Made by a program: the position numbers and the translations under genes. Shown here piece by piece: positions 1 to 64,000 of a stretch of DNA of 64,000 nucleotides. Location of the stretch: the sequence record OU509535.1. One strand, written 5' to 3'. How positions within the stretch are numbered: the first letter of the stretch is position 1; every line of letters begins with the position of its first letter. The notes under the pieces were generated by a model. The model had not been told where the DNA came from, did no database searches, and was given only the letters and a program-made list of their open reading frames with translations.

Positions 1-103
1 TAAAAGAAAAAATATCGTACTACATTATTTCCTTTGGTGTATTGAAATTTATTTGTACAAATTCATTTAGTATACAATACTTCGGCGACTGGTGTCAATT
101 ATT

Positions 104-403
104 ATGACTAAAGAAGAATATATGAAAGTTTTGTTCATTAAAGAAATTTTTGTCCAAATGGTATTGGGTACTGATTATTTGTACAAAAATGCATTCATTA
201 ACATTCTTGAAGTACTACAAGATGATTTTGATTCAAAGTATAATGGAATGAAGATAAATTACAAAACATATAATCAGGATTATATTAAAATTATCAAAAA
301 ATATACAATTAATTTAAGTTCTGTAAATTTTGAAACTGCACTTGGTATGAAGTTTAAACATTTTGATTATTATTTAATTCCAATTGGATTTAAAGATGAA
401 TAA
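104..403 (+). CDS. Hypothetical protein, paralog family A (~100 aa)
   Basis: ORF track 92..403; ATG104 follows GGTG; LQDDFDSKYNG motif. Confidence 0.7.
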   Translation: MTKEEYMKVLFIKEIFVQMVLGTDYLYKNAFINILEVLQDDFDSKYNGMKINYKTYNQDYIKIIKKYTINLSSVNFETALGMKFKHFDYYLIPIGFKDE

Positions 404-701
404 ATTCGAATACCAATCAATACAATTAATTAAAGAGTATTCAAATTCTTTACATAGTTCTTTTATTTTAAAAAATAATAATTATTCCACTAAAATTTGT
501 GATATAATTAATAATTATTTTAAATGTATATCTAAAGAATTTTCTACAAAATATAAGAATAAAAATATAAAAACCGATGTAGATGTTTTTGTAATAGTGG
601 GTTTCATTATACAACAAGATTTATGTGTTGTAAAATCACTAGCGAATAGTACTAATTATTTCTTTAATTGTAAATCCCTTATAGAAGGTGAACTTTTGTG
701 A
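396..701 (+). CDS. Hypothetical protein, family A
   Basis: ATG396 overlaps upstream stop; ISKEFSTKYKNK motif. Confidence 0.75.
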   Translation: MNKFEYQSIQLIKEYSNSLHSSFILKNNNYSTKICDIINNYFKCISKEFSTKYKNKNIKTDVDVFVIVGFIIQQDLCVVKSLANSTNYFFNCKSLIEGELL

Positions 702-1030
702 ATAAACCAAACATTTATCTGGAATTTGATAACAGCATAAAGCAAGTTAATATGTTGAGATCAATTTTGAGAGATTGTTATATAGAAGCATATTACTACA
801 AGAACTGGAATACTAAAATGTATTCTAATACATTATATTACTCATTCAATGAATATTTAGATTACATTTCCGAAGAATTCAATGAAAAATATAATTCAAT
901 TGTACTTACCTATAATTCAAAAAAGCATGTACTGAATAATATAGAAATGAGTTTGAAATTTATCACATTACATTTATCCAGTTCAGAATTACCAACGACA
1001 ATTATTATACATCCTTCATATCTGGAATAA
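698..1030 (+). CDS. Hypothetical protein, family A
   Basis: GTGA overlap; YLDYISEEFNEKYNS motif. Confidence 0.75.
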   Translation: MNKPNIYLEFDNSIKQVNMLRSILRDCYIEAYYYKNWNTKMYSNTLYYSFNEYLDYISEEFNEKYNSIVLTYNSKKHVLNNIEMSLKFITLHLSSSELPTTIIIHPSYLE

Positions 1031-1036
1031 AATATA

Positions 1037-1240
1037 ATGAATGATTTGGATTCCATGTTGTGGTATACTTTATCCGTTCTTTCATTTGAACGCGATAAAC
1101 ACAAAGTACAAGCATCAAAAAATCCAGATATATTACAGAAAAAGAAAGAATACGCATTAGTGTATTCTTTGGAAAAAACATTTATTTCTATGCATCTGGA
1201 ATACAGAGAATACATAACATCAAATGGTATTAAAAAATGA
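1037..1240 (+). CDS. Hypothetical protein
   Basis: 67 aa, tiles with neighbours. Confidence 0.65.
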   Translation: MNDLDSMLWYTLSVLSFERDKHKVQASKNPDILQKKKEYALVYSLEKTFISMHLEYREYITSNGIKK

Positions 1241-1572
1241 AATATAAATCCATAGTACACAAAAGATTTAAGTCAATATATTACACGGAAATTAATGTTC
1301 ATAAAAAAGTAAAAGGTATTGATTTTTATATTGATAAAGTATATCTGGATTATGATGTAGTTACTAATACATTCGAATGCACAGATCTCTTTGATTCAAT
1401 ACCAGTACCTAACTTGGCTGAATTAAGTGAAGAAGAAGAATTTCAGTACTCACTAGTATATGAAGATATATGGGGATTTAAATGGGATTATTATCGAATG
1501 GTGTCTTATCAAAAAGCACTAATATCCTCTATAAAAAAACAAAATTACTTATTAATTAATCTGGAATATTAA
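1237..1572 (+). CDS. FQYST-family protein (short member)
   Basis: SEEEEFQYSLVY motif; ATGA overlap. Confidence 0.75.
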   Translation: MKYKSIVHKRFKSIYYTEINVHKKVKGIDFYIDKVYLDYDVVTNTFECTDLFDSIPVPNLAELSEEEEFQYSLVYEDIWGFKWDYYRMVSYQKALISSIKKQNYLLINLEY

Positions 1573-1573
1573 T

Positions 1574-2107
1574 ATGCAAAACAAGTACAATTATAATGAC
1601 CCCGAATTTGCTACACTCGCATATGATATAGCAAAAATGGTAAAAGATTTAAAGGAATGTGCTATTGGTACAAAGGATATCAGTACTGTGATGAATACCG
1701 ATGTAAATTTTAAGAAAGAATTACAGGTAACTGATTCGACAAATCCTTTGGCTGCATTCAAGAATTGTGTGGTAAATTACTATGGTGTAGTACAATGTAA
1801 CATCGGATATAAATCCCACGAATGTAATATAGTAACTTTTGATGCATATGGAAATCTCCATGAAATTGATATTTATAAGGGTCAAAAATTAATCATTAAA
1901 TTCATGGATAGATACCTATTTACCAAATCATATCATTTCGAATTACCAAAAATTGATGGTGCATTCATTGATAATTATGATGCTTATATTTTTCAGTTAA
2001 GCACTACAAATGAATATTACAGTATCATTGATTTTGTACTTAGAATGAAAATGAAATTCCAGAGTAATTTGTACTTAAAAGGAAGTATCCTTGATCTGGT
2101 GTTATAA
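1574..2107 (+). CDS. FQYST-family protein
   Basis: YDAYIFQLSTT motif near C-terminus. Confidence 0.7.
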   Translation: MQNKYNYNDPEFATLAYDIAKMVKDLKECAIGTKDISTVMNTDVNFKKELQVTDSTNPLAAFKNCVVNYYGVVQCNIGYKSHECNIVTFDAYGNLHEIDIYKGQKLIIKFMDRYLFTKSYHFELPKIDGAFIDNYDAYIFQLSTTNEYYSIIDFVLRMKMKFQSNLYLKGSILDLVL

Positions 2108-2112
2108 AATAT

Positions 2113-2298
2113 ATGAAAATTTTAACAAAAGAAGAAGTACAAAAACGATTAATTGTACAACAAGATTATACAACAATGCATAGATTTCTTGAGCTTCGTT
2201 TATTGAATTTTATTGGTACAGATTATCAGAATTATTGTGTAGATTTTTATATCAAAATGCTTGAATCCGAAATTAAACTAAAATTAAAATTAAAATGA
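2113..2298 (+). CDS. Small protein, paralog family B (GT-N/D-x-Q)
   Basis: ELRLLNFIGTDYQ. Confidence 0.75.
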   Translation: MKILTKEEVQKRLIVQQDYTTMHRFLELRLLNFIGTDYQNYCVDFYIKMLESEIKLKLKLK

Positions 2299-2471
2299 AA
2301 CACATTAATAGTATTCAGTACCTTAAATTGTACAAAAAAGCACTTGATAATTCCAGTACAATGTTGGAGTTTAATGAAAACTTTTTCATATACGTATTGG
2401 GAACTAACTATCAAGAAAAGTTAATGCTTCCATATTTGGAAACTCTCTGCTATTCAATGAAGAAAAAATGA
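2295..2471 (+). CDS. Small protein, family B (58 aa, not in ORF track)
   Basis: Hand translation MKHINSIQYL...YVLGTNYQEKLMLPYLETL...KKK*; ATGA overlaps at both ends. Confidence 0.75.
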   Translation: MKHINSIQYLKLYKKALDNSSTMLEFNENFFIYVLGTNYQEKLMLPYLETLCYSMKKK

Positions 2472-2659
2472 AAATGTTAACTCCAACTGAATATGACAAT
2501 GTAATAAGTTTAGTATATGTTTCTTTACCACGAAAATGTAATTCTATCAGAAAATTTGAATTATATTTAAAAGCGGTTCTTGACACCAATTATCAGGCAC
2601 AAATTGCAAATATATACATTTCCAGACTTATTCTACATATGCAAGGAAAAATTATATGA
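2468..2659 (+). CDS. Small protein, family B
   Basis: ELYLKAVLDTNYQ. Confidence 0.75.
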   Translation: MKMLTPTEYDNVISLVYVSLPRKCNSIRKFELYLKAVLDTNYQAQIANIYISRLILHMQGKII

Positions 2660-2673
2660 TTTATTTGAATCTG

Positions 2674-2696
2674 AACCCTCTTAATTGAGGGTTTTT
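2674..2696 (+). terminator. Intrinsic terminator
   Basis: AACCCTC-ttaatt-GAGGGTT then T tract. Confidence 0.75.
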
Positions 2697-2700
2697 GTGA

Positions 2701-2729
2701 TTGACTTTCTCTATAATTTAATGTACAAT
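2701..2729 (+). promoter_or_regulatory. sigma70-type promoter
   Basis: TTGACT-17 nt-TACAAT. Confidence 0.7.
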
Positions 2730-2764
2730 AACAATAAATGTTAATAACATAGGGGTATTATGTT

Positions 2765-3088
2765 TTGAAAATCACACTAGGCGAAGATAAGTATATCAAA
2801 TTTTTAATCAATTTATATCAATCATTTAATTCAATACCAGGAGATACTGAATATGATAGGAATATAAAATTGATTTCTATAATTATGTTAGATACCATAT
2901 GTGAACCACATATTGAGTATTTGAACAAAAAATACAAAAACAAAAGAGTAACAGACAGATTTAATCATCCATATTATATTGGATATTTCAAAAGCACCCC
3001 ACTGGCCTTCTTTGCTTATACATTTACTGTTAATTTTCATATGTTCAGTCTTAAAGATTTGTATTTAACTGAGGAGACTTTCGCGTGA
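2765..3088 (+). CDS. Hypothetical protein, family A
   Basis: TTG start after AGGGG; HIEYLNKKYKNK. Confidence 0.7.
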   Translation: MKITLGEDKYIKFLINLYQSFNSIPGDTEYDRNIKLISIIMLDTICEPHIEYLNKKYKNKRVTDRFNHPYYIGYFKSTPLAFFAYTFTVNFHMFSLKDLYLTEETFA

Positions 3089-3378
3089 GTATGTATGAAC
3101 GAATAGATAAAACAGTACTAAAAACTTTACAAATGATTTATCGATTGACTAATTCAAGACACAAATACACTGAAATATTCACTTATACATTTATTGAATA
3201 TCTTAATTCCAGATACGAATATTGTACTATAAATGATGATACATTCAGGGTGGTGGAATTTAAGATTGGGCTATTTGGTATTTTATGTGTGATTAATTGT
3301 GAAAGAACCGGTAGAAATGAATACATTTATACACATGATTTAGGTGATGTAGATTTTGTTGTACAAAAAACATCATAG
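3085..3378 (+). CDS. Hypothetical protein, family A
   Basis: GTGA overlap; FIEYLNSRYEY. Confidence 0.75.
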   Translation: MSMYERIDKTVLKTLQMIYRLTNSRHKYTEIFTYTFIEYLNSRYEYCTINDDTFRVVEFKIGLFGILCVINCERTGRNEYIYTHDLGDVDFVVQKTS

Positions 3379-3388
3379 AGATAATATA

Positions 3389-3706
3389 ATGAAACTATCA
3401 GAAGACAAATATTATTGTACTTTAGATTTAATTACTGAATTATTTCTTGATAATAAAATACGAAAAACATATGCTTCTTATACATTGAGTAAATTGCGAG
3501 GCATTCATTATGAAGAATATATTCAGTACTTATCTATGAAATACAAAAATTCAGTATGTGATGTTTATTCTCATGGAGAAAGTGTCATTCTTGAATTTTC
3601 ATATGATCAATTTGGTATTTTAATTTATTGTACTAACAATTCATACGGGTTTTGTACTAGATTGGATTTTGTGGAAATATCTTCTTATGAAAAAACTGAA
3701 AAATAG
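3389..3706 (+). CDS. Hypothetical protein, family A
   Basis: Start moved to ATG3389; YIQYLSMKYKNS. Confidence 0.75.
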   Translation: MKLSEDKYYCTLDLITELFLDNKIRKTYASYTLSKLRGIHYEEYIQYLSMKYKNSVCDVYSHGESVILEFSYDQFGILIYCTNNSYGFCTRLDFVEISSYEKTEK

Positions 3707-4013
3707 TATAGTACACAAAACAATAAAAATGATTAATACTTCTATCATTTATACAGATTTTGTATATTGCTCACAAACATATAAAAATTTATTTGATTTA
3801 CTAATGGAACCGTATATTGAATATTTGAGAGAAAAATATATCAACAAACAAGGTTCAAGTTCTTACGGTGTTTCTATGAATTATTTTATAAACATAGTTG
3901 AAATAAATTCAGATCACGACTGGTTAGTTATTATTAAAGGTCAAAATAGCACTTTATGTTCCCAAAATTATGTATATTTCTCAATTGATGATTTTATTAT
4001 AAAAGATGAATAA
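3687..4013 (+). CDS. Hypothetical protein, family A
   Basis: YIEYLREKYINK. Confidence 0.75.
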   Translation: MKKLKNSIVHKTIKMINTSIIYTDFVYCSQTYKNLFDLLMEPYIEYLREKYINKQGSSSYGVSMNYFINIVEINSDHDWLVIIKGQNSTLCSQNYVYFSIDDFIIKDE

Positions 4014-4302
4014 AGAAAAAACACAAAGAACAATAGATTATATAGAAAAATTACTTATTGATGATTTGTATATGGGTAATATTATTCCACACAATGGTTC
4101 GTTTTTATATGATATAACATATGAAATATTAAAACCATTTGCGGATTATCTTTCAGAAAAATATTCAGGAAAATTATGCTTAATTAATTCTCTTAATACC
4201 TGTTCATATATCACTTCAGTTGAAATAAGAGTTGTTGTTGGTATTGTATTCCTAACCAATTCAGAAAATAGTTACAAAATGAAGGATATAACAATAATAT
4301 GA
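4006..4302 (+). CDS. Hypothetical protein, family A
   Basis: FADYLSEKYSGK. Confidence 0.75.
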   Translation: MNKEKTQRTIDYIEKLLIDDLYMGNIIPHNGSFLYDITYEILKPFADYLSEKYSGKLCLINSLNTCSYITSVEIRVVVGIVFLTNSENSYKMKDITII

Positions 4303-4508
4303 AAAAGATATCAGATTTGGTATATTATGAAATTTTTTATAAGTACTTTGACAGATTCACTAATACTATTCTGGATAAACCGTACAGAAAATATGAAATT
4401 GAATTATTGGCGTTTATAGGAACAGATCAACAACAACAATGCCAAGATGATTATATACTATCATTGATTCGATACATGAGATTTTACCAAAATGATGAAG
4501 AATATTAA
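4299..4508 (+). CDS. Small protein, family B
   Basis: EIELLAFIGTDQQ. Confidence 0.75.
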   Translation: MKKISDLVYYEIFYKYFDRFTNTILDKPYRKYEIELLAFIGTDQQQQCQDDYILSLIRYMRFYQNDEEY

Positions 4509-4686
4509 TATATTCGAAGCAGAAAAACTTCTAAACAAATATGAAAATGAATACAAATACAACCAATGTGATAAATTAAGAAAATCCGAAATTCATTTTT
4601 TTGCGTTACTTGGTACTAATTTTCAGGATAACGTTTATAATTTTTATTTCGGTAATTTACTTAACAAAGCGAGGAATATAAATTAA
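4492..4686 (+). CDS. Small protein, family B
   Basis: EIHFFALLGTNFQ. Confidence 0.75.
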   Translation: MMKNINIFEAEKLLNKYENEYKYNQCDKLRKSEIHFFALLGTNFQDNVYNFYFGNLLNKARNIN

Positions 4687-4687
4687 T

Positions 4688-4870
4688 ATGAAACAGATTA
4701 CTTTAATGGATTTATCTACCAGAAGAATAGTTGCAAGAAGATCAATGACCGAATATAATGAAATTAGATATCATGAATTAAATTTGTTTGCATCACTTGG
4801 TACTAATTTTCAGGAAAATCACAATCAGATTTATATTACTGCTTTAAAAGATTCATTAAAGGTAAAATAA
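4688..4870 (+). CDS. Small protein, family B
   Basis: ELNLFASLGTNFQ. Confidence 0.75.
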   Translation: MKQITLMDLSTRRIVARRSMTEYNEIRYHELNLFASLGTNFQENHNQIYITALKDSLKVK

Positions 4871-4890
4871 AAATAATTTTTAATTTAAAC

Positions 4891-4918
4891 TTGACATTTG
4901 TTAATTTTGTGATATAGT
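4891..4918 (+). promoter_or_regulatory. sigma70-type promoter
   Basis: TTGACA-16 nt-TATAGT with extended TG. Confidence 0.7.
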
Positions 4919-4996
4919 ATTAAAATGAAATTCAAGTACTGGATTTTGCACTGAAAATATTTTATCAAATTAAATCGACTCATTGGGGTTAATAAA

Positions 4997-5206
4997 ATGA
5001 AATACACCGTTATTGGTATTCTGGGTTCAGATATTTGTAGTACTAACACCTCACTGGAAGCAGTACAAGTTGTATTGAAACAGATTCCTTTGAGTGAAAA
5101 AAATGCGAAAAAGTTTGAAAATCGATTACAAAATGCAAAAGAAGGCTCCACGATTTATATTGAATATGGTGGAGCTTCATGTGCTGTTAAAGTTCACAAG
5201 AATTAA
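4997..5206 (+). CDS. Hypothetical protein
   Basis: 69 aa, GGGG upstream, follows promoter. Confidence 0.7.
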   Translation: MKYTVIGILGSDICSTNTSLEAVQVVLKQIPLSEKNAKKFENRLQNAKEGSTIYIEYGGASCAVKVHKN

Positions 5207-5214
5207 GGGTTACT

Positions 5215-5487
5215 ATGAAATTAATTAAAAATATTTTATTCTTTTTTATTTTTAGTATATGTATTACAAATAATGTATATGCCATACAAATGAATTGTGT
5301 CAATGTACAGGACAATAAATTTTGCACAAGTACAGATGAAAATGGTAATACAGTACGTACCAACATTTATCGTGTTGGTAATATAGAAACCATCGAATCA
5401 TCCGATACTGATTCTAATGGTAATACTTTTATCAACAAGTGTACTGTAATAAAATTGGATAATTATAGTACTATTAATTGTAATTAA
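5215..5487 (+). CDS. Putative exported small protein
   Basis: Signal-peptide-like N-terminus (MKLIKNILFFFIFSICITNNVYA), four further Cys. Confidence 0.65.
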   Translation: MKLIKNILFFFIFSICITNNVYAIQMNCVNVQDNKFCTSTDENGNTVRTNIYRVGNIETIESSDTDSNGNTFINKCTVIKLDNYSTINCN

Positions 5488-5495
5488 GGTACACT

Positions 5496-5891
5496 ATGTC
5501 ATTTATGAAAGATAAAGAATATGCTGACATAATAATTAAAATTATAAAACATTTAAAACAACAAAATTCTGATCTAGGAACTTCAAATTTTAATGAATAT
5601 GCCAGCTTTGGATATTTGTGTTATAATTATAATGAACCAACATTGACTTATTTTTATGATAAAAAAGACAAAGATTTCGACAAGTTTTCAACTAAACTGG
5701 AAGTACTTTCATTTGATATCAATACAGAAGAAGGTTATTTTCAGGCATCTTTGATGTATCCAGATTCACAAATGCGAGTAATGTTTTTATTTGCAGAATT
5801 GAAAAAGAATTTTAAAAATGATTCATTTGTTATTCCCATGAAGTTACTAAATGATTATTTAATATATAAAGGTTATAACTGTTATGTCTGA
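5496..5891 (+). CDS. FQYST-family protein
   Basis: TEEGYFQASLMY. Confidence 0.8.
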   Translation: MSFMKDKEYADIIIKIIKHLKQQNSDLGTSNFNEYASFGYLCYNYNEPTLTYFYDKKDKDFDKFSTKLEVLSFDINTEEGYFQASLMYPDSQMRVMFLFAELKKNFKNDSFVIPMKLLNDYLIYKGYNCYV

Positions 5892-6273
5892 ATTTGAAAA
5901 AATTATTAAACGTTGTGAAATATATTTTTCTCATATTATAAAGAATATAGGAAAAACAAAAAAATCTACAGTTATAAATTGTGAATACAAAGATAATGGA
6001 TTTATTTGTTATACACCAGAAAATAATGAATGTTATTTTTATTTCCCAGATCCAGAATTTGGTTCTTCTGGTATAAAAACAGAAATACCAGATGATGTTC
6101 TAACTGAAGAAGGTTATTTTCAGTACTCAACTATTTTTGATGATGAAAAATTATTCAGTATGGTGTTAATGAAATATTTTAAAGATAATTGTGATTTTGG
6201 ATTTTCTGTAGAGGCTCCTGATTGTCTTTTTGACTTCCTACAACGAACCGTATACAATGAAAATACTAACTGA
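5884..6273 (+). CDS. FQYST-family protein
   Basis: TEEGYFQYSTIF. Confidence 0.8.
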   Translation: MSEFEKIIKRCEIYFSHIIKNIGKTKKSTVINCEYKDNGFICYTPENNECYFYFPDPEFGSSGIKTEIPDDVLTEEGYFQYSTIFDDEKLFSMVLMKYFKDNCDFGFSVEAPDCLFDFLQRTVYNENTN

Positions 6274-6451
6274 GAGTGATTGCTACAGAATATGTTCTGA
6301 AGTATCTTTAAACTCAATCAATAAAAATAAAGTACAACGTGCAGAACTAATATTAGTAAGATTTATGGGTACAAACTTTGAAGGAATTGCTTTGTATAAT
6401 TATATGAATTGTTTAATGGAATATTGTAATGAGTTACATAACAGAAAGTAG
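6257..6451 (+). CDS. Small protein, family B
   Basis: MKILT start like 2113; ELILVRFMGTNFE. Confidence 0.7.
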   Translation: MKILTESDCYRICSEVSLNSINKNKVQRAELILVRFMGTNFEGIALYNYMNCLMEYCNELHNRK

Positions 6452-6851
6452 TTACGAAAGAGATATTTTTATGTGTTCAGAAATAATGAGAATTCATGAA
6501 CGATTTATTGGTCTTGATTCTTTGGTGTGGAGTTTTAGAGAGGATGCATATTTAATTTTCAGTCCAGGAACTAAAAATTATATACAATACCATCTTTCAT
6601 CACAAGAACAAAACGAGTTATTTTTTAAAGGATCTACTGTACTGAGTTCAATCGATCTTGATTATCCTCTTAAAGAAGACATTGATTTGTGTACAGAAGA
6701 AGGTTATTTTCAGGGTTCATTAATTCTTGACAAAAAATATTTAACAGTATATACTATTTTTCAGTTCCTTGATAAAAATTGTAATTCTGCGTTCTCTATT
6801 GATATGGTACCTTTTTTGAAGGGGTTTAGACGAAAATATGAAAATAGTTGA
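6429..6851 (+). CDS. FQYST-family protein
   Basis: TEEGYFQGSLIL. Confidence 0.8.
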   Translation: MSYITESSYERDIFMCSEIMRIHERFIGLDSLVWSFREDAYLIFSPGTKNYIQYHLSSQEQNELFFKGSTVLSSIDLDYPLKEDIDLCTEEGYFQGSLILDKKYLTVYTIFQFLDKNCNSAFSIDMVPFLKGFRRKYENS

Positions 6852-7233
6852 TTATGATTACCAAAGGGATCTAGCTATATCTAATATCATTTTGGAACTC
6901 TGTGAAGATGATCCTTATTATACTGTAGTTCGAGGATATAGTAATAATGAATACAAAAGTGATGGGTTTTTGGTTTATTCCAATGGAACACCCGTAAATG
7001 AAATTCTTGTATTTCCAAGGTTCAATGAAGTACTACAAAAGAACATGGTACCAAATAAACTTGTTAAATTAGTCCAAACTGATTTGTTGTCCGAAGAATC
7101 ATATTTTCAACATAGTACTTTATATGATGCATTCGAATTGCATGTTATGTTTATTTTTCAATACTTAATGAAATATAGTACACATTCAGTATCAATGCCA
7201 ATGAGATCAATCTGGAATGAATATGAAAAATAG
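6838..7233 (+). CDS. FQYST-family protein
   Basis: SEESYFQHSTLY. Confidence 0.8.
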   Translation: MKIVDYDYQRDLAISNIILELCEDDPYYTVVRGYSNNEYKSDGFLVYSNGTPVNEILVFPRFNEVLQKNMVPNKLVKLVQTDLLSEESYFQHSTLYDAFELHVMFIFQYLMKYSTHSVSMPMRSIWNEYEK

Positions 7234-7750
7234 TTATATCTATGATGAAAAAGAAAACAAAGGTGAATTAATTCAACACATGACTATACAAGAATGTTTT
7301 GAATACGCTGATAAAGTAATTGATTTATATAATATCTTACATAATAAACCAAAAATCAAAATACTCAATTTAGCTGAACTATCGTCGGATAAATCTTTTG
7401 AATACACAAGCAATGATAATTTAAATGATTTAGTTTATTCAGAAGATAATCATTATTTTATAGGTACTTCATTTATTGAGATTTATTCAGGAATACGATA
7501 TATTCCAGAGAGTGTTCATAAAATATTAGGTATAACATCAGGTGGTGGAACATCCAACCTCATTGATATCGGTGATGTTATCATTGAAAACACGGAAGAG
7601 GATATCTTTCAGTACAGTACTGTTTATAGTGAACACGAATTAAAGCATTTGATTATTTTAAGTGCAATTAAAAAGAATAAGTGTAGAGAGTTCTTTATGG
7701 ATTTGAATTATTTGGAATTTTTATTAGATTATCATTATAACTTAAATTAA
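7217..7750 (+). CDS. FQYST-family protein
   Basis: TEEDIFQYSTVY. Confidence 0.8.
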   Translation: MNMKNSYIYDEKENKGELIQHMTIQECFEYADKVIDLYNILHNKPKIKILNLAELSSDKSFEYTSNDNLNDLVYSEDNHYFIGTSFIEIYSGIRYIPESVHKILGITSGGGTSNLIDIGDVIIENTEEDIFQYSTVYSEHELKHLIILSAIKKNKCREFFMDLNYLEFLLDYHYNLN

Positions 7751-7759
7751 AAAAATATT

Positions 7760-8281
7760 ATGAAATCAATTTATACTGAAAGTATTAAAATCATTAATGA
7801 CATTAATGATTTCTTTAAATATGTAAATTCAAATTCTTATTATGCACTTCATAATTTGAATATACTAATTTTTGATCATCCAGGTTCTGTTATTTCTGCA
7901 TTTGAACCTAAAAATTTTTATCAAATCTGTTTAATTAGAGATAATGTCCAGGAATCAATTTTTAAGGTATCATTGAATACGAGATATGAATACTGGAACG
8001 AATCAAAAATGTTCTATTTTGACGCGAGCAGAAATGAATTTTCAATATGTGAAAAAACAAAAATCCAAAATACTGTTGATATTTTGGAATATGATAACAA
8101 TATAGAAGAGTTAGCATTCCAGTACAGTACTGAAGTACAACTGGAATTTGTTCCTGTTTGTGTATTGGCTTCGTACTTAAAGAAGAATCACGACCCGAAA
8201 TACCCATTATTTAAACTGATACTCAACGATGTTGATTTTTTATTAAAACGATTCAAGGAAATAGAAGATTATGATTGGTAA
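7760..8281 (+). CDS. FQYST-family protein
   Basis: IEELAFQYSTEV. Confidence 0.8.
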   Translation: MKSIYTESIKIINDINDFFKYVNSNSYYALHNLNILIFDHPGSVISAFEPKNFYQICLIRDNVQESIFKVSLNTRYEYWNESKMFYFDASRNEFSICEKTKIQNTVDILEYDNNIEELAFQYSTEVQLEFVPVCVLASYLKKNHDPKYPLFKLILNDVDFLLKRFKEIEDYDW

Positions 8282-8762
8282 TTTAATCGATTTTAATTCG
8301 GTATTAAAATTCTCAGAGAATTTAATTAAAATTCACAAAGCATTTACTGATGATTTCTTTTTGAAAGTACCGAACTTTTGTACTAAACGAGAAGAAGCAC
8401 CTGGTGAGTATGAATATTCAGTTAATCAACCAATAAAATGTTCACAAATGTATACAAGTTTAACTGAAGAATATATTATTGATATTAATGATATATATTT
8501 TATATCTTTTATTCCCGATTCGATGCTTGAAATATATATTAATGTTATTAAATCAAAAGAACTTAGCACAAAAGATGTGAATTCATTTGATATATCAGAA
8601 GAGGCGTATTTCCAGGGAAGCACGATTTATGAACCAGTAATGTTAAATTCTATTTTAGTGGCATCTGTACTAAATCGAAGTGATTGTGATAAATTTTATT
8701 TTGATTTAGATTATTATGATCTTTGTGTTGAGTATATGGAAAAATATAATTATGTTCGATAA
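8271..8762 (+). CDS. FQYST-family protein
   Basis: SEEAYFQGSTIY. Confidence 0.8.
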   Translation: MIGNLIDFNSVLKFSENLIKIHKAFTDDFFLKVPNFCTKREEAPGEYEYSVNQPIKCSQMYTSLTEEYIIDINDIYFISFIPDSMLEIYINVIKSKELSTKDVNSFDISEEAYFQGSTIYEPVMLNSILVASVLNRSDCDKFYFDLDYYDLCVEYMEKYNYVR

Positions 8763-9246
8763 ATGCATTAGGACTGCACAAGAAATTATTCAAATAATAG
8801 TAGCAATAGAATCTACTGATGTAAAGTATGATGATTTCAAAAGTAATTTTACAGAAAAATATGTACAGGACTCAGATTTTATTCAGTACTATATTAAAGG
8901 TGAAGAATCTGTAATATTCTATGCAAATGAAACATATATTTGTGATTATGACAATTCTTCTAGATTTAATTACATCTGTTTTATTCCAAAATCAAATATT
9001 ATAGTATTTCGCCTTTCTGATGAATTCGAAACAATATATGAATATGAACTATTTAAAGATTTTTCAGAAGAACTGGCATTTCAGTACAGTACATTGTACA
9101 ATTATGATATAATTGAAATGATGATTATGTTCTGGTATTTTAACCAGATCTACAATGGCTCTTTTTATATTAATATGAATTTATTTGAAAAAGCCAAAAA
9201 AATATATGAGAGATATCATGACTTCGAATACAAATCCATTAATTGA
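8752..9246 (+). CDS. FQYST-family protein
   Basis: Start moved to ATG8752; SEELAFQYSTLY. Confidence 0.8.
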   Translation: MFDKCIRTAQEIIQIIVAIESTDVKYDDFKSNFTEKYVQDSDFIQYYIKGEESVIFYANETYICDYDNSSRFNYICFIPKSNIIVFRLSDEFETIYEYELFKDFSEELAFQYSTLYNYDIIEMMIMFWYFNQIYNGSFYINMNLFEKAKKIYERYHDFEYKSIN

Positions 9247-9808
9247 ACACGATAGTCAATTTTTTTACGAAAAAATAACTAATAGTATAGAATTATTAAA
9301 AAATATAGTCACTTATTTAAACCAAAATGATATGGAATATGTTGCTCATAAAACTGGCGATTTGTATTTTTATATTACAAATGAAAACCCTCGTATTATG
9401 TCATTCCACACTGGTGAATATTCTTTTATGGATTTTTATACTAGTACAGAAAAGAAAGATGGTAGAAATTCAGTAGACATATTCAATAATAAAAAGAAAA
9501 CGTGTATAGATTTTAATATACTACAAAATACTGATTCTTTTTTTCTCTCAGATTCCAGAAATGGTGCAGCGAATGTAATTGATGCGTCAAAAATAATCGA
9601 ATTGCCTATAATTAAAGTTCAAACAGAAGAAGAAAGATTTCAGTACAGTACTGTGTATAATGATATTGAATTGCGTAGTATTGAATTGTATTATAAATTT
9701 ATGAAAGAACAATTGTATTTTTACGTTACATTAGATGGTGTTGAAGAAATTCAAACTGTACTTCAAACAATACATAATGATTTACCAAAATATATAAGGA
9801 AAAAATAA
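9218..9808 (+). CDS. FQYST-family protein
   Basis: Start uncertain (9185/9218); TEEERFQYSTVY. Confidence 0.8.
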   Translation: MTSNTNPLIEHDSQFFYEKITNSIELLKNIVTYLNQNDMEYVAHKTGDLYFYITNENPRIMSFHTGEYSFMDFYTSTEKKDGRNSVDIFNNKKKTCIDFNILQNTDSFFLSDSRNGAANVIDASKIIELPIIKVQTEEERFQYSTVYNDIELRSIELYYKFMKEQLYFYVTLDGVEEIQTVLQTIHNDLPKYIRKK

Positions 9809-10305
9809 TGAATAGTGAATATAAAAAATCTAAACACATCACGGATTCGTTGGTAAAATTAATCAAATCAATACTGAATGGTGCAATCGATGGACGACTA
9901 ATCTATGATGACAGTGATGACACCATTAATGTTACATTAAAATCCAACAAAAAAAGTTATAGAAATCTATTTACTACTGGGTGGTATTATAGTGAGTACT
10001 TACTTGAAGACAACTCTTCATTGGGATATTCAGAAACTAATTATTTTGCTTTTGACCCAAATGATAGTTCTCTTGTTGTGACTATTCGACAATGTAATGG
10101 TAAAAGAACAAGAGAGAAAATTAATACATCTGGACTTAATATAGATACAGAAGAAGGGTGGTTCCAGTACAGTACTTTATATAATGATACTGAACTATTT
10201 TCTATTATGTTATGGTGTGCATTTAAGAAAGAAAACTTCCCATCATGTTTAGTGGAATTTTCAGAATTTTTCAAATATTTGGAAGAAACAAATGATATTA
10301 TCTGA
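9808..10305 (+). CDS. FQYST-family protein
   Basis: TEEGWFQYSTLY. Confidence 0.8.
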   Translation: MNSEYKKSKHITDSLVKLIKSILNGAIDGRLIYDDSDDTINVTLKSNKKSYRNLFTTGWYYSEYLLEDNSSLGYSETNYFAFDPNDSSLVVTIRQCNGKRTREKINTSGLNIDTEEGWFQYSTLYNDTELFSIMLWCAFKKENFPSCLVEFSEFFKYLEETNDII

Positions 10306-10873
10306 TATCAAATCTTTTGGTACTGAACTGGATGTAATTAAAAATATCATTATTAAGATGATTGAAATTCACAGAACTAAAAGACGATGTACGTCTTTTA
10401 GCGAAGAAGGTTTTGAACTTGAGCGTGGATTGTTTCATATTGATTTGATGATTAGTGATTATGAATGTATTTTTAGTTTAAGAAACGATTCGTCTCAAAT
10501 GAAAAATACTGGGATTGATTTATCCATTATTCCACATCATCAAATTATACTTGGTGGTTCTGGAAACGTATACATTTCACCCTTCGAATCTGGATTTAGT
10601 AGAAGTATAGCTTTACCAAAAAATGAAGGTAGTGAACCTTACATTTTAATTAACGATGATGCACTTGATGAATGGAAATTTCAGTTAAGTACATTATATG
10701 ATCCAATAATCGTTGATATAATCAACCTAGAAGAAGAACTAAGAGAGCACTTAGCCTCTTTGGAGCACAACAATAATGTATATGCACCTTTGTTATTGGT
10801 TGTTGATTTAAAATGTTTAGAAAAGAAAAAACACGATTTGAATTCTATGCTTGAATTTTTAGAGAACATATAA
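10292..10873 (+). CDS. FQYST-family protein
   Basis: LDEWKFQLSTLY. Confidence 0.8.
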   Translation: MILSDIKSFGTELDVIKNIIIKMIEIHRTKRRCTSFSEEGFELERGLFHIDLMISDYECIFSLRNDSSQMKNTGIDLSIIPHHQIILGGSGNVYISPFESGFSRSIALPKNEGSEPYILINDDALDEWKFQLSTLYDPIIVDIINLEEELREHLASLEHNNNVYAPLLLVVDLKCLEKKKHDLNSMLEFLENI

Positions 10874-10876
10874 AAC

Positions 10877-11485
10877 ATGAAATTAGAATATTTCCCAAAT
10901 TTAGAATACAAACATTGTATTGCTTATTCAATGTTTGTGGAAGATTTAATTAATGCATTACATGATTCAGAAATACGAAGAGAATGTGGAATTATAAGAA
11001 TAGAAAATAATAGATTTTATATCAACACTGGAATTAGAAAAATAGATCTGGATATATTAAGTGTAGATACAACCTCTACACCAACATTGATTTCTTCCAG
11101 AGTTGGTAATTTCGAATTTTACTGGACTCACTGTTATGAATTCAATAAAGATTCTAAACATGATTTTATGATAGATGGTGATTTGTGCGAAAAAATTAAG
11201 TACAGTTGTGACTATACAGAAGAAATGTTCTTTCAAAACAGCTTATTATACAAAAACTGTGATTTGTTTTATATTATATTGTTCAATTATTTAAAATGTA
11301 ATTTAAATCATTCATTCTGTATGGCATCTGCACCCATCCCTGAAGATTTTTTTAAATTAATTCCAAAATTACTTTACATTGCTACAGAAAAGGGGTATTA
11401 TGGTGATCTGTTAGAGTTGATGAAAAATATTCATCCAAATAACAACGATAAAAGTTCATATCTATCAGGATTTATCAATCTATGA
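10877..11485 (+). CDS. FQYST-family protein
   Basis: TEEMFFQNSLLY. Confidence 0.8.
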   Translation: MKLEYFPNLEYKHCIAYSMFVEDLINALHDSEIRRECGIIRIENNRFYINTGIRKIDLDILSVDTTSTPTLISSRVGNFEFYWTHCYEFNKDSKHDFMIDGDLCEKIKYSCDYTEEMFFQNSLLYKNCDLFYIILFNYLKCNLNHSFCMASAPIPEDFFKLIPKLLYIATEKGYYGDLLELMKNIHPNNNDKSSYLSGFINL

Positions 11486-12045
11486 CATACGAAGAATACA
11501 AAAAGACAATACCAGTACTCGCTGAAATTGTTTCATTACTAAAAAATCATCTAAGTAAAAGAACCATATACAACGATAGATTCTTCACCTTACCCAAATC
11601 CAATTTTTATATAAAACAAATCAATGATGCTGATATTGACATAAGAATTTCAAAAAATAGTGATTCCATTATTCGCGTTGCAAAAGAATCTCAGTGTTTT
11701 GATGGAGAGATCCCTATGTTACTTCGTCAGTTCGGTGATGTATATTGTTCATCCAGAAAACACCCAGGGTACATTAAAATATATTCAAGTGAAAGTGACA
11801 TAGATTTACTGGATGTTGACTGCCAAGAAGAGCAATTATTTCAATACAGTACAATTCTTTCTAATATAGATCTTATCGTACTTGAACTTGAGTTAGAACT
11901 TCAAAAAGTACTGGACGAAAATGTTTACTGTGTAATTACATTATTCTATGATAATGATTACTACAGTGAATGTGCTTCATACAATGATTATGTAAATCTA
12001 CGAGATGATTTAAAAGATGAAAAAAGAACATGGGAACATTATTAA
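11482..12045 (+). CDS. FQYST-family protein
   Basis: QEEQLFQYSTIL. Confidence 0.8.
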   Translation: MTYEEYKKTIPVLAEIVSLLKNHLSKRTIYNDRFFTLPKSNFYIKQINDADIDIRISKNSDSIIRVAKESQCFDGEIPMLLRQFGDVYCSSRKHPGYIKIYSSESDIDLLDVDCQEEQLFQYSTILSNIDLIVLELELELQKVLDENVYCVITLFYDNDYYSECASYNDYVNLRDDLKDEKRTWEHY

Positions 12046-12601
12046 TAACTTAAAAGTTATTAAAGAATTAAGCACTGCTATGATTTTGTTGTACAAAAAT
12101 ACAGACAAAATTAATGCTGATAATTATATTCTAAGTACAACAAGATTAAATCCATACGAAAATGGGACATTGTACTTGAGATCAAAAGCATCTCAAAATA
12201 TCATTGGAATTATGAATGAATCAGTTTGCTTGGAAGAATATGCACACAAAGATGAAGAGGTACCTGGTAATTACAGGGTTATTATACGAGATTCGGCATT
12301 CTTCTTATGTAGTCCGATGAATCCATTTTTCAATAAAATATATGCTGATTTTAATTATACAAATGGTGTTGAAACTTTTCCTATTCCCAGTGAAGATACA
12401 TGGGAAGAAGAGATGTTTCAACTATCATTAGTAGTACCAAATATGGTATGTTCCGAAGTACTGGAATTATATAAAGAAATACACAATAATATTGAAAGTC
12501 ATTTTTATATTTCATATGAATATGAAAATTATGATACCACATTATTAAAAGATGCATTAAATGACGTTAAAAAATTTATCAAGCACTACATCAACAAATG
12601 A
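12017..12601 (+). CDS. FQYST-family protein
   Basis: WEEEMFQLSLVV. Confidence 0.8.
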   Translation: MKKEHGNIINNLKVIKELSTAMILLYKNTDKINADNYILSTTRLNPYENGTLYLRSKASQNIIGIMNESVCLEEYAHKDEEVPGNYRVIIRDSAFFLCSPMNPFFNKIYADFNYTNGVETFPIPSEDTWEEEMFQLSLVVPNMVCSEVLELYKEIHNNIESHFYISYEYENYDTTLLKDALNDVKKFIKHYINK

Positions 12602-13139
12602 TACTGAAATGTACTTATTGTACAAAAATATTTTACTTGAATTAAAAAGATTGTTGCATACTGATAATGTACGCGATAATTATCTACATCAAGATATAAA
12701 TGGTGAAATTTATTGTATAATTTCTGATGGTAAAATCGCATTATATGCTAATTCCGAAAATATAGCATTCACTTATGTTTTATTTGCTTATTCGTTTAAT
12801 TCACCAAATTACGTATCAGAAAAATATAGAGTAGAATATGATTCATATGTATACCTTGATCGTGATAATTCAACTAATGAATATATGATTAATCACGAAA
12901 CAAATAATATCATCCAATTGATTAAAGAAAATGAGTTGAGTTCAGATGAATTAGAAAGTTTATTATTCCAACACAATACATTGCATTCAGATGAAGATAA
13001 ATTTTGTATTTGGATGGATTATTATATCAGAGATTACATTGAAGATAAACATTATTTCTGTGTAAACTATAACAAATTAAATGAATTCAGTACTGATATA
13101 TATGAAAATATTCTATTGGAATTAAAGAAATATGATTGA
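12561..13139 (+). CDS. FQYST-family protein
   Basis: LESLLFQHNTLH; start uncertain (12561/12609). Confidence 0.75.
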   Translation: MTLKNLSSTTSTNDTEMYLLYKNILLELKRLLHTDNVRDNYLHQDINGEIYCIISDGKIALYANSENIAFTYVLFAYSFNSPNYVSEKYRVEYDSYVYLDRDNSTNEYMINHETNNIIQLIKENELSSDELESLLFQHNTLHSDEDKFCIWMDYYIRDYIEDKHYFCVNYNKLNEFSTDIYENILLELKKYD

Positions 13140-13743
13140 ATTAAAATTTAAAATACAAGAACTAAAAGAACTGGTAATTCACTTAAAGAATGTAAATGAT
13201 AAATTCCATCTCTCAGAAAATTTCATGATTTATATTCCAGGTACCGAATCAACACTCATTCACGAAATGTCAACAAAAGGGATATATTCCAATATTACAT
13301 TGAAATCAAGAGATTACAAAACTAATATCTATTACAACACCATCTCTTTAATCAGGAGTTCAGATCCCTCTGAAGAACGTATCAGGAAATCTAAAACAGT
13401 AGGTTCAATTTATAGTAGTTCATGTAATATATATTCTTTATCCGATAATACCAAAATGCAGATTGGTATATATGAAAACTATCATAGAAAGTGTGATACC
13501 AGTGAAAATGGAACTATTGAATTGCCTGATTATGTAAAAGATTCTGATGAATTTGAAGCATTATTATTTCAATACAGTACAGAGAGTGATATTAAGTACA
13601 ACAGATTATTAAAAATGCGTATCATAAAAGAAATATATGATGTACTTCAATATGAAGAAATATCAATCGATGATACATTATTTGATTTGGATTCAAATGA
13701 TTTGAAAACAATTATACAGGAATTGAAATTAAAATTATGCTAA
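13132..13743 (+). CDS. FQYST-family protein
   Basis: FEALLFQYSTES. Confidence 0.8.
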   Translation: MIELKFKIQELKELVIHLKNVNDKFHLSENFMIYIPGTESTLIHEMSTKGIYSNITLKSRDYKTNIYYNTISLIRSSDPSEERIRKSKTVGSIYSSSCNIYSLSDNTKMQIGIYENYHRKCDTSENGTIELPDYVKDSDEFEALLFQYSTESDIKYNRLLKMRIIKEIYDVLQYEEISIDDTLFDLDSNDLKTIIQELKLKLC

Positions 13744-14300
13744 CATTGTCCGAAATTCTGGAATACGATAATAAAATTATCAATCTCTTGGGTGATATAT
13801 ACTTTGAATTCAACAAAAAAGAAGATAAAAACACCAATAAAGCCACTATACTGAAAGTAAATGATAGTGAATTAGTTGTATTAGAAAATAATCTTCATTT
13901 TTATTCTGTTGTACTTAAAGTGTATAATGGTATGTCAGAAACTCCGTGGTATATGGTGAAAAACACAGATGATTATGATACATTTCGTGGTATTAAACCA
14001 TTCATCAACGAGTATGGTATTTTTTGTACTGCAAATGATTACGATGTATTATATGATGAATACGATCAATTCGGTACTGTTCATAACGTATTCACAGAAG
14101 AACAATATTCCTGTATAGAAAGTACTGCTTTTCAGTTAAGTACAGAGTTTGATTTACAAGTAGTAAGAGCATTAGCAATGCAAACCAATTTGTATTACAA
14201 CAAAAGACACTATCAAATAATGTGTAATACAAAAATCCAGGATCATTTATATAATCCAAAATTAATTTTAAATCTAGAAAAATATCTGGAAACACTATGA
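13737..14300 (+). CDS. FQYST-family protein
   Basis: IESTAFQLSTEF. Confidence 0.8.
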   Translation: MLTLSEILEYDNKIINLLGDIYFEFNKKEDKNTNKATILKVNDSELVVLENNLHFYSVVLKVYNGMSETPWYMVKNTDDYDTFRGIKPFINEYGIFCTANDYDVLYDEYDQFGTVHNVFTEEQYSCIESTAFQLSTEFDLQVVRALAMQTNLYYNKRHYQIMCNTKIQDHLYNPKLILNLEKYLETL

Positions 14301-14788
14301 AAGAAATTATTGAATTAATAGAATTGATGCAGTCAAGTATAAGTTCATGTAAACTTGCAACCGGTGAACATAATTTGAATGCTGATTTTGATTTAGTAGT
14401 CAATAATCAAAAGAAATGTATTCACTTGATTAAAAAATCCAGTACTAAAGCAATCAAACATACAGCACTCATGATAGCTTCTTCACATCCTGCTAAAAAA
14501 TATAATTCAAATATTGCTAATATAAGTTCACTGTACAAACCAGAAAGTACATCTTCATATATCAGTTCAATTAAAAGTGAATTAGATTTTCATAAATGCA
14601 CTTTGGCTTCTTATGAAGAATTAGAATTTCAGTACAGTACGGTGATTACACGAAGTGATATTTTTATAATTCAATGCTTGTTATATTCAATTGATTTTAA
14701 AGATATTGTGTACATGACAAATGATTTTATGAAATATAATTATATTGAAATACTCAGATCATTAAAGGACAAATTATGCCAAAATTAG
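14297..14788 (+). CDS. FQYST-family protein
   Basis: YEELEFQYSTVI. Confidence 0.8.
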   Translation: MKEIIELIELMQSSISSCKLATGEHNLNADFDLVVNNQKKCIHLIKKSSTKAIKHTALMIASSHPAKKYNSNIANISSLYKPESTSSYISSIKSELDFHKCTLASYEELEFQYSTVITRSDIFIIQCLLYSIDFKDIVYMTNDFMKYNYIEILRSLKDKLCQN

Positions 14789-15369
14789 ATGCACAGTACT
14801 GTGATAAATTACTGAATGCATTGATTACTATACAGAAGAATATAAAAAAAGAAAAGAGTATTCAAATTTACTATAATGACAGTTATATTCTCGTACAATG
14901 CAACCCAGATGGTAATTACGTAGAGTTCAGTTTTAAGAAAGAAGATGTTCATGATTGCATTAGTATTGATTTGCATGAAGCAACACCACATCAAAGTTTA
15001 AAAAATATTATTAAAGCATATAAAAGAACTACTTATGCATTTGACACTTTAGTTCACAGATATAAAACATTTTATTGTATGTTTGATACAGACGAATATG
15101 ATTTCAATTTAGTAGGATTTGATGAAAATAACATCATTAACATTCCTTATGATTTTGATGATGAATTATATTTTCAGTACAGTACTTTATATAGTTTACC
15201 ACCACAGAGTGATCTTGAGCTTCACAAAAGTATTCATAAAAAATGCAAAAATGAACTACCAAATAAAAGTGTAGTTAGAATTTCATATCTATCCATCGAA
15301 TTAGATCAAAACGAAATGGATGAAATTTTGGAATCTTTGTATTCATTGGTTCCTGTGTTTAAGCATTAA
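14776..15369 (+). CDS. FQYST-family protein
   Basis: DDELYFQYSTLY. Confidence 0.8.
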   Translation: MPKLDAQYCDKLLNALITIQKNIKKEKSIQIYYNDSYILVQCNPDGNYVEFSFKKEDVHDCISIDLHEATPHQSLKNIIKAYKRTTYAFDTLVHRYKTFYCMFDTDEYDFNLVGFDENNIINIPYDFDDELYFQYSTLYSLPPQSDLELHKSIHKKCKNELPNKSVVRISYLSIELDQNEMDEILESLYSLVPVFKH

Positions 15370-15372
15370 AAT

Positions 15373-15393
15373 CCCCTTGACTGGGGTTTTTTT
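15373..15393 (+). terminator. Weak intrinsic terminator overlapping a promoter -35
   Basis: CCCC-ttgact-GGGG then T7. Confidence 0.55.
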
Positions 15394-15405
15394 ATTTGTT
15401 ATAAT
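15377..15405 (+). promoter_or_regulatory. sigma70-type promoter
   Basis: TTGACT-17 nt-TATAAT. Confidence 0.75.
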
Positions 15406-15425
15406 AAAAAAATAGAGAATATAAA

Positions 15426-16052
15426 ATGAAAAAAGAATCATATAACATACTTCGTGTATGTGAAAATTTAATATTATTACTACTGTCTTATAAGAAAAAT
15501 GTAAATTTAAGCATGAAAATTCTTGATTATCATATTAATATTAATATTGCATGTAGTACTCATATTTCAATATATTTAAATATTAGTAATTTTGGTTCTA
15601 TTACAACCACATCATCCAATATCATTTCATTTAATGCTGATAATATTCAACCAGTTGAATTAAATTTACCAATTGAAGATATTAAAGGTGAAATGATTTA
15701 TTTTGATGACCGATATTGTGAATATGATGTTAATAGTCCGAATTTAGTCGGAGCGTATTTAAAAAAATATGATCCTGATATTGATGGATACAATGAAACA
15801 AACTGTCATGAAGTAATGGAAAGAACGTATGATGAATGGGCTTTTCAGTACAGTACATTATATGATTTTGTTCCAGATAAAGAAGATTATTTTTACTTGA
15901 AAAATTTCATGCATAAATTGGGTAACGAATTCGATTATACATATTCAAATATTTTATTTGAATCAAAAGTGGATATTGTGAATCTAAAATCTGCAATTGA
16001 TATATGTACCGAAACTGTTAAAAGGAAGATTGATGAAAACTCCGATATTTGA
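15426..16052 (+). CDS. FQYST-family protein
   Basis: YDEWAFQYSTLY. Confidence 0.8.
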   Translation: MKKESYNILRVCENLILLLLSYKKNVNLSMKILDYHININIACSTHISIYLNISNFGSITTTSSNIISFNADNIQPVELNLPIEDIKGEMIYFDDRYCEYDVNSPNLVGAYLKKYDPDIDGYNETNCHEVMERTYDEWAFQYSTLYDFVPDKEDYFYLKNFMHKLGNEFDYTYSNILFESKVDIVNLKSAIDICTETVKRKIDENSDI

Positions 16053-16548
16053 AAAATCAAAGAAATATGCACAACGTATATCTGATTGTATTGAACTTAT
16101 ACAATTTATGAGAAAAACTTTTTACGTAAATCACAAAGGTTCTTTTCGATATCAACATGAAAATAATGGACTTATTACCATGAGCAGAGGCAAATCACCC
16201 TTTGGTGAGGTTATATTAACATATGTACCAGATAATATTCATATTCCGTTCAATGATAATTATCTAATAGAAATATCAAATTATATTCCAGTACTAGATT
16301 ATACAGAAGAAACCGAATTTCAATATAGTACTTTGTATAATAATGAAGAATTGTTAATGCATTATATATATTCCATTCTATGGAATTTGAACATCAAAGG
16401 GAAAATTTATATAAACCAAAATATAAATTTAAGAACATATACAATGGCATTGAAAAATATCAATAGTTATTTTCAGGACACAAATTATAATTTATATAAA
16501 GAATTGTGTAATAAAAAATTCAAATCAATGGAAATAAACTACTTATGA
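16033..16548 (+). CDS. FQYST-family protein
   Basis: AAGGAAG upstream of ATG16033; TEETEFQYSTLY. Confidence 0.8.
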   Translation: MKTPIFEKSKKYAQRISDCIELIQFMRKTFYVNHKGSFRYQHENNGLITMSRGKSPFGEVILTYVPDNIHIPFNDNYLIEISNYIPVLDYTEETEFQYSTLYNNEELLMHYIYSILWNLNIKGKIYINQNINLRTYTMALKNINSYFQDTNYNLYKELCNKKFKSMEINYL

Positions 16549-17129
16549 TTGAAAGATATGAGTTTAGTACAAGAATATTAAATGAAGCACTCAAAAAAGT
16601 GCCATCAATTGTGGAAAAACATAGTAAATTATATTCTAAGTACAATAGTAATAGTACATTCAATGTTGGTATTAAAAATCAGAATTATGAAACTAACATT
16701 GATGATAGTTCCATTGAATATGGTTCAGCAAATGGTTCTTCATGGACAATTGAATTTGACAATTCACTCCATGATTATTATAACTGGACACCAGAATATA
16801 ATGAATTTAGCTTTAATACATCATCTGTTGCTTTTTTGGTTAGTAGTGAACATATGTTGTACGCTCTTTATGATTTTAATACTGAAATTTTTATAATCGA
16901 AGACACCGATTTATCTTTTGAAGTAAATTGCATAGATTCGCTACGTGAAATGATTTTTACATTACAACTGGAGTACTCAGATATTATTGAGACTGAATTA
17001 CTATGGAGTATGCTATCACCGATGATTGAGTTTAAAAAGCTGTTGACACCTGACAAAGATGTTGCTATTATATTTGAACCATATAGACAAGAGTTTTTAG
17101 AATTAAACCCAGAGATACCAAACGTATGA
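16545..17129 (+). CDS. Hypothetical protein, possibly divergent FQYST member
   Basis: LREMIFTLQLEY at the equivalent position. Confidence 0.7.
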   Translation: MIERYEFSTRILNEALKKVPSIVEKHSKLYSKYNSNSTFNVGIKNQNYETNIDDSSIEYGSANGSSWTIEFDNSLHDYYNWTPEYNEFSFNTSSVAFLVSSEHMLYALYDFNTEIFIIEDTDLSFEVNCIDSLREMIFTLQLEYSDIIETELLWSMLSPMIEFKKLLTPDKDVAIIFEPYRQEFLELNPEIPNV

Positions 17130-17536
17130 TTCTATATCACTGTAGTACTGTAAAAATTGACAGCTTTTATATCCCCTTTGGTGGCTTACATTTTGGTGGT
17201 ATTAATAGTGCTTTAGAAGCGGCGTTACGTAAGCTGAGAAGCCCACGAAACACGTTGGATCACAAGGAGATACATATCCATAAATGTTTCGTGGAACTCG
17301 GTAAAACACAGCACAGTGAGGATTTGGGTGGTGAGGATTCGTGGAGAGCGGTGATCGATGAATGCTCACGATTAGGATTTAATTCAGTACAATATAAGAA
17401 TGTATATGAACCTGATTCAGTACCTAGCTATATGATTTGGGACGCCAGTAGAGTAAAAATCATAGAAGTGGATTGTATTCATATGGATGACGCCGAACAA
17501 ATACTGGAAGAATTTTATGATTCATATTGTACTTAA
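17126..17536 (+). CDS. Putative ADP-ribosyltransferase-fold protein (polyvalent-protein-associated ART-like)
   Basis: LYHCS...GLHFG...AALRK at N-terminus and GFNSVQYKNVYE...SYMIWDASRVKI at C-terminus match the pattern I recall for this family; visibly higher GC than neighbours. Confidence 0.55.
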   Translation: MILYHCSTVKIDSFYIPFGGLHFGGINSALEAALRKLRSPRNTLDHKEIHIHKCFVELGKTQHSEDLGGEDSWRAVIDECSRLGFNSVQYKNVYEPDSVPSYMIWDASRVKIIEVDCIHMDDAEQILEEFYDSYCT

Positions 17537-17556
17537 ACTAATACAGGTAACGATTC

Positions 17557-18108
17557 ATGTCAGAACCAATAGAATATTTTAAAGCATGTTCTCGTTTGGT
17601 TAATTCAATTTCAAAGGATTTTTTATCAAGAAAACCAAAAGAGTATATTGATAACGTACTTGGATATAATTTTATATTATATTATGGTTTTAGTTCATTA
17701 AGAATTTCAGTTGATGATGAAAACGAAACACCAGTACTTACAATTTTTAATGTTGATTACATCACATGCAACCCAGAAGTATTTCATGAACCACATTGGT
17801 CTCTACATAATATAGTTAACAGTGGTATACAATGTGGTTTTGTGAAAAAAATTGACCACCGTTTTTATTCAGGTGATGAACTCATTGATCATGAGATTGA
17901 TTTTAGTTCCAAATTATTCTCTAATACTTTAACTGAAGAAGAATTTTTCCAGTACAGTACGGTACTGAAATTAAACACATTGGAATATTATCTGGAATGG
18001 AATAAAACTATAATGCAAGACAATTCAAATGAAAAAGTTGTTTGGCATTGGTATTATGGTGATTTCATTACAAAAGAAGCCATTGATGAATTATCAAAAA
18101 GAATATAA
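17557..18108 (+). CDS. FQYST-family protein
   Basis: TEEEFFQYSTVL. Confidence 0.8.
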   Translation: MSEPIEYFKACSRLVNSISKDFLSRKPKEYIDNVLGYNFILYYGFSSLRISVDDENETPVLTIFNVDYITCNPEVFHEPHWSLHNIVNSGIQCGFVKKIDHRFYSGDELIDHEIDFSSKLFSNTLTEEEFFQYSTVLKLNTLEYYLEWNKTIMQDNSNEKVVWHWYYGDFITKEAIDELSKRI

Positions 18109-18120
18109 TAAGGATTAAAA

Positions 18121-18609
18121 ATGATGCTTGACATTATCGGAAATTTAGATATAGTTAATCAAATCATTCAATCAGCAATTGATGATATTAAGAAGAAGGA
18201 GATTGAGGTACGATGGAATTTTTTATCGTCTGATATTGGATACCTTGTTGATATTAGTGAACCAACAAAGAAACAAATGGTTGTACAAATCAATGCACTA
18301 AGTAACAGGCAATCTCTCTGTAAATTTTATATTACAAAGAATGGTATAATTCTCAGATATAATAATAAATTGTTGTTTGAATACAAAAACAGTACTAAAA
18401 CATTCATTACAAATTTATTTGATGAACCATTTTATATTGATGATTTAGAAAGTACTTTCTTTACTCAAAGATGTTTAAATTCGTTTGGTTCACTGGATAA
18501 TATAGTATTTGATTATGATATCATGACTGAAACATTAAAGAAAACACAGGATTTATATTATGCCTACTTGGTGTTTACCCAAAAACGAGAAAATGCTAAC
18601 ACAGCCTGA
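18121..18609 (+). CDS. Hypothetical protein, possibly divergent FQYST member
   Basis: AAGGA SD; LESTFFTQRCL. Confidence 0.7.
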   Translation: MMLDIIGNLDIVNQIIQSAIDDIKKKEIEVRWNFLSSDIGYLVDISEPTKKQMVVQINALSNRQSLCKFYITKNGIILRYNNKLLFEYKNSTKTFITNLFDEPFYIDDLESTFFTQRCLNSFGSLDNIVFDYDIMTETLKKTQDLYYAYLVFTQKRENANTA

Positions 18610-19039
18610 CGATAGCGTATATAAGTGTATTGAGCATTTCGATTATTTTATTAATTCAAACAAAGAATTTATTGTGGTCGATTGTATACCATTGTATTTC
18701 ATTAAATCCGATTCAAATACAATCAAAGAATTTAATATGTACTATGGTAGTGAATTTATATCAATTAAATTAATCAATAAATGTTTGAAAAATTCTTATT
18801 CAATTGAAAGTTATTACAATGGAATATTTTTGCTCGGTATTAGTAATGAGTACATAAATTCAGTACTATTAAAATCAAACACAAATGAACCAGTTTATGC
18901 TGATCGAGAAGCATTCAATGAAATCGATTTCTTCCAGTATACATGTGGCGATGCTTATATACCATTACGCACCAATACGATGTGTTTAGTTAAAGATAAA
19001 TTGTTGGAGATTGAAAATGATTTCAAAAAATACTATTAA
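18593..19039 (+). CDS. Divergent FQYST-family protein
   Basis: FNEIDFFQYTC. Confidence 0.7.
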   Translation: MLTQPDDSVYKCIEHFDYFINSNKEFIVVDCIPLYFIKSDSNTIKEFNMYYGSEFISIKLINKCLKNSYSIESYYNGIFLLGISNEYINSVLLKSNTNEPVYADREAFNEIDFFQYTCGDAYIPLRTNTMCLVKDKLLEIENDFKKYY

Positions 19040-19508
19040 AACTGGAATGCAATGTTTGATTGATTATTTTGAAAATCCAAAACCATACACTGAGGTACTG
19101 AAAGGTGATCACACATTTCATTACTACGGTGATGATATTCAGATTATAGTTGGATTTCATACATTAAAACTTTGTATTATTGATAATAAAAATTCAAATT
19201 GTTTTATTTTCTCTCCAGTAAAAATGCGAGAAGATGATATTTGCACCGAATTCGGTACTATTGTTGCTGTAATTGATGATGATGGTAGAAAAACACATGT
19301 ATACGATACACTATTCATTGAAAGTTCTACTTTGTTTCAATTGAGTTTAATTCATGATATTAATATTGATGGATTGGATATATTGATGTATAAGTATGGC
19401 GAATTACTTGAATTACTAGGGAAATCTAAAATTAATCACAATACTAAATACATTAAAGAAGCATGTGAAAATTTATCAAAAGCTCACGTGCAATACTCTA
19501 ACGAATAA
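19017..19508 (+). CDS. FQYST-family protein
   Basis: GGAG SD before ATG19017; IESSTLFQLSLIHD. Confidence 0.75.
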   Translation: MISKNTIKTGMQCLIDYFENPKPYTEVLKGDHTFHYYGDDIQIIVGFHTLKLCIIDNKNSNCFIFSPVKMREDDICTEFGTIVAVIDDDGRKTHVYDTLFIESSTLFQLSLIHDINIDGLDILMYKYGELLELLGKSKINHNTKYIKEACENLSKAHVQYSNE

Positions 19509-19510
19509 GA

Positions 19511-19535
19511 CACTTCAGGAAGAAGTGCATTTTTT
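19511..19535 (+). terminator. Probable intrinsic terminator
   Basis: CACTTC-aggaa-GAAGTG then CATTTTTT. Confidence 0.5.
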
Positions 19536-19549
19536 GGAAAGGATGCCCC

Positions 19550-20026
19550 ATGGAAAAGACCAGCATCATCGAAAATGGTGATATTAACGATATTTTATCT
19601 TTGAACGGATTTAAAATTCATGATATAATGTTTTCAGTGAGAGACATAATTCAGTGCTTATTTTTATGTAGTAAAACAATGTATGATTATTATCATAGTG
19701 ATTTATGCAATATGTTTGTCATTACTATCAGTACTGAAAACTCTTTTATATTATCTTTTCCAATGAATACCAATGAAGAATTCATTCAAGCAGTACTAAG
19801 AAATGATAATGTAACTAATGCACAAACTGAAGTTCATAGAAAGAAGAATACTTATACAATTAAAGATGATAAAATCATTATGTTTGTTAGTAAAGGTTTT
19901 ATCATGGATAACTTCATTGTTAAAGAATCTTATCATGATTTTAAAATTGAACCTGATAGTTCTAAAGTTATGATTTATGCTAGTGATATTGAATCAATTA
20001 CAGTATCTGATCCTGAACTGGAGTAA
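19550..20026 (+). CDS. Hypothetical protein
   Basis: AAGGA SD, 158 aa. Confidence 0.7.
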   Translation: MEKTSIIENGDINDILSLNGFKIHDIMFSVRDIIQCLFLCSKTMYDYYHSDLCNMFVITISTENSFILSFPMNTNEEFIQAVLRNDNVTNAQTEVHRKKNTYTIKDDKIIMFVSKGFIMDNFIVKESYHDFKIEPDSSKVMIYASDIESITVSDPELE

Positions 20027-20030
20027 TATT

Positions 20031-20171
20031 ATGTCAAAGAAAAATAAAGTAAACAACTACGTTGCAAAGTACTGCAATGAGTTCAATAAAGCTCAAACTC
20101 ACGTAGATCGTAAAAAAGAATTCAAAAAGGGTAAAATCAAACACAAAGGCGGGAGTGAATACTTCCGCTAA
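20031..20171 (+). CDS. Small basic phage protein
   Basis: GGAG SD; MSKKNKVNNYVAKYCNEFNKAQTHVDRKKEFKKGKIKHK resembles a widespread small myovirus protein (N-x-VAK...FNK...DRKK...KHK), from memory. Confidence 0.7.
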   Translation: MSKKNKVNNYVAKYCNEFNKAQTHVDRKKEFKKGKIKHKGGSEYFR

Positions 20172-20176
20172 TTTTT
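20149..20176 (+). terminator. Probable intrinsic terminator
   Basis: GCGGGAGT-gaat-ACTTCCGC then TAATTTTT. Confidence 0.55.
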
Positions 20177-20205
20177 CGCCTAAATTTCGAGAAGAATAAC
20201 ATAAT

Positions 20206-21099
20206 ATGAAAGACTTTTTAAATTTCTCTGTACTATCTGTAAAAGAGCACTTTGATATAATTAAAGGAAGCTCTTTAAGCAATCCACCATTTAATTCAAT
20301 TCATAAAAAAACTTATAGAAATGCAATAATTTATGAACTAATGGACTATGATATTTGTTTTTATAAACACGACGGTGATAGTACTGAATTTAGTATTCAG
20401 GATCATTCATTTAATCTACCGTGTTATTCATTAGTTGAATCAAGAAATTATAGTTCTTATTGTTCACATGATTATTCGTACAGAAAAGATTTATACACAA
20501 ATGAATTGTCTTACAAACAATTCACATTAAATGGTATTGATTATGCAAAAAACACATTTAATGCAAGTGTAAGATATCATAGTATTTCTGATAAAATCAA
20601 ATACAATCGAATTCTTACTGACTATAATTACTGCATTCGTTCATTATATAGTGATATCAATAATATAAGTGCAACTGCAATTGAATCAGAATTCTTCAAC
20701 AGAAATTTTCAAATTTTAGAAAAATCTAAAATTAGTACTGGATTTGTATTCGAATCTAATTTTGATATTAGTATACCAAAAGAAAATAATAATAAATTAT
20801 TAACAAGTGTTCACGTTAATCTAAAGAAAGAAACAAAAGATAGTAACACATTATTTGAAATGAAATGGAATTATGATGATAGATTGGTATTTGAATTAGA
20901 TACACCAGATGCAAGTATTATACATTTATATAATACACTATACACATTTCAATCTGAATTGTTGTTTGGTAAAACCGATTATTATCATTTTAAAAATTCA
21001 TTAATTTATCTGGAAAAAATATTAGAGTATTATAAATCAGAATTACCCATAATCAGTATTGTGTTAGAAAATATTAAGAGGAACAAAGATGGAAACTAA
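20206..21099 (+). CDS. Hypothetical protein
   Basis: 297 aa intact ORF, no motif recognised. Confidence 0.75.
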   Translation: MKDFLNFSVLSVKEHFDIIKGSSLSNPPFNSIHKKTYRNAIIYELMDYDICFYKHDGDSTEFSIQDHSFNLPCYSLVESRNYSSYCSHDYSYRKDLYTNELSYKQFTLNGIDYAKNTFNASVRYHSISDKIKYNRILTDYNYCIRSLYSDINNISATAIESEFFNRNFQILEKSKISTGFVFESNFDISIPKENNNKLLTSVHVNLKKETKDSNTLFEMKWNYDDRLVFELDTPDASIIHLYNTLYTFQSELLFGKTDYYHFKNSLIYLEKILEYYKSELPIISIVLENIKRNKDGN

Positions 21100-21397
21100 T
21101 TTTAAAATTGTATTCAAGGAATTTTTAATTCCATACCTTGGAAAGAGATTTATTCCTTATAATGCAAAGAAAGTACAACACCCAGATGGTACTGAACTGT
21201 ATTTGGTTGAAAGTACAGAACAAGATGCACTTGATTTATTCCTAATGCATATCAAGAATGCAAATTCAGACGTTTATAACAAATATTTTGAGTACTTGTA
21301 TAATGAATATATTCTTGAATTCCAGGATGAAAATATGTTCAGATTAGCAATGAGTGATTATTCTGAATGGTCAAATATCGTAATTGGAACAAACTAA
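21089..21397 (+). CDS. Hypothetical protein
   Basis: GAGGA SD; 102 aa. Confidence 0.75.
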   Translation: METNFKIVFKEFLIPYLGKRFIPYNAKKVQHPDGTELYLVESTEQDALDLFLMHIKNANSDVYNKYFEYLYNEYILEFQDENMFRLAMSDYSEWSNIVIGTN

Positions 21398-21420
21398 ACT
21401 AAACAAGAAGGATTAAAATT

Positions 21421-21807
21421 ATGCGTGATGAAAAGACAAGTAAAATTCTAAAAGCAATCGGTGGTGTTCTTATTATTGATGTAAAAGGAGAACCAAAACT
21501 TTGTGCTATGGAAGATCTAAAAAAATCAAAATTCTTTGATATTGGTTCACTCTTCAATGCTATCCGAGTGCTGAATAATAAAGAAGTTGAAGATTATGGT
21601 CTTAAATGGCCTACATACCGTGATGCTTCAGGTGAAATCAGCAATTCATGGAAAACAATTCAGGAAGTACACAGTCGTTCTGATAATGATTGGGACTTTA
21701 TCGTTGCTGTCTGTGAACAACTAAATGAAGAAGTACCTGAAGTACTGGAGAAATATATTGTATTACAAAATCTGGATAGTTTTCGTAATGGAACTTTGCA
21801 GTACTAA
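21421..21807 (+). CDS. Hypothetical protein
   Basis: AAGGA SD; 128 aa. Confidence 0.75.
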   Translation: MRDEKTSKILKAIGGVLIIDVKGEPKLCAMEDLKKSKFFDIGSLFNAIRVLNNKEVEDYGLKWPTYRDASGEISNSWKTIQEVHSRSDNDWDFIVAVCEQLNEEVPEVLEKYIVLQNLDSFRNGTLQY

Positions 21808-21837
21808 TTAACAAAAAAAACATAAAGGAATATAATA

Positions 21838-22125
21838 ATGAAAGAACAAGATATGGATATGGAATACGATTTTATTAAAATTGAAGAAGGTGAAGAGAGT
21901 GAACAAGTAAGTACACAACTTGTTGCTAATACAAAACGTTCAATGATCGCCCGCAAACCAACCAGAACGCAGGAGGAATATGAATCGTTTATTGAATCAA
22001 AATACACAGAAGTCCATTATATGCAAGATGGTACACCATATGACGTCACCGTTACAGTACTGAAACCTGAAGTTAATGATCTTGAAGGTTTAAAACAGTG
22101 CTACGCATACCAAACACGTAGTTAA
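21838..22125 (+). CDS. Acidic hypothetical protein
   Basis: AAGGA SD; 95 aa. Confidence 0.75.
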   Translation: MKEQDMDMEYDFIKIEEGEESEQVSTQLVANTKRSMIARKPTRTQEEYESFIESKYTEVHYMQDGTPYDVTVTVLKPEVNDLEGLKQCYAYQTRS

Positions 22126-22134
22126 TATATTAAA

Positions 22135-22163
22135 GGCAGAGATGTACTTCTCTGCCAATTTTT
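22135..22163 (+). terminator. Intrinsic terminator
   Basis: GGCAGAGA-tgtact-TCTCTGCC then AATTTTT. Confidence 0.75.
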
Positions 22164-22194
22164 AATTTAAAACAAAATAAGGTTTAGTAGATAT

Positions 22195-23055
22195 ATGAAA
22201 TTATATTTTTTATTTTCTTTTGCTGAAGATATGTATGGATTTGCAGAAGTTGCAGAAAGTGATGGAATCTCATCACATACCAGGCATCAAAAACACCCGC
22301 ATGAGTTTTATAATAATTTATTCATGTTTATGCAATATAAAATTTTCTCATCTGAATTTGATAATTTAGATCACCCATGGGAATTACCTTTAATTGATAT
22401 TCCAGACGAATACGTATTTCAGTTCATGTTAATGGGTCTGGAAGACTATGACTTAGTTGTTTATAACTACAGAACTAAACGCATTATGCTTGGAACTCAC
22501 GATAGTTCCATTGTATATGTTTCAAGTACTAATGATGAGTTAGCGTCTGATGAAGGTAATTATAGAAAATCTTATGGTTATATAGAAAATGATAATGATT
22601 TTATTTTAGATTTTCGTGTATCAGAAGAAGAAAGAAGAAAAAGAGAAACTTATCAAGTGGAGTTAAAACCAGATAATGGTTATAATGAAATTTTGGAAGT
22701 ACTTAAACCATACTACCTTGATATTGTTTATAAGAAATATAAACGCCTGCTAAATCATCTTAGCGAAAAAGAACCAATTGGTTTTGAAACCAATTCATTA
22801 CGTAATAGCATCATATTTCCACCTAGAGTAATGAAATATGGTGAAGTTTCTAAACACAAGATGAAACTATATCCCGATGATATTGAAGTTCTATATCATT
22901 CGTGGTTGAATAATGATGAACTATATGTAGAAAATAAAAAGTTAATGCGTATAAGTAATAATGATGATAGATTGCTACAAGCGTGGTATAATGATTCATA
23001 TTCTGCATTTACTGACAGTAATTCTGAGTATTGGAAGAACACAGGACAAAATTAA
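22195..23055 (+). CDS. Hypothetical protein
   Basis: 286 aa; PDEYVFQFML loosely echoes the FQYST module. Confidence 0.75.
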   Translation: MKLYFLFSFAEDMYGFAEVAESDGISSHTRHQKHPHEFYNNLFMFMQYKIFSSEFDNLDHPWELPLIDIPDEYVFQFMLMGLEDYDLVVYNYRTKRIMLGTHDSSIVYVSSTNDELASDEGNYRKSYGYIENDNDFILDFRVSEEERRKRETYQVELKPDNGYNEILEVLKPYYLDIVYKKYKRLLNHLSEKEPIGFETNSLRNSIIFPPRVMKYGEVSKHKMKLYPDDIEVLYHSWLNNDELYVENKKLMRISNNDDRLLQAWYNDSYSAFTDSNSEYWKNTGQN

Positions 23056-23058
23056 ACC

Positions 23059-23086
23059 AAGGACGGCGTAAAACCCGTCCTTTTTT
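23059..23086 (+). terminator. Intrinsic terminator
   Basis: AAGGACGG-cgtaaaac-CCGTCCTT then T tract. Confidence 0.8.
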
Positions 23087-23122
23087 AATACATAAATATC
23101 TGAACGAAAAATAGATTTAAGA

Positions 23123-23137
23123 TATAATGTTTATAAT
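23123..23137 (+). promoter_or_regulatory. Two tandem -10 boxes upstream of the non-coding element
   Basis: TATAAT at 23123 and 23132; -35 poor. Confidence 0.45.
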
Positions 23138-23138
23138 T

Positions 23139-23771
23139 ACAAGGATGTTGGATGCACAGGATGTGCATACACTAAAAACCTGATCCACTCGAAACAAGTA
23201 GAGGGCAGATGAGTATACCAACAATACGCCGTGTAGAGGATACCCGTTTAGGCGAGTCGACACGTTAAAGGGCAAAGGTAGCACGATTGCCCCAATCTCT
23301 CAGGAGATTGATAGGACGCGAATCCAGTTAAGTCTGGACATTAAGTGTAAAAGGGAGATTATTTTCTTTTAGATATTTTGGAAATAATCACAGTATTGAA
23401 TTGCTTGAATAGTTCGGTACTGAAGTGCAAGTATGTTTAAACTTGTGACCGTTGCATGTGACTGCGATAAGGGGAAACCGGGCAACCCGCCTCTGCCTAA
23501 TAAATTAAATTTATTAGAATTCGCAATTCAAGGAATTTCGACAGCTACGAGCTTCAAGGCTTAGCTTTTTATTTCTCTTCCCCTCCCTGTGGGGGGATGA
23601 AAATATCTCGTGCAAACGCCTTCAAGTATTGAAATTCACGAAGTGAATTGAAATTACTTGGTTCTGTAGTCGAACGACAGTGAGACGTGAGAACAAGTAA
23701 TTTCTGCATGTATCAACGAAGTGACAACGAGTTGATACATAGCACTTTAAAACATTATTGAATTCAATAAT
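23139..23771 (+). ncRNA. Candidate large structured non-coding element (ncRNA or replication origin)
   Basis: 740-nt gap with no ORF of 60 aa or more, GC well above flanks, many perfect hairpins (see findings). Confidence 0.5.
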
Positions 23772-23795
23772 TAATATTATTATGGTTTTAAAGAA

Positions 23796-24407
23796 ATGAA
23801 TTTAGAAGAACAGAAGAAAATCGCTTCAAGAAAACAAAAGAAAGGGATTGATATTAAGTACTTGAATAAGGAATTTCAAATAGTTCATAATCCAGATAGT
23901 TCTTTTTGTGGTTACAGAATACGAACAGAACAAAATACATTATCTAATATAAGCGAGTATGAAAATGGTACTGAAATAGGAATTATTCATTTCAGACCAA
24001 CTCAAACTCCAACAATACTCGGAGCTAGATATAAACAATATTTTGAAGAGAGATATACCAATGGAAACATTTCTATTCATTATACATTTTATAAAAGTGT
24101 ATTAATTGGTGAATACAAGAAATATGATTCAGATGGGAATTTAACACTAAGAGAATTCTATGATGGAAATGGTGATTGTACTAAAGAAATAAAAGAATTC
24201 ATTGGTTTTAATGGAACCGATGAGGAATTTATGCATTACGAATTTAAAGAAGATGAAGAATTTAATATATTAATGCGATATGGTTCTCACTTCAAATTAA
24301 TAAAAGAAATAAAGTTTAAAACAGAATATTTTAATTACGTATATGAAAATTGCCTCAAACGTGGCTATATACGCAATGATTTAAATAAAAAGAAATACAA
24401 ACACTGA
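23796..24407 (+). CDS. MORN-variant/YwqK-like repeat protein
   Basis: YENG, YTNGN, GEYKKYDSDGNL..EFYDGNG repeats. Confidence 0.55.
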   Translation: MNLEEQKKIASRKQKKGIDIKYLNKEFQIVHNPDSSFCGYRIRTEQNTLSNISEYENGTEIGIIHFRPTQTPTILGARYKQYFEERYTNGNISIHYTFYKSVLIGEYKKYDSDGNLTLREFYDGNGDCTKEIKEFIGFNGTDEEFMHYEFKEDEEFNILMRYGSHFKLIKEIKFKTEYFNYVYENCLKRGYIRNDLNKKKYKH

Positions 24408-24430
24408 GTTCAAATAAGGAAAACGATTTC

Positions 24431-24949
24431 ATGGAAAAGAATAAAAATAAACACGCGGTGCATTTCAGTACAAGAAAAAATGATCTATGGACAACACCAA
24501 AACCATTGTTTGATAAACTAAATGCTTTGTGGAATTTTACAGTAGATGTTGCTTGCAGTCATGAAACAGCTTTGTGTCTTAAACACTACACACCAGAAGA
24601 TGATGGTTTATCACAGGACTGGAGTAACGAAACATTTTGGTTAAATCCACCTTATAGTGATTTATCTCCTTGGTTATCAAAAAGCGTTGAAGACTATAAC
24701 AGAGGTGCTACTGGTTTGATTTTGGTTCCAGCAAGAACTGATACCAGAGCTTTTCAGAATTTTGCTTCTCCTTTTTGTGATGCTATGTGTTTTATAAAAG
24801 GAAGGCTTAAATTTGGTAATCCACTAAAACCGAATGATAAACTATCATCAGCACCATTCCCTTCTTGCATTATAGTACTGGATAAGAATCTAACACAAGC
24901 GAAAATAGATTGCCTAAAATCTTTAGGAAACACTATGGTTAACATATGA
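24431..24949 (+). CDS. dam: DNA N6-adenine methyltransferase (phage Dam family)
   Basis: WTTPKPLF..L, DVACS, EDDGLSQDW, WLNPPYS catalytic motif, LVPARTDT, FIKGRLKF. Confidence 0.9.
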   Translation: MEKNKNKHAVHFSTRKNDLWTTPKPLFDKLNALWNFTVDVACSHETALCLKHYTPEDDGLSQDWSNETFWLNPPYSDLSPWLSKSVEDYNRGATGLILVPARTDTRAFQNFASPFCDAMCFIKGRLKFGNPLKPNDKLSSAPFPSCIIVLDKNLTQAKIDCLKSLGNTMVNI

Positions 24950-25482
24950 ATAAATGTATAATTACTTTTGGTAGAATAAACCCAATTCATTTAGGTCATG
25001 GGATTTTATTCAACAAAGTACAAGATATTAGTACTGAATTAAATGCAGATTTTCGAATTTATCTCAGTACTACACAAGATCCAAAGAAAAATCCACTTCC
25101 ACCTAATCTAAAACAATATTACACTTCAAATTTTTATCCAAACATTAAAGATGTATTGAGTACTGAAAGTAATGTAACTAATATTATGCAAGATTTGGAT
25201 TCTCAGTACAGTGATATTATTTTTGTTTGTGGATCAGATCGAATAAATTCCTTTAAAAAAGCACTTGACAGTGCCAATGGAAAATTATATAATTTCGATT
25301 CAATAGAAGTAATTCAGGCTGGGATTGAAAGAGAATGTAGCAAATATAGTAGTACTGCAATGCGTTCGTATGCACTTGATGGTGATTACAACTCATTTAG
25401 TACCTTTTTACCCGGAAAAGATGTTTATTTAAAAGAACAGCTATTTGAAGATGTTCGACTGTATTTGGGAGCACAAAAATGA
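24946..25482 (+). CDS. Cytidylyltransferase-like HIGH-motif nucleotidyltransferase
   Basis: TFGRINPIHLGH, KKNPL, VCGSDR, SSTAMR. Confidence 0.8.
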   Translation: MNKCIITFGRINPIHLGHGILFNKVQDISTELNADFRIYLSTTQDPKKNPLPPNLKQYYTSNFYPNIKDVLSTESNVTNIMQDLDSQYSDIIFVCGSDRINSFKKALDSANGKLYNFDSIEVIQAGIERECSKYSSTAMRSYALDGDYNSFSTFLPGKDVYLKEQLFEDVRLYLGAQK

Positions 25483-25769
25483 TTCTGTTTAACACCAATG
25501 CACTACATTGGGATGAAAATGAAAAAACTGGATTCAGAAAAATTTCAGTACTGTATAAATCAAACAATGTATTGAATATTATTGCAAATAAAACGAATAA
25601 TCAATGGATGACACAAGTGGTACCTATGGGTTATTCATATACAAAAGATGAAGTTGAATTTCTTGTTGAATTGTACAAAATTATAGTACCTGTTATGGAT
25701 TTTTTAGAACAAGATATCGTAATTACACATTCCGATGTTCTTGATTTTCTGGAATCCATAAATGTCTAA
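25479..25769 (+). CDS. Hypothetical protein
   Basis: ATGA overlap, 96 aa. Confidence 0.7.
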   Translation: MILFNTNALHWDENEKTGFRKISVLYKSNNVLNIIANKTNNQWMTQVVPMGYSYTKDEVEFLVELYKIIVPVMDFLEQDIVITHSDVLDFLESINV

Positions 25770-26022
25770 AATAGATATTTCATCTATATTCAATGAATCA
25801 TGGCTTGAGCTTCGAGATGAACTTGCTATCATTGAAAGTACCGAATTGTGGTTAATCAAGAGCCAAAAAAAATTCTCAGTAGAATTAAAACATAAATTAT
25901 ATCACGCATATAAAAATTCTCTACCTTGCACCATTAAAACACAAAACATTAATTACGATGGTAAAATAATATACTTAGACGATGGTTGTATATTTTATCT
26001 GTTAAAAATTGAATACATTTAA
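25762..26022 (+). CDS. Hypothetical protein
   Basis: 86 aa. Confidence 0.7.
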   Translation: MSKIDISSIFNESWLELRDELAIIESTELWLIKSQKKFSVELKHKLYHAYKNSLPCTIKTQNINYDGKIIYLDDGCIFYLLKIEYI

Positions 26023-26031
26023 GGAATAAAA

Positions 26032-26637
26032 ATGAATACTAATAGTAATACTTATTTTCGTTATCTACGTCTGGGTCTATCACTTCGTCCAGTACGTGGT
26101 TATTGTGATGATCTGGAAGATTTCGAATACGCGTGGGCAGTTCATTGTGAAAATGTACAATACGTACTTAATGATTTTGGTGAATTTGAAAAAGATAATG
26201 ATTCAACTTCAATGATGAATGCGATTGACAATCTTGATTGTATTGCTAATTCAGATCGTCATGAAACAGTACTTGCAGTACAGAAATATATTGAAAGCAA
26301 TCTGAGCAAGCCAGTTTGGTGCATGGTAAGCACTGAAGAACAACTTGGAATTACTTTTGGTACTGAAGATGGTTATGTTGCACAATTAATTATGGATTTC
26401 AGTACTGAAGAAAAATTCATTTCTTATCGTGATAAAATTTATCAAGCACTATTACGCAGTGGTATCAGTGAAGATCAAGTACCAGAAATTGCACCAATGA
26501 AAGATTTCTTCCTTATCCCAAGTGATGAAAAATATGATGCAATGTTTTATAAAATGAATGTACCTGGTGTTATTGTTGAACATTTTGATGATGATAATAC
26601 TGAGTGGTTGGACTTGGGTGATGACGAAGACGATTGA
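26032..26637 (+). CDS. Acidic hypothetical protein
   Basis: AAGGA SD, 201 aa, CGT/GGT-rich codons. Confidence 0.8.
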   Translation: MNTNSNTYFRYLRLGLSLRPVRGYCDDLEDFEYAWAVHCENVQYVLNDFGEFEKDNDSTSMMNAIDNLDCIANSDRHETVLAVQKYIESNLSKPVWCMVSTEEQLGITFGTEDGYVAQLIMDFSTEEKFISYRDKIYQALLRSGISEDQVPEIAPMKDFFLIPSDEKYDAMFYKMNVPGVIVEHFDDDNTEWLDLGDDEDD

Positions 26638-26785
26638 TGATTTTTATTGCTTTATAGAAAATACAACTGCACTACTGGAGTATTTTGACAATACTCCTTA
26701 TCATAAAATAATAGTGCAGGTTTATGATGACCTTTTTTATGAATATGGTAACTATTTTGATTGGTTCGCACATCTTAGTACATAA
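26621..26785 (+). CDS. Small hypothetical protein
   Basis: MTKTIDD... portion of ORF 26558..26785. Confidence 0.45.
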   Translation: MTKTIDDFYCFIENTTALLEYFDNTPYHKIIVQVYDDLFYEYGNYFDWFAHLST

Positions 26786-27050
26786 CTTTTTATTACTTCT
26801 TAATAATAAAATACAAATTAACTATATTTTCAGAGATGATCCTTTATATAAAAATGAAATCTCTGATATATACAAAAATATGTTAACTGAAATCTATCAT
26901 TATTACATGAATAAAAAATTCAAGTGCTATTATATCAAAGCAATTGTAAAACCAGCAAGGTTATATATATGCACTAAAAATGATATGGTTAGTAAAGTTA
27001 TAGATATCAAAGATTTAAAAGATGAGGTTCTTAGGGATGAATGGTACTGA
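26724..27050 (+). CDS. Hypothetical protein, probable family A
   Basis: YHYYMNKKFKC; start uncertain. Confidence 0.55.
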   Translation: MMTFFMNMVTILIGSHILVHNFLLLLNNKIQINYIFRDDPLYKNEISDIYKNMLTEIYHYYMNKKFKCYYIKAIVKPARLYICTKNDMVSKVIDIKDLKDEVLRDEWY

Positions 27051-27354
27051 ATGTGTGAAAAAGAAAATAGAATTTATACAAATGACATGTAAGGCAATTT
27101 TCGATTTAGCACACAATACCAATATGCCAACCTTGTTCAAAGAAGAATTATTATTAAGTACTGAGATTATTTTTGAAGAATATTTCAGTACTAAATTGTA
27201 TTTAAAATATGGAAACTTTTACAAAATTCACGGCTTTACTATAAGTAGTTCAAATGGAATTGTCCATATTACAACTTCATACGGCTATTTCGAATTAACA
27301 GAAAGTACTGTAAAAAATTTATATGAATATCCATCAAAAATGAGAGTAAATTAA
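27037..27354 (+). CDS. Hypothetical protein, probable family A
   Basis: IFEEYFSTKLY. Confidence 0.65.
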   Translation: MNGTECVKKKIEFIQMTCKAIFDLAHNTNMPTLFKEELLLSTEIIFEEYFSTKLYLKYGNFYKIHGFTISSSNGIVHITTSYGYFELTESTVKNLYEYPSKMRVN

Positions 27355-27554
27355 TGAAAAAATGTTCGTGTTGTGGATCTACTCAAATTGCACGTTTTCG
27401 ATTAGATTCTGATTGGGCCGTTGGTTGTGGTGATTTCTACCCAGTTAATGATGATTCAGAATATACTGAAGAACAACTGAAAGATTTTGATAATAGTTGG
27501 AGACCAGATTTTGAGTTTCTATATTGTTTGAATTGTAATTCGGTACAGGAATGA
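27354..27554 (+). CDS. Small Zn-ribbon-like protein
   Basis: CSCC and CLNC cysteine pairs. Confidence 0.65.
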   Translation: MKKCSCCGSTQIARFRLDSDWAVGCGDFYPVNDDSEYTEEQLKDFDNSWRPDFEFLYCLNCNSVQE

Positions 27555-27814
27555 TTAAACCATATTATCATGAAATATATTATCTGTATAATTTCTGTAA
27601 TGAAATTTCAGAAAAATACAACGGACAATATTTTTATGCTATCAAATCCATCGTGAGAAACATAGAAAATGATATTGGAATTATACATACTGAGTTTACA
27701 ATAGAAGAACAAAGATATAAAGTTAAAAACTTTATATTTGATTCAAGAGGTTTTTTGTATGTGATATCAATGGGGAATAGTTGTCATCTGGTTTTTAACA
27801 CGGATTTATCATGA
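27551..27814 (+). CDS. Hypothetical protein, probable family A
   Basis: EISEKYNGQ; similar to next gene (IKSIVRNIEND / IRSILDNIEDE). Confidence 0.65.
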   Translation: MIKPYYHEIYYLYNFCNEISEKYNGQYFYAIKSIVRNIENDIGIIHTEFTIEEQRYKVKNFIFDSRGFLYVISMGNSCHLVFNTDLS

Positions 27815-28080
27815 ACAAACAATTATTATATTGTAAAGTGGTTTATTACTTGACTAATTCAGTACTGAATATGAATAACACACATTTTAACTATTCACTA
27901 TGTATTAGAAGTATTCTAGATAACATAGAAGATGAACTAAATGTGTTATATACTGGAAAAACATTCACAAAAAACAATATCCGACACAAATGTAATGGTA
28001 TTGTTATAACATATGGGCGTATATTTGCTTTATACGGTATACGTTACACTTGCTATTTTCATAGGGCCAAATTTAAATGA
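27811..28080 (+). CDS. Hypothetical protein, probable family A
   Basis: EDELNVLYTGK. Confidence 0.65.
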   Translation: MNKQLLYCKVVYYLTNSVLNMNNTHFNYSLCIRSILDNIEDELNVLYTGKTFTKNNIRHKCNGIVITYGRIFALYGIRYTCYFHRAKFK

Positions 28081-28694
28081 AAACAGATTATTCAAAACTA
28101 AGAACAAAACTTTATGGAATTATAGAGGGGTTATCTCTAATCGATCCAAAGTACTATGAATTACGTCGTTTACTTGCATTCGCCGAACAATATCATTGTA
28201 ATACACGCAAAGATGGTTCTGAAGAATTCTCTCATCAATTACAAATGCTTGGATTGGCTCTTACGCTTCATGAATCGATGTGTAAGCCGTTTGAAGTATA
28301 CATGGCAATTGTATCTCATGATTTAATCGAAGACTATCCAGAAGCTTCTGAAACGCTTGAGATGTTATTCCCTGATGTAATCCAATATAGTCGCAAACTG
28401 GCTAAATTTAAAGATTCAAATACTGATGAAGATTCGTACTATGGATACTTTAATCAGATTGCTAATTGCCAAGTATGTTCAATTGTAAAACTCGTAGATA
28501 GAGTTCACAATTTGAGTACCGCACCTGGTGTATTCAGTACTGAAAAAATTATAAGTTATTGTGATGAAACTGATAAGTATTTCTTTGATATGATAAAAAA
28601 ATCCAAAGTTATGTTCAATCAACGTTCAGCATATGAAGTTCTAAAATTCATGTTGAATACCGAAGTCAGTACTATCAGGAATTTATTAAAATGA
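28077..28694 (+). CDS. Stand-alone HD-domain (p)ppGpp hydrolase-like protein (SpoT/Mesh1 family)
   Basis: HCNTRKDGSEEFSH, HDLIED, VKLVDRVHNL motifs. Confidence 0.8.
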   Translation: MKTDYSKLRTKLYGIIEGLSLIDPKYYELRRLLAFAEQYHCNTRKDGSEEFSHQLQMLGLALTLHESMCKPFEVYMAIVSHDLIEDYPEASETLEMLFPDVIQYSRKLAKFKDSNTDEDSYYGYFNQIANCQVCSIVKLVDRVHNLSTAPGVFSTEKIISYCDETDKYFFDMIKKSKVMFNQRSAYEVLKFMLNTEVSTIRNLLK

Positions 28695-28897
28695 AAATAG
28701 TTTTAGAATTTGCATTTATTATTTTTGGTTTCATTTGGTTCACTGCTATTTCAATTTTTGCTGGATATCTCATTATTAAACCGGATATGTTGATTTTCTA
28801 CTGGATTTTGACTTTAATTGCATTCATCAGTGTTGTCTATTTGTCTTATAAACTGGTATATCTATATGCAGATGAAATCAAAAAATATAACACTTAG
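28691..28897 (+). CDS. Small membrane protein
   Basis: Two hydrophobic segments. Confidence 0.7.
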   Translation: MKIVLEFAFIIFGFIWFTAISIFAGYLIIKPDMLIFYWILTLIAFISVVYLSYKLVYLYADEIKKYNT

Positions 28898-28930
28898 TTG
28901 GTTTTATGTTGAAAAGATTTAAAATCGATA

Positions 28931-28960
28931 TTGAATAAACATTTCTCCTTGTGATATAAT
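28931..28960 (+). promoter_or_regulatory. sigma70-type promoter
   Basis: TTGAAT-18 nt-TATAAT with extended TG. Confidence 0.6.
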
Positions 28961-29004
28961 ACTATATGTAAAAGGATTTTACATAAGCACAAGGAGAGTC
29001 AAAG

Positions 29005-29733
29005 ATGATAGATAATTTAGCATTTGCATCCGAAATGGCTAATCAGTTGAACATGAGTAATTTTCAGAGTCTTACGCCAGTGATGGCGGAATATGCTGTT
29101 GCTCATGCCACCTGTGGTGAACAAGTTGGATCAGCAAATTTATTGGCTGATGTATTCAGTACTGTACAAAGTACCCAATACAGTGTTAAAATGTATAGGG
29201 ATAAGTTTGTACAGTTGTATATGCTTGATGTAATAAAAGAAGAACCAGAATGGACTGATTTTATTATTGAACGTAGGATTAGTGGTGTTTCTAATCCAGA
29301 TAAAGATGCAGTACAAGTATTTGATGAAATACTTCAAGATGTATATAGTAATGAACAAAAAAGTCTAAATCAATACAATGTACGTTCTACCAAGACAGTG
29401 CTCGTGGGATTTGATGAAGATGAAGAATATTACTATTTTCGTTGTACTGAAGTAGATTTTAAATACGAAACTCCCAGTACAGTTAAAGTTAAAGAATTTA
29501 CTGAAAAGAGTAAAAACTTCAAAAAACATTCTTCTAATATTAGTAATATAGTTGGTTATAATAAAGATGGTATTGACATATATCAATGGGTACACCCAAA
29601 TAACTCAACTTATACCAGATGTTTAAAGAAACGTTATAATTTAAAACAAGAAGAATCATTTTATTTTAAGATAAAGAAGCATTCCTATCAACGACCTGAT
29701 GAATCAGTGTTACTTGGTATGATTTACTTCTGA
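29005..29733 (+). CDS. Hypothetical protein
   Basis: AAGGAG SD, 242 aa, own promoter and terminator. Confidence 0.8.
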   Translation: MIDNLAFASEMANQLNMSNFQSLTPVMAEYAVAHATCGEQVGSANLLADVFSTVQSTQYSVKMYRDKFVQLYMLDVIKEEPEWTDFIIERRISGVSNPDKDAVQVFDEILQDVYSNEQKSLNQYNVRSTKTVLVGFDEDEEYYYFRCTEVDFKYETPSTVKVKEFTEKSKNFKKHSSNISNIVGYNKDGIDIYQWVHPNNSTYTRCLKKRYNLKQEESFYFKIKKHSYQRPDESVLLGMIYF

Positions 29734-29741
29734 TTTTAGTC

Positions 29742-29774
29742 GTCCAGTACAATATAAGTACTGGACATTTTTTT
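29742..29774 (+). terminator. Intrinsic terminator
   Basis: GTCCAGTAC-aatataa-GTACTGGAC then T tract. Confidence 0.75.
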
Positions 29775-29787
29775 AAGGTAAAAAAAA

Positions 29788-30066
29788 ATGAATATATTAC
29801 AAAAAGTTAATCTATTTGGAAAAGCGTATACAAATGCTTTTTATGGTATTGATAAACGTTATGAATATGTTAATTTTTTAAATAAAGAAATTGAATTTAG
29901 TGGAATGAATAGGTTATTGTCTGGTAAACGAGTAACTATTGTTTTTAATGGTTATCAGGGATATATTAATCAAATTCGTCATCTAGATGAGGAAATTTTT
30001 GCATACGTTTATACTAATAATGGAAATTTATTGATTAATTTATCTTTTTTGGAATTGATTGAATGA
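29788..30066 (+). CDS. Hypothetical protein, family A-like
   Basis: LLSGKRVTIVFNGYQGYINQI. Confidence 0.7.
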   Translation: MNILQKVNLFGKAYTNAFYGIDKRYEYVNFLNKEIEFSGMNRLLSGKRVTIVFNGYQGYINQIRHLDEEIFAYVYTNNGNLLINLSFLELIE

Positions 30067-30347
30067 AATTAATAGACCAAGTTATTCTTTATAAGAAAGT
30101 ATTTGATTATATGGAAGATTTTCTTGATGGTACACATTATGAATGTTGTATTTATGTTACATGGAAAATGAATGTAATGGAAATAGAAAAAGCTACCATT
30201 TCTAAAATAGTGCGTATAAAAAGCCTTGATACTATTGGTACTATTATTGAACTTAATATAGGAAGATATTTTGCATTTTTTGGTGTAAAAGTACCTGAAA
30301 ACGATTTTGCTCTTATAATTTCATTAGATGATATTGAGTTTCTTTGA
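30063..30347 (+). CDS. Hypothetical protein, family A-like
   Basis: N-terminus MKLIDQVILYKK parallels neighbours. Confidence 0.7.
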   Translation: MKLIDQVILYKKVFDYMEDFLDGTHYECCIYVTWKMNVMEIEKATISKIVRIKSLDTIGTIIELNIGRYFAFFGVKVPENDFALIISLDDIEFL

Positions 30348-30376
30348 GTTTTATCTATTTGGTAATATAAAATATT

Positions 30377-30688
30377 ATGGATAAATTACACAAAGCAGTA
30401 TTATTTTTAAAAGCATATAGCTATGAGTACTTACAAAGTCATGGAAAATGGAATGGTAGTTATAAGGATTTGTATTCATCTGTTTTTCTTAATGAAGTAA
30501 ATCTTGTGATATCAGAAGTACAAAAATTATATGAAAGAAAACTTGTGCATACGAGATTTGGTATTGGAATTATTATTAGTATATTTTGCTTCACATACGG
30601 TTCCTTTTTAGTCGCAATAGAAACAATAGTAGAAGGCAAACCACAAACAATAGTATTAAAATTAAGTGAGATATATCTGGATGAATGA
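30377..30688 (+). CDS. Hypothetical protein, family A-like
   Basis: EVQKLYERKLVHTRFGIGII. Confidence 0.7.
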   Translation: MDKLHKAVLFLKAYSYEYLQSHGKWNGSYKDLYSSVFLNEVNLVISEVQKLYERKLVHTRFGIGIIISIFCFTYGSFLVAIETIVEGKPQTIVLKLSEIYLDE

Positions 30689-30953
30689 ACATTTTAATAG
30701 AATACAATTAATTACCCAACTTCTACAAATGGTTGATGACACATTTGATGAATTAAAAAATAATCTTATGAATAAGAAAATCAAATGTAAGGTATATATG
30801 AATGATGGTGATTATTTCGATATGCGTGAAGTTGAAGTAACTGGAATTGTTACTAATATTACTTTGTATGAATATGATCTAACTATTACAGTGAAAATCG
30901 ACGAAGGTCGTGAATATTACGTTTGTAATCAACATATTGAGGTGGTTGAATGA
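30681..30953 (+). CDS. Hypothetical protein, family A-like
   Basis: DELKNNLMNKKIKC. Confidence 0.7.
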   Translation: MNEHFNRIQLITQLLQMVDDTFDELKNNLMNKKIKCKVYMNDGDYFDMREVEVTGIVTNITLYEYDLTITVKIDEGREYYVCNQHIEVVE

Positions 30954-32095
30954 GTTTAGTAGAAATCTATAATGATTTAATGAATTTAGTACAAAATAAT
31001 GAAGCATTTGAATATAAAGATCAGCGTTCAATTGGTGGTGGTTTGTATAGAATCTTTTCTTATCGAATGGCCTCATATACTGATTTCTGTGAACCTAATG
31101 CCAAAGAAACACGAGGTTCAATGTGGGAAATCAATGAAGATGGTACTATGATTCGTTGTGCAGCACGTACTATGAATAAATTTTTTAACGCATATGAAAA
31201 CCCATTCACAATGTTTGATAAAAATATGCTTAGTACTGAAATTGAAGTGGCGATGGATAAACGAGACGGTTCTATTATCAGTACTTTCAGAGATAATGAC
31301 GGAATTATTCGTTGTAAATCTCACACTTCTCTATCTTCAGAACACGCAATTAATAGTAATGCTATCATGCGTCCTGGTTCTAGTTTATATCAATACGTAG
31401 AAGAAGCTGAACTTCAACAATATACCGTGAACCTCGAATATACTTCACCTGAATATCGTATTGTATTGCCATACCAGAGCGAGAAACTGACTGTATTGAA
31501 CGTTCGTCATCGAATCACTGGTGAACTACTGTGTGGTGAAAAACTGCGTCAGAAGTTTCCTATGCTCTCTATGCGTAGCACTAATATGATAAATGGTCAG
31601 AACATTGCCAGTAATTTTCCAATGCGTACTACAGTACTTGAAACTGTGGAAGCAGTAAAAGGAATGCGAGACATTGAAGGATTTGTGGCAGTACTGAAAG
31701 ATGGCACAATGTTTAAAATTAAAACAGATTGGTACTGTGCTTTGCATTTTAATAAGGATAGTATTAATGTTGATTCTAGACTTTATGAATCAGTGCTACA
31801 AGGTGCAAGTGATGATTTAAGACAAATGTTCTCTAATGATCAGTATTGTCTTGATAAGATTAAAAGGATGGAAGATTTAGTATTCAGTACTTATAATTCT
31901 TTTGAAAAATTTGTTAATGATTTTTACAATGAATTTAAACATTTAGAACGCAAAGAATATGCACTAAAAGTACAGAAACTTCTACCAAAAGAATTAAATC
32001 ATCAGGGTTATGCTTTCTCTTTGTATAACAATAAACCGTTTGATTTAAAGGAAAACATGATCAAATACAGCAAAGAAGTATTAAAAGATTTCTAA
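30950..32095 (+). CDS. rnlA: RNA ligase 1 (T4 Rnl1-like)
   Basis: MNKFFN, motif I KRDGS, NLEY, EGFV, FKIKTDWY. Confidence 0.9.
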   Translation: MSLVEIYNDLMNLVQNNEAFEYKDQRSIGGGLYRIFSYRMASYTDFCEPNAKETRGSMWEINEDGTMIRCAARTMNKFFNAYENPFTMFDKNMLSTEIEVAMDKRDGSIISTFRDNDGIIRCKSHTSLSSEHAINSNAIMRPGSSLYQYVEEAELQQYTVNLEYTSPEYRIVLPYQSEKLTVLNVRHRITGELLCGEKLRQKFPMLSMRSTNMINGQNIASNFPMRTTVLETVEAVKGMRDIEGFVAVLKDGTMFKIKTDWYCALHFNKDSINVDSRLYESVLQGASDDLRQMFSNDQYCLDKIKRMEDLVFSTYNSFEKFVNDFYNEFKHLERKEYALKVQKLLPKELNHQGYAFSLYNNKPFDLKENMIKYSKEVLKDF

Positions 32096-32107
32096 TAAGG
32101 ACACCAA

Positions 32108-32281
32108 ATGAAGAAAAGGAATTCGTGGAGTACTCCTGAAGAATATAGGAAGATTCAGTGTTATTTTGATACAATACACAAAGAAAAATCCAGTTCAGGA
32201 GTACGAAAAAACAGAAATAAAATTAATACTAAAAAGAAAGAACGTATATATTCTTTAGAACGCCATACAAGAGAAGCTTAA
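32108..32281 (+). CDS. Small basic protein (57 aa, not in ORF track)
   Basis: AAGGA SD then MKKRNSWSTPEEY...HTREA*. Confidence 0.55.
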   Translation: MKKRNSWSTPEEYRKIQCYFDTIHKEKSSSGVRKNRNKINTKKKERIYSLERHTREA

Positions 32282-32294
32282 ACGGGAGATTATT

Positions 32295-32507
32295 ATGAAA
32301 GTACAAATTCAGCACAGTATTGTTCAAGACATGTCAGTGGTTAAATTTAACAATCTTCATGATTTTTTTAGATGTATTGACTTTCTCGATAATTCATGTT
32401 TAGAATATGATATGATAAAATACAGTTCAGTTCTTGATACTGCCAGTATCAGAGTGAATGAATTGGTACTACATAAATTTAGCAAACGTTTCGGGATTGG
32501 GAAATGA
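32295..32507 (+). CDS. Hypothetical protein
   Basis: GGGAG SD, 70 aa. Confidence 0.7.
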   Translation: MKVQIQHSIVQDMSVVKFNNLHDFFRCIDFLDNSCLEYDMIKYSSVLDTASIRVNELVLHKFSKRFGIGK

Positions 32508-32770
32508 TTATGTATGAAAAATTTATATCAACTAAAGAAATGCTTCAAAGGTTGATTGACGATAATGACAAAGAAATTATAAGGTATTACACTGGAAAAA
32601 AAGTAAAAATTTCTGCTGAACTCCTTGAGGAACTCGAATTGGAATCGGATGATGATATTGTATGGACTATATATGCAGTCACTGTATTCGATGATTGCCT
32701 ATTTTTTGATGTAGAACACGGTGATGATGATTTACAAGATTTAGAAATAGATGATCTTATATTTCTTTGA
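32504..32770 (+). CDS. Hypothetical protein, family A-like
   Basis: IIRYYTGKKVKI. Confidence 0.7.
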   Translation: MIMYEKFISTKEMLQRLIDDNDKEIIRYYTGKKVKISAELLEELELESDDDIVWTIYAVTVFDDCLFFDVEHGDDDLQDLEIDDLIFL

Positions 32771-32778
32771 GAATAAAA

Positions 32779-33045
32779 ATGAATACAGAACAAGCTATTA
32801 GTACTATTGAAAATTTAAATAACACTTTAGGAATTCTTGAAAAAATTAAGTTAGATGTTGAATATCAAGTACAAAATTTATTTTTGAATAAGAAAGCATT
32901 ATTCAAGGATGGCACGGAAGGATATATTGTCGAGTTGTTTTCTGAAAATGTAAACCTACCTTATGATTTTCAATTTCTTGTTCGTTCAGAAGGTGGATAC
33001 TTAGATTATATATATGAGGTAAAAGATTTTGTGCAATTCATCTAA
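32779..33045 (+). CDS. Hypothetical protein, family A-like
   Basis: QNLFLNKKALFKDGTEGYIVEL. Confidence 0.7.
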   Translation: MNTEQAISTIENLNNTLGILEKIKLDVEYQVQNLFLNKKALFKDGTEGYIVELFSENVNLPYDFQFLVRSEGGYLDYIYEVKDFVQFI

Positions 33046-33271
33046 AATAATTAAGCAGTACGAACAATACGTAACTATGCTTGAAACCATGAATGCGGAA
33101 TTAGAAGTTTCTGCATTTAATTCTGTACATAGATACTTTATAAATCGTCCAGTGTTATATAAAAACAATGAATATAAAATTCAAAATGTATTCAGAGATG
33201 AAGAAAGTACTATAATTTTCCTACTGTATAATAATATATATGTGGATTATACTGAAGTAACGTTTATTTAA
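33029..33271 (+). CDS. Hypothetical protein, family A-like
   Basis: HRYFINRPVLYK. Confidence 0.65.
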   Translation: MCNSSKIIKQYEQYVTMLETMNAELEVSAFNSVHRYFINRPVLYKNNEYKIQNVFRDEESTIIFLLYNNIYVDYTEVTFI

Positions 33272-33282
33272 AGGACATAATA

Positions 33283-34227
33283 ATGCCAACAATCACATTA
33301 ACAGTTGGACTTCCCGGATGTGGCAAGACTACATGGGCTGTTGAAGAAGTTCGAAGATCTAAAAGTAAAACAGTAAACATCAACCGTGATGATATGCGAG
33401 AAAGCATGGCTGGTTCTCATGAGAATTATAAGTTCAAAGATGATAATGAGAAGTACATAGACGCTATGCAAATTGCAGCAGCAGATACAGCAGCAAAGAA
33501 TAAGTGGAATATTATTATTTCAGATACCAACCTAAAGTTATCTATCCGAAAGAAATGGAAAGATTGGGCTAAAGCCAATGGCTATGATTACAAAGAAAAG
33601 AATTTCTTTGATGACTTTGTAGCAAAAAGTACTTCAGGTGCAGATGTTCATCAGTACTTTAAAATTAAAGAATTTGTAAAACAATGCAAAGACTATAATT
33701 TACTTCGCTACAAATCAGTACCTGAATCAGTAATTGATAATATGGCCGATTCTTATTTGTATAGCACTATGCCCATTCCTTCAGTACAGAAAGATTCGAT
33801 GTATGATTTTAATACTGAATATATCATTGTTGATATTGATGGTACTTTAGCACATAGGGGAAATCGCAACCCATATGATGAAAGTACTGTACTGGAAGAT
33901 ACACCAGATCTTGAAGTTATTCGTTCAGTACTGGCTGAAGTGAACCATCATAAACGAAAGGTTATTATCATGAGTGGTCGTCATGAAACTTGTGCAAAAG
34001 ACACTCGTTTGTGGCTCCATGAAAATGGAGTTCCATTTGAATATCTTTTCATGCGTTCAGAAAATGACAATCGTCCAGATGATGTGGTAAAGTACGAATT
34101 GTACATGAAACATGTTGCCCCATATTATAATGTTGTTAAAGTTTATGATGACCGACAACAAGTGTGTACGATGTGGCGTAAATTACTGAAATTGAAAGTT
34201 TTTCAAGTTGATGTTGGAAATTTTTGA
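33283..34227 (+). CDS. pseT: Polynucleotide 5'-kinase/3'-phosphatase
   Basis: P-loop GLPGCGKTT, NRDD, HAD motif DIDGT, SGR, DDR..VCTMWR. Confidence 0.95.
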   Translation: MPTITLTVGLPGCGKTTWAVEEVRRSKSKTVNINRDDMRESMAGSHENYKFKDDNEKYIDAMQIAAADTAAKNKWNIIISDTNLKLSIRKKWKDWAKANGYDYKEKNFFDDFVAKSTSGADVHQYFKIKEFVKQCKDYNLLRYKSVPESVIDNMADSYLYSTMPIPSVQKDSMYDFNTEYIIVDIDGTLAHRGNRNPYDESTVLEDTPDLEVIRSVLAEVNHHKRKVIIMSGRHETCAKDTRLWLHENGVPFEYLFMRSENDNRPDDVVKYELYMKHVAPYYNVVKVYDDRQQVCTMWRKLLKLKVFQVDVGNF

Positions 34228-34235
34228 TGATTATT

Positions 34236-34268
34236 GAAGGGGAACACTTGATCCCCTTCTCTTCTTTT
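34236..34268 (+). terminator. Hairpin/terminator overlapping a promoter -35
   Basis: GAAGGGGA-acacttga-TCCCCTTC then pyrimidine tract. Confidence 0.6.
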
Positions 34269-34276
34269 GATAAAAT
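34248..34276 (+). promoter_or_regulatory. sigma70-type promoter
   Basis: TTGATC-17 nt-TAAAAT with extended TG. Confidence 0.55.
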
Positions 34277-34326
34277 AGAACTACAAATAGAAAAATAATC
34301 AAGACTCGGTACTTGGGATAAGAAAA

Positions 34327-34596
34327 ATGAAACAATTTTATGAGCACTGGAAAATGTTATTTAATAGTACAGAGTCGTTGTACTGGAATAGATATTATTT
34401 CGGTTGTATCAATGAATTGTATAATCATTTTTTATATGAAGCTAATTCATCATTAAAAGGACAAACAGTTAAACACAATGCCTACGGTGAGTGCAGAATT
34501 GCAAGAGTTTATTCTTTTTATGATGATGATGAACTATTTTGTACAACATATTCGAATTTATACAGAATGGATGTAAAATTGCGAGATTTAATTTAA
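34327..34596 (+). CDS. Hypothetical protein, family A-like
   Basis: EANSSLKGQTVKH. Confidence 0.7.
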   Translation: MKQFYEHWKMLFNSTESLYWNRYYFGCINELYNHFLYEANSSLKGQTVKHNAYGECRIARVYSFYDDDELFCTTYSNLYRMDVKLRDLI

Positions 34597-34898
34597 TGAA
34601 TTTATCAGAATACATAAAATTGACTAAATTTTCAGATTCAGTGAATGATCGTATGTTTGAGGAATTTTGTGATAATACTGAATATTTAAATATAGTAATG
34701 GGTATTTTGCATAAACATCTAAATGGATACGTTGATGAACTTAATAAAAAATTAAAAAACAGAGAACTTTTCGTGTATGGTTTAGGTTATTGTGTAATTT
34801 ATGATGTTTATCGTTCGATACACGGTGAATTAAAATGTACAGTAACATTTGAAAATGAATATCATAATGTCTATATGAAATACTCAAAACTTGTATGA
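34596..34898 (+). CDS. Hypothetical protein, family A-like
   Basis: TAATG overlap; DELNKKLKNRELFV. Confidence 0.7.
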   Translation: MNLSEYIKLTKFSDSVNDRMFEEFCDNTEYLNIVMGILHKHLNGYVDELNKKLKNRELFVYGLGYCVIYDVYRSIHGELKCTVTFENEYHNVYMKYSKLV

Positions 34899-35188
34899 AT
34901 AAAATAAAATCACTTGATATTGCTTATACCCTATTTTATATCAAAGATCATATAGATGACTCTTTTTACAAAGTTATAGTCGATTATACAGAGAATTTAA
35001 TACAAGAACTTAACACAATACTTATAGGTAGTAGTTGTATTGTTAAACCATCTGGTGTTGAATTCAAAGCTACAATTGATTCAATATTGTTTAGTTCTAT
35101 TTCTGGTTTAGTATATAAAGTAACTGAAAATACTAAATCATTTTATAGTTATCGTTATGTTAATCCATTAAAAATTGAGTTCTTATGA
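34895..35188 (+). CDS. Hypothetical protein, family A-like
   Basis: QELNTILIGSSCIV. Confidence 0.7.
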   Translation: MNKIKSLDIAYTLFYIKDHIDDSFYKVIVDYTENLIQELNTILIGSSCIVKPSGVEFKATIDSILFSSISGLVYKVTENTKSFYSYRYVNPLKIEFL

Positions 35189-35460
35189 AATCACTCAAAG
35201 AAGATATTAATTTCAAATTATTATCAGTACTGAAAGAACATACTTTTAGTAACCCACTTTGTCAAGATTTACTTAATTCAATATATTATAATAAAATTAC
35301 CAAATATGTTGATAATAAATGTTATTTTATTCATGATGAAGAAAAATTATACTCAACCATAAATGGGTTTTTTGTATCAAAAAACGGTGATGTTTTATGT
35401 TATTTGTATCATAATAAAACATACAATTTTATAGAATTAAAGGATGTATATATTGAATAA
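35185..35460 (+). CDS. Hypothetical protein, family A-like
   Basis: ITKYVDNKCYFI. Confidence 0.7.
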   Translation: MKSLKEDINFKLLSVLKEHTFSNPLCQDLLNSIYYNKITKYVDNKCYFIHDEEKLYSTINGFFVSKNGDVLCYLYHNKTYNFIELKDVYIE

Positions 35461-35737
35461 TATACAGGATGATATAGAAAGGAGAATATACTTCATTGTA
35501 GTGTGTTATAAAAGAAAATACACTACACAGTACTATAATTTCTGGAATGCAAGATTAAATTTGGAAATTAAAAACATATTATACTACCAGAGGATATTGT
35601 ATGGATTCTTATTTAGATGAATTGATTATTGATTTACTAGTTTCTTCAGTACTATCACGTCGCGGTGAACAAAAAGAACGCAAATACAATAAAGAAAAAT
35701 TTGATGATTATTTGCGTGGTTTTCTGGGAAGATTCAG

Positions 35738-35923
35738 ATGAATCAACATAAAGATTACAAATATCATAAGCTGCTTGATGAATTCACAGAAAACATAAAA
35801 ATGTATGGGGTGCTAAAACAAATAGAAACAAAACATAAAACAGGAGACTATTTCAATAAAAGATGTAATTCAATTATAAAGAGATTTGTTACAGAAAGTA
35901 ATTTTATTATTAAAGGAAAATAA
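35738..35923 (+). CDS. Small hypothetical protein
   Basis: 61 aa; region 35453-36080 also holds several ORFs under 60 aa. Confidence 0.55.
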   Translation: MNQHKDYKYHKLLDEFTENIKMYGVLKQIETKHKTGDYFNKRCNSIIKRFVTESNFIIKGK

Positions 35924-36130
35924 TTTATGGATATTGATGATACGTATTTATATAATCTTGAATTAGTGAGAGTTGGTGTATTATTGACCACTTATTATAC
36001 TAACTACAAATGTATTAATTCTGTTATAAATTCTATACTTGATTCATGGGTATATTATAGTTCCAGATTACTATAAAGATTAATTTAAATTTAAGTTACA
36101 AAACACATAACTTCGAAAGTATAAAATTTG

Positions 36131-36430
36131 ATGAATAAAATAAATGTTGCATACCATACTTGGGAAATGCTTTTTGACTTAACTGATGATTTTTATCCAA
36201 GTAACTATTCAAATGTTTATTATGAAGTATATAAAAATTATTATTCAGAACTTAATAATTATGTCAAAGGAACTAAAGTTGAACTTATATTATTATATTC
36301 AGTGAGTCCTTCAAAACTAGGAACTGTTAATTCAATAAATGTGACACCATTTGGATTACACTTTGAAATAGAACTGTGCCATAATTCAGTAATCGTTTTC
36401 CGTGAATATTGTGAAATAAAAGAATGTTAA
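36131..36430 (+). CDS. Hypothetical protein, family A-like
   Basis: SELNNYVKGTKVEL. Confidence 0.7.
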   Translation: MNKINVAYHTWEMLFDLTDDFYPSNYSNVYYEVYKNYYSELNNYVKGTKVELILLYSVSPSKLGTVNSINVTPFGLHFEIELCHNSVIVFREYCEIKEC

Positions 36431-36444
36431 TATGTGGGGTTATC

Positions 36445-36705
36445 ATGAATTTAAAAACTGATATAGAATATTTCAATTTACTTATGTCATTAGTAAATGA
36501 ACAATTGGAGCACATGAATAATACTTATAAAAATACCAATGTATTAATAGATTCATATAAACAAAATTTATATGATGAAGAGGGAAAAATTTTATTATTT
36601 GATATTTCGGATAAAGACGCTACATTAATGATAAGTGTTCAGTACAGTAACAGTTGGTTTGGTCATTTAAACTCAGAATATCATGATTTTGTGATCAAAA
36701 AATAA
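36445..36705 (+). CDS. Hypothetical protein, family A-like
   Basis: GGGG SD; EHMNNTYKNTNVLI. Confidence 0.7.
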   Translation: MNLKTDIEYFNLLMSLVNEQLEHMNNTYKNTNVLIDSYKQNLYDEEGKILLFDISDKDATLMISVQYSNSWFGHLNSEYHDFVIKK

Positions 36706-36715
36706 CAAAAAAATA

Positions 36716-36810
36716 TTGCAATGGCTTATATTGTGTTGTATAGTCTGTGTATCAGTATCACTGATGGATGTAAAATAAAAATTGAATATTTTTCGTATCA
36801 ATGATATAGT
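36716..36810 (+). promoter_or_regulatory. Tandem sigma70-type promoters
   Basis: TTGCAA-17-TATAGT (36716-36744) and TTGAAT-17-TATAGT (36782-36810). Confidence 0.7.
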
Positions 36811-36839
36811 GTTATAAACATATAAAAGAGGAAATAAAA

Positions 36840-37511
36840 ATGATCGCTATCTGGTTTATTATGGTTATTCTTGTCGGTGTTTGGGCTAATGCATGGGGTC
36901 GTAGTGGTATTTTATTCGGTCTGCTGTCACTAATTTTATCACCACTGATTGGTGCAATTGTGCTTCTTTGTGCTGGTAAAAAAGTTGTTGCAACACAACC
37001 ACAAAATATGCAACCAATTCAGAACATCGTAATTCATACCAACGGTACTACTCCACCAGAAGTACAAGTGACAACTGATACTACTGTACTGGAAAAAGAA
37101 GACGAATCTGATAAAAAAAAAGATCAAAGTCTTGAACCCGTAGAAGCAACCGAAGTATCTGAAGTAGTAAATGAGGTTGTTGAATCTTCTCCAAAAGAAG
37201 ATAATACGAATCCAGTACCAGTTACTAAACAAAAGAGAGCACAACAAGCGAAAAAAGCACGCACTGTTAAAAAGAAATCAAATACTGTTGGTGCAACTAA
37301 ACAAACAAAAACAACTAAAACTGTTGTCGATGATTCCAGTACTAAAAATACATCAAACAACAATGATAGTATTGATAGTACTTCAATCGTGCCTGGCGTA
37401 GCCGCTGCTGTTATTACAACCCAAATCCTAACGGAGAGTAGTTCAGTGGATAGTAGCTCTTCATACGATTCTGGAAGTTGTGACAGTTCTTCAAGTTCTT
37501 CATGTGATTAA
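36840..37511 (+). CDS. Membrane protein with low-complexity tail
   Basis: Two N-terminal TM helices (AWGRSG..FG..SLILSPLIG), charged linker, Ser/Asp/Cys-rich C-terminus; strong SD AGAGGA. Confidence 0.8.
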   Translation: MIAIWFIMVILVGVWANAWGRSGILFGLLSLILSPLIGAIVLLCAGKKVVATQPQNMQPIQNIVIHTNGTTPPEVQVTTDTTVLEKEDESDKKKDQSLEPVEATEVSEVVNEVVESSPKEDNTNPVPVTKQKRAQQAKKARTVKKKSNTVGATKQTKTTKTVVDDSSTKNTSNNNDSIDSTSIVPGVAAAVITTQILTESSSVDSSSSYDSGSCDSSSSSSCD

Positions 37512-37516
37512 TAAAC

Positions 37517-37545
37517 AAAAGAAGCCCAAATAAGGGCTTCTTTTT
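37517..37545 (+). terminator. Intrinsic terminator
   Basis: AAAAGAAGCCC-aaataa-GGGCTTCTTTT. Confidence 0.85.
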
Positions 37546-37573
37546 ATTTAAGTAAAATATATTAAGGATTAAT

Positions 37574-38320
37574 ATGAGACATTATTTACAAGTAACCGTA
37601 CCGGATGAGAAGGAATTATATATTGTTGGTGATATTCATGGCAATGCAAGACTATGGGATTTAACTAAAAAAGAATTTGGAATCACTGATAATGATATAG
37701 TATTCAGTCTAGGCGATATTGTGGATCGTGGTAAAAATAATTCCAAATTACTATTTGAATTTCTTTTTCAAGACAATCGTTATATGATTAACGGTAATCA
37801 CGAATCAATGCTCGTTGATGGATTGACTAATCGTGAATGGTATCATTGTCATATGAGTAATGGTGGAGACAAACTATACGAAGAACTTGGTCATACTGGT
37901 GTAGAATTCTTTGCTCAGTACTTAAAAGATTTACCCATGATCATAGAAATACGTTATCGTGGTATGAAAATTGGATTAGTACACGGTTGCTGTCCTTTAC
38001 GTTATACAGACTGGAACGAATTTTTAACTGATAGTTCAACGTTATCTCCAAAAATTGTTGAAGAATGTATTTGGTCCAGAAATGATTTTGACTATGTAAA
38101 ACAAAACAACACTTATCATTCACCAAGAATTTCCAATATTGATTATGTTATTTCAGGACATTCCCCTGTATTTGATCCACTAATTTATGGAAACCGATGG
38201 TGGATTGATTCACAATTTAGTACTGGAGATTTGACTGTAGTACAACCAAACAGTGGGAAACTGAGATATTTTAGAAGAGAAAAGGATGCATATTCTTTTG
38301 ATCGTAAACGTGGTTATTAA
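37574..38320 (+). CDS. Ser/Thr protein phosphatase (NinI/PphA-like metallophosphoesterase)
   Basis: GDIHG, GDIVDRG, GNHE, GHSP motifs. Confidence 0.9.
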   Translation: MRHYLQVTVPDEKELYIVGDIHGNARLWDLTKKEFGITDNDIVFSLGDIVDRGKNNSKLLFEFLFQDNRYMINGNHESMLVDGLTNREWYHCHMSNGGDKLYEELGHTGVEFFAQYLKDLPMIIEIRYRGMKIGLVHGCCPLRYTDWNEFLTDSSTLSPKIVEECIWSRNDFDYVKQNNTYHSPRISNIDYVISGHSPVFDPLIYGNRWWIDSQFSTGDLTVVQPNSGKLRYFRREKDAYSFDRKRGY

Positions 38321-38332
38321 TAAGGATAAAAT

Positions 38333-38770
38333 ATGAAACTATATATATTAGTTAACAGTTATTGTACTGGTAAACAAGCATATATTCAGGCAATGCACGC
38401 TGGTTTTGATCTACTCATGAAATATCATGATGATTCAACCTATGGTACCAAATGTGTTGATATGATCACCGATTGGTACAATAATCATAAAACAGTAGTA
38501 GTACTGAATGCTGGTAATTCAGATATGCTTCATTATTATGAGACCATTCTTGACGCACAACAAACAGTTCCATACGATGTTTTCTGTGAACCTGGACTGG
38601 ATGGTGCCATGACTGCAATCGCAGTACTCGCAAGTACTGAAATGGTGGAAGATATGAAACATATGCGTGATGGTTTATATGATGATGTTCCTGGGTTTTT
38701 TGGTGTAAAATACGGGTGTGAATTAGAAGAAATCCTAACTGACATTAGTACCATGAGAACTGTGGATTAA
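38333..38770 (+). CDS. Peptidyl-tRNA hydrolase 2 (Pth2)-like protein
   Basis: YILV....GKQAYIQAMHA...W....KTVVVL...EPGLDGAMTAIAV pattern. Confidence 0.7.
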   Translation: MKLYILVNSYCTGKQAYIQAMHAGFDLLMKYHDDSTYGTKCVDMITDWYNNHKTVVVLNAGNSDMLHYYETILDAQQTVPYDVFCEPGLDGAMTAIAVLASTEMVEDMKHMRDGLYDDVPGFFGVKYGCELEEILTDISTMRTVD

Positions 38771-39441
38771 TGAAAATTTATAATAAAGAAACTAAACTTT
38801 ATAATAATGTTATAAAATTATATAATTCGGAAATTAATTACTTAAAAAGCAAAGTCAAGAAACTCAAAAATAACCCAGTACTTAGAAATGAAATAAAAAG
38901 AACCAACGAACTATATACAAAAAAAGCAAAAACAGTATTACCAAAAGAACATTACGAAGCCAGTAGTGCATGGATGGAAGCATCCATGCATGTAAACAAA
39001 ATAAAAAACAATTTGGGAATAAAAAGTTATTCACAACTAATAATAGATTTAGAAACACAAAAGGAATTTGTATTAAAAGAAATAGAAAACCATTTAGGTT
39101 CAGTTTTATTTCATTTGTGTGAATTAGATGGTAATTCCTCAACGCATTATTCTTTCTTTAGTATGAATGGTGTATATATTTGGATTACCAACATTGCAAC
39201 AACATATATTTTATATGATAATTTTGATTATTACAGTACTGAATTATTTGAGGAACTTATAAAGTACCTTCCCAAGAAAAATTCTGAACTGAAATTCATT
39301 TTGCATGGTAAAAATAAGCATATAATTGTAAAAGATGATATTTTTATTCTTTTTGATGAAGTAAATTTTAACCATTTTAGTACAGGATCACTACAGGAAC
39401 TATTTGAAGAAATTATAAGGATTAATAATGAGTATACCTAG
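38770..39441 (+). CDS. Hypothetical protein
   Basis: TAATG overlap, 223 aa. Confidence 0.75.
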   Translation: MKIYNKETKLYNNVIKLYNSEINYLKSKVKKLKNNPVLRNEIKRTNELYTKKAKTVLPKEHYEASSAWMEASMHVNKIKNNLGIKSYSQLIIDLETQKEFVLKEIENHLGSVLFHLCELDGNSSTHYSFFSMNGVYIWITNIATTYILYDNFDYYSTELFEELIKYLPKKNSELKFILHGKNKHIIVKDDIFILFDEVNFNHFSTGSLQELFEEIIRINNEYT

Positions 39442-40642
39442 TAAATTATACGTAGCACGTTCATATGCTGGAACAGATAAAATAAATGGAAGTATAATCG
39501 ATGCAACAAAAGATCATACTAAAGCATATCAGGATAAAAAATCCAGAGTAGATCAACGCCACCGACATAATACACTGGCTTCACTTGAACTGGATAATGT
39601 CCCAACAAAGGGGTTCAGCGTAGTCAAACAATATAGTTATGTCAGCCGTGAATGTTTTTTTTCTATTCATCACCCAAGAGGTTTTGAATTTAGTATTTCA
39701 GTACAAAATATGATTGATTTGATTGCTAACAATAATATCATCAATGGTTCATTTGTTGATGAAATGTACTTCGATGATAAATTACAACTAATCAACAGTA
39801 ATACTGAAGCGTTTGAAAAAATGAAAAAACGCGAAGAAATCAAAGAGAAGAACAAAAATACAAAAGAAAATCTTAAATGTGGTAGTGGTTTTGTTTATCT
39901 GAAAAATGAATTCTATTACTGTGGTAAAGTTCATGCAATTAGTGTTCATGCAAACAAAGATTATGCATTAACTGATAAAAGTCGTTCATATGATTTAGTA
40001 TATGATATTGGCAAGAAACTCTATTCTTTGTGTAATGATTTGAGTAAGTACCAAATTGAACAAAGAGCACTTCTTAATACAAAAACTGATTTAGAAACAG
40101 AAGTACAGAAAGCAAATACATATTTTCAAAGTACAGTCAAAAAAGAATATGCACCTCTTTCCGACCAAAGAGAACCAGTACTAATTCATACCAAATCATT
40201 CAAGAAATCCGACTTACGTATTCAGTACAATGATATTTCTTATTCAGAAATGTCAAACGGTGTAAATTATTTTTGTTCTAATTTATTATACTTAGCAGAA
40301 TATAATAATAACACATATAGAGTGTTCTTTGGTCTTAATAAAAACTATAAGCCAGGTGTATACCGACATTATAGTAATGATTATGATATAATCAATTCTG
40401 GTAATTTTGAGATTTACTGTGCATACCCATGTACTGTGTCAGAAAATACATTAGAAATGGATGTTGACATTAATAGTCATTATTCTTTTGCTATGTGGGG
40501 TGTATATAAATCACCATTCTATCCACCATCCAAGCGTTATGACGCACATAGTACCAGTTATAAAAACAAAAAGGAACTAATTCATCTTGATCCATCTAAT
40601 ACAGTACTAAAAGTTGGTCGTTATTATCTACAAGGAAAGTAA
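39428..40642 (+). CDS. Hypothetical protein
   Basis: 404 aa intact ORF; function not recognised. Confidence 0.8.
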   Translation: MSIPSKLYVARSYAGTDKINGSIIDATKDHTKAYQDKKSRVDQRHRHNTLASLELDNVPTKGFSVVKQYSYVSRECFFSIHHPRGFEFSISVQNMIDLIANNNIINGSFVDEMYFDDKLQLINSNTEAFEKMKKREEIKEKNKNTKENLKCGSGFVYLKNEFYYCGKVHAISVHANKDYALTDKSRSYDLVYDIGKKLYSLCNDLSKYQIEQRALLNTKTDLETEVQKANTYFQSTVKKEYAPLSDQREPVLIHTKSFKKSDLRIQYNDISYSEMSNGVNYFCSNLLYLAEYNNNTYRVFFGLNKNYKPGVYRHYSNDYDIINSGNFEIYCAYPCTVSENTLEMDVDINSHYSFAMWGVYKSPFYPPSKRYDAHSTSYKNKKELIHLDPSNTVLKVGRYYLQGK

Positions 40643-40644
40643 AA

Positions 40645-42048
40645 ATGAGCATTCTGTCCATTCTAAATGAAATTAAAAATACCAGCAGTACTAATGCAAA
40701 AAAAGATATCCTAAGAGAAAATAAAAATAATATTTTACTACAAAAGGTAATCAAATACGCATTGGATCCTCTTAAAGTTTATGGATATAAAAAGCTTCCA
40801 GAACCAGTCTCAGACGGTTTCAAAATGAGCCTTAATGATGCACTGGACGCACTTGACCGTATTGCTAGTCGTGAATTTACTGGTCATGCTGGCCGTGATT
40901 TTATTGCATCAGTCCTTGGTTCAGTTAATGAAGATGATGCTGAAGTACTACGTAAAGTATTGGTTAAAAATCTAGATAATGGTATTCAAGCAAAAATGGC
41001 AAATGCTGTTTTTGGTAATATCGTTCTCGATGAAAGTTATATGCGTTGTGATCTACTTACTGCAAAAACAGCAAAAAAAATTAATTTTAAAAAGTTTGGT
41101 TATGCAGTTAGTGAATTAAAACATGATGGTCAATATCTTTCGCATATTATCAAAGATGGAAAAGTCACCAGTACCAGTCGTAACTCTAAAATATATGACT
41201 TTTATGGAACCAAAGATGATGATATGCTAAAACTTGCTGAACTTATTCAAAGTTCAGACTCTCGTTTTAGTTCCGGTGTTGTTGTGATGGGTGAAGCATT
41301 GGTATACAGTACTGACATGATTAACCCAGAACCACGAACTACTGGTAATGGTATTATTCAGAAATTTGGTAAAAATGGCGGTACTATTGACGAAGCCCAC
41401 AGGGTATTCTTTAAACTATGGGATGTTGTTCCATATGATGCGTTCATTGAAGGTGAGTGGGATGTTATTAGAAAGGAACGCCGAGAACTATTAGAAAATA
41501 CATTAAATGAATTAAATTCTAACTTTGTTAAAATGACTGAGTACAGAATCGTTCATTCATTTAAAGAAGCATTTGATTATAATACAGAAGTGATGACACA
41601 AGGTTCCGAAGGTACTATCATCAAGTCTGAAGACAATATTTTCAAATCACATACATCACCAACACAACTTAAAGTCAAACTCAAGATGGAAGTTGATTTG
41701 AAAATTGTTGGATTTGAAAAAGGTGTAGGAAAACGTAAAGGAACACTTGGTTCTATTATTCTACAAAGTGATGATGGTCAATTAGTGACCAACTGTGGGA
41801 CTGGTTTCACTGATAAAATGCTTGACGAAATCTGGAAAAACAGAGATAATCTTCTTTACAAAATCGTAGCAGTTGAAGCAAATGATATAGTACTGGATAA
41901 GCGTACAAAAGTTCCAAGTTTATTCTTACCAGTATTTGTGGAAATTCGTGAAGATAAAGATACTGCTGATACTTATAGTAGAATTCAAGAAATTAAAGAA
42001 AGTAGTATTGAAGTATTCAGTACTAAACTGTTAGAATCAATCAAATAA
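40645..42048 (+). CDS. lig: ATP-dependent DNA ligase
   Basis: Motif I ELKHDG, VMGEA, FKLWD, EGTIIK, KVK, OB-fold GTGF, SLFLPVF..IREDK. Confidence 0.95.
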   Translation: MSILSILNEIKNTSSTNAKKDILRENKNNILLQKVIKYALDPLKVYGYKKLPEPVSDGFKMSLNDALDALDRIASREFTGHAGRDFIASVLGSVNEDDAEVLRKVLVKNLDNGIQAKMANAVFGNIVLDESYMRCDLLTAKTAKKINFKKFGYAVSELKHDGQYLSHIIKDGKVTSTSRNSKIYDFYGTKDDDMLKLAELIQSSDSRFSSGVVVMGEALVYSTDMINPEPRTTGNGIIQKFGKNGGTIDEAHRVFFKLWDVVPYDAFIEGEWDVIRKERRELLENTLNELNSNFVKMTEYRIVHSFKEAFDYNTEVMTQGSEGTIIKSEDNIFKSHTSPTQLKVKLKMEVDLKIVGFEKGVGKRKGTLGSIILQSDDGQLVTNCGTGFTDKMLDEIWKNRDNLLYKIVAVEANDIVLDKRTKVPSLFLPVFVEIREDKDTADTYSRIQEIKESSIEVFSTKLLESIK

Positions 42049-42056
42049 GGTATATT

Positions 42057-42350
42057 ATGAAAATTAAATCACTAATTGCAGGTTTTTCATTGGCATCTAT
42101 TATTTTCATTACTGGTTGTACTGATGCAACTCAATCACAAATCATGTCACTTGGTAATATTCATCAAGTTAAATGTTATAGTGGTGGAGTAGAAATCTTT
42201 AATGATTACAGTACTGGTAAAGTGAATGATGAAAGTGGTAATGGTATTGGATATGAATCTTACTATACTAAACAATATGTAAACACATATGCAGATTGTA
42301 TTGTACATACTATGCCAAATAATTTTGTACCTCCTTCTAAATCAGAATAA
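42057..42350 (+). CDS. Putative lipoprotein
   Basis: Lipobox-like FITGC after hydrophobic leader. Confidence 0.7.
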   Translation: MKIKSLIAGFSLASIIFITGCTDATQSQIMSLGNIHQVKCYSGGVEIFNDYSTGKVNDESGNGIGYESYYTKQYVNTYADCIVHTMPNNFVPPSKSE

Positions 42351-42363
42351 GGAATATTAAAAT

Positions 42364-42389
42364 AGAGCACTTTGTGCTCTCTAATTTTT
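42364..42389 (+). terminator. Probable terminator
   Basis: AGAGCAC-ttt-GTGCTCT then T-rich. Confidence 0.5.
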
Positions 42390-42785
42390 ATGTACATAAA
42401 AATGCTAAATTTTAGTAATAATGATTTTATATTTACATCAACTGCATCACCACAGTCGTATTTGAATATGAATAATCTACCTTATGGTATTATGTATCAT
42501 TGTGATGTATCTACAATTTTTGATTCCAATAATCCTGAATTTCATTTCGTTGAAAAATCAAGATATAATAACAATGTTGGTATTATCAATGGTGGATTAT
42601 ATGAATATGCATTTGATTACGATAAAAATTATTATGTAGCAATACCAAATAGTAGTTTAGTGTATTCATATATGCTGACTGATATAATTGGATTACCATT
42701 CAGTACTAAATTATTGAAATTTGATTTGAGGGTGATTGAACCAGTACTATTATGGGATTTTATTTTTGCAATGAAATCGCTTTAA
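42390..42785 (+). CDS. Hypothetical protein
   Basis: Start uncertain (42390/42402), no clear SD. Confidence 0.55.
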   Translation: MYIKMLNFSNNDFIFTSTASPQSYLNMNNLPYGIMYHCDVSTIFDSNNPEFHFVEKSRYNNNVGIINGGLYEYAFDYDKNYYVAIPNSSLVYSYMLTDIIGLPFSTKLLKFDLRVIEPVLLWDFIFAMKSL

Positions 42786-42788
42786 TTC

Positions 42789-42817
42789 TTGACAAATGTG
42801 AAAATTTGTGATATAGT
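42789..42817 (+). promoter_or_regulatory. sigma70-type promoter
   Basis: TTGACA-17 nt-TATAGT with extended TG. Confidence 0.8.
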
Positions 42818-42929
42818 GATTGTAATGATTGCAGTATTAAAATACGTATATGTAAAATGGAGAATATATACTATGATTAATTTGACATAAGAAGAAACTG
42901 CTGTTATTATAAAAAAAAATAATCAATAA

Positions 42930-42953
42930 GCTCACCATAAGGTGAGCATTTTT
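42930..42953 (+). terminator. Intrinsic terminator
   Basis: GCTCACC-ataa-GGTGAGC then ATTTTT. Confidence 0.8.
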
Positions 42954-43002
42954 GTCTCAAAATACTTACAATTTAATAGATTAAAATATACAAAGGATTT
43001 GT

Positions 43003-43827
43003 ATGAAAGTAACAGGAAAGGGAAATCAGAAGGATGACCTATTTCATATAGATAAGTTTTTAAATACTGGTAAATTTTTACCAGGAACAATATTTTCTCG
43101 TTCAACTACTAGACAAAAGAACAATAAAGGTGTAATATCATATCCATATTGGAATTATAAATGCCCCAAATGTTCACATGATGAATTTGTTGAACATGGT
43201 TTATGTTCTGGTGTATTCGAAGGTGAATGTCAAAAACTAAAATTAGGAAAACGTAATTGTAGATGTGCTCCGACATATAGGTGGACACAAGAACAACGAG
43301 AATATCAAATACAAAAAGAAATCGATGAACGTGGTCTAGAAAATTATTTTATTGGATGGGTTGATCCTGAAGGATATAAAAATAATGGAAGTAAAATTAT
43401 AATTGGATGTATAAATTCAGATGATGATGGTACCCAACATAAAAGTTATACTATAGCAATAAATGATTTTCTCCATGGTCATAAAGGTTGTGCTAAATGT
43501 GCTGGTCAAACACAAAAACATGCATATATAAATGTTGTATATAATGAAAATAAACCAGTAGCTATAAAATTTGGAATTGCAAATGCACCACACATAAGGA
43601 TTGAATTTCAAAATAGTAAAAATTTATATAAGATGGTTCAAACGCACATTTACAAATTTTTCAGTACTGAACAATGTAAAGATGCTGAACGATATTGTAA
43701 ATCAATTTATAAAAATGTTTTAACAAAAGAACAGCTATTTGATGGTTATACTGAAACCACACTATTGGAAAATATAGAAAATATTATTCAAATCTATGAA
43801 AAATATGGTGGAATCAGAACAAAATAA
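43003..43827 (+). CDS. Putative free-standing homing endonuclease (Zn-ribbon + GIY-YIG-like C-terminus), copy 1
   Basis: CPKC, CRC, GCAKC, YINVV...IKFGIA...RI; clear paralog of 55630..56949. Confidence 0.6.
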   Translation: MKVTGKGNQKDDLFHIDKFLNTGKFLPGTIFSRSTTRQKNNKGVISYPYWNYKCPKCSHDEFVEHGLCSGVFEGECQKLKLGKRNCRCAPTYRWTQEQREYQIQKEIDERGLENYFIGWVDPEGYKNNGSKIIIGCINSDDDGTQHKSYTIAINDFLHGHKGCAKCAGQTQKHAYINVVYNENKPVAIKFGIANAPHIRIEFQNSKNLYKMVQTHIYKFFSTEQCKDAERYCKSIYKNVLTKEQLFDGYTETTLLENIENIIQIYEKYGGIRTK

Positions 43828-43830
43828 TGA

Positions 43831-43858
43831 TTGACATTTTATTTGTTTATGTTACAAT
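43831..43858 (+). promoter_or_regulatory. sigma70-type promoter of clpP
   Basis: TTGACA-16 nt-TACAAT with extended TG. Confidence 0.65.
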
Positions 43859-43896
43859 GTCTCTATAAATTGATTAATAAACACGAGGAAATACAA

Positions 43897-44598
43897 ATGC
43901 TAGATCAATTCACATTCGGTGGTTACTCATCCGGTACACAAATTACTAACTACAGTGTTCCAATTGTGGTAGAAAAAGAAAATGGGCAAGAGCGTTCTTA
44001 TGACTTGTCTTCTCGTATGATGAAAGAACGTATTATTTTCATCGATTCTGATTTCAATCCACAAATGGCACACATTCTAAAAATGCAACTACTTTGGCTT
44101 GACTCACAGGATGATGCACCAATTGTATTGTATGTATCATCGCCTGGTGGTTCTGTTCATGATGGTCTAGGTATTGCTGACGTTGCGAAATACTGTCGCT
44201 CTCCAATTCGTACTATTGTAATGGGATATGCCGCCAGTATGGGTGCGTTTACGCAAAGTACAGTAGGTACTCCAGGTCATCGTTTTGCTGGCGAATCTGC
44301 TATGATTATGTGTCACCAAGTATCTTCAGGCACTAAAGGTCTAATTACTGATCAGAAGATTGCTCTAAAGCATACTGAACGCCTTAATGAACTACTGATG
44401 AAACGCATTGCTGAAAGTGTTGGTGTTTCATATGAACAACTACTTGAAGATGCTGACCGTGACTTGTGGCTAAATGCTGAAGAGTCACTAAATTATGGTA
44501 CTAAAGGTTTCATTGATGGTATTATTCTTAGTGCTAAAAATGAAAAAGGTGAATTCCTAGTTCGTCGCCGCGGTGGCGTAGAAGAGTGGGTCAAATAA
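43897..44598 (+). CDS. clpP: ClpP protease proteolytic subunit
   Basis: GAGGA SD; VPIVVE..ERSYDLSSRMMKERII, SPGGSV, AASMG (Ser), MCHQ (His), DRD (Asp). Confidence 0.95.
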   Translation: MLDQFTFGGYSSGTQITNYSVPIVVEKENGQERSYDLSSRMMKERIIFIDSDFNPQMAHILKMQLLWLDSQDDAPIVLYVSSPGGSVHDGLGIADVAKYCRSPIRTIVMGYAASMGAFTQSTVGTPGHRFAGESAMIMCHQVSSGTKGLITDQKIALKHTERLNELLMKRIAESVGVSYEQLLEDADRDLWLNAEESLNYGTKGFIDGIILSAKNEKGEFLVRRRGGVEEWVK

Positions 44599-44618
44599 TT
44601 TAGTACTGAATAATTAAA

Positions 44619-44641
44619 ACCCTCCAATTGGAGGGTATTTT
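44619..44641 (+). terminator. Intrinsic terminator
   Basis: ACCCTCC-aatt-GGAGGGT then ATTTT. Confidence 0.7.
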
Positions 44642-44655
44642 GTATAGAGAGTAAT

Positions 44656-44937
44656 ATGAAACAATTAATTCGAAACAATACAAATGAAGAATCCGAAATT
44701 CTAGATGATACTGAATTTCTCAGTACTGCATTAGAACAGATCAGTACTACTGCATTAAATCTCAAAGAAGTTGATGCAACTGATAAATTGCTTGATGGTT
44801 TTTCAGATATTCTTGAACTTCTTAGTGAAGTACTTCTTAAAAATAATATCAATCCAAAAAATGCTTTTATTCATGCAGAAAATCTACGTCAAGAAAAGGG
44901 AACTTTTCATGACAAGAAAGCAATTAATAAAGACTAA
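44656..44937 (+). CDS. Hypothetical protein
   Basis: 93 aa. Confidence 0.7.
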   Translation: MKQLIRNNTNEESEILDDTEFLSTALEQISTTALNLKEVDATDKLLDGFSDILELLSEVLLKNNINPKNAFIHAENLRQEKGTFHDKKAINKD

Positions 44938-44960
44938 CATCAATTAAAAGGAATTAGAAT

Positions 44961-45425
44961 ATGTCACAACAAGAACAATATGAACTAGGTAAAGTATCTT
45001 TCAACAACGGTATTGTATATACTCAGGAAGAACTTAAACAATGTAATCCACTATTTCGAACTGGATATAAGGCTGCACAACAAGCAGCGATGCTACGAAA
45101 TAACAACATTTTCCCCACTGTACTCTTCGATGTTCCAAAACGTCCAGAAATTTTCAAACCAACATGGGTTGATATCATGAGTGCAATGAAACGCCCGCGA
45201 TACCATCGCTTACATAGTAATGAAGGCCGTTGGTTGATGTTTGGTATTGCTAAGCATATTGAAACACGTACAAGTGAAATCAAGCGTTATAAAGACGTGC
45301 TCACTATGGTGGATGAAGCATTTGACTATGTTCTCCAATATGGTTATGATGAAGGTGTATTAACGGCACAGGATTGTGAGCAATATAATTACACACCAAA
45401 GCCAGTAATTGCAAATAAAGAATAA
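44961..45425 (+). CDS. Hypothetical protein
   Basis: AAGGA SD, 154 aa. Confidence 0.75.
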   Translation: MSQQEQYELGKVSFNNGIVYTQEELKQCNPLFRTGYKAAQQAAMLRNNNIFPTVLFDVPKRPEIFKPTWVDIMSAMKRPRYHRLHSNEGRWLMFGIAKHIETRTSEIKRYKDVLTMVDEAFDYVLQYGYDEGVLTAQDCEQYNYTPKPVIANKE

Positions 45426-45474
45426 AATAGATCCAGTACTACACTCTATGTGGTATTTTTGAGGTAATTGTAAT

Positions 45475-45834
45475 ATGCGTAAAATTATTTGTGTTGATAT
45501 GGATTATTCCGCTGATCCTCTGTGGTTAGGAATTGAAGATGTAGATGAACCAGAAAGTATTTCATTCATCAATGAATGTTTGACTGATTACGAGGATGTT
45601 TTGAGTAATGAAGTACTACACAGTTTAACTCTATTCCAATCCACATGGGAAAGTTTTCACAGTTCAAAATACAAATCGGTATTTTCTGCATATTCTTTTC
45701 CTGGATCATTCAGTACCAAAGAATACCTGAGTACTTTAGCTTTTTTGTGTGCTTCACAAATTAAAAAAGAACACCCAGAATGGCGTGTATTTTATACCTC
45801 AATGTATGATTATGAAAGGACTGAATTAAAATGA
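45475..45834 (+). CDS. Hypothetical protein
   Basis: GAGGT SD, 119 aa. Confidence 0.75.
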   Translation: MRKIICVDMDYSADPLWLGIEDVDEPESISFINECLTDYEDVLSNEVLHSLTLFQSTWESFHSSKYKSVFSAYSFPGSFSTKEYLSTLAFLCASQIKKEHPEWRVFYTSMYDYERTELK

Positions 45835-46379
45835 AATTAAAAAATGCAGATGTAAAAAACATTAGTACTAAAATTGAATACTTGCATAAGCGTAGAATTG
45901 AACTTGCATATGAAATTAGTACTAAAGCATATAATTTAGTTAAAGGGTTATATGCCGAATATGAAAAAAATTTCAAATATAGTATTTTAAATACACTTCA
46001 ATTCAAACCACAATCTTTTGATAGTTTTGAGAAAGATTTGTTTGGTGGTGGAGGATTCTATAGTACCAAAAAGAAAATTGTACTTGATGTAGTTAATCAG
46101 ACCAATCCAGGTGTTACTAGGGTGATATTTGTTGATGCTTTGTGGTTTAAAGTCAAATATACTATAACCAACGAAAAGGATGATGATTTTATTCATCGTG
46201 CTGATACAGTAGGTCAAATTTTTGTAGATCATAATAAAGACTTTGATTTTTATAAAAAATTCCGTATTATTTCTGAATTGGGTGATATAGAATATGAAGA
46301 TTCAGATTTATCCCGAATTACACGTTGGGAAAGAGAGATTGATAATATGGAATCAATTTTAGCGGATTACAATAAATGA
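45831..46379 (+). CDS. Hypothetical protein
   Basis: ATGA overlap, 182 aa. Confidence 0.75.
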   Translation: MKLKNADVKNISTKIEYLHKRRIELAYEISTKAYNLVKGLYAEYEKNFKYSILNTLQFKPQSFDSFEKDLFGGGGFYSTKKKIVLDVVNQTNPGVTRVIFVDALWFKVKYTITNEKDDDFIHRADTVGQIFVDHNKDFDFYKKFRIISELGDIEYEDSDLSRITRWEREIDNMESILADYNK

Positions 46380-46903
46380 TATATCATTTAACTGAAGAAC
46401 AAAGTACTGAATACTTTAACAATTTAGAAGCAGTTCTGGACTATCATAAAAAAATTCATACAGATGCATGTAATATTTTAAATTCTTGGTATACTTTTTA
46501 TAAACTGAATTTTAATAACCTACCGTGGTATATGAAATTTGGTGTTTTATCATATAAAAAGTTTTTAGCATCTATTGCTAATGATACTGGGTTAGAAATC
46601 AGAAATAAAATGTATCAATATGTAACACCACGTAATATGTCTGGATGGGTTTATAAATTAAAAATTAATAAAATCCAAAAATTAACTGGTATTGATTTAA
46701 GTACCGAAAGTATAAATTTAGTAATTCATGCAATGCATTTTGGTTTACAATATGATAGTATGTATGATTTGTATAGAACATTAGAAAAAATAAAAAAATA
46801 TGGTTCAATTCCATATACTATTGATGAATATGATTTGAAAATTTTCGAACATGTATCATTTTTAGTACAACATTATAATATAGAGAAATATAATGAAGCA
46901 TAA
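46376..46903 (+). CDS. Hypothetical protein
   Basis: ATGA overlap, 175 aa. Confidence 0.75.
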   Translation: MIYHLTEEQSTEYFNNLEAVLDYHKKIHTDACNILNSWYTFYKLNFNNLPWYMKFGVLSYKKFLASIANDTGLEIRNKMYQYVTPRNMSGWVYKLKINKIQKLTGIDLSTESINLVIHAMHFGLQYDSMYDLYRTLEKIKKYGSIPYTIDEYDLKIFEHVSFLVQHYNIEKYNEA

Positions 46904-47363
46904 AACATGGTTAAATATTGCTAAAGCGGTTGCTGAGGAAAGTAAATGTATTTCACATAAAGTTGGTGCAGTAATTGTAAAGAATAACAGGATTCTAAGT
47001 ACTGGGTATAATGGTACAAGTTCTGGTGCAGTTAATTGTTGTGATGCGAATAGTCATTTAATTCATAATAATGAATTTCAAAATTGGGTATCAGATGAAG
47101 CTAAACATGAACATCATGAGTGGAGTAATATTCATGAAATTCACGCAGAAATGAATGCTTTATTGTATAGCTCTCCACAAGAACGACAGGGTGCAACTCT
47201 TTATAGTACAATGCAACCCTGCTATACCTGTTCTAAATTAATTGCAGGAAGTGGTATTACTAATGTAATTTATGAAAAAGAATACCCACGTACACCACCC
47301 GAAGCAATTGAAGTTTTAAAAGATGCTGGTATTACAGTTAATAAATTGTCAGATTTGGAATAA
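46893..47363 (+). CDS. cd: dCMP deaminase
   Basis: SKC...VGAVIV...ILSTGYNG, HAEMNAL, PCYTC. Confidence 0.92.
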   Translation: MKHKTWLNIAKAVAEESKCISHKVGAVIVKNNRILSTGYNGTSSGAVNCCDANSHLIHNNEFQNWVSDEAKHEHHEWSNIHEIHAEMNALLYSSPQERQGATLYSTMQPCYTCSKLIAGSGITNVIYEKEYPRTPPEAIEVLKDAGITVNKLSDLE

Positions 47364-47433
47364 TTATTTTAACATAATAAATGTACTTTTTGAATTATAT
47401 GTAATTAGTATCTTTTGAGTTAAAATAATAAAA

Positions 47434-47465
47434 AAGGAGAACAGCAACGTTCTCCTTAATTTTTT
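47434..47465. terminator. Bidirectional terminator between convergent genes
   Basis: AAGGAGAAC-agcaac-GTTCTCCTT with A-run upstream and T-run downstream. Confidence 0.75.
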
Positions 47466-47468
47466 AAA

Positions 47469-48107
47469 TTATTCTACTGTGACTTCAACAGTATCAGTTT
47501 TGTTTCCATCATTGGTGGTTACAGTTATAGTTGCAGTACCAGTAGCTACATATGAAACTAGTCCAGTACTATCTACAGTACAAACACCCACTGCACTGGA
47601 AGACCATGTAACAGATTTATCGGTTGCATCCAATGGTAGTACTGAGATACTCAATTGTTCAGTACCACCTACAGCACCAGTAAGAGTTTTTGGTGAAACA
47701 GTAACGCTTTCTACATGAACGATTGGTGGTTTTACGTTAGTGCGTCTAAAGATAAATCCACCATTATCCAACTTGACTTTGTTGAGTTGGTAGAGTATAC
47801 TGAATCCCTCGACACCGGTTTTTGGGTCAGATTCTTTGATACAAAAGGTATTTACTGCTAGTGAATCAGCAATATCTTCGTCAGCATCGGAATATTTTAG
47901 TGCTACCAGATTTGAATCGCGGTGAACTAGTCTAATAAATGTATAAACAGTTCCATCTGTGGAAATCAAATCATACACATCAAAAGTTCTTTGTTTGTAT
48001 ACAAATAGGTCGCCAACATGAACTGTACCATTAACATTTGCCGCAGTGACTTTCAATCCATCAACAACAAACGGATAATGGTTTTGTTTTGCGATAACAC
48101 GTGCCAT
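47469..48107 (-). CDS. Ig-like (Big_2) domain protein, probably virion-associated
   Basis: VESVTVSP..L.GAVGGTEQLS..VLP.DATDKSVTWSSS..GV.TVD..G.V.....GTATITVTT.DGNKT; GGGAG SD on - strand. Confidence 0.85.
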   Translation of the reverse strand: MARVIAKQNHYPFVVDGLKVTAANVNGTVHVGDLFVYKQRTFDVYDLISTDGTVYTFIRLVHRDSNLVALKYSDADEDIADSLAVNTFCIKESDPKTGVEGFSILYQLNKVKLDNGGFIFRRTNVKPPIVHVESVTVSPKTLTGAVGGTEQLSISVLPLDATDKSVTWSSSAVGVCTVDSTGLVSYVATGTATITVTTNDGNKTDTVEVTVE

Positions 48108-48206
48108 TATTTTCTCCCTTTTATAAAAACTTGTAAACGTTATTAAATTTATGTTTATTATAAAATTTTATATAACCTTACTATTATTTACCAATTTAGA
48201 GGAAAT

Positions 48207-48803
48207 ATGTTTATTGTACTAAAAGAATTTTTATATAATACATTAATTGCTTTTTCACTTATTTTCCCATCACATGATATTCAACAGAATGTAACTGTAA
48301 ACGATAGTAACGTATTAATTTTTAATACGAAAATAAACGACGAATCAGTACAAAGAGCAGAAACATTATATAAGAAATATAAGTACAAAACCATTTCTAT
48401 TACCTCACCTGGAGGTGATGTGAATTCTAGTTTTGAATTAGCAGTCTTTGCTTCTGACCATAATATTAAAGTTCATGTACCACAGTACTGTGCTAGTGCA
48501 TGTACAGTTATATTTTTTGCTGCTGATAAACAAAACAGGGTTATGGATAAAGATGCTATTATCGCTATTCATAATGTTTCGGTTGTGGCTAATAATGATA
48601 TTTCTGGTAATGAAACCATATCTATCAATACTGCCATGGATTTAATGAAAGATACATCAGAAATCGTAGCATCTATGTATAGTTTATATGCATATGTTGG
48701 TATTCCAGGTGAAATCCTGATGAGAACAAGCACTATGCACGGATCTGATTCTTATCAAATAACAAAAAAACAACTCCAAATGTGGGGCATTTTAGAAAAA
48801 TAA
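48207..48803 (+). CDS. Exported ClpP/crotonase-fold protein
   Basis: Hydrophobic leader, TSPGGDV, CASAC, IAIH. Confidence 0.6.
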   Translation: MFIVLKEFLYNTLIAFSLIFPSHDIQQNVTVNDSNVLIFNTKINDESVQRAETLYKKYKYKTISITSPGGDVNSSFELAVFASDHNIKVHVPQYCASACTVIFFAADKQNRVMDKDAIIAIHNVSVVANNDISGNETISINTAMDLMKDTSEIVASMYSLYAYVGIPGEILMRTSTMHGSDSYQITKKQLQMWGILEK

Positions 48804-48825
48804 ATCTGTACAAGAATATCATTTG

Positions 48826-48834
48826 TGATATAAT
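48826..48834 (+). promoter_or_regulatory. Extended -10 promoter for nadM-nadV
   Basis: TG-a-TATAAT. Confidence 0.5.
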
Positions 48835-48842
48835 AATTAAAC

Positions 48843-48890
48843 AGAGAGTGATGTAGCTCTCTTTTATATAGCTTAGGGAGTACTAAGACA
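48843..48890 (+). promoter_or_regulatory. Two-hairpin 5' leader of nadM
   Basis: AGAGAG/CTCTCT hairpin then CTTAG-GGAGTA-CTAAG enclosing the SD. Confidence 0.5.
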
Positions 48891-49955
48891 ATGAAAGAAA
48901 AAGTTTATGTATATATTGGACGTTTCCAAATTCCACATATTGGTCATGAAGAAGTCCTCAAACATGCAATCAAAATTGCAGATCGTGTTATCATTCAGGT
49001 AGGTTCAAGTGAACTGGCTCGTGATCCAAAAAACCCATTCACGTTTGAAGAACGTAAGTCAGTACTAGAAGAAATTACAAAACGTGTAGCTCAAGATGAA
49101 TGGAATAAAGGTCGAACTGTTAAAATCGATATTATGCCATTACATGATTATGTATATGATAATAATGCATGGCTAAAAGAAGTACAGGATAATGTTAAAA
49201 CATGTACTTCAAGTAATGATATTACTATTACCGGTTGTCGTAAAAATGGTGATACCAGTACTGAATATCTTAACTATTTTCCTCAATGGAAAAATGACTT
49301 CATTAACGAAGTACAAAGTAATGCAAAGGGTACTATTAGTAGTACTGAACTACGCGAAGCTTTTTTTGTCTCTGGTAAAGTTCCAACTGAATTTGTTTCA
49401 AAAGAAACAACAGAATTTCTAGAAAATTTTGTCAGTACTAAACCGGATGTATTCGATAATCTTATTAAAGAATATGAATTCATTAATCGTTATATTGAAC
49501 AAATGAAAGAAGCACTACCTTATGATATTCCATTTTTAACAGCAGATAACATCGTCGTCAGTTGTGGTCACGTTCTTCTTATTCGTAGAAGAACATATCC
49601 AGGAAAAGGATTATTAGCTATGCCGGGTGGATATTTTCAATGTTGGGATGATAAAGACCAGATTGATACTGCAATTCGTGAATTAAAAGAAGAAACTAAA
49701 ATCGATGTACCTGAAAAAGTACTTCGTGGTAATATTGTTAGTGCAACAGACTTTACTGACATGAATAGAAGTCTTCGCTGGCGAATTCTAACTAAAGCTG
49801 TTCATATTCAATTACCTGACGTCACTCTACCTAAAGTTAAAGGAAGTGATGATGCAGAAAAAGCTCAGTGGATTCCACTAAGCGATGTAGAAAAATATCG
49901 TGATCAGTTCTTTGAGGACCATTATTCTATTTTGGCTTCAGTACTGAAACTATAA
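48891..49955 (+). CDS. nadM: Bifunctional NMN adenylyltransferase / ADP-ribose pyrophosphatase (NadM-Nudix)
   Basis: GRFQIPHIGH, KNPF, ISSTELR, MPGGY...DTAIRELKEET Nudix box, SDDAEKAQW, FEDH. Confidence 0.92.
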   Translation: MKEKVYVYIGRFQIPHIGHEEVLKHAIKIADRVIIQVGSSELARDPKNPFTFEERKSVLEEITKRVAQDEWNKGRTVKIDIMPLHDYVYDNNAWLKEVQDNVKTCTSSNDITITGCRKNGDTSTEYLNYFPQWKNDFINEVQSNAKGTISSTELREAFFVSGKVPTEFVSKETTEFLENFVSTKPDVFDNLIKEYEFINRYIEQMKEALPYDIPFLTADNIVVSCGHVLLIRRRTYPGKGLLAMPGGYFQCWDDKDQIDTAIRELKEETKIDVPEKVLRGNIVSATDFTDMNRSLRWRILTKAVHIQLPDVTLPKVKGSDDAEKAQWIPLSDVEKYRDQFFEDHYSILASVLKL

Positions 49956-49984
49956 AGAATTATTACACAGAGTAATAATAAATC

Positions 49985-50030
49985 AGAGAACGTAGTAGTT
50001 CTCTAACTTAAACTAAGGGAGTCTTAGAAA
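49985..50030 (+). promoter_or_regulatory. Two-hairpin 5' leader of nadV
   Basis: AGAGAAC/GTTCTCT hairpin then CTAAG-GGAGT-CTTAG enclosing the SD. Confidence 0.5.
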
Positions 50031-51503
50031 ATGAAAAACGTAAATCCAAATGTAAACTTTATTCTAAATGCCGATTCATATAAAGTTGGTCATCGCAAAA
50101 TGCTTCGCAAACATGTTGATGGTTATTACAGTACTATTGTACCTCGTAAAAGCTCTCCACATAGCAACCATGTAGTTGTGGCTGGTTTGCAATACACAAT
50201 TAATACCTATATCAATATTCAGATTACCAAAGAAGATGTTGATGAAGCTGAAATTGAAATTCGTGAACAAGGTTCGCGTTTTGATAGAACTATTTGGGAT
50301 AAAATCGTCAATGAGTTTGGTGGTAAAGTTCCAGTAAAAATTAGTGCTATTAAAGAAGGTACAGTTGTTCCAGTTCAATCAGTAGTTTGTGTTGTTGAAG
50401 CTAAAGATGAGTTTGCATTTTTGGCTAGTTATATTGAAACTTGTATTCAACGTGGTGTATGGTATAGCAGTACTGTAGCATCTGAATGTCGTGCAATGAA
50501 AAAAATTCTTGCTGATGTAATGCAACGTCATGCTGGTCATAAGAATGTAGATTACCATTTCCATAACTTTGGAGATCGTAGTGCAACTTGTTTTGAACAT
50601 GCATATGTAGCTGGTATGGCACATGCAATTATGTTCAATGGTTCGGATAGTTTAACTTCCAATCGTTATATTAAAGCTCACTATAATACTACCAAAGCAT
50701 ATCTGAGTTCAGTTGACGCTACTGAACATAGCGTTATGTGCAGTAATAGTGATGCTGAACATCGCAATGATTATGGTGCAGCAGTAATGGCGGTAGATCA
50801 TTGGGAAGAACAAGTTACAATGTGGGAAGAAGATGGATTAGGTGTACCAGTAACTTCATGTGTTATTGATACTTATAATGATTATCGCTTTGTCCGTGAC
50901 TTTATCGGTACTAAATTAAAAGACCGTATTGTTGAAATTGGCAAACGAGGTGGTCGCTTTGTTCTTCGTCCTGATTCACGAATTCCTAAAGAAATTTGCA
51001 TTGACGTAATCGAAATTCTAATGGAAAAGTTTGGTTATACTATTAACGAACATGGTTACAAAGTACTACCACCATATATTGGAGTAATTCAAGGTGATGG
51101 TGTTAATTTCGATAGTATTCACGAAATTCTAGATATTCTTGATGAAAAGAAATTATCCCTTGAAAACATTGTATTTGGTTGTGGTACCAAATTGGTTAAC
51201 CCTGAACGTGGTCGTGATCTTTATAGTTGGTCAATGAAAGGTACTGCACAACATGTCGAAGACGAACGTGAATGGCAAGACCTATTCAAAGATCCAGCAG
51301 GTGAACCAGGCAAACGTTCACATAAAGGGCGTGTAGTAACCTGGAAATGCAAAGTATCTGGTAAGATTTTTGTTGATCGTGATGATCTTGATAAAGTTAA
51401 TCATTTCATTGAAAATCTACTTGTACCAATGTATGACTGCGGTAAAATTATGAATTTCAGTACTTTTGATGAAGTTCGTGAGCGTGCTAACGCAGGTATC
51501 TAA
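50031..51503 (+). CDS. nadV: Nicotinamide phosphoribosyltransferase (NAMPT)
   Basis: ADSYKVGH, HNFGDRS, ATEHS, VIDTY, LRPDS, IQGDGV, FGCG, KDP..KRSHKG. Confidence 0.93.
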   Translation: MKNVNPNVNFILNADSYKVGHRKMLRKHVDGYYSTIVPRKSSPHSNHVVVAGLQYTINTYINIQITKEDVDEAEIEIREQGSRFDRTIWDKIVNEFGGKVPVKISAIKEGTVVPVQSVVCVVEAKDEFAFLASYIETCIQRGVWYSSTVASECRAMKKILADVMQRHAGHKNVDYHFHNFGDRSATCFEHAYVAGMAHAIMFNGSDSLTSNRYIKAHYNTTKAYLSSVDATEHSVMCSNSDAEHRNDYGAAVMAVDHWEEQVTMWEEDGLGVPVTSCVIDTYNDYRFVRDFIGTKLKDRIVEIGKRGGRFVLRPDSRIPKEICIDVIEILMEKFGYTINEHGYKVLPPYIGVIQGDGVNFDSIHEILDILDEKKLSLENIVFGCGTKLVNPERGRDLYSWSMKGTAQHVEDEREWQDLFKDPAGEPGKRSHKGRVVTWKCKVSGKIFVDRDDLDKVNHFIENLLVPMYDCGKIMNFSTFDEVRERANAGI

Positions 51504-51510
51504 TATATTT

Positions 51511-51540
51511 TGGAGAGTCATTATGGCTCTCCATTCTTTT
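51511..51540 (+). terminator. Intrinsic terminator
   Basis: TGGAGAGTCA-tta-TGGCTCTCCA then TTCTTTT. Confidence 0.7.
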
Positions 51541-51566
51541 TAATTAAAGTAATAAAGGTATATAAT

Positions 51567-51743
51567 GTGTTTATTGGTTTTAAAATAGTTATTATCTTCT
51601 TTATATGGTTTATTACATATCAAATAATTGAAGAAATCAGTACTAATTTCTCTTCAGATAATATCTTAGTAGACGTTTGTTTATTATCGATTGCAGTACT
51701 GGGATTTTTGATCATACCATTTATATTTTCATATTTTATATGA
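51567..51743 (+). CDS. Small membrane protein
   Basis: GTG start after AAGG; two hydrophobic segments. Confidence 0.5.
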   Translation: MFIGFKIVIIFFIWFITYQIIEEISTNFSSDNILVDVCLLSIAVLGFLIIPFIFSYFI

Positions 51744-51749
51744 AAAATG

Positions 51750-51778
51750 TTGACATTTTTTTCTTCATAAGATATAGT
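51750..51778 (+). promoter_or_regulatory. sigma70-type promoter
   Basis: TTGACA-17 nt-TATAGT. Confidence 0.75.
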
Positions 51779-51811
51779 ATAGATATCAACAATTAATAAC
51801 GGATATCAAAA

Positions 51812-52078
51812 ATGTTCCAACATCTTTTGGATTTTTTCTGTACCGTAAACATTGAAAAACAAGCTAAGTTCATTATTGCAGAACTGGTATGGTTTTACTT
51901 AGGTGGCCTGGTAATTACAATGTGTGCATTTTTACATAGTGATATTAATCTTGGTATTTCCTATGCAAAAAGTGAGAATAAATCATCATTACTACTCAAG
52001 TTTATTAGATGTTTATTGTACTTAGCGTATATCTTATATATTGTTGGATTTTTTGGTGTATATTATGTAATTCATTAG
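51812..52078 (+). CDS. Small membrane protein
   Basis: Two hydrophobic segments. Confidence 0.7.
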   Translation: MFQHLLDFFCTVNIEKQAKFIIAELVWFYLGGLVITMCAFLHSDINLGISYAKSENKSSLLLKFIRCLLYLAYILYIVGFFGVYYVIH

Positions 52079-52088
52079 GAATCGATTG

Positions 52089-52826
52089 ATGATTAGTACT
52101 AAATTCATTAAAAAAGCTGGTGATAAAAGATTACTAATCATTTCTGGAAATGGATTGTCAATAGAGAGTGGTTTTGATTTATATGATATTCCTGATAATT
52201 TTCAGATAAATGATGTATGTAATATTGCCAGTTTAGGTACAAAATATCACGTAGTTCATTCTTATTATAATACTCTTAGAGTTAAATTAAAAGATATTGA
52301 ACCAAACGAAATGCATTACTATATTAAATCATTACAAGATGAGTATGGTGATAACTTTTTACACATGACCAGTAATGTAGATGATTTATATACAAGAATT
52401 GGTGGCACTGAATTAAAATTGCATGGTAATATTAAAGAGGTTATAGAAAACTACACCGCTGATGGTTCTGAAATAGAAATAAAAGAATTAGGTTATGAAC
52501 CATATATTCCATGTAGTGGTATTTTTTCTAAACCCGGTGTTACATTAATTGGTGAGTTCCATAGTTATTTTTATGGATATAAAACCCCAATTTATGAAGA
52601 ACGAAATGAAATACTAAAATCATTAAATGAAAATGATACTGTAGTAGTAATTGGAAGTTCTGATTCAGTACTGAAATGGAGCCATTTAATAAATGAGAAA
52701 TGTTACACAGTACTAATCAATATAAGAAAAAATGAAAACGATCATCGTTTCAATGAACGAATTTATAAATCTTGTTCCAAATCTGTATTAGATTTATCTG
52801 GAATAATTTCAAAAAGGATGATATAG
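52089..52826 (+). CDS. Divergent Sir2/sirtuin-family protein
   Basis: ISGNGLSIESG, TSNVDDL..R.G, KLHGNI, KPGVTLIGE, VVIGSS. Confidence 0.8.
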   Translation: MISTKFIKKAGDKRLLIISGNGLSIESGFDLYDIPDNFQINDVCNIASLGTKYHVVHSYYNTLRVKLKDIEPNEMHYYIKSLQDEYGDNFLHMTSNVDDLYTRIGGTELKLHGNIKEVIENYTADGSEIEIKELGYEPYIPCSGIFSKPGVTLIGEFHSYFYGYKTPIYEERNEILKSLNENDTVVVIGSSDSVLKWSHLINEKCYTVLINIRKNENDHRFNERIYKSCSKSVLDLSGIISKRMI

Positions 52827-53380
52827 TGGAAAAAATTGATTTCGGTAAAAGAAGTACCAGAGCCGATTTTGCTTTTTGTTGGATTTTTGCCAGAGATTGT
52901 ACTCCATACTCTGGATATGATGATCAACTTGGAATTGATAAAGTAAATTTAGTACTAGCACAATTACGTTTTGATGGTTGCATTGGGGCGTGTGGTGGTA
53001 TGGTGGAAAGTGATGATAAATCATTAGAAGAAGCTGTACAGCGTGAAGTACTGGAAGAAATTGGTTATACTGTTGATTTAACACATTTAAAACCACTTCT
53101 AAGTTTGCGTTTACCATCAGGCAGCCATTGTCATAGCTATAGTTATGAAGTTGATTACAATGAATTACAAAGCATTAGAGATGGTGCTTATAGAGGAATG
53201 CATTTCAATCCAGAATGTGCTGGTGTGAATCTTTTACATATTTCAAGATACACAAAAGGTTATGGAAATGAATGTGGATATAATGTATTATTAGAACAAC
53301 ACTGGAGTGGTACATCAAAAGAAGAATTTATGTACCTTGTAGAGACAGAAAATCTATTAATTAGTTATTTGAAGGAATGA
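52826..53380 (+). CDS. Nudix hydrolase
   Basis: Nudix box GGMVESDDKSLEEAVQREVLEEIG; GTG start after AAGGA. Confidence 0.85.
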   Translation: MEKIDFGKRSTRADFAFCWIFARDCTPYSGYDDQLGIDKVNLVLAQLRFDGCIGACGGMVESDDKSLEEAVQREVLEEIGYTVDLTHLKPLLSLRLPSGSHCHSYSYEVDYNELQSIRDGAYRGMHFNPECAGVNLLHISRYTKGYGNECGYNVLLEQHWSGTSKEEFMYLVETENLLISYLKE

Positions 53381-53712
53381 TAATGGGATACCAGTTATTT
53401 TTAGATGATATTCGTGACCCATCAAAATATTATAGTACTGAAATGGTACTATGTAGATCTTATGATGAAGCTGTCAAATATGTAGAAGAACATGGAATTC
53501 CAGAATTTATCAGTTTTGACCATGACCTTGGAGATACTTCTGATAATGAAAAAACTGGTTATTCATTTGCTAAATTTTTGATTGATTATATGATTGATAA
53601 TGGTATCAGTACTGAATTCAAATATAATATTCATAGCTCAAATCCAGTAGGTGCAGATAATATCGATTCTTATCTAAAAGCTGGTTTTAAATATCTAAGA
53701 GAAAATATGTAA
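53377..53712 (+). CDS. Cyclic-phosphate-processing receiver-like domain protein
   Basis: LFLDDIRDP, ISFDHDLG, TGY, IHSSNPVG. Confidence 0.75.
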   Translation: MIMGYQLFLDDIRDPSKYYSTEMVLCRSYDEAVKYVEEHGIPEFISFDHDLGDTSDNEKTGYSFAKFLIDYMIDNGISTEFKYNIHSSNPVGADNIDSYLKAGFKYLRENM

Positions 53713-54035
53713 TGAGTATTAGTAATCATATTTTTGCATGTTTTATTAGTATATGCATATGTTCTGTTGTTGGTGGATTGTGGTATAATTCAATGAGGTA
53801 CGAAAAACACAATATTAGATATAATTCAGTTAAAGTTGTTGGTATTGGTCAATGTTCTAATAAAAGAAAAAGTTCGAGTGCCGAGTGTGCTTTTTGGTAC
53901 AAAGATGGAAATTCTACGCAATTTGCAATTTCAGATAATCCAGTTTCAATTGGTCAAATTGTTTATCAAATGTGCTGGACAGAAAAGGCTCGTGGTGATA
54001 GATGTTATGTAAATTACCAAACGAGTAAGCAGTAA
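53712..54035 (+). CDS. Membrane-anchored hypothetical protein
   Basis: N-terminal TM, Cys-containing periplasmic part. Confidence 0.7.
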   Translation: MSISNHIFACFISICICSVVGGLWYNSMRYEKHNIRYNSVKVVGIGQCSNKRKSSSAECAFWYKDGNSTQFAISDNPVSIGQIVYQMCWTEKARGDRCYVNYQTSKQ

Positions 54036-54110
54036 AAAAGTTGTATTTTAGCAGTTCTAAATACATATGAGAGTCTAAAGATACTCTCCCCTAACAAATA
54101 AGGATATTTT

Positions 54111-55556
54111 ATGTCGAATTATCTACTAGACACAAACATTGTTTTGGCAGACCCACAGTCAGTTGTTGCATTTGATGGACATACTGTAATTATTCCATTC
54201 ACAGTACTACAAGAACTGGATAATATCAAATCAAAAACACTTGATATTTCTAAAGATGCCAGAGTAGCAATTCGTTTAGTTGAAAGTATTATTAAAGATT
54301 CTTCATATGAAGATATTAGTATTAATGGTGTTGATTTAACAAAGACCCATCGTTTTCTTAGTCCAGGTAGTAAACTACGTATTGTCACAGAAGAACAAGT
54401 AAATAAACTAATTCATGATAAGGAACTTGAGTTAGATTATAAATCCCTGATCGAAAGTACTGTACCGGATGATAAGATTATTCTTTCCGCAGCAGCGACT
54501 GATTCAGTTTTGGTTAGCCGTGATATCAACGCCCGCCTGAAGGCTATGAGTTTTGGTATTGAAGTGCAAGATTACCGCCACGATAAGGTAATCGACGATA
54601 CCGATTACATGCATAATGGGTCTCATGAATTAGATTTTGATTTCTGGAAAACCTTAGAAACAATTGATGGAATTGATATCACAAGTAATCAGGAAGGCAA
54701 GCGTTTATATCATTATATTCCAGTACTACAAATCGAACACCTAATGCCAGAAAATCTATATCCAGGTGATTACATCTATGACAACGATGAAGGTGATGTA
54801 TTATTTGTATATCATGGTATTGCAGATCGTGAAATGCAGGACGGTAGTACTGAAGGAGTTGCTTATTATAAATTTGAAGATATTGGCAAATCCAAAGCAA
54901 TGAAACTAAAAGCATGGGACATTAAGCCTAAGAATCTTCATCAGGCAATGTGTATGCAAGCACTAATGGATAATGAAGTAGAATTGGTAATTATTCTTGG
55001 TCCAGCAGGGTCTGGTAAAACTCTTCTAACTACAGCATGTGCATTAGAACAAACAATGGAAAAACCAGCATACAACCAAATTGTATATACTCGTTCACAG
55101 GAAGATTTGGGGCGTGATACTGGATTTTTACCTGGTAATTTGCATGACAAACTAGCTCCGTGGTGTGGTGCAATTTTTGATAGTTTAGATTACTTACACA
55201 AAGACGATAAAGATCCGAAAGGAAGTATTGAATATATTTTCGAAAAACAACTTATTACTCTACAAAGTCTAAACTATGTTCGCGGGCGTTCTTACCAAAG
55301 TACTTTTTTGATCTGTGATGAGTATCAAGATCTGACTGCACATATGAGCAAGTCTTTGACTACTCGTATTGCACAGACTTCAAAGAAAGTTGCATTGGGG
55401 AACCTCAAACAACAAGACTCAAAATATCTAACAGCAAATAGTAGTGGTCTAACATATTTGGTTGAAATTATGAAACATTATTCTAACTGTCGAATTATTC
55501 AGTTAGAGGGTGTACAACGCGGTGGGCTGGCTGAGTACGCAGAAGAAAATATGTAA
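54111..55556 (+). CDS. phoH: PIN-PhoH ATPase/RNase (PhoH2 type)
   Basis: PIN LLDTN, VLQELD, DDKI, SRDIN; P-loop GPAGSGKT, GFLPG, RGRS, DEYQ. Confidence 0.92.
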   Translation: MSNYLLDTNIVLADPQSVVAFDGHTVIIPFTVLQELDNIKSKTLDISKDARVAIRLVESIIKDSSYEDISINGVDLTKTHRFLSPGSKLRIVTEEQVNKLIHDKELELDYKSLIESTVPDDKIILSAAATDSVLVSRDINARLKAMSFGIEVQDYRHDKVIDDTDYMHNGSHELDFDFWKTLETIDGIDITSNQEGKRLYHYIPVLQIEHLMPENLYPGDYIYDNDEGDVLFVYHGIADREMQDGSTEGVAYYKFEDIGKSKAMKLKAWDIKPKNLHQAMCMQALMDNEVELVIILGPAGSGKTLLTTACALEQTMEKPAYNQIVYTRSQEDLGRDTGFLPGNLHDKLAPWCGAIFDSLDYLHKDDKDPKGSIEYIFEKQLITLQSLNYVRGRSYQSTFLICDEYQDLTAHMSKSLTTRIAQTSKKVALGNLKQQDSKYLTANSSGLTYLVEIMKHYSNCRIIQLEGVQRGGLAEYAEENM

Positions 55557-55561
55557 TACCA

Positions 55562-55597
55562 AAAAATGGTAGTACTGGTTAAAGTACTACCATTTTT
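55562..55597 (+). terminator. Intrinsic terminator built on two AGTACT sites
   Basis: AAAAATGGTAGTACT-ggttaa-AGTACTACCATTTTT, 15-bp stem. Confidence 0.85.
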
Positions 55598-55624
55598 ATA
55601 TAAAGGGATTTTTATATAAAGGGA
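55593..55624 (+). repeat. 16-bp tandem direct repeat at endonuclease gene boundary
   Basis: TTTTTATATAAAGGGA x2 (55593-55608, 55609-55624). Confidence 0.85.
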
Positions 55625-55629
55625 TTTTT

Positions 55630-56949
55630 ATGAAAGTATCAATGTTATATTACATAGATCCAAAAATAAAAGAAGTAATCGAATTATCAAAAACGAATAA
55701 TGCATTAGAAATAACAAAAAGAATATTTCGAGATAAGTATAGTCATTGGTTAGATGTAGATAATTTGGATTTTAAAAATTTACTACAAGATGAATTTTGT
55801 ATTGACAATATAATTGGATATACAAGACACCCAACAAGAAATAAAATGTATTTCAAGTTATGTGATATATGCTCTAAAAACATTGAAATGAATGGGCTTG
55901 GAATATATTTGTTTTCTAAAAAAGATATCAAGAGTGGCGTTAAGTGCTGTAATTGTTCAAAATCAACAAAATACACACATTATCAAAATATTATCAGATT
56001 TAATAAAATAGCATTACTTAATAATTTAGAATTGTTAAATTACAATCACAGTTCTAAAATCATAACTTACATATGCAATAAAAACAACCATAAAATTGTA
56101 CAATCATCTAAAGTTGATTATTTTTTAGTATTAAAACATTTTTGTAAAAAATGCATTTTTGAGAATAAATCAAAAACACACTCTGTTGATGATGAAATAC
56201 ACATAAAAGAATTCATGAGTACTGGTAATTTTCTAGAAGGAACTAAGTTCTGGCGTTCAGATAGAAGAACTACAAGTGGGTTATTAAATTTCTGGTATTA
56301 TGAATGCCCCAAATGTTCATATGATGAGTATGTACAAAATGGATTATGCGATGGTAAATTTGAAGTTAATATTGGTAATTTAAAATTAGGAAATCGTGCA
56401 TGTAGATGTGAAAGTAGATACAGATGGACACAGGATCAAAGAGAATACCAATTAAATAAAAACTTATCTTCAAGAAATATTACACAAAAATTTCTGTACT
56501 GGGATAATGGTTTTTATGAAAATGCATTTAGTTATGCATGGGTGGAGTGTTCTATACCTGAACATGAGAATTACAAAAGTACATGTGACAATCTTCTTAG
56601 GGGTAGAGGGTGTGGGCAGTGTCGTGGTCATTCACAGCGACAGTGTTACATTAATTTAGTACTTGACAATGATATTCCAATTGCGTTAAAATATGGCATT
56701 GCAGTTGAACATGAATCTAGAGTACAAAATCAATGTAAAAAATCAATATATGATATAAAAAATTATGGTGTATGGGAATTTGATGGTGTATACTCATGCA
56801 AATCAGCAGAATCTGAGTGTAAGAGGACATTTACCAGAGTACTGGAAAAACGAGAAATGCAAGATGGCTTTACTGAAACCACCGAAGTTTTAAATCTAAA
56901 TAAAATTATTGAGATTTATGAAAATTGGGGTGGTATTCGTATAAAATAA
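55630..56949 (+). CDS. Putative free-standing homing endonuclease, copy 2 (N-terminally extended)
   Basis: Extra Cys clusters, then CPKC, CRC, GCGQC, YINLV...LKYGIA; paralog of 43003..43827. Confidence 0.6.
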   Translation: MKVSMLYYIDPKIKEVIELSKTNNALEITKRIFRDKYSHWLDVDNLDFKNLLQDEFCIDNIIGYTRHPTRNKMYFKLCDICSKNIEMNGLGIYLFSKKDIKSGVKCCNCSKSTKYTHYQNIIRFNKIALLNNLELLNYNHSSKIITYICNKNNHKIVQSSKVDYFLVLKHFCKKCIFENKSKTHSVDDEIHIKEFMSTGNFLEGTKFWRSDRRTTSGLLNFWYYECPKCSYDEYVQNGLCDGKFEVNIGNLKLGNRACRCESRYRWTQDQREYQLNKNLSSRNITQKFLYWDNGFYENAFSYAWVECSIPEHENYKSTCDNLLRGRGCGQCRGHSQRQCYINLVLDNDIPIALKYGIAVEHESRVQNQCKKSIYDIKNYGVWEFDGVYSCKSAESECKRTFTRVLEKREMQDGFTETTEVLNLNKIIEIYENWGGIRIK

Positions 56950-56971
56950 TATATTTGGGGATAACTCTATT

Positions 56972-57427
56972 TTGAAATCATTTAAATTATATAATTCAGA
57001 AAATACAAATGAATGGACATGGGTCATTGATGATAATGAATTCATTTATCTATTAGTTGAGATTTTTGGATTTATGAAAATGAAATACAATGGTGATGGT
57101 GATAAAACATTAGATACTTCATACAGTTGGGTTGATGACCCAAATGAAGAAGAATATCCAGAAATTTATCAAGAATTATTGAATTTGTGGAAAAATGAAC
57201 ACCCACCAGAGAAAGAAAATTCAATGCTTGAAATGCTAAATGAACGTTGTAATGATGATTCACCTGGAATTCCAGTACTCGGGGATACATTAGAACAAAT
57301 CAAAGAATGCATGTCAGCGATGATGGATTCAAGATATGGTGATAATGGATATCCACAAACATGGCAAGAATTTGAAGATTGGAAAATTAAAAATAATTGG
57401 AAATTTGAAAAAATAGTTGACAAATGA
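56972..57427 (+). CDS. Acidic hypothetical protein
   Basis: TTG start after GGGGA, 151 aa. Confidence 0.7.
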   Translation: MKSFKLYNSENTNEWTWVIDDNEFIYLLVEIFGFMKMKYNGDGDKTLDTSYSWVDDPNEEEYPEIYQELLNLWKNEHPPEKENSMLEMLNERCNDDSPGIPVLGDTLEQIKECMSAMMDSRYGDNGYPQTWQEFEDWKIKNNWKFEKIVDK

Positions 57428-57445
57428 TTTAAAATCACCTATAAT
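57417..57445 (+). promoter_or_regulatory. Consensus sigma70 promoter
   Basis: TTGACA-17 nt-TATAAT. Confidence 0.85.
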
Positions 57446-57492
57446 AATCTCATCAACACGAAACACAGAAACAATAAAAGAGGAAATAAAAA

Positions 57493-57789
57493 ATGGCTAA
57501 ACAAGCAAAGAAAAAAGTTCAAGAAGCTCCAGTTAAAGTTAAAAAAGCAAAAACCGAAAAACTGTCCAAAGAAGAACGCGTAAGTGCACTGTACAAAGCC
57601 GAAGCACAAACAACTCTCCAAACCCTACGTAAGAAAGGTGTGCTGACCCGCCGCCAACAACGCATGATTGCGTACACAAAAGGTCTTGGTGGTGTCAAAG
57701 GTGTACCACTGGTAAATACCTATGAAGTGGAGAAAAAAGGCGACAAAAAAGTTGTAGTTCACAAACTCCAACAATGGCATCGTATCTAA
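57493..57789 (+). CDS. Lys-rich small protein, probably highly expressed
   Basis: AGAGGA SD; 98 aa, very basic; CGT/CTG/GGT codons. Confidence 0.8.
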   Translation: MAKQAKKKVQEAPVKVKKAKTEKLSKEERVSALYKAEAQTTLQTLRKKGVLTRRQQRMIAYTKGLGGVKGVPLVNTYEVEKKGDKKVVVHKLQQWHRI

Positions 57790-57832
57790 TATAATTTTAT
57801 AGTACTGTAATTATATTACAATACTTCACATC

Positions 57833-57857
57833 AAATCCCCACAAAAGTGGGGATTTT
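57833..57857 (+). terminator. Intrinsic terminator
   Basis: AAATCCCCAC-aaaa-GTGGGGATTT. Confidence 0.8.
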
Positions 57858-58081
57858 CCTTATATAAGGACAATGAGTATGCACCATTTATTTGAAGCTT
57901 TTTTGGATATTGTTACCTGTGTTATTCCATCTACTAAGAAAAGTACTATCATTTTTCTTGGTATTATCCTATTATTGACAATTGGCTATTTCCTCACTGC
58001 ATAAGGAGTTATAATGAAAAAATTAATCAGAGGTAGAATGACATTTCATTAAGTTAGTTTAACTTAATGGAGATCATATAC

Positions 58082-58630
58082 ATGTTTTTCAACCAAACTT
58101 TCGTTTTGTATCATGACAACGGTAATGTAGAAATTACTGATGATTTATTAAAAACAGTAAAGAAATATGGTGGTTCAGAAAAATTTCATAGTCTAATGAA
58201 ATTTAATTTAGGTTCTTTTGAAGAACGAAAAAGAAAGTATTATCGTCCTAACGGATATTTTGATTATGAATTCACAAATCATATAGGATTTTTTCTTTGT
58301 AATGAAAAAGGATTACTTATTTCTCCTGATTTATTTTATGGCGAATATGAAGTAATCTGGAATAAGTACTGGGAACAGAGAAATCACACTCGTACTATGC
58401 ATTTCAAACATAATAGATCATGGGTTCATAAACACAATAGCACTCGTTATAAACACCCGCAAACAATGAATGCTCGCAGAGCATCATGTGCAGTAATAAA
58501 AGAAGAAGGTGAACCTGAATTTCGAGGTAAACGAAAGGTACGTTCTATTCCAACGTTGTGGGATGATAAGAAAACTCGTCACAGTACCGGATGGAAGTAT
58601 AGTACAAAACGAAAACATCAATACAAATAA
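58082..58630 (+). CDS. Basic hypothetical protein
   Basis: GGAG SD before ATG58082; Arg/Lys/Trp-rich C-terminus. Confidence 0.75.
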   Translation: MFFNQTFVLYHDNGNVEITDDLLKTVKKYGGSEKFHSLMKFNLGSFEERKRKYYRPNGYFDYEFTNHIGFFLCNEKGLLISPDLFYGEYEVIWNKYWEQRNHTRTMHFKHNRSWVHKHNSTRYKHPQTMNARRASCAVIKEEGEPEFRGKRKVRSIPTLWDDKKTRHSTGWKYSTKRKHQYK

Positions 58631-58633
58631 TTC

Positions 58634-58662
58634 AAAAGGAGAACATTCACGTTCTCCTTTTT
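58634..58662 (+). terminator. Intrinsic terminator
   Basis: AAAAGGAGAAC-attcac-GTTCTCCTTTT; same stem as 47434. Confidence 0.75.
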
Positions 58663-58678
58663 CTATTGGACAATATCA

Positions 58679-59032
58679 ATGTCAAAATATAAAAAGAAAA
58701 TTTTATCAAAAATAATCCATACTGAATCACTTGAAGATGATAATTTGGATGATATTATTTCAGTACTATTACACTGGAAAGAACAATACCCAAATGAAGA
58801 ATTACGTGTTGAATATGGTTCTTGTGGTTTAGACCCTTATGGTGGATATGATGAATATTATATTATCCGTGATTGTTTAGAAACTGATGAAGAATTTAAT
58901 ACAAGAGTTCAGTACGAAGAAGATAAATTAAGAACTAAAGAACAAAAAGAAATGGAACGTTTATTAAGATGTAAAACTTTAAACGAATCAAACAAAGAAA
59001 AGTTAATCAAATATATCGAGAAATATAAATGA
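58679..59032 (+). CDS. Hypothetical protein
   Basis: 117 aa. Confidence 0.75.
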   Translation: MSKYKKKILSKIIHTESLEDDNLDDIISVLLHWKEQYPNEELRVEYGSCGLDPYGGYDEYYIIRDCLETDEEFNTRVQYEEDKLRTKEQKEMERLLRCKTLNESNKEKLIKYIEKYK

Positions 59033-59889
59033 ATCATATTACTGAAGAAAAAATTCTATATCACGCATTACATAATGGAACATTTACTTTACAAAGTTGT
59101 GATTATATTGGTCATACTCAGACATGTATTGATAATCTTTTGAAGTGTAAATTTCTTACATGGGAAACTAATAGTTTATGGAGTGATTATAAGCATAATG
59201 ATAGTTCTGAATATTATGACATAGCATTTCATCAGTATAAAATCACCGAAACAGGTGAAGTTCGTTTAGCCATTTATCGTTTAGCTTATGCACATAAGAA
59301 TCATAGAGATACTTCTAAACATACGAAAAGAATGGAACAATTAACAAAAGTATTGAAACAGTATTCTCTGGATATTGATAACTTCAAAAAGAATTGTACT
59401 AAAAATGAAGTGAAAGCAATTAATTATTATAAAGAAAACTATAATAAAACGGTTGATATTGAAGAAGCAAAAGCTGTCGGTGATGCATTAAAACAAGCTA
59501 TTCATCCAGTATTCAGTACTGAAAAAATTCAATCCAAAAATTCTCATCTAAATGATATTGATTTCGGTGATGTAGTACTTAATAATATGTTCCAAATGAG
59601 TTCTATGCTTGGTGAAAAAGGTTATGATAAATCCAGAACATGGGATTATGTTCTTCGTAAAATTAATGAAGAATTAGGTGAAATGACACTTGAAATGAAT
59701 GTAGCAGATGGGTTATCATATAAAGAAGCAGGGAAAGATGGCGTAAAAGGTGAAGCCGTTGATTTAGCAATTTGTGCTATGGATATGTTTGCGTTAGAAT
59801 GTCCTGGTATGAGTGCTGATGAAATTGAGCGTGAATTTTTAACATACATGAACATCAAACTAGCTAAATGGAGAAAATCAATACAATGA
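59029..59889 (+). CDS. Protein with C-terminal MazG-like NTP pyrophosphohydrolase domain
   Basis: KINEELGEM...EAVDLAICAMD (EExxE...ExxD). Confidence 0.65.
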   Translation: MNHITEEKILYHALHNGTFTLQSCDYIGHTQTCIDNLLKCKFLTWETNSLWSDYKHNDSSEYYDIAFHQYKITETGEVRLAIYRLAYAHKNHRDTSKHTKRMEQLTKVLKQYSLDIDNFKKNCTKNEVKAINYYKENYNKTVDIEEAKAVGDALKQAIHPVFSTEKIQSKNSHLNDIDFGDVVLNNMFQMSSMLGEKGYDKSRTWDYVLRKINEELGEMTLEMNVADGLSYKEAGKDGVKGEAVDLAICAMDMFALECPGMSADEIEREFLTYMNIKLAKWRKSIQ

Positions 59890-60188
59890 ATAAATTTATT
59901 TTTGGCATGGTCTTGATTGGTACAGTACTGTTAAGTGGTTGTGTTAGTTATTTTGAATGTGATACTTATACACAATACTTACCATTTAGTGCTAATGCAC
60001 CGGAAAATTGTTATCTTGTGAATAGTGAGATTACTGTCATTAATGGTATTCCTTCATTTGAATATATTTGCAATAAAGGAGAAGAATTACAAGAAGGTTC
60101 ATCTCGTTCTCAATATTTAACTGGTTCTACACCATATAAATGGCCGGTAAGTACTGAAGATATTATATTCATAGGTGGAAAAGAATAA
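59886..60188 (+). CDS. Putative lipoprotein
   Basis: ATGA overlap; lipobox LLSGC. Confidence 0.7.
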   Translation: MNKFIFGMVLIGTVLLSGCVSYFECDTYTQYLPFSANAPENCYLVNSEITVINGIPSFEYICNKGEELQEGSSRSQYLTGSTPYKWPVSTEDIIFIGGKE

Positions 60189-60562
60189 TGCGTAAAATTG
60201 ATTATGTAGCATTTTTATTAAAGGATGGTACAGTAATTGAAAAGCATATTATTCGTATGCCAGCGTATAATGAGAAGGGATGGTATAATAGTGTAGTTAG
60301 TATTGATGCATTCAACAATCGTGAGTCCGAACGATTTTATCAAATTAGATGTGTTAAAAAGAAACCACTTCTTGGTTTATTGTGTCATTTATATCGATTA
60401 ACTGAATGGGAACGTGATACACAGTTATCAACTAATCGTATGAAAAAATATGATCCTTCATATGAACATCCTTACAATTTAGTACCATGCATTGAGCATC
60501 AAAATGTGTTTGACTTTTATAAACACATCGGGTATGATTATAAAAAGAAGCGATACATTTAA
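60188..60562 (+). CDS. Hypothetical protein
   Basis: TAATG overlap, 124 aa. Confidence 0.75.
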   Translation: MRKIDYVAFLLKDGTVIEKHIIRMPAYNEKGWYNSVVSIDAFNNRESERFYQIRCVKKKPLLGLLCHLYRLTEWERDTQLSTNRMKKYDPSYEHPYNLVPCIEHQNVFDFYKHIGYDYKKKRYI

Positions 60563-60573
60563 AGGTAAATTTA

Positions 60574-61773
60574 ATGAAACTTTGTAAGCATTGCCAGAAA
60601 CCAAAATTCAAACATCAACGTGAAACACTGAATTGTCCAAGTCCAACTCGTTCATTGGCTGCGAATTTTAATAGTACAACTGTATATGATGAATATGAAT
60701 CCGATCCAGTACATTATGCTATTGCACAAGTACAATTGAAAGCTGATATTGCTGAAATTACTGCTGGTCTTGATGAACTTCTTGCTAAAGGTGATATTAA
60801 CGAACAGTCGTATAAAATGAATTTAGCAAATGCAACTGCTAATCTTACTCGTATTGCTGAAAATAGTAAACGCGAAGAATTTGAACCTAATGCAGTACTG
60901 TATGTTTCTTTTAACGATGTGGTGTATTTTTATGATGCACAATGGGAAGGAAATGCAGTACTAGAAGGTGAAAAAGCAGTAGAAGATTTATATTTTTCTG
61001 ATAAATTCAAAGAATATTATGATGCTGGTATTGTACCAGTATTAGAAGTGTTGGATAATGAAAGTACTGAAATGATTAAAGTAATTTATAATGCAGAACG
61101 TGCTGAATTTATTTCTGATATTAGTCGTGATAAACATTTGAAAGAAAAAGATACAAAACAAGAAGAAGTATCTTTATCTGATTTGAATAATGATGATTTT
61201 GTACTTCCATTGCATGATAAACAATGGGTACTAAATACTATTCGAAAAAATTCTGACGATGATTGTGATGTTGAAGAACTTGAATGTGCATTGAAAAGCT
61301 GTGATGGATCTATTGTTCTTGGTAAACCAGATACAGAAAACGATGGAACTTATCTAATGCTTGGTATGAAAACCAACGATGGTTTCCTTGAAAATGATTA
61401 CTGTCTTCTTGATAACATTTTGCTTAAAGATTGGAGTGTACTTGAAAATTCAGGGTTGATTGAAATTGGTACTTTTGAAAGCCACATTGACATTGATGAA
61501 AGCAAAAATAAAGGTATTACTACTTTTATGTCTGAAGTAATTGCACGTTCATTATTCAGTACTGAAGCATTGGATATGAAAAGTACGGGTGATTGTAAAG
61601 CATTCTTGAAATCAGAATACAATGTACAAAAAGCAAAACGCATCAAGAAAGAAAAATGGGGTAAAATTGAGTACCGAATCTTTGAAGATGATAATGGTGA
61701 ACAGTATACTATTGTCACTTACTGTGATAAGTTGATTTCACATTATCCATTTGCTTACAATGAGGATTATTAA
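60574..61773 (+). CDS. Acidic hypothetical protein with N-terminal CxxC...H...C
   Basis: 399 aa intact ORF. Confidence 0.8.
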   Translation: MKLCKHCQKPKFKHQRETLNCPSPTRSLAANFNSTTVYDEYESDPVHYAIAQVQLKADIAEITAGLDELLAKGDINEQSYKMNLANATANLTRIAENSKREEFEPNAVLYVSFNDVVYFYDAQWEGNAVLEGEKAVEDLYFSDKFKEYYDAGIVPVLEVLDNESTEMIKVIYNAERAEFISDISRDKHLKEKDTKQEEVSLSDLNNDDFVLPLHDKQWVLNTIRKNSDDDCDVEELECALKSCDGSIVLGKPDTENDGTYLMLGMKTNDGFLENDYCLLDNILLKDWSVLENSGLIEIGTFESHIDIDESKNKGITTFMSEVIARSLFSTEALDMKSTGDCKAFLKSEYNVQKAKRIKKEKWGKIEYRIFEDDNGEQYTIVTYCDKLISHYPFAYNEDY

Positions 61774-61991
61774 TGATCATCTATGCTGTTCAGGAAATTG
61801 ATTTTTATACTGAAGAATACGACAATCAAAAAATTCGTAAATTATTTTTAAATTTAGACGCTGCACTTAATTATGTAAAAACTACATATGATATTAAAAT
61901 TACTAACGTTAATACATGTAAAACATATATCGAAAATGATGAAGAACGTGGAGAAGTTTCCGTTGGTATTTATGAAATGAGTGTGTTATAA
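61773..61991 (+). CDS. Hypothetical protein
   Basis: TAATG overlap, 72 aa. Confidence 0.7.
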   Translation: MIIYAVQEIDFYTEEYDNQKIRKLFLNLDAALNYVKTTYDIKITNVNTCKTYIENDEERGEVSVGIYEMSVL

Positions 61992-61992
61992 T
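61984..61992 (+). promoter_or_regulatory. Extended -10 promoter
   Basis: TG-t-TATAAT. Confidence 0.5.
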
Positions 61993-62013
61993 TAAATAGT
62001 TTTTAACAAACAA

Positions 62014-62132
62014 GAAAGTACTGTCACCGTGCATCTGGGTAAAATCAGTATAAGTCCGTAAAGCACAATGCCAATACTCAACAATCTCCCTACTCCTTGA
62101 GATCTACCAAAGTTGAGGGTGGTAGTACTTTC
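62014..62132 (+). ncRNA. Candidate ~120-nt structured RNA
   Basis: 15-bp closing stem with two G-U pairs plus internal stems (see findings). Confidence 0.55.
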
Positions 62133-62142
62133 ACCTTTTTAG

Positions 62143-62394
62143 ATGAGAAACATTATGATTTTATTAATTATTACTACAGTACTGTTAGGATTATTCAATT
62201 GCTGGATTTATTCAAGAATTGAAAAGAAAGAAGGATATTGCTTTCATAGTACAAAAGATGGTCAATTGGTTTCAATGTTTAGTTTAGAAACCCCATCAAT
62301 TTGTAAATTCTTTATTCTTTTACAATTCATCCCGTTTGTTAATATTGTTTTCGCACTTTTATATTTCGTAGATATTCTTAATGGACATTTATAA
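62143..62394 (+). CDS. Small membrane protein
   Basis: Two hydrophobic segments. Confidence 0.65.
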   Translation: MRNIMILLIITTVLLGLFNCWIYSRIEKKEGYCFHSTKDGQLVSMFSLETPSICKFFILLQFIPFVNIVFALLYFVDILNGHL

Positions 62395-63050
62395 TGAATA
62401 TTAAAACAACCGCAGATAAGTACTGGTTCATTATGAACCACCCAAAGTTTTTAAATAAAAATTTCATCACACCAAAAATTGAAATTGAACCACATAACGT
62501 ATGTCCACAAACCAACAGAATTGAACCGTATGAATATTTGAATACAAAAGTCCAGTACTGGATTGAATTTTTTATCCCAGTACATGAGGATGGAAAGTGG
62601 GATATTGCACATGATTACAAACATGATTGTGGTGGTGATACAATAGATGAAGCAATTGACTGCTTATACAATTCAGTACTAAATGAATATGGAAATTATA
62701 CACAAGAAGAATTAGACAAAAAAGAAGATGAAGTATATGATTACAAAAAATTCAAGGTTGGTGGTGCAACAATGTCATATATTTTATCTAAAATTCATGA
62801 AGACCTGTTTGAATACGCAAATGATAAAATTGTAACAGATGAAGAAGCAGAACCCTATAATAACAACACAGTTGGTTATTATGAAAACAAAATTAAAGAA
62901 TTAAAAGGAACTTTAAATTCATTAATCGAATTCAAAAGAAATTCACCAAAAGAAATGCACAAAGTAATTGACAAAGACATAAAAAACGTAGAACATGACA
63001 TTTTTGCGAATGAAATGAGTATTAAATTTATGGTGGATTTGGATCTATGA
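62394..63050 (+). CDS. Hypothetical protein
   Basis: TAATG overlap, 218 aa. Confidence 0.75.
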   Translation: MNIKTTADKYWFIMNHPKFLNKNFITPKIEIEPHNVCPQTNRIEPYEYLNTKVQYWIEFFIPVHEDGKWDIAHDYKHDCGGDTIDEAIDCLYNSVLNEYGNYTQEELDKKEDEVYDYKKFKVGGATMSYILSKIHEDLFEYANDKIVTDEEAEPYNNNTVGYYENKIKELKGTLNSLIEFKRNSPKEMHKVIDKDIKNVEHDIFANEMSIKFMVDLDL

Positions 63051-63415
63051 ATAAAGATCTTTCAAAATTAGTTGAAGACCTGCGGCAGTTGCCGAAAGTT
63101 GAACAAGTTGGGTCGTTTAAACGTTTTTTGGTTATTGCACGTGCATTAGATAAAAAGGGACGTGTACTTAGTACCAAAACTAATTCATACACACAAACAC
63201 ATCCAGTACAGAAGAAGTTTGCAGTTAAGGCTGGACGGTGTGAAGCTGTATGGCTCCATGCAGAAATTCGTTGTTTGTTAGCTGCAAGAAAAGATGTTCA
63301 TACATTACTAATTGCCAGAATTAACAAAGAAGGTCTTCCTGTTCCCGCAAAGCCATGTTCTGTTTGTGAACTGGCTATAAAAGAATATGGTGTAAAAAGG
63401 GTGATTTATACATGA
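63047..63415 (+). CDS. Cytidine/dCMP-deaminase-fold protein
   Basis: HAEIRCL and PCSVC Zn motifs. Confidence 0.8.
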   Translation: MNKDLSKLVEDLRQLPKVEQVGSFKRFLVIARALDKKGRVLSTKTNSYTQTHPVQKKFAVKAGRCEAVWLHAEIRCLLAARKDVHTLLIARINKEGLPVPAKPCSVCELAIKEYGVKRVIYT

Positions 63416-63585
63416 AAAATATTTTTAAAAAAGAATATGATGGTGAAAGCCTTTGTGATATTCAACGAGATGTTGTTGAAGCATTCAGTACAGTATTCAA
63501 TCCAGAAATGATTGATATTCCAGTCGATGAATATGGATTCCAAGAAGGTACATTTGTTGTAAGTATTAAATGGAAGCCAGAATAA
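63412..63585 (+). CDS. Small phage protein (57 aa, not in ORF track)
   Basis: ATGA overlap; MKNIFKKEYDGESLCDIQRD...GFQEGTFVVSIKWKPE*. Confidence 0.7.
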   Translation: MKNIFKKEYDGESLCDIQRDVVEAFSTVFNPEMIDIPVDEYGFQEGTFVVSIKWKPE

Positions 63586-63713
63586 TGCGTGATCTTATTA
63601 TGTTCTTTTCTGCAATCATAGGACTATGTACTTATTATTTTTCCAATCATTATATTATAGCTATGGTATTTGCAATTATATATATTGCACTTTACAGTAC
63701 TGACGACGAATAA
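63585..63713 (+). CDS. Small two-TM protein (42 aa, not in ORF track)
   Basis: TAATG overlap; hydrophobic; ends at terminator. Confidence 0.55.
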   Translation: MRDLIMFFSAIIGLCTYYFSNHYIIAMVFAIIYIALYSTDDE

Positions 63714-63735
63714 AAGCACCCCAGTGGTGCTTTTT
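63712..63735 (+). terminator. Intrinsic terminator
   Basis: AAAAGCACC-ccagt-GGTGCTTTT. Confidence 0.8.
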
Positions 63736-63770
63736 GTATTTGTACAAAATATAATCTAAGTGACTTTTTA

Positions 63771-63812
63771 TTGATTTAAATCAAGAATAAAATCACCTTT
63801 TAGTGATATAAT
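63771..63812 (+). promoter_or_regulatory. FNR-box (class II) promoter of nrdD
   Basis: TTGAT-ttaa-ATCAA at 63771-63784; TG-a-TATAAT at 63804-63812; box centre at -41.5. Confidence 0.75.
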
Positions 63813-63867
63813 ATGTTACGTAGCATTTAAATAAATCTACCACATAATAAAAAATCAAGGAAGAAAA

Positions 63868-64000
63868 ATGAATTCAAATAAATTATATGAAGATATTGAA
63901 AATTTTATTAATAATACAAATAAAGATATTACTACTGAAAATGCTAATAAAGATGCCAAAGTAGTTAATACACATAGAGATTTATTTGCTGGTATCCTTT
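63868..64000 (+). CDS. nrdD: Anaerobic ribonucleoside-triphosphate reductase, N-terminus (truncated by window end)
   Basis: AAGGA SD; MNSNKLYEDIENFINNTNKDITTENANKDAKVVNTHRDLFAGIL matches T4-type NrdD start (NKD...ENANKD...RDL.AGI). Confidence 0.85.
   Translation, partial: MNSNKLYEDIENFINNTNKDITTENANKDAKVVNTHRDLFAGIL

Follow-up and report, generated by a model that had tools for sequence, protein, structure and literature searches.

The leaders of nadM and nadV in this phage are two versions of one conserved RNA structure and, as judged from sequence comparison, they very likely represent an undescribed control element for NAD salvage, because many unrelated phages, and bacterial chromosomes as well, keep this structure in front of the same gene pair with compensating mutations. 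The stretch of DNA that we analysed (64,000 nucleotides of sequence record OU509535.1, here called the window) comes from a RaK2/K64-1-like Klebsiella jumbo phage with a genome of 347.5 kb. The leaders and the other parts of the nadM-nadV locus described below are on the plus strand. In the window, nadM (natV; 48891-49955) encodes a bifunctional NMN adenylyltransferase/Nudix hydrolase of 354 aa (Pfam CTP_transf_like and NUDIX) with annotated homologues in K64-1, Muenster and KVP40, and nadV (50031-51503) encodes a nicotinamide phosphoribosyltransferase (Nampt) of 490 aa (Pfam NAMPT_N and NAPRTase). These two genes constitute NARP2, a pathway of about 1% of phages, which use it to restore NAD+ and so overcome defences that deplete NAD+, among them Thoeris, DSR and SIR2-HerA. 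A leader that is private to nadM and nadV, in phages as in bacteria, offers a concrete handle on the control of NARP2. We tentatively favour the view that it is a widespread and uncatalogued cis-acting mRNA element for these genes, a translational operator with a trans-acting effector that could well be a protein.

Both leaders have the same layout, with a stable hairpin 1, an A/U-rich linker of 8-9 nt and a weak hairpin 2 that carries GGAG in its loop and whose 3' end lies 3 nt from the ATG. They lie where an earlier reading made from the letters of the window alone (the sequence-only reading) had placed them, except that the six pairs counted there in nadM hairpin 1 become seven with a U-G pair. 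In the nadM leader, hairpin 1 (48843-48862; 7-bp stem, loop GAUGUA; -9.2 kcal/mol, z -2.7) is followed by a G-poor linker of 9 nt (48863-48871) and by hairpin 2 (48872-48887; -4.8 kcal/mol, z -2.6), in which a 5-bp stem, CUUAG/CUAAG, closes the 6-nt loop GGAGUA with the Shine-Dalgarno GGAG at 48877-48880. In the nadV leader, hairpin 1 (49985-50004; 7-bp stem, loop GUAGUA; -9.3 kcal/mol, z -3.2), the 8-nt linker (50005-50012) and hairpin 2 (50013-50027; stem CUAAG/CUUAG, 5-nt loop GGAGU, GGAG at 50018-50021; -3.3 kcal/mol, z -0.5) are arranged in the same way. Minimum-free-energy folds reproduce exactly these four hairpins; nevertheless, what rules out chance is not these single-sequence folds but the covariation in relatives and a covariance model of the motif (R1) that, in the window and in the whole phage genome, matches only these two sites. 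The stems of hairpin 2 had been read as reciprocally exchanged between the two leaders, but only one central base pair is flipped (U-A in one and A-U in the other), and the stems look swapped because their CU..AG flanks are self-complementary. The flip coincides with the creation, inside nadM hairpin 2 (48879-48884), of an AGTACT site, a hexamer present in 13-fold excess in the phage genome.

A promoter scan revealed a sigma-70-type promoter before nadM (48807-48834; TGTACA, 16 nt, TATAAT, with the upstream TG of an extended -10; 10/12 matches plus the TG), from which the transcript is predicted to start at about 48840-48842, 1-3 nt 5' of hairpin 1. In most of the RaK2-like relatives examined, TGnTATAAT is found 7-9 nt 5' of hairpin 1 in the nadM leader, XaC1 being an exception. 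The same scan gave no recognisable promoter in the nadV leader of the window, so hairpin 1 is not always 5'-terminal.

The alignment of leaders from related phages, which the sequence-only reading had proposed as a check, showed that both stems covary and that the structure is conserved in homologous leaders. Among 29 RaK2-like leaders, 88.7% of the hairpin-1 positions are paired, six of the seven pairs show double changes and the covariation score is 0.436, compared with 0.177 in shuffles and no more than 0.15 in slid controls. Hairpin 2 was compared over 65 unique phage and bacterial leaders, in which 75% of it is paired (43% when shuffled), with a covariation score of 0.72 (0.20 when shuffled) and four to six pair types at each pair. 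Hairpin 2 is present in 154 of 169 unique leaders and hairpin 1 in 127, and in the same set there are 108 distinct 5' arms for hairpin 1 and 71 for hairpin 2. G-U accounts for 93 of the 873 pairs of hairpin 1 and this, together with the asymmetric conserved loops, argues that the element is read as RNA and not as duplex DNA. The hairpin-1 loop has 5 or 6 nt and differs at three of five positions; of the 79 pentaloops, 72 have a purine at position 1, 66 have G at position 4 and 60 have A at position 5, giving a pattern of the type R-N-N-G-A, which in RaK2-like phages takes the form G-N-N-G-U-A. Across the family, the median stability is -7.8 kcal/mol for hairpin 1 and -2.2 kcal/mol for hairpin 2, the linker, presumably flexible, is A/C-rich and of 0-25 nt (median 10), and the start codon follows hairpin 2 by 0-3 nt in 144 of 154 leaders. 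In seven Alcyoneusvirus genomes the leaders are 100% identical, which is weak evidence because the flanking genes are nearly as identical (98-99.5%). Whatever the effector, these leaders represent a new structured-RNA family, and the covariation is sufficient for its use in RNA databases and in the annotation of NAD-salvage genes.

The structure is also specific to the two genes. In the window, model R1 recognised the nadV leader with 62.4 bits (49978-50033) and the nadM leader with 48.5 bits (48836-48893), the next-best match having 15.1 bits; in the whole 347.5-kb phage genome it found these two leaders only, followed by a match of 15.7 bits. When DNA of other phages (759 kb) was scanned, all the matches above about 23 bits were nadM or nadV leaders, and a match of 22 bits in contig L122 (15138-15200) was discarded as spurious, as it lies within coding sequence and has no start codon. 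A GGAGN loop with at least four flanking pairs preceded 44 of 60 NadM/NadV starts and 11 of 393 other starts with GGAG (Fisher p 3.6e-37). In IMG/VR, wherever the 15-mer of nadV hairpin 2 stands directly 5' of a start codon, only nadM or nadV follows, and a scan with the two exact hairpin-2 strings found almost only NadM or NadV as the downstream gene. In a few contigs the motif is followed by small ORFs, which are mutually unrelated, match no family and were rejected as candidate regulators; one of them, a 78-aa ORF in contig L126, is translationally coupled to nadV. This restriction to both salvage genes argues for the coordinated post-transcriptional control of NAD salvage that the sequence-only reading had suggested. 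Its proposal of a similar hairpin 1 before phoH, the product of which is a PIN-PhoH fusion, fared differently: that hairpin (54069-54088) is not among the R1 matches, and it departs from the motif in its loop and in lacking a hairpin 2.

The nadM/nadV leader layout is present in all RaK2-like genera. The element is also found in T4-like KVP40 and Slopekvirus, where only hairpin 2 is evident, in Menderavirus, in Ralstonia phage RSP15 and in many uncultivated phages, as well as in nadM-nadV operons on the chromosomes of Alphaproteobacteria and Betaproteobacteria (Caulobacter, Erythrobacter and Comamonadaceae). These bacterial operons have housekeeping neighbours and each of their cistrons repeats the element. 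No accessory gene is common to the carriers, phage or bacterial.

This element does not correspond to any catalogued RNA family. Rfam searches returned nothing at E<=10 in the region 46000-54000 and, at the gathering score, no match in the whole window; 11 related loci also gave no match, and in the literature we found no description of a nadV or nadM leader, hairpin or riboswitch. The likeness to the small H-type pseudoknots of preQ1-I and NAD+-II, which had been noted for the nadV leader, could not be sustained: even at E<=10 neither class gave an Rfam match, and no pseudoknot signal was detected, as the longest stretch of the downstream tail that is complementary to the hairpin-1 loop had a mean of 4.14 in 36 leaders and of 4.08 in shuffles. 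NAD+-II (the pnuC motif) is similar in being a 5' leader of an NAD-pathway gene that involves the ribosome-binding site, but its P1, its P1a and its RBS-including pseudoknot are absent here and its covariance model has no match. In the same way NAD+-I (the nadA motif) is found in 5' leaders of the NAD pathway as two tandem similar stem-loops, the second with the ribosome-binding site; these stem-loops have a ACANCCCC bulge (PMC7297122), whereas the hairpins described here are unbulged and have no Rfam match. The genes and taxa of both classes also differ from those that carry the nadM/nadV element. Guanidine-II (mini-ykkC) RNAs consist of two small similar hairpins with conserved loops and G-C-rich closing pairs, separated by a variable linker, and control the ribosome-binding site. 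The leaders share with them the layout of two small hairpins with similar loops, G-C-rich closing pairs and a variable linker; however, that family has invariant tetraloops, whereas the loops here have 5-6 nt and another sequence, are not complementary to each other and give no Rfam match, and their context is NAD salvage and not guanidine detoxification. Promoter-stem-loop cassettes (PeSL) are present in many copies per T4-type genome and between unrelated genes, whereas here there are two copies in 347.5 kb, both at NAD genes.

In the operator model that we tentatively favour, a trans-acting effector would recognise the similar purine-rich loops of both hairpins and clamp hairpin 2, so that the Shine-Dalgarno and the start codon would be closed to the 30S subunit. 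When the effector is absent, the weak hairpin 2 would display the Shine-Dalgarno and translation would be efficient. Against this model, hairpin 2 is so weak that by itself it is expected to favour, and not to hinder, initiation, and in KVP40 and Slopekvirus hairpin 1 is not evident. With its own copy of the element at each cistron, the levels of both enzymes could be adjusted jointly, and in phage nadM leaders hairpin 1 would be placed at the 5' end predicted for the transcript. Our analysis favours a protein as effector, and the most economical candidates would be NadM or NadV themselves, acting by autogenous feedback like T4 gp43, because no other protein is found together with the element in all the phages and bacteria that carry it. 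To our knowledge, neither NadM nor Nampt is known as an RNA-binding protein, and if one of them were the effector this would provide a further example of a metabolic enzyme that represses its own mRNA. At the T4 gene 43 operator, the gene's own product represses translation through an upstream hairpin (PMC3014915). This operator and those of gp32 and ThrRS resemble the leaders in having a hairpin with important loop bases that is followed by the ribosome-binding site. In the case of E. coli ThrRS, the operator contains two similar hairpins for the dimeric enzyme. The leaders differ from all these operators in that two different enzymes are involved, in phages and in bacteria, and in that the Shine-Dalgarno is in a loop, and the likeness concerns the RNA side only. 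The two leaders of one genome have different bases at loop positions 2-3, so that a genome-specific co-evolution of RNA and protein is not indicated, and the R-N-N-G-A pattern would equally suit a small-molecule pocket or merely a stable loop fold. A rationale for control is given by the properties of NARP2, which is costly: the operon was toxic when cloned in E. coli, leads to overproduction of NAD+ and depletes PRPP (bioRxiv 10.1101/2024.02.11.579819). A phage-encoded repressor, which had also been proposed, is at odds with the finding of these leaders in chromosomal operons of bacteria.

It is also possible, if somewhat unlikely in our opinion, that the leaders are metabolite-sensing riboswitches in which the two hairpins bind NAD+, NMN, ADP-ribose, nicotinamide or PRPP and the stabilised hairpin 2 covers the Shine-Dalgarno and the start codon, in a layout like that of guanidine-II or tandem NAD+-I. 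Riboswitches are the usual explanation of gene-specific 5' motifs at bacterial metabolic genes, and this one would be restricted to the genes of one pathway in bacteria and phages; the lack of a shared accessory gene suggests that the element is self-contained and portable. The common loop pattern in very distant lineages and the variable linker between two similar hairpins, as in guanidine-II, point in the same direction. Known NAD+ riboswitches are rare and more of them are expected (PMC7749635), and a metabolite effector would ease this long-noted scarcity. However, beyond the Shine-Dalgarno there are very few invariant nucleotides, the hairpin-1 loops vary in length and sequence as described above, and we observed neither internal loops nor junctions nor any tertiary pairing with support, with pseudoknot complementarity at chance level, no complementarity between the two loops and no match to an Rfam riboswitch. 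A bolder version, which we consider rather unlikely, is that they add a third class to the riboswitches of the NAD pathway, much more widespread than the other two. It would be a minimal aptamer of two pentaloop hairpins for NAD+ or a breakdown product, by which bacteria would tune nadM-nadV and phages would switch on their NAD-reconstituting counter-defence exactly as host immunity depletes NAD+.

Another explanation does without sensing. 5'-terminal stem-loops are established mRNA stabilisers, and hairpin 1 could protect the message from 5'-end-dependent decay while hairpin 2 exposes and insulates the Shine-Dalgarno, in a constitutive cassette that would travel with these horizontally mobile genes. 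The stable hairpin 1 a few nt from the predicted nadM 5' end, which in most RaK2-like phages follows the -10 box of nadM by 7-9 nt, would be compatible with such a stabiliser; the weakness of hairpin 2 means that it could not block ribosomes, and another early gene of the window, starting at 29005, combines the same extended -10 promoter with a 5' hairpin and GGAG in a similar layout. We find this explanation unlikely, since it does not account for the fact that only nadM and nadV carry the element among hundreds of genes per genome, for its repetition at each cistron of the bacterial operons, or for a hairpin-1 loop that is conserved while the stem has been replaced more than 100 times; known stabilisers differ in these conserved loop bases, in the attached Shine-Dalgarno hairpin and in the gene specificity. 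That looped GGA or GGAG is the target of a general RNA-binding regulator or of a nuclease, such as CsrA or a RegB-like endoribonuclease acting on early phage mRNAs, seems very unlikely. The GGAG in the hairpin-2 loop is unpaired, as in RegB sites of early phage mRNAs, some lineages have GGA also in the hairpin-1 loop, and RegB alone cleaves small RNAs if GGA is unpaired and the last G constrained (PMC3014915). Nevertheless, the strong RegB site, GGAGRAYARAA (PMC3014915), does not agree with the 3' context in GGAGUACUAAG or GGAGUCUUAGA of the window, and the element reaches far beyond T4-like phages into Alpha- and Betaproteobacterial chromosomes. The case for CsrA, which the sequence-only reading had raised, is weakened in a similar way: CsrA/RsmA leaders have at least two GGA sites, one of them at the Shine-Dalgarno and typically placed in hairpin loops, whereas the window has GGA in hairpin 2 only (its hairpin-1 loops being GAUGUA and GUAGUA), and most hairpin-1 loops of the family are also without it. 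In any case, a global factor cannot account for the restriction to two genes. Finally, both hairpins are inverted repeats 3' of a promoter and could be taken as DNA operators at which a dimeric regulator of NAD-gene transcription binds, such as NrtR, which regulates nadM-nadV in Synechocystis and prs-nadV in Shewanella (PMC2330246). We consider this extremely unlikely and largely refuted by the covariation pattern, as the NrtR operator, a palindrome of 21 bp, has conserved arms and contains a GT-N7-AC core (PMC2330246), whereas here that core is absent from the hairpins of the window, G-U pairs are frequent, and the arms vary freely around a conserved, asymmetric centre, contrary to what a palindrome bound by a protein as DNA would show.

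Some other features of the locus were also considered. The idea that the 3' arm of hairpin 1 (CUCUCU) pairs with AGGGAG in this phage, as an anti-Shine-Dalgarno, was dropped because relatives do not keep the sequence of this arm. In other RaK2-like genera a gene of about 172 aa is located between nadM and nadV; it was rejected as the regulator, being absent from this phage, and its product matches no Pfam family and only a PHROG of unknown function. In the window, folding of 49956-50050 showed an additional hairpin in the nadM-nadV spacer (hairpin 0, 49959-49979; eight A-U-rich pairs, loop ACAGA), which may enclose a weak -10-like element, and relatives have at this place another hairpin with a TATAA-like loop. 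Downstream of nadV, the terminator scan found a hairpin of 10 pairs followed by a T-run (51511-51533), a putative terminator at which the nadM-nadV transcript probably ends.

The window matches Klebsiella phage OU509535.1 at 100% identity, K64-1 at 98%, and Muenster and RaK2 at 91-93% (jumbo phages of ~347 kb, genus Alcyoneusvirus). Its ORF at 48891-49955 (nadM) is, as judged from its cytidylyltransferase-like and NUDIX domains, the NMN adenylyltransferase NadM/NatV, and the ORF at 50031-51503 (nadV) is assigned to NadV/Nampt because of its NAMPT_N and NAPRTase domains. The pathway formed by NadM and NadV has been named NARP2; it rebuilds NAD+ against NAD-depleting defence systems and its overproduction is harmful (bioRxiv 10.1101/2024.02.11.579819).

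All the leader elements listed in the sequence-only reading were found in their places. The nadM leader comprises hairpin 1 (48843-48862), a 9-nt linker and hairpin 2 (48872-48887), whose loop contains GGAGUA, with the ATG at 48891; in the nadV leader, hairpin 1 (49985-50004) is followed by an 8-nt linker and by hairpin 2 (50013-50027), with GGAGU in its loop and the ATG at 50031. Minimum-free-energy folding recovered the hairpins of both leaders, at about -9.3 kcal/mol (z about -3) for either hairpin 1 and at -4.8 (nadM) and -3.3 kcal/mol (nadV) for hairpin 2. The hairpin-2 stems had been described as reciprocally swapped, and they do differ between the two genes, but only in the central pair. 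As an AGTACT site (48879-48884) falls on the 6-nt loop and the flipped pair of nadM hairpin 2, this difference may owe more to a genome-wide AGTACT bias than to leader function. This palindrome occurs 166 times in the window (12.5 +/- 3.6 expected), another example being 49940-49945, and frequently lies within CAGTACTG. The whole genome has 945 copies in 347.5 kb (2.7 per kb, rising to 5.2 per kb over the first 50 kb), and the density is alike in all sampled RaK2-like genera (1.8-4.6 per kb) and ~0 in other phages.

Both leaders are unchanged in seven Alcyoneusvirus genomes except for one A-to-G change that retains a G-U pair; this invariance carries little information, because the adjacent clpP-like gene and nadV are also 98-99% identical. 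Distant RaK2-like phages with NadM 55-62% identical (among them Eneladusvirus, Mimasvirus, Asteriusvirus, Munch-like phages, XaC1 and Erwinia phages) mostly have the two hairpins before both genes, with a variant hairpin 2 in the nadV leaders of Munch-like, EJP2 and Hallingskeid phages. The hairpin-1 stem has been repeatedly rewritten (AGAGAG, CAAAGC, CAAGGU, GCCGAU, GAAAGC or GACAGC, for instance) around a constant loop, G-N-N-G-U-A or a 5-nt form. In an alignment of 29 sequences, hairpin 1 was 88.7% paired, with double compensatory changes in 6 of 7 pairs, and its covariation score was 0.436 against 0.177 in shuffled controls, in which phylogenetic relatedness remains, and <=0.15 in slid controls, which remove it. 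In 65 leaders aligned by a fixed window without selection, hairpin 2 was 75% paired (43% when shuffled), its covariation score was 0.72 (0.20 when shuffled), and each of five pairs occurred as 4-6 pair types. The loops are asymmetric and conserved, the arms are variable and G-U pairs are frequent, which shows that the selected object is RNA and not duplex DNA. In the Munch-like nadM leaders (L010, L105, L111, L112), a 6-7-nt string, (G)AUGUAG, made up of the hairpin-1 loop and the G that closes it, is directly repeated immediately 5' of the stem, at the predicted transcript start.

The element is also found well beyond these phages. Further IMG/VR loci, collected with a NadM profile at 33-41% identity, share the leader plan upstream of both genes: hairpin 1 is stable and has, for example, an AUAGA, AGAGA, AGGGA or GGGGU loop, the linker is rich in A and C, and hairpin 2 has 3-7 bp around GGAGN and reaches the start codon. 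Among reference phages, Ralstonia RSP15 and Stenotrophomonas Yut3 carry the element, and KVP40 and a Slopekvirus show hairpin 2 only. A bacterial genome scan located it 5' of both cistrons in chromosomal nadM-nadV operons (Caulobacter, Erythrobacter sp. SD-21, an alphaproteobacterial MAG and several Comamonadaceae, among others), with panC, a PAPS reductase gene and tRNA genes as neighbours, and 5' of nadM in an acidobacterial MAG. Bacterial hairpin-1 loops either resemble the Shine-Dalgarno loop (GGAGU or GGAGA) or are ACGGA or G-N-N-G-A. In two alphaproteobacterial genomes, tRNA genes (L143:2171-2241 and L144:2093-2163) lie about 250-350 nt 5' of the nadM leaders.

Hairpin 2 was detected in 154, hairpin 1 in 127 and both in 114 of 169 unique NadM/NadV leaders, counts for which G-U pairs were allowed and consecutive pairs were the sole requirement, and in which some leaders may reflect wrong start codons. 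This set has 108 distinct hairpin-1 arms and 71 hairpin-2 arms, and linkers of 0-25 nt (median 10). With a median of -7.8 kcal/mol, hairpin 1 is stable; its pentaloops have a purine at position 1 (72/79), G at position 4 (66/79) and A at position 5 (60/79). Hairpin 2 is weak (median -2.2 kcal/mol) and ends 0-3 nt 5' of the start codon in 144 of the 154.

A GGAGN loop with at least 4 flanking pairs occurs at 44/60 NadM/NadV starts and at 11/393 starts of other GGAG-using ORFs (p 3.6e-37). R1, our covariance model of the motif, scored the two leaders at 62.4 (nadV) and 48.5 bits (nadM), and, with filters off, no other match in the window exceeded 15.1 bits, nor did any further match in the whole 347.5-kb genome exceed 15.7 bits; across 759 kb of DNA from other phages, every match above about 23 bits was a nadM or nadV leader. 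In IMG/VR, the exact 15-mer of nadV hairpin 2 with a start codon is always followed by NadM or NadV, and of the 67 occurrences of an 18-mer from a second hairpin-2 variant, 57 lie before NadV, three are cut by contig ends and seven are about chance level. This restriction to two genes of one pathway, with a copy per cistron even inside bacterial operons, argues for gene-specific control and not for a generic expression aid.

As the sigma-70-type promoter predicted at 48807-48834, which has an extended -10, ends 8 nt upstream, nadM hairpin 1 should form the extreme 5' end of the mRNA. TGnTATAAT is kept 7-9 nt 5' of hairpin 1 in the nadM leaders of most RaK2-like relatives examined (XaC1 excepted). 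This promoter, the lack of a predicted one upstream of the nadV leader and a predicted terminator-like hairpin 3' of nadV (51511-51533) indicate that both genes probably form a single early transcript with a leader per cistron. An additional A-U-rich hairpin is predicted by folding at 49959-49979, 5' of nadV hairpin 1; its equivalent in Mimasvirus and Eneladusvirus (L008, L009) carries a TG and then a TATAA-like sequence in its loop, which may constitute an internal extended -10 promoter. An early gene starting at 29005 (region about 28935-29004) has the TTGTGATATAAT extended -10 promoter as in nadM and, 3' of it, a 5' hairpin plus GGAG as its Shine-Dalgarno; it lacks a hairpin 2.

With the Shine-Dalgarno inside the loop of hairpin 2 and the start codon at the base of its weak stem, an effector holding the stem closed would block initiation and its absence would leave the site open. 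Two similar loops at flexible spacing would be well matched to a protein dimer, the sole proteins always accompanying the element are NadM and Nampt, and overproduction of the pathway is harmful; for these reasons we tentatively favour autogenous feedback by these candidate effectors on their own leaders. A riboswitch made of the two hairpins is the somewhat less probable alternative. The proposed likeness to preQ1 and NAD+-II riboswitches found no counterpart in Rfam, where no family matched (preQ1, NAD+-I, NAD+-II and guanidine-II included), and the suggested pseudoknot gained no support, loop-to-tail complementarity being no higher than chance. A purely constitutive cassette, in which hairpin 1 would be a stabiliser and hairpin 2 would present the Shine-Dalgarno, seems less likely still, and the confinement to nadM and nadV does not fit it. 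Nor is CsrA, also suggested, supported, as it would encounter a single GGA in each leader of this phage; a phage-specific repressor is hard to square with the bacterial chromosomal copies. Our literature search returned no leader motif described for nadV, nadM or natV, and the operators of NrtR (PMC2330246) are DNA and differ in form. The element is a new family among structured mRNA leaders, a known kind.

Several features of the surroundings were also recorded. The hairpin before phoH (54069-54088; GAGAGU/ACUCUC, 8-nt loop), noted earlier as similar, proved unrelated to the motif; phoH itself (54111-55556) encodes a PIN-PhoH fusion of 481 aa. RaK2, Muenster and KP13-7 have an extra ORF, absent from the window's phage, between the nadM stop codon and a still intact nadV leader (L001:2775-3782, L002:2775-3800 and L006:4810-6234, equivalent to window position 49956), labelled a homing endonuclease in the Muenster and RaK2 annotations and hypothetical in that of KP13-7. 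The window's nadM coding sequence shares only 87-90% identity with those of these three phages and phiKp_21, against 98-99% for the flanking genes, which suggests a recombination or co-conversion tract. Upstream of nadM lie a ClpP-like protease gene (48207-48803) and a bidirectional terminator-like hairpin (47434-47457) between the convergent dCMP deaminase (46893-47363) and Ig-domain (47469-48107, minus strand) genes. Directly downstream of the NAD-salvage genes, a near-consensus sigma-70 promoter (51750-51778; TTGACA, 17 nt, TATAGT) precedes an 88-aa ORF and a SIR2-family protein gene (52086-52826; region 51812-52826), and thus a predicted sirtuin-like, NAD-consuming phage enzyme adjoins the NAD-rebuilding genes.

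Follow-up and report, generated by a model that had tools for sequence, protein, structure and literature searches.

The window analysed here, a stretch of 64,000 nt from sequence record OU509535.1, ends within the regulatory region and the 5' end of a phage gene for a class III anaerobic ribonucleotide reductase, nrdD. Window positions 62000-64000 correspond to positions 124000-126000 of OU509535.1 (100% match), a Klebsiella pneumoniae phage record of 347,546 bp describing a RaK2/K64-1-like, Alcyoneusvirus-type jumbo phage. RaK2, K64-1, Muenster, KP13-7 and other Klebsiella Alcyoneusvirus jumbo phages match the same segment at 95.5-98.5%. We reassembled the full genome from 18 pieces of the public record; its GC content is 32%, and it carries about 490 ORFs, almost all on a single strand. 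An earlier note on this DNA had predicted a facultatively anaerobic proteobacterial host, in agreement with the closest records, which name Klebsiella pneumoniae, a facultative anaerobe.

The features of the locus follow one another on the plus strand. The last small ORF of the upstream gene block (63586..63713 in the ORF list) encodes a predicted membrane protein, in line with the annotation of its homologue in Muenster as a putative membrane protein. The stop codon of this ORF extends into the first bases of an intrinsic terminator, a hairpin with a T run that a terminator scan places at 63712..63734 (-14.6 kcal/mol, z -4.3). The terminator is followed by the palindrome TTGATTTAAATCAA at 63771-63784 (centre 63777.5, no strand assigned), which matches all 10 specified positions of the FNR consensus box TTGAT-N4-ATCAA. 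An insulating upstream terminator and the sequence TTGAT-TTAA-ATCAA at exactly these positions had both been proposed by the earlier note, and both are present, the box as a perfect match. Then come an extended -10 element, TGaTATAAT (63804..63812), a late-type TAAATA element (63828..63833) and a ribosome binding site, AAGGAAG (63857..63863), whose GGA column is conserved before the ATG. The nrdD gene starts at 63868 and runs past the end of the window (63868..64000). A terminator hairpin upstream of the box is also found in 121Q, A4, Turkey5, Hallingskeid and Munch. No Rfam family came near its gathering score in 63500-64000.

The identification of the downstream ORF as NrdD, already made from the window, is secured by the full record, where the protein has 601 aa and an end-to-end match to the Pfam NRDD family (PF13597, E 1e-167). 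It also matches the glycyl-radical domain PF01228 and has the residues that are invariant in phage NrdD proteins, including the Zn-ribbon cysteines and the RRxxGY glycyl-radical motif. The operon reads nrdD, a grcA/yfiD-like gene, a DUF4326 gene and nrdG, the last encoding the radical-SAM activase (PF13353, E 4e-52), and is followed by a convergent tail-fibre gene. A class I (aerobic) NrdA is encoded elsewhere in the phage genome. A search for NrdR boxes gave a best match with 5 mismatches, no better than that of 29% of random windows.

The second gene of the operon encodes an autonomous glycyl-radical protein of the GrcA/YfiD type (120 aa, record positions 127747-128109), although NrdD retains a glycyl-radical domain of its own; the small protein may serve as a spare part for the oxygen-cleaved enzyme. 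The grcA-like gene is present in Muenster, RCIP0023, A4, Munch, fENko-Kae01 and fHe-Yen9-04 and absent from Hallingskeid and EJP2, in which nrdG directly follows nrdD. In KP13-7 and phiKp_21 the gene after nrdD encodes a longer hypothetical protein (>300 aa) rather than the 120-aa GrcA-like one, which suggests an insertion or a replacement.

FNR is present in Enterobacterales and binds DNA as a dimer only with an intact [4Fe-4S] cluster, that is, without oxygen. Its consensus box and the rule that activating sites are centred at -41.5 are taken from published work (PMC3688515). A perfect box is expected 0.62 times per 64-kb window, and 48 of 100 shuffled windows contain at least one copy; taken alone in the 64-kb window, the box is not significant. 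Copies with one mismatch also occur in the window at the chance rate (14 observed versus 14.7 expected). The perfect box is nevertheless the sole copy in the 347,546-bp genome, and among the 76 genome copies with at most one mismatch, just the one at 63771-63784 is intergenic with a -10 element at 29.5 bp or a TAAATA at 50.5 bp. The other 75 are almost all in coding sequence and have no promoter partners, and we found no sign of an FNR regulon beyond the nrdD locus. Across the genomes of five distant relatives, perfect boxes do not outnumber a control pattern; four of the five have perfect copies, and in each of these four, one copy precedes nrdD. It is the uniqueness of the box in the genome, its standing as the only intergenic copy with promoter elements at the right distance and its retention in relatives that together place it beyond chance. 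A near-identical phage in a DNA-like wastewater run carries A>G at 63789, in the spacer between box and -10, and leaves both elements unaltered. The public RNA runs that contain this region are wastewater libraries that are either DNA-like or have patchy contigs at 2-14x, and they gave no indication of where transcripts begin.

The hexamer TATAAT at 63807-63812, which the earlier note had recognised, lies 29.5 bp from the box centre. With the hexamer at -12..-7 and a predicted +1 at 63819, the box centre falls at -41.5, so the arithmetic of the note was right; from the hexamer position we predict the start of this sigma70-type promoter, P1, at 63818..63820. The note was also correct that there is no canonical -35: the best candidate at a spacing of 16-18 bp, AGAATA, scores 2/6. 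It had overlooked the TG at 63804-63805, which makes this an extended -10. The class II architecture that it proposed thus has exact geometry in this phage and is incomplete as a picture, because a perfect extended -10 could fire without FNR and P1 may be activator-independent. A second TATAAT, at 63750-63755, was considered as a promoter and rejected for want of a usable -35 and because 121Q does not share it. We also note an imperfect palindrome, ATCAC-N6-GTGAT, at 63792-63807, which overlaps the TG of the extended -10; it is kept just within Alcyoneusvirus and not in 121Q, and could be an operator or a coincidence.

The earlier note had suggested conservation upstream of nrdD in related phages as a check. 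We compared the corresponding regions of 19 named relatives and of additional IMG/VR contigs, together 24 distinct genomes, which span Alcyoneus-, Asterius-, Mimas- and Eneladusvirus, the Munch clade and Erwinia phages and whose NrdD proteins are 64-98% identical to that of the query phage. TTGAT-N4-RTCAA is present in 24/24 genomes (a count that ignores kinship) and stands 81-97 nt 5' of the nrdD ATG in all of them. It varies only in N4 and at the least critical half-site position: conservation at the ten specified positions is 97% across 18 unique sequences, and the sole change is A/G beside N4. Over the same 18 sequences, majority fractions are about 0.6 in the 43-nt spacer and in the 30 nt upstream of the box, and pairwise identity between clades is 30-53% in the spacer and 37-70% in the upstream flank. 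The FNR-specific positions of the box are thus invariant even where NrdD is just 64-73% identical and the DNA around the box is nearly scrambled. No sequence departs from the T by which FNR sites (TTGA) differ from CRP sites (GTGA), and the phage genome encodes no Crp/Fnr-type HTH regulator. Given the invariant box, the fixed T of TTGA, the divergent flanks and the lack of a phage-encoded Crp/Fnr HTH, the alignment reads as a clear phylogenetic footprint of an FNR-specificity site. The host on record for one box-bearing member of the family is Xanthomonas, an aerobe, which counts against control by host FNR.

The sigma70 -10 is less constant. It stands at 29.5 bp in Alcyoneus- and Asteriusvirus, Hallingskeid and EJP2 and at 30.5 bp in the Munch clade; the Asteriusvirus relatives have TATAAT without the TG, and their promoters should therefore be weaker. 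At the same position, Mimas- and Eneladusvirus have TATTTT, TATTAT or nothing, so class II activation cannot be the mechanism of the whole family. In these two genera the spacer holds a stable terminator hairpin of 10-12 bp (AAATACCCC...GGGGTATTT; -18.6 kcal/mol, z -4.9) that exactly fills the 43 nt without altering their length, which places the FNR box upstream of the terminator of the preceding gene.

The other invariant block in the alignment of the relatives, overlooked in the earlier note, is the TAAATA at 63828..63833, located 50.5 bp from the box centre and 40 nt 5' of the ATG. Every relative keeps the 50.5 bp between box centre and TAAATA, without any indel, and the interval between TAAATA and the ATG ranges over 31-47. 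Judged from this alignment, the pair constrained across the family is the box and TAAATA, not the sigma70 -10. The sequence TTTAAATA, 40 nt 5' of the nrdD ATG, matches 7/8 positions of a TATAAATA-like late motif. In T4 the late promoter motif TATAAATA spans -13..-6, and Aeh1 uses CTAAATA from -12 (PMC1524935); an ATAAATA late motif and a gp55-type sigma have been predicted for CBB and GAP32 (PMC5259590). Taking TAAATA as -11..-6, as in T4, we would place the start of this late-type promoter, P2, at 63839 by analogy, which puts the FNR box at -61.5, the class I position. Positions near -61 are used by FNR in E. coli, though rarely (PMC3688515). The possibility that TAAATA belongs to an RNA hairpin in the 5' leader was rejected, since such a hairpin would fold weakly (-2.9 kcal/mol, z -1.4) and CBB and GAP32 lack it; we therefore treat the element as part of a promoter.

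The genome provides a context for both candidate promoters. Of all 7-mers upstream of genes in this genome, ATAAATA and CTAAATA show the strongest enrichment (about 6-fold); [A/C]TAAATA is most frequent 30-50 nt 5' of start codons, and most of its copies fall in the late/structural region. Counted on both strands, TAAATA occurs 288 times genome-wide versus about 1,070 copies estimated from base composition, so that it seems to be avoided elsewhere. A gp55-like late sigma is encoded at record positions 228335-229162 (phrog_12791, E 4e-146; phrog_234, E 8e-17). Besides this late-type class, found mostly at 133-335 kb of the record, we recognised an early-type class, TTGACA-N-TATAAT, clustered at 3-48 kb, and a middle-type class, TGAACA(A)AA-N-TGATATAAT, mostly at 160-347 kb; the labels "early" and "middle" are inferred from position and from the CBB paper (PMC5259590). 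Examples of promoter classes within the window lie at 28948-28956 and 48826-48834. The nrdD -10, TGaTATAAT, is the same 9-mer as the -10 of the TGAACA-type (middle) promoters, with the FNR box in place of TGAACA. A sigma70-family ORF is encoded near record position 346241, and since the 9-mer is common to the TGAACA-type promoters, the form of polymerase that reads P1 is uncertain.

Boxes of this kind also recur outside the family. In a set of 80 diverse phage nrdD loci, 11 are preceded by a perfect box, versus 0/320 coding control segments, and a box with at most two mismatches together with a -10-like hexamer at 28.5-30.5 bp is found at 21/80 nrdD loci versus 6/397 controls (all of these counts ignore kinship). 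These loci include rV5-like and T5-like phages. The rV5-like ECO340P2 has a one-mismatch box 29.5 bp from TAGAAT. The T5-like phages have a conserved TTGACTCAGATCA(A/T) 29.5 bp from TATTGT, directly 5' of a strong TTGACA-N17-TATAAT nrdD promoter, and their nrdD leader may combine an FNR-dependent and a constitutive promoter in tandem. In Vibrio phage Quinn, a perfect box precedes nrdD with its centre just 16.5 bp from TATAAT, and its left half doubles as a -35-like TTGATC, a geometry that suggests repression or a different use. No FNR-like box was seen before nrdD in the T4-like, Slopekvirus and Felix-like examples examined.

We propose that the palindrome at 63771-63784 is an operator for the host oxygen sensor FNR. 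Placed in a terminator-insulated intergenic region, it would make transcription of nrdD, the grcA-like gene, the DUF4326 gene and nrdG respond to anoxia, so that the oxygen-labile glycyl-radical reductase would be made mainly when it is able to work, with class I NrdA covering aerobic infection. An oxygen switch between reductases makes sense for a phage that carries both class I NrdA and class III NrdD. In the class II geometry (-41.5), FNR would replace the -35 contact and touch RNA polymerase alpha and sigma70; the same FNR dimer probably also serves the second start near 63839, with a polymerase that carries the phage gp55-like sigma. On the sequence evidence, we consider it likely that the phage places its nrdD operon under host FNR in this way, through a class II promoter plus a probable second one. 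The sequence, its geometry, its uniqueness in the genome, its conservation and the gene content are observed here, and FNR binding, activation, oxygen dependence and both start sites are what we infer.

Several other accounts of the same elements have to be weighed. The most serious is that the TAAATA promoter is the main target of FNR, which would work from -61.5 in a class I-like manner through the alpha C-terminal domain, and that the sigma70 -10 is a lineage-specific extra. This account does not exclude class II activation as the best explanation for this phage, and we regard it as a possibility, albeit a doubtful one. It would explain why the 50.5-bp spacing is kept without indel across an otherwise nearly random spacer, why TAAATA stayed at 50.5 bp in the Munch clade when the -10 shifted to 30.5 bp, and why Mimas- and Eneladusvirus, with a hairpin in the spacer and a poor -10 or none, still keep box and TAAATA. 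It is also in line with [A/C]TAAATA being the top enriched motif upstream of genes, with the gp55-like sigma, with the -13..-6 placement of T4 late motifs (PMC1524935) and with the existence, though rare, of FNR class I sites near -61 (PMC3688515). However, TAAATA is preceded by T, C or G in nrdD leaders but usually by A or C at the other late-type sites, and the late start is placed by analogy with T4. Moreover, we know of no case of a host activator working on a gp55-type holoenzyme, and class I contacts would be hampered by a modification of the alpha subunit such as that made by T4-type phages.

It is unlikely, in our estimate, that the promoter is simply constitutive or phage-programmed, a TGAACA-type promoter with the -10 TGaTATAAT at which the FNR box regulates little. 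The extended -10 and the hexamer are both perfect, the identical 9-mer occurs in at least a dozen TGAACA(A)AA-N-TGATATAAT promoters of the genome, the nrdD -35 region AGAATAAAAT is similar to TGAACAAAAT, and an analogous second promoter class precedes DNA-synthesis genes in CBB and GAP32 (PMC5259590). Yet such a promoter leaves unexplained both the uniqueness of the box in the genome and its invariance across the family, including the Asteriusvirus relatives. More improbable still is that another dimeric protein, host CRP or a phage regulator, binds the palindrome and that the match to FNR is coincidental. TCTAGA, which is the centre of the CRP consensus, does occupy the box centre in many relatives, and hundreds of phage ORFs have no assigned function, but every sequence has TTGA, not the GTGA that CRP needs, and no Crp/Fnr-type HTH is encoded. 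In addition, phage lineages that are unrelated and differ in their gene sets have the motif before nrdD as well, and one site per genome across many genera fits a host factor better. Finally, a functionless chance occurrence in AT-rich DNA might be entertained from the window (0.62 copies expected per 64 kb, 48/100 shuffles with at least one, 32% GC), but it becomes hardly credible for a box that is unique, that lies in the right intergenic region at the right spacings and that is kept where the neighbouring DNA is not; the comparative data contradict it.

The preferred reading, host FNR acting on the nrdD operon from a class II position, has parallels in the host. FNR activates narG, dmsA, nirB, yfiD and other E. 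coli genes from class II promoters (PMC3688515). The phage site resembles these in having TTGAT-N4-ATCAA about 41.5 bp upstream of the start (here a predicted one), a poor or absent -35 and anaerobic functions downstream. It differs in lying in a lytic phage genome, in being a perfect consensus, as sites of this quality are rare in the host, in having a perfect extended -10, owing to which dependence on FNR may be weaker, and in having a phage-type promoter element in fixed register downstream of the box. Another counterpart is nrdDG, which the earlier note had described as FNR-induced in E. coli; it is indeed FNR-activated in E. coli and Salmonella (PMC2892513, PMC4009431). FNR also activates E. 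coli yfiD/grcA, from a site at -40.5, and ChIP shows an FNR peak at nrdD (PMC3688515). Phage and host would thus place the same enzyme pair under the same oxygen sensor, host nrdDG being in addition repressed by NrdR (PMC2892513, PMC4009431). The host nrdDG promoter contains FNR recognition sites and two NrdR boxes, whereas the phage has a single FNR box and no NrdR-like box above background, and the phage operon adds the grcA-like gene and the DUF4326 gene.

A comparable strategy is known from cyanophages, in which Pho boxes recognised by host PhoB likewise put a host stress-sensor site of a lytic phage before a metabolic gene, which is then expressed just in the relevant environment (PMC10976474). 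Regulator, signal and host group differ. The cyanophage Pho boxes are degenerate and poor predictors (PMC10976474), in contrast to the putative phage FNR site, which is perfect and found family-wide. With respect to the second promoter, the invariant TAAATA before nrdD resembles T4-type gp55 late promoters in matching the enriched [A/C]TAAATA of a phage that encodes a gp55-like sigma, and departs from them in the atypical base that precedes it. To our knowledge, no late promoter is coupled to a host activator site at a fixed distance. T4-like phages themselves have an orthologous NrdD (45-47% identical); in the T4-like KIT03, nrdD overlaps the end of gene 49, and there is neither an intergenic region nor an FNR-like box.

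In our judgement, the palindrome at 63771-63784 is very likely a genuine operator for host FNR and an as yet unreported instance of a kind of wiring already known. We found no published report of an FNR site before a phage nrdD in a literature search that was incomplete, so an earlier description may exist. The fixed coupling to a phage late-type promoter is unusual and possibly a new aspect. A bolder reading, which we advance as tentative, is that the coupling of the FNR box to the gp55-like-sigma promoter (-61.5) lets one host sensor gate both the host-sigma and the phage-sigma form of RNA polymerase, and that FNR control of nrdD is recurrent and independently maintained in RaK2-like jumbo, rV5-like and T5-like phages of facultative anaerobes.

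If FNR control is real, a strictly lytic jumbo phage would borrow the sensor of its host to follow the host's oxygen state, instead of running all of its nucleotide-metabolism genes on a fixed expression clock. This would bear on replication in the gut, biofilms and abscesses, where Klebsiella is anoxic, and on phage-therapy testing, which is usually aerobic. The locus would also make a clean test system, with a single perfect site per 350 kb genome, kept across genera, and two candidate promoters in fixed register. Should the TAAATA coupling be real as well, it would reveal a novel mode of cooperation between a host activator and a sigma encoded by a phage.

Two further sequence features of the window are recorded here. 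The 8-bp palindrome CAGTACTG occurs 35 times in the window (e.g. at 1681, 28535, 62177 and 63695) versus 0.43 expected from shuffles, and 246 times genome-wide versus about 3 expected. Conservation of the flanks of the palindrome is weak (TT...AA); 29% of the copies are intergenic, most lie inside genes, and many form the spacer of early promoters (TTGACA-N8-CAGTACTGTATAAT). At 55590-55629, TATATAAAGGGATTTTT occurs twice in direct tandem, a duplication of about 17 nt located right in front of a start codon.
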